A stretch of DNA of 6,848 nucleotides, from assembly GCA_030614005.1 (NCBI GenBank), contig JAUWKS010000107.1:1-6848 (forward strand). The letters run 5' to 3'. Made by a program: the position numbers and the translations under genes. The notes under the pieces are model-generated. The model was not told the DNA's origin. It did no database searches and worked only from the letters and a program-made list of their open reading frames with translations. The DNA is from Candidatus Heimdallarchaeota archaeon. GTDB taxonomy: Archaea > Asgardarchaeota > Heimdallarchaeia > JABLTI01. Position 1 is the first letter of the stretch, and each line of letters opens with the position of its first letter. Of the stretch, positions 1-6,848 are shown piece by piece.

Positions 1-3
1 AAC

Positions 4-11
4 TTTTAAAA
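4..11 (+). promoter_or_regulatory. Putative archaeal TATA box for tRNA-Thr
   Basis: TTTTAAAA begins 36 nt upstream of the mature tRNA 5' end, consistent with a TATA box plus a short leader. The AT-rich background lowers specificity. Confidence 0.4.
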
Positions 12-39
12 ATTTCAGTCATCGCACTCTATTGAACAA

Positions 40-115
40 GCCTCGATAGCTCAGTTGGTAGAGCGTTACCTTGGTAAGGTAAAGGTCAGGGGTTCAATCC
101 CCCTTCGAGGCTCCA
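40..115 (+). tRNA. tRNA-Thr (anticodon GGT), intronless, CCA encoded
   Basis: Cloverleaf folded by hand: acceptor GCCTCGA(40-46)/TCGAGGC(105-111), D stem GCTC/GAGC, anticodon stem TTACC/GGTAA with loop TTGGTAA (GGT at 73-75), T stem AGGGG/CCCCT with loop TTCAATC, discriminator T112, CCA 113-115. Confidence 0.97.
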
Positions 116-193
116 AGAATTACTACAGAGACTTTTCATTTCTTAAAACTTAAAAGTAATAAATTTATTACGAATCTCAAGGAATGTAAAAAC

Positions 194-979
194 ATGGTTC
201 AATTTATTGAGAATTATGATGAAATAATAGATTTAGCGGTACAATTCATTAGAGATGAAGTAAGCAAATCACAAACAAGAGGAGTTGTTTTAGGATTAAG
301 TGGTGGAATTGATTCTGCAATTATTGCACATTTATCAGCTATCGCGCTCGGGAAAGAGGAAATAGATTTAGTTCACCTGCCCGAGGAAGAGCTGGATAGC
401 ATCCATACAGAAGATGCGCAAGCCGTTGCCCATGATTTGGCCATTCCTTTAAGAATTATAAAAATTTCACCAATGCTTGATAGTGTATTTAAAGTGCTAC
501 CAAATGTTGAAAATAATGCTTTAGCTAAGGGAAATTTGAAAGCAAGAATTAGAGCGGTAATCCTATATTCTATAGCAAATATTGATAACAGACTGGTAAC
601 GGGAACATCAAATAAATCCGAAATATCAATTGGTTATGGAACGAAATTTGGTGATTTAGCAGCTGATATGTTGCCAATAGGTGAGATATATAAGACGGAA
701 CTGTATAAAATTGCTGAAAAGTTGGGTGTAAACCAAAAAGTCATTACAAAAGCCCCAACAGCAGGTTTATGGAAAGGGCAAACTGATGAAAAAGAAATTG
801 GAGTATCTTATGAAAAACTTGACAAGTTTCTAATTGGTTTAGAAAACAATAGAAAAGAAGAATTTCTCGCTGAGGAATTACAGTTAAAAGAAGAACAAAT
901 TGCTCGTATTAAACAACTTATCTCAAATAGTCATCACAAGAGAAGAATGCCAAAAACACTCTCGATAACCAGAAAATAA
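194..979 (+). CDS. nadE: NH3-dependent NAD+ synthetase (no glutaminase domain)
   Basis: PP-loop VVLGLSGGIDS, plus GNLKARIR, VTGTSNKSEISIGYGTKFGD, PIGEIYKTE and KAPTAGLWKGQTDEKEIG motifs. The 261 aa length fits a stand-alone synthetase domain. Confidence 0.96.
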   Translation: MVQFIENYDEIIDLAVQFIRDEVSKSQTRGVVLGLSGGIDSAIIAHLSAIALGKEEIDLVHLPEEELDSIHTEDAQAVAHDLAIPLRIIKISPMLDSVFKVLPNVENNALAKGNLKARIRAVILYSIANIDNRLVTGTSNKSEISIGYGTKFGDLAADMLPIGEIYKTELYKIAEKLGVNQKVITKAPTAGLWKGQTDEKEIGVSYEKLDKFLIGLENNRKEEFLAEELQLKEEQIARIKQLISNSHHKRRMPKTLSITRK

Positions 980-1059
980 CTACGAATAATTGGAAAATTT
1001 GAAAATGTGTTATAATATGATTTTTTGATGAGTATATATTATTTCATGTAAATATCATA

Positions 1060-1305
1060 ATGATCTTGATGGTTACTGACATTAGTAATAATATTATCCA
1101 AAACCTTCTTACAATTCTTAACATAGCATTAGTCTACATTGCAAAACTAGGAATGTGGATAGGCATTATGATTTCAACTGAAAAAACCAGTAAAGTTATT
1201 CTTTACAAGGAAAGAAGATGGAACGAAATTACTATTAGTAAGGGGTTAGGTCTTATCCTTTTCTCATTGATTCTGTATATTCTAGTTGTGCAAATCAATT
1301 TTTAA
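1060..1305 (+). CDS. Small hypothetical membrane protein (81 aa, two predicted TM segments)
   Basis: Two hydrophobic stretches (LLTILNIALVYIAKLGMWIGIMIS; GLGLILFSLILYILVV) separated by a basic loop. TATA-like TATATATTA at 1033-1041 lies about 20-27 nt before the ATG, and a T-rich tract follows the stop. No family recognised. Confidence 0.5.
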   Translation: MILMVTDISNNIIQNLLTILNIALVYIAKLGMWIGIMISTEKTSKVILYKERRWNEITISKGLGLILFSLILYILVVQINF

Positions 1306-1360
1306 TTTTTTATCTTCTATAAAAACTAAAAATATGTTTTTGTTAAATGATAAAATTTTA

Positions 1361-1421
1361 GTAAAAGGTTTAATATAGATAAAACAGCACTAATTTTGTA
1401 TAAACAGAAAAATATGTGATC
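1361..1421 (+). promoter_or_regulatory. Putative BRE/TATA promoter and SD for the RadB-like gene
   Basis: Purine-rich GTAAAAGG (1361-1368) followed by TTTAATAT (1369-1376). GTGATC at 1416-1421, 5 nt before ATG 1427, matches the archaeal SD consensus GGAGGTGATC. Confidence 0.45.
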
Positions 1422-1426
1422 AAGTT

Positions 1427-2056
1427 ATGCTTTCAAAATTTCTTGAAAAATCAAAAGTGTCAGATGGCATTACACACATAGCTGGTCCGCCAAATTCTGG
1501 AAAAACAACAATTCTTTATCATCTTTGTAAAGGGTTGAAAAAAGGGAAAAAGGCGTTAATTCTAGATTGTGAAATGAATTTCAGTGCAAGAAGACTTCGT
1601 GAAATAACTCTAGGAAAAGATATTGATTTTAATAATATAATACTTTTAAGAGTATTAGATAAAGCGAATCAAATAAGAATCATGATGAAATTACATGGTT
1701 TCTTTAAGAAGGAAAAACCTCTTTTTGTTGGGATAAATGGATTTACTAATCATTTTAGATTCAGCTCATTAAATGGAAATGAAATGAAATGGAACAAATC
1801 ATTATCTCTCCAAATGGCTTATTTGCAAATGGTTAGTAGAAAACTTAGCATACCAATAGTACTAACCAATCAAGTTAGTGTGTTTAAAGAAAATAATCTC
1901 AAAATAGTGCGTCCTTTCGCTAATTCCATCATCACAAGTTACGCAAATATCAACATTTTGCTTGAACATGTTAACAAGAAACTATGGAAAGCAAAGTATG
2001 AGAATCAAGAAATGTTTTATACTCTATCATCTCAAGGTGTTGAACTTATGACATGA
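1427..2056 (+). CDS. RadB-like / Rad51-paralog-like RecA-superfamily ATPase with degenerate Walker B
   Basis: Walker A GPPNSGKT; ILDCEMNFSARRL matches YIDTEGxFSPERL of RadA/RadB; IPIVLTNQV motif; core domain only (209 aa, no N-terminal HhH). Walker B reads FVGINGFT. Confidence 0.8.
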   Translation: MLSKFLEKSKVSDGITHIAGPPNSGKTTILYHLCKGLKKGKKALILDCEMNFSARRLREITLGKDIDFNNIILLRVLDKANQIRIMMKLHGFFKKEKPLFVGINGFTNHFRFSSLNGNEMKWNKSLSLQMAYLQMVSRKLSIPIVLTNQVSVFKENNLKIVRPFANSIITSYANINILLEHVNKKLWKAKYENQEMFYTLSSQGVELMT

Positions 2057-2189
2057 ATTTTGAACAAAATTTTTAGAAGAGCTTGGGACAAACTGTGAAC
2101 TCCACAGCTCTTCCTACACCGTCTACATCATCTCCCAAGATGTTTACAGTTCGCTTTTAGATGTTCGTTAGATTTAGACCTGAGGATTA

Positions 2190-2230
2190 CCAATAAATTT
2201 TTTTCTGCAAATCAGAAAATAATTTATTGG
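2190..2230. terminator. Long inverted repeat between convergent genes (possible bidirectional terminator or RNA hairpin)
   Basis: CCAATAAATT-T-TTTTCTG / loop CAAAT / CAGAAAA-T-AATTTATTGG: 17 of 18 positions pair, with one T-T mismatch. The repeat is certain; its function is inferred. Confidence 0.4.
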
Positions 2231-2318
2231 ATTACTTGCAATTGCAACAAAAGGACATATTGAGAAGCTCATATTATAAAATATAAAAAATAAAAAATAA
2301 AAGATATGGAGAGAGTGT

Positions 2319-2393
2319 CTAACTTTTTGCATTAAATAGCAGAAGAATAACAACAAACCATACAATTACTAATACTGTTGCAATTAATTCAAC
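2319..2393 (-). other. Out-of-frame C-terminal segment (third TM helix) of the OSTC-like gene
   Basis: Skipping one A of the A6 run (T6 at + strand 2394-2399) continues the reading as ...TTQK-VELIATVLVIVWFVVILLLFNAKS-stop (TAG at 2321-2319). This strongly hydrophobic helix sits where OSTC/DC2 has its third TM. Confidence 0.85.
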
Positions 2394-2745
2394 TTTTTTG
2401 AGTTGTATTAACATCAAAAGCATATTTTGTTGCATGTTCAAAAAGGTATAAACTTGCTGCAGCAAACGAGAAAACGAATCCTGCTACAATCCCCTCAATT
2501 AGATACTGGGCATGTTGATTAGGGGCAATAAATACCGGTGAATTTCCGTCTGAGCCTATACTAATGAGGGTTTCTCTGTTTACAATATCATATGCTCCAC
2601 CAGCAAAGATATAGAAAACAATTGCATAAATCATTATATAGAGAACACTACGAGGGATTCTTGTTGGTATTCGAATTGAAATTTGATGTAAACTGAAATT
2701 TGGTCGTCTAATCCCGGGGAAAACCCACGGTAGCTTCTTTGCCAT
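2389..2745 (-). CDS. Oligosaccharyltransferase subunit OSTC/DC2-like (OST3/OST6 family, no thioredoxin domain); frameshifted near the C-terminus, full length would be 2745..2319 (141 aa)
   Basis: FYIFAGGAYDIV...PVFIAPNQHAQYLIEGIVAGFVF aligns by eye with human OSTC as I recall it (YFLITGGIIYDVI...[24 protein letters not shown]). N-terminal RPNFSL resembles CPNLKL. Two TMs are in frame and the third is out of frame. Confidence 0.82.
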   Translation of the reverse strand: MAKKLPWVFPGIRRPNFSLHQISIRIPTRIPRSVLYIMIYAIVFYIFAGGAYDIVNRETLISIGSDGNSPVFIAPNQHAQYLIEGIVAGFVFSFAAASLYLFEHATKYAFDVNTTQKS

Positions 2746-2887
2746 TTTTATCTGTCTTTCGAAAACAACATACTATTTTAAAGATTTCGACAGATAATAC
2801 ACCACACAAAATATGTTGTGCAAAGTGACATGTAAACATATAATTTCTAATGTAAATAAAAAACTAAAAAATGGCACTTGTAGTGCT

Positions 2888-3661
2888 TCATCTTTTTATT
2901 CTTACTTTCTTTTCAAGGGGATATACAACAAAGCGACCAGGTGATCTCTCAACGTATTTCATTAAATATTTTTCAACCACAGAAGATGAAACTCCTAATT
3001 CGAGAGCTACCTCATTGAACTCTTTTTCTAATGCATCCTCATCTATTTCCTCGAGATACTCAAAAAATGAAGTCTCAAAGGATTCAGAATCTACAAAAAA
3101 CTGTTGTTGTTTTATCACACCAGAAACTGTTCCTTCATCTATCATTTTTTGAACAAAAGACAGGATTATAGAAGATTCTAACCCAAGTTTTGAGCTCATC
3201 TGTTTGAGATCGTGTTCTTCGCTTTTTGTTAAACTAGCAATAAAATGATGTTGAAGATATTTGTAAGTATAGAAGGCATTTTCACCAATCATACCTTTTT
3301 CGATGTGTTGTAAAAGGTTACCCAAAATGTTATCTTTCAATTTCCATCTTTTTTTTAGTTCAAGTAATTCAATTGTTCCAATGTTCTTTATTTTTTCCTT
3401 CAAATCTCCTAAATTATCTTCATCAATAGACAGAAACAACATTCTTTCACTAAGCAATATACCATGCAATTTTTTGGATGACTGAAGTTTATTGACGACT
3501 TTATATCTTTGCTGTAATGATAATTTAGAAGAGATTTTCTTTAGATTAACAAAATTCTTATTTATTAGCTCCTCCTGAAGGATAATAATAAAAAATTTTT
3601 CTTTGGAGATAAATAACTCTTTAATTTTGGCTAAGAGAGATGTCATGATACTCGAGAACAT
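2888..3661 (-). CDS. Tandem winged-helix protein (about 4 PCI/UFL1-like WH repeats)
   Basis: Four repeats of the pattern hxhxxhSxxLGhxxxxhxxxhxxhxxxGxhxG-beta hairpin (aa ~24-79, 84-133, 135-191, 196-256), clearest in DLKQMSSKLGLESSIILSFVQKMIDEGTVSGVI. The start may be Met6 (3646). The ORF is certainly coding; the family call is tentative. Confidence 0.65.
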   Translation of the reverse strand: MFSSIMTSLLAKIKELFISKEKFFIIILQEELINKNFVNLKKISSKLSLQQRYKVVNKLQSSKKLHGILLSERMLFLSIDEDNLGDLKEKIKNIGTIELLELKKRWKLKDNILGNLLQHIEKGMIGENAFYTYKYLQHHFIASLTKSEEHDLKQMSSKLGLESSIILSFVQKMIDEGTVSGVIKQQQFFVDSESFETSFFEYLEEIDEDALEKEFNEVALELGVSSSVVEKYLMKYVERSPGRFVVYPLEKKVRIKR

Positions 3662-3777
3662 CTATTTCTATTTCTTTATAAAATATTGCGTTTAATTCGA
3701 TTAACTAGAAAATAAGCCAAATTTGATTTTAGAAAGAAATTGTGGAGTTTATTTAGCTTGTTCACGTAAAAATATAG
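3662..3777. promoter_or_regulatory. Divergent promoter region
   Basis: 116-nt gap between divergent ORFs. TATA-like TTTTATAA on the minus strand (3683-3676) and TTTATTTA on the plus strand (3748-3755, about 23-30 nt before ATG 3778). Confidence 0.4.
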
Positions 3778-4704
3778 ATGAATATGTCAATTACTGAAAG
3801 AATTTCTTCAGGCATTGAAGGATTAGATATACTGTTACAAGGTGGAATGATTAAAAATACAATTAATTCCATTGTTGGGAGCAGCGGTACAGGCAAAACA
3901 ACTGTCGCTCTAGCCTATATTTACCAAGGCTTACTCGAAGGAGATCATACACTTTACTTGTCTTTTGAAGAGACGCCTTCTAAACTTATAGCCGGAGCAG
4001 AATCTTTAGGAATAAGAATTAAAGAAGTGTCACAGAATTTTACAGAACTCATACACCTTGTGGAAAGTGAGAAAATTGTTGAATTTATGACTAACATCCT
4101 TCCTGCTTTAGCTCAAAAACTTAAGCATAAAAACGTTAGACACACAAGAATCATTTTAGATCCACTTACACCAATTCTATGGGAATTCCCATCAGAAAAG
4201 GAACAAAGAAAGGTTTTAACAAAAATCTATCAGCACCTAAGTTCGTTAGGTACTGTTTTACAAACAGTTGAAGAACCTAATGCATTTGGACAAACAGATA
4301 TTGGAGCTATAGAAACAAGAGTTCCAATTTATCTATCAGACACAGTTGTCCACATTCAAAATCTTGGGTTAGGAGGTAAATATAACAGAACATGTAAAAT
4401 TGTTAAGTCTAGAAGAACAGCCCATCATGAAGGCATCTTCCCAATGCACTTTGCTCAGGGTTCAGGTATTGCTATTGATACAAGTTCAATTCAGGTAGAG
4501 TATAACGATCCATTAGTTTATGATACTAGATATAATGAATTAATGAAGAAAGTTAAACAAATGTCAAAAGATAAGGATCCAAAAAAGAGAATCATCGCCC
4601 AGATAGCGAAAAATCTGCTCAATGATAGACAAGAAAAGGGAGACAAAATTGAACTTGTAGATGCATTAACCAGTCCTCAAATACTTCAAGAGGTTAAAAA
4701 ATGA
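3778..4704 (+). CDS. Single-domain KaiC/RAD55-like ATPase with C-terminal helical extension
   Basis: RISSGIEGLDILLQGG N-terminal motif, Walker A GSSGTGKT, LYLSFEE (tandem Glu), Walker B RIILDPLT, YLSDTVVH, and IVKSRRTAH (KaiC-type K-x-R finger). Confidence 0.9.
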   Translation: MNMSITERISSGIEGLDILLQGGMIKNTINSIVGSSGTGKTTVALAYIYQGLLEGDHTLYLSFEETPSKLIAGAESLGIRIKEVSQNFTELIHLVESEKIVEFMTNILPALAQKLKHKNVRHTRIILDPLTPILWEFPSEKEQRKVLTKIYQHLSSLGTVLQTVEEPNAFGQTDIGAIETRVPIYLSDTVVHIQNLGLGGKYNRTCKIVKSRRTAHHEGIFPMHFAQGSGIAIDTSSIQVEYNDPLVYDTRYNELMKKVKQMSKDKDPKKRIIAQIAKNLLNDRQEKGDKIELVDALTSPQILQEVKK

Positions 4705-5060
4705 GCGATGGTTTCGGAATATCCTCAGAATTATCTGATTTGATACACTTAGATGATGTTGAAGCGGCTATACTCTTTCGAATAGATGGGAACGTTATCA
4801 ATTCAGCGTTTAAAGAACAGCATTCCAATGATATTCTCAGAACAATTCAATGGTGCAAAGCTAACGTGGAAAAAGTGTCACTTGAGATGAAAACCAACAA
4901 CTTGGCTAAAGTAACCTATGAGTTGAACAATTTCTGCGTTCTGTTTTCAGTGGTGAATAATGTTACAATTCTAACAACATTAGCAACTAAAACAGCTAAT
5001 CTAAGCCTTCTATCTATAGAAACTAAAAGAAAATCAATGTTGATTTCAACGAGTTTGTGA
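4701..5060 (+). CDS. Roadblock/LC7 (MglB/LAMTOR-like) domain protein
   Basis: 119 aa with Roadblock topology: helix, VEAAILFRIDGNVINS hairpin, long helix, three strands, ANLSLLSIETKR terminal helix (cf. xNLGLhxxEhRR). ATGA overlap with the upstream stop, and GAGGT SD. Confidence 0.85.
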   Translation: MSDGFGISSELSDLIHLDDVEAAILFRIDGNVINSAFKEQHSNDILRTIQWCKANVEKVSLEMKTNNLAKVTYELNNFCVLFSVVNNVTILTTLATKTANLSLLSIETKRKSMLISTSL

Positions 5061-5069
5061 GGAGTTTGC

Positions 5070-6410
5070 ATGAAAATAGCTACAGGAACTGCAAGCCATA
5101 GATCTATACATCAAGTAACTAAAAACATAGTGAAAGATGTAATTGGTGATATGAACGGGACTTCTGATTTCCTATTAGTAGGTTTTACACCAAACTACAG
5201 AAGTAAACAAACCTATAAAGAAGCACTCACGAAATTAAGTGAAGAAAGTGGAACATCAAACATAGTTGGGGGCACATTTCCAGGAGTTGCTACTTCAAAT
5301 GGATATCCAACAACACAAGGGTGCGCAGTTATGGCAATTAAATCCAATGATATTCAATTTCAAAACCCTTTCTCTTACTCTAATGTTAGAACGAATCCAA
5401 AGAAGGGTGCTAAAGTCATTCTGGATAGTTATAAGAAGATCAAACAAAAGAACAGAATGGGACTTTTTCTAGCCGCTGGTCCCTTTTTTGAACCAGACGC
5501 ATATGAACAAATGAAAATTTTGGATACTTTCTTTGCACAAAAATTCAAAGGAATGTTCAATGCAATTGGGAAAATCATAAACAAAAACATGGGTAAAAAT
5601 GGATTTGGTACAGCAAATTACGCAGATGAAATTCTGTCTATTCTTGCAAAAAAAAATGTCGAAAGTATAATTGGAGGAGCTACCATTGACTTAGACATGA
5701 GAACAAATTTTCAGTTTGAAGGAACAAATGTACTAAAAAATGCAATGGTTGGAACGTTTTTTTCATCGGATAAGTTGCAATTTAAGATTGATTGGACTTT
5801 TGACAAATCACAAAAATTGAACAATTTCGATATTTCAGAATTTCTTACAAGTGGGTATGTACAGAAAATTAATAAAGAACCTGCTCGCCAAGCATTTCTT
5901 GATCTTATTGGAATATCGGAGGAACTGTATAATGAATCTTTTGCACGATATGCAAATGCTTCGCTGTTATACTTAGCAGCACTCAATTCAGAAGATGAAG
6001 AACATATACCCTATGTTTCAATATGTCAATCAATTTTGAATGGAATTGTCACTACAATACCAGAAAGAATGTTGAAAAGGAAGAATATTAACGCAGATTT
6101 TTTCACTCAATCTGGAACAGGTATTCAAAAATCAGCGTTTGAGTGTGCTATGAAAGCATCTCAGAATATAGAAAAACCACTTTTTGGTATGTTTGTAAAT
6201 TGTAGTAATAGACTGCTAATTGCAGGAGACAAGATTGAAAAAGAAAATATTATGATTAGAGAAGCGATTGGAAATGACGTACCATTCATAACATTATATT
6301 CTGGTGGAGAATTTTCTGTGATAAAGAACAAACCAGTATTTTCAGCTGTATCTCTACATGGAATGGTTGCTGGTGAAAATACAGATACCACAAAAAATGT
6401 GGTGTTTTAA
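5070..6410 (+). CDS. Stand-alone FIST_N/FIST_C sensory domain protein
   Basis: FIST_N-like DFLLVGFTPNY...IVGGTFPG...GCAVMAI and IIGGAT. FIST_C GMFVNCSNR...ENIMIREAIGNDVPFITLYSGGEF matches the hhFSCxGR...E...h.GFYSxGEh pattern. SD GAGGAG at 5059-5064. No fused output domain. Confidence 0.88.
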   Translation: MKIATGTASHRSIHQVTKNIVKDVIGDMNGTSDFLLVGFTPNYRSKQTYKEALTKLSEESGTSNIVGGTFPGVATSNGYPTTQGCAVMAIKSNDIQFQNPFSYSNVRTNPKKGAKVILDSYKKIKQKNRMGLFLAAGPFFEPDAYEQMKILDTFFAQKFKGMFNAIGKIINKNMGKNGFGTANYADEILSILAKKNVESIIGGATIDLDMRTNFQFEGTNVLKNAMVGTFFSSDKLQFKIDWTFDKSQKLNNFDISEFLTSGYVQKINKEPARQAFLDLIGISEELYNESFARYANASLLYLAALNSEDEEHIPYVSICQSILNGIVTTIPERMLKRKNINADFFTQSGTGIQKSAFECAMKASQNIEKPLFGMFVNCSNRLLIAGDKIEKENIMIREAIGNDVPFITLYSGGEFSVIKNKPVFSAVSLHGMVAGENTDTTKNVVF

Positions 6411-6434
6411 ATGTTTTTTAGGATATGATATATA

Positions 6435-6848
6435 ATGATAGCTAGACAACCGCATAACACTAACCAAGGGAACATATTAAAAGTTGCTGTGCTTGGATTA
6501 GGATCTGTTGGTAAAACAACAATATCCAAAGGTTACACAGGAGAAATGACTGATCCTAATGAAATTTCTATGACTAAAGGAGTCGATATTACTATAAAGA
6601 GAATAGCACAACTTGATGAAGCGGTAACTCTTCAGATATGGGATTTTGCTGGTCAAAGGCAGTTCAGGTTCATGATAGATGTATTTCTACGAGGTGTCAA
6701 AGGTGTGATGTATGTTTACGATGTAACTGATATTGAAACCCTACTTGATCTTAGTGAATTTGTTGAACTTACCAGAAATTATCTTAAAAACCATTATTAT
6801 CCTAAAGTTCCTGAAATTTTAGTTGGAAATAAATTAGATCTGGATAAT
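6435..6848 (+). CDS. Rab-like small GTPase (Ras superfamily), 3' partial
   Basis: Translated by hand from ATG 6435, open to the window end (138 codons): MIARQPHNTNQGNILKVAVLGLGSVGKTT...SMTKGVDI...TLQIWDFAGQRQFRFMIDVFLRGVKGVMYVYDVT...EILVGNKLDLDN. Motifs G1-G4 are all present. Confidence 0.95.
   Translation, partial: MIARQPHNTNQGNILKVAVLGLGSVGKTTISKGYTGEMTDPNEISMTKGVDITIKRIAQLDEAVTLQIWDFAGQRQFRFMIDVFLRGVKGVMYVYDVTDIETLLDLSEFVELTRNYLKNHYYPKVPEILVGNKLDLDN

Follow-up and report, generated by a model that had tools for sequence, protein, structure and literature searches.

A conserved candidate signalling cassette with a KaiC-like ATPase, a Roadblock protein, a FIST protein and a Rab-like GTPase in Heimdallarchaeia

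Introduction

Asgard archaea contain dozens of small GTPases and Roadblock/longin proteins, rarely encoded in operons (Tran et al. 2024, PMC10933270; Liu et al. preprint). Because of this scatter, the pairing of a regulator with its GTPase is hard to assign. A contig assigned to a Candidatus Heimdallarchaeota archaeon (JAUWKS010000107.1, 6,848 nucleotides; the whole of it is referred to here as the window) raises the question of whether gene order can supply such a pairing. Four co-oriented genes at positions 3778–6848 encode a KaiC-like ATPase, a Roadblock protein, a FIST protein and a Rab-like GTPase. The original prediction, made from the letters of the window, saw in them a pathway in which FIST senses a ligand and signals via the ATPase and Roadblock to the GTPase. 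Do the four genes belong together, how was the group put together, and what may it do?

Results and Discussion

The four genes and their products

The open reading frames lie on the plus strand at 3778–4704, 4701–5060, 5070–6410 and 6435–6848. The last is open at its 3′ end, because the window is the whole contig. Reading the letters directly, we found an ATGA overlap (4701–4704) between the KaiC and Roadblock genes, a 9-nt gap (5061–5069) between Roadblock and FIST, with a GAGGAG at 5059–5064 that overlaps the Roadblock stop codon, and a 24-nt gap (6411–6434) between FIST and the GTPase. The junctions had been predicted in exactly this form, and the four predicted gene identities also proved correct according to Pfam, the family profile and the structure model of FIST.

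The first gene (3778–4704, plus strand) encodes a single-domain KaiC-like ATPase of the RecA superfamily, with 308 residues and a C-terminal tail of about 70. Of its possible start codons, the second ATG, at 3784, is probably the conserved one. The protein belongs to the KaiC ATPase family: it matched PF06745 above the gathering score (E 6.3e-34; 117.8 bits against a cut-off of 26.6) and has the Walker A motif, the catalytic Glu and the Walker B Asp. The Walker A G-x-G-K-T residues, E64, D128 and R212 were invariant in 20 homologues. Identity with the circadian KaiC was rejected, as there is one KaiC domain only, not two in tandem, and NF006799 gave 109 bits against a cut-off of 408; the NCBIfam KaiC_arch_3 and circadian KaiC models all stayed below their cut-offs.

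The start of the second gene (4701–5060, plus strand) overlaps the KaiC stop, and its product is a Roadblock/LC7-superfamily protein of 119 residues. Searched alone, it matched nothing in the local Pfam up to an E of 10. Its superfamily membership was established by the family profile, which matched the Robl_LC7 chain 7f8m_A (E 8e-9), 9jue_D (E 3.7e-5) and 7yh1_D in the PDB over nearly the full length. The precomputed family of the protein is PF27410 (AF0774), homologues are named Roadblock/LC7/MglB by JGI, and the orthologues gave weak matches to PF03259.

The third gene (5070–6410, plus strand) encodes a stand-alone FIST_N plus FIST_C protein of 446 residues with no further domain. FIST_N scored 30.2 bits (cut-off 23.2) and FIST_C 23.6 bits, under its cut-off of 28.5. 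The FIST profile found no real match in the PDB by sequence. The AF2 model (pLDDT 91.6) was searched with Foldseek, and FBXO22 chains came out on top (E 3.5e-9, probability 1.0, TM 0.44–0.60), over what we take to be the FIST domain of FBXO22; Toblerone-fold hydrolases followed. Domain models and fold together identify the protein as a FIST, though FIST_C lies under its cut-off. The predicted lack of an output domain on FIST, and of a kinase in the window, was confirmed.

The fourth gene (6435–6848, plus strand) is cut at the contig end and gives the first 138 of about 198 residues of a Rab-like small GTPase of the Ras superfamily (PF00071, E 5.4e-23). The fragment is 96% identical to a full-length orthologue of 198 residues in locus L076, and the full-length orthologues are single-domain proteins of 195–203 residues. 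It carries the motifs GLGSVGKT (G1), WDFAGQ (G3) and NKLD (G4), with G1, G3 including its Gln, and the K-x-D core of G4 invariant. WDFAGQ and a YVYDVT-type motif are Rab-type and mark it as a Ras-fold protein with a Rab switch. Among solved proteins it comes closest to Rab18, Ypt1 and Thor-Rab, and the best 60 solved matches are all Rab, Ypt or Sec4, Thor-Rab included. The Rab prenylation motif is missing, as 15 full-length orthologues have C-terminal tails free of Cys. With their catalytic motifs intact, the ATPase and the GTPase are both likely to be active enzymes.

Conservation of the linkage

The linkage was kept in all 30 FIST loci inspected, which come from two Heimdallarchaeia families and show two gene orders. 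The order KaiC–Roadblock–FIST–GTPase was found in 21 Heimdallarchaeaceae loci, while one further locus ends with its contig after FIST. In the second family, seven of the eight loci have the order GTPase–KaiC–Roadblock–FIST, and an MFS transporter joins the cassette there. A FIST profile match was present in 25/28 and 21/21 genomes of the two families.

In relatives the cassette consists of five genes, which corrects the predicted four; the fifth (cl5) is co-oriented and comes after the GTPase. It is present in 20 of the 21 Heimdallarchaeaceae loci and missing from the second family. It encodes a Cys/His protein of 105 residues, whose AF2 model (pLDDT 75) had no Foldseek match in the PDB at E 0.001 or better and a best VIA-align Z of 3.5; in the Atlas it falls into Asgard hypothetical clusters only.

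A block of at least nine genes is syntenic within Heimdallarchaeaceae, so conservation there carries little weight by itself. Gene order is kept throughout from NadE to the ribosomal-protein genes, as would be the case if the adjacency were an inherited gene order with no functional meaning. We consider this explanation most improbable in the face of the second family, which groups the same four genes in another order, among unrelated neighbours, with 20–38% identity between the cassette proteins of the two families. The flanking genes are RIO kinase, KH protein and MFS genes in the second family versus NadE, RadB-like and ribosomal genes in Heimdallarchaeaceae. Moreover, both orders occur in further metagenomic lineages, and the start/stop overlaps are conserved. 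Given the two gene orders, the low identity and the different genomic contexts, the linkage is more than inherited synteny and far beyond chance. The gene neighbourhoods therefore bear out the predicted cluster as a functionally linked, conserved cassette of Heimdallarchaeia.

A UFL1-like winged-helix gene (2888–3661, minus strand) is transcribed divergently from the cassette and is a conserved neighbour, associated with it by position only. It adjoins KaiC in 8/8 Heimdallarchaeaceae loci analysed, co-oriented in locus L026, and none was found beside the cassette in the second family.

An older KaiC–Roadblock core

KaiC lies directly upstream of an AF0774-type Roadblock in 6/6 informative metagenomic contexts. 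One of these is a euryarchaeal KaiC–Roadblock–AF0772_C locus, in which the 4-nt overlap between the first two genes recurs and the third protein is a divergent FIST (hhalign probability of 88% and E 3e-6 against the FIST profile; Pfam FIST_N E 4e-4). KaiC and the AF0774-type Roadblock also occur without the GTPase in other archaea and in one Asgard family (f22). Literature searches with AF0774 and AF0772 returned nothing relevant, only unrelated accession numbers. Judged by this distribution of genes, the KaiC–Roadblock core is older than the link to the GTPase. Since the pairing, with or without FIST, reaches a euryarchaeon, the GTPase would have joined an existing cassette. The AF0774-type Roadblock is always beside KaiC, whether a GTPase is there or not, and its primary partner may therefore be the KaiC-like ATPase.

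Promoter-like elements and the place of the GTPase

A promoter-like motif, made up of a block in BRE position and a TATA-like box, occurs twice in the window, against 0.10 expected. The first copy, TGTGGAGTTTATTT (3741–3754, plus strand), precedes the conserved KaiC start by about 30 nt. It is kept in six of seven aligned Heimdallarchaeaceae loci and also in L079. The second copy, TGTGGTGTTTTAAA (6398–6411, plus strand), is found 24–37 nt upstream of the GTPase ATG, within the last FIST codons. It is kept in seven loci, and in two of them (L026 and L027) it is non-coding, as FIST stops earlier there. With a promoter-like element of its own, and found in the second family at the opposite end, the GTPase looks like an added unit and not a piece of one indivisible operon. 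Further sites of TGTGGWGTTTWWWT number 1–5 per genome, and the genes downstream of them show no consistency, so that no regulon can be claimed. A terminator-like hairpin at 6383–6407 was rejected as a terminator, since relatives do not share its left arm. A sigma-70 promoter scan was also discarded; it gave fewer sites than in shuffled sequence, and the model is not relevant to archaea.

An added GTPase might have nothing to do with its neighbours. KaiC, Roadblock and FIST would then form an ATPase module in which Roadblock regulates or adapts KaiC, and the GTPase and cl5 would be an independent unit, with no signal passing between the two. Several observations agree with this: the GTPase lies 3′ of the other genes in Heimdallarchaeaceae but 5′ of them in the second family, cl5 is absent from the latter, and the TATA-like motif before the GTPase persists even in non-coding DNA. 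As KaiC and the AF0774-type Roadblock occur elsewhere without a GTPase, Roadblock may serve KaiC only, and according to Koonin and Aravind (2000), as cited in PMC3149612, Roadblock proteins were originally proposed to regulate NTPases generally. On the other hand, the GTPase has kept its place right beside the other genes in both families, although their order and genomic context differ, and the promoter-like elements of KaiC and the GTPase are the same rare motif. Nature has also fused an AF0774-type Roadblock (E 6e-32 to the profile) with a Ras-like domain, as seen on two contigs; this Ras-like domain has neither the P-loop nor the DxxGQ motif. With this evidence on the other side, we regard two independent units as unlikely. 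When two Roadblock copies were modelled with a GTPase orthologue of full length, the complex prediction scored 0.00, which weighs neither way.

Our preferred reading, which we hold to be somewhat more probable than its negation, is that of a composite signalling cassette. Its old core would be the gene of the single-domain KaiC-like ATPase, translationally coupled to that of the AF0774-type Roadblock, with FIST usually next. To this core, the Rab-like GTPase would have been joined in two Heimdallarchaeia families, together with the small Cys/His protein or the MFS transporter. In such a cassette, FIST would be the input, binding a small molecule or a protein, and the KaiC-like ATPase would act as an ATP-driven switch or hub. 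A Roadblock dimer could serve as the adaptor through which the state of KaiC affects the GTPase, the putative output switch, in its nucleotide state or its location. The predicted pathway, with FIST as sensor, the ATPase and Roadblock as relays and the GTPase as target, found no support as such, as neither an interaction nor a direction of signalling emerges from the analysis.

The role of FIST

The prediction was right about the identity of the FIST protein; its role as a ligand sensor is an assumption, since the best structural relative, FBXO22, was solved in complex with a protein substrate, BACH1. FIST could instead be a protein-binding or catalytic subunit, for example an exchange-factor-like one in the manner of CvnC/MfpC, with the input elsewhere (the MFS transporter or the phosphorylation state of KaiC). 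The FBXO22–BACH1 match and the Toblerone-fold hydrolases behind it fit such a role, as do the polar residues C378, R381, D387 and E414, which are invariant or nearly so across 42 sequences. However, the Pfam scan showed no similarity to DUF742/CvnC, and in two lineages FIST is followed by the gene of an MFS transporter, in keeping with a sensor of solutes. Bacterial FIST domains, too, reportedly sit mostly in the input position of signalling proteins (Borziak and Zhulin 2007; work on NosP). The third gene position of FIST, by contrast, is that of the GEF-like CvnC/MfpC of the conservons (PMC13343842, PMC11343762). All in all, we see the subunit role as possible but rather doubtful.

A bolder form of the sensor role is a solute-to-GTPase pathway of Asgard archaea, in which the transporter-linked FIST sensor and KaiC would set the nucleotide state of the Rab-like GTPase via a Roadblock platform. 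We think this quite unlikely. If true, it would be a prokaryotic counterpart of the Roadblock-scaffolded GTPase nutrient signalling of eukaryotes, arisen in the Asgard lineage closest to them.

Relation to known systems

The closest analogue is the actinobacterial conservon (CvnA–D; mfp operon), in which a GTPase goes together with a Roadblock, a sensor of the ATPase type and a third, GEF-like protein (PMC13343842, PMC13621833, PMC11343762). Both systems have four genes in the same order of roles: an ATP-using sensor-type protein, a Roadblock, a third protein and a Ras-like GTPase. For the conservons, a GAP role is proposed for Roadblock and a GEF role for the third protein, whose fold is unclear (same sources). 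The cassette is an analogue and not a member: its ATPase is a RecA-fold KaiC in contrast to the histidine-kinase-like CvnA, its third protein is a FIST and not DUF742, its GTPase is Rab-like with DxxGQ, and its host is an Asgard archaeon. Pfam scans of the four proteins at E 0.01 found neither HATPase_c nor DUF742. The GTPase matched ATP_bind_1, presumably the family that holds the CvnD type, only weakly (E 0.0048, versus 5e-23 for Ras).

MglA/MglB likewise has a small Ras-like GTPase encoded beside a Roadblock, and there the Roadblock acts on the GTPase, MglB being the GAP of MglA (PMC2910265). The present GTPase differs in keeping the canonical WDFAGQ and in being closest to Rabs, while the Roadblock beside it, a putative binding partner, belongs to the AF0774 type and goes together with a KaiC ATPase.

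Archaeal single-domain KaiC-like ATPases such as ArlH/FlaH have been proposed as signalling hubs (Makarova, Galperin and Koonin 2017, as cited in PMC5847659). The cassette shares with them a single-domain KaiC ATPase encoded with small partners, and its KaiC–AF0774 pair reaches beyond Asgard. The literature searched, which did not include Makarova et al. 2017, makes no mention of a Rab-like GTPase as a partner of these hubs. Within the same bounds, no published description of the cassette was found, in line with the prediction, which named no characterised system of this composition.

An Asgard operon with LAMTOR1-like, Rab-like and DENN genes (Liu et al., bioRxiv 10.1101/2020.10.19.343400) also places a Roadblock-superfamily gene beside a Rab-like GTPase; KaiC and FIST are not named there. 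Pfam and the neighbours examined revealed no DENN-domain gene in or beside the cassette, which sets it apart from that operon.

The prediction had also drawn a parallel to Rag/Ragulator, in which Roadblocks scaffold GTPases in nutrient signalling. The MFS gene that joins the cassette in two lineages is in keeping with it. The parallel did not survive comparison of the GTPases: the cassette GTPase is single-domain, with no C-terminal Roadblock domain, and scores far better as Ras than as Gtr1_RagA (E 5.4e-23 versus 2.8e-6 for the window fragment; 1.7e-29 versus 2e-5 for the L023 orthologue). We saw no sign of pathway homology with Rag/Ragulator, and the conservon is closer.

Against the general scatter of such genes, the cassette is a conserved exception, in which one Rab-like GTPase can be matched with three or four definite candidate partners, each a small soluble protein that lends itself to expression and assay. 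The cassette also suggests a route of build-up, in which a GTPase was attached to an older archaeal KaiC–Roadblock–FIST module, a parallel to the bacterial conservon. Its hosts are archaea near the ancestor of eukaryotes, and it thereby names candidate regulators for a GTPase that could not otherwise be assigned any.

Origin and occurrence

The contig is probably mis-binned, and its true origin would be a Heimdallarchaeaceae organism. Its GC content and tetranucleotide distance are typical for its bin, a test that does not discriminate mis-binning. No RNA data containing the cassette were among the sequencing runs listed. The DNA runs that contain it are sediment, marine and cold-seep metagenomes.

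Genes and junctions

The window is one complete contig of 6848 bp (G000:C96). ORF calling filled positions 3778–6848 with four plus-strand ORFs, encoding a KaiC-like ATPase (3778–4704), a Roadblock protein (4701–5060), a FIST protein (5070–6410), and a Rab-like GTPase (6435–6848). Direct reading of the sequence bore out the junctions described originally: an ATGA overlap at 4701–4704, a 9-nt gap, and a 24-nt gap. The 9-nt gap is preceded by GAGGAG, which overlaps the stop codon. The four-gene cluster was confirmed. The ATPase matched Pfam KaiC (E = 6.3e-34), and its catalytic motifs were intact (Walker A, E64, and D128). The FIST protein scored over the cut-off for FIST_N (30.2 bits) and slightly under that for FIST_C. 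The fourth ORF, cut by the contig end after 138 residues, matched Ras (E = 5.4e-23), with a profile nearest to Rab18, Ypt1, and Thorarchaeota Rab. Its G1, G3 (WDFAGQ), and G4 motifs were complete. Comparison of orthologue sequences revealed no C-terminal cysteine in the GTPase.

The 119-aa Roadblock protein had no match in the local Pfam. Its assignment to the Roadblock superfamily, at the level of sequence, has three supports: a profile of 16 homologues matched solved Roadblock/LC7 chains (7f8m_A, E = 8e-9), its precomputed family was PF27410 ('AF0774'), and JGI labels its homologues Roadblock/LC7/MglB.

Conservation of the linkage

The relatives of the contig were Heimdallarchaeaceae according to their source names. 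The order KaiC–Roadblock–FIST–GTPase was kept in eight loci of this family, representing four genera, with FIST identity as low as 44%. A co-oriented fifth gene of approximately 105 aa always lay 3' of the GTPase (e.g., L076:9985-10302 and L023:10588-10905), a position beyond the end of our contig. Its C14, C17, H45, and H49 residues were invariant (CxxC ... MHAxDH) and may form a zinc site; searches of Pfam and of structures yielded neither a family nor a structural match. Synteny in this family extended over the entire stretch between NadE and the genes for ribosomal proteins, and therefore conservation within the family is, taken alone, weak evidence for linkage.

We consider a second Heimdallarchaeia family decisive for a real linkage. 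It carried the same four genes at 20–38% identity in the order GTPase–KaiC–Roadblock–FIST, with an MFS-type transporter gene next in line. The flanking genes, which encode a RIO kinase, a KH protein, and an Rrp4-like protein, were unrelated to those in Heimdallarchaeaceae. Among 30 loci with 1.5-kb flanks, the first order was found in 21, 20 of which also had the fifth gene; one more was cut by a contig end after FIST. The second order occurred in seven of the eight loci of the second family, the eighth having Roadblock and FIST only. Two more metagenomic lineages had one order each. The FIST profile matched in 25 of 28 Heimdallarchaeaceae genomes, in all 21 genomes of the second family, and in none of 10 genomes from the bin's assigned family. 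The neighbourhood check proposed originally showed a linkage kept in two gene orders.

Probable transcription signals

The element TGTGGWGTTTWWWT occurred twice in the window (0.1 expected), approximately 24–43 nt before the starts of KaiC and the GTPase, a spacing that fits, in our reading, an archaeal BRE/TATA promoter whose leader is short or absent. Both copies were kept in relatives. The GTPase copy lies within the last FIST codons in the window and is non-coding in loci L026 and L027, so it is conserved as DNA. Genome-wide, the element was rare (1–5 sites per genome). From this conservation and rarity, we infer that the GTPase and the fifth gene probably have their own promoter, with an element in common with the KaiC promoter. 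The pattern fits a joined cassette of two co-regulated units.

An older KaiC–Roadblock core

A profile search over 1.84 billion representative proteins yielded 152 clusters related to the Roadblock protein, and the genomic context was inspected for ten of these. A KaiC-like gene lay directly upstream of stand-alone AF0774-type members in all six informative cases. In one of these, a euryarchaeal contig, KaiC–Roadblock was followed by a 452-aa 'AF0772_C' protein, whose alignment with the FIST profile had an hhalign probability of 88% and which matched FIST_N (E = 4e-4). Another Asgard family (f22) had KaiC–Roadblock–FIST–MFS without a GTPase gene beside it; upstream, in divergent orientation, lay a longin-like gene (Fuz_longin_1, E = 1.4e-4; L064:5353-5838, minus strand). 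In a further Asgard family (L067–L069 and L075), FIST stood near two other Roadblock genes, in a neighbourhood of Roadblock (~135 aa), Roadblock-containing protein (~315 aa), gelsolin-like protein, FIST, LuxE, and LuxC; this neighbourhood contained neither KaiC nor a GTPase. These contexts mark KaiC–Roadblock, with or without FIST, as an older cassette, which the Rab-like GTPase joined in Heimdallarchaeia.

The main rival explanation holds that Roadblock serves KaiC only, the GTPase and the fifth gene being a separate unit. An association of Roadblock with the GTPase fold is supported by a natural fusion of 337 aa, found on two contigs (L084:6001-7014, protein P0124), in which an AF0774-type Roadblock is linked with a Ras-like domain. 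The latter domain is degenerate, having lost the P-loop and DxxGQ motifs, and neither KaiC nor FIST was found beside the fusion. The distant Roadblock relatives P0159, P0259, and P0254 were fused to V4R or response-regulator receiver domains, showing that Roadblock domains can serve as adaptors of sensor domains.

Possible mechanism and known systems

Because of the roles of Roadblock proteins elsewhere, FIST would be the input, KaiC an ATP-driven switch, the Roadblock dimer an adaptor to the GTPase, and the GTPase the output. MglB is the GAP of MglA (PMC2910265), and in conservons a GTPase is found together with an ATPase of sensor type, a Roadblock protein, and a third, GEF-like protein (PMC13343842, PMC13621833, PMC11343762). 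The original interpretation, that FIST senses a ligand and signals through the ATPase and Roadblock to a Rab-type switch, was partly supported: the analysis established the gene identities, intact KaiC and GTPase motifs, and linkage in two orders, and the signalling flow is putative. A second rival takes FIST as a protein-binding or exchange-factor-like subunit instead of a ligand sensor. In the structure search with the confident AF2 model (pLDDT 91.6), FBXO22 chains ranked first among solved structures (E = 3.5e-9), ahead of Toblerone-fold hydrolases, and FBXO22 was solved with a protein substrate bound.

In its proposed working, the cassette most resembles a conservon, with KaiC and FIST taking the places of CvnA and CvnC, although it lacks the defining CvnA and DUF742. 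It differs from the MglA type by a canonical G3 motif, and from Rag/Ragulator since the GTPase lacks a Roadblock domain at its C terminus and matches Ras with a far better score than Gtr1_RagA. Unlike the published Asgard LAMTOR1-like/Rab-like/DENN operon, it has no DENN gene. As originally supposed, no characterised system of this composition was found: the searchable papers do not mention the KaiC–Roadblock–FIST–GTPase combination, and Tran et al. reported that, as a rule, Asgard GTPases do not share operons with Roadblock genes (PMC10933270). AF0774 and AF0772_C are recently made Pfam families, and therefore part of the KaiC–Roadblock–FIST core may already be described. The cassette is a variant of the known small GTPase and Roadblock signalling operon, built on this older core.

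Provenance and surroundings of the contig

The contig was probably mis-binned, originating from a Heimdallarchaeaceae organism, or laterally acquired. Its NadE shared 54–61% identity with Heimdallarchaeaceae genomes versus 40–46% with the bin's own genus. The bin carried a second pair of NadE and RadB-like genes of the own-genus type (G000:C8:12448-13901; 45% and 26% identity). Close relatives of the contig (91–96% protein identity) resided on 85-kb Heimdallarchaeaceae contigs, and the cassette was not found in the 9–10 genomes of the bin's own genus searched for it. GC and tetranucleotide use did not separate the contig from the remaining bin.

All Heimdallarchaeaceae loci had a UFL1-like winged-helix gene (2888–3661, minus strand, in the window) next to KaiC. 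It was mostly divergent, and in L026 (L026:5671-6441) it lay upstream in the same orientation as KaiC. Several of the loci (L025, L026) had an STT3 gene within a few kb, so the surroundings of the cassette hold a cluster of several eukaryote-like genes of ER type. The OST3/OSTC-like ORF of the window (2389–2745, minus strand) encodes 118 aa, compared with 116 aa in L078 and 141–142 aa in most relatives; the short form agrees with a truncation or frameshift at the 3' end. Elsewhere in the bin (G000:C46:30036-32578), tblastn located two tandem small-GTPase genes adjoining two tandem OST3/OSTC-like genes.
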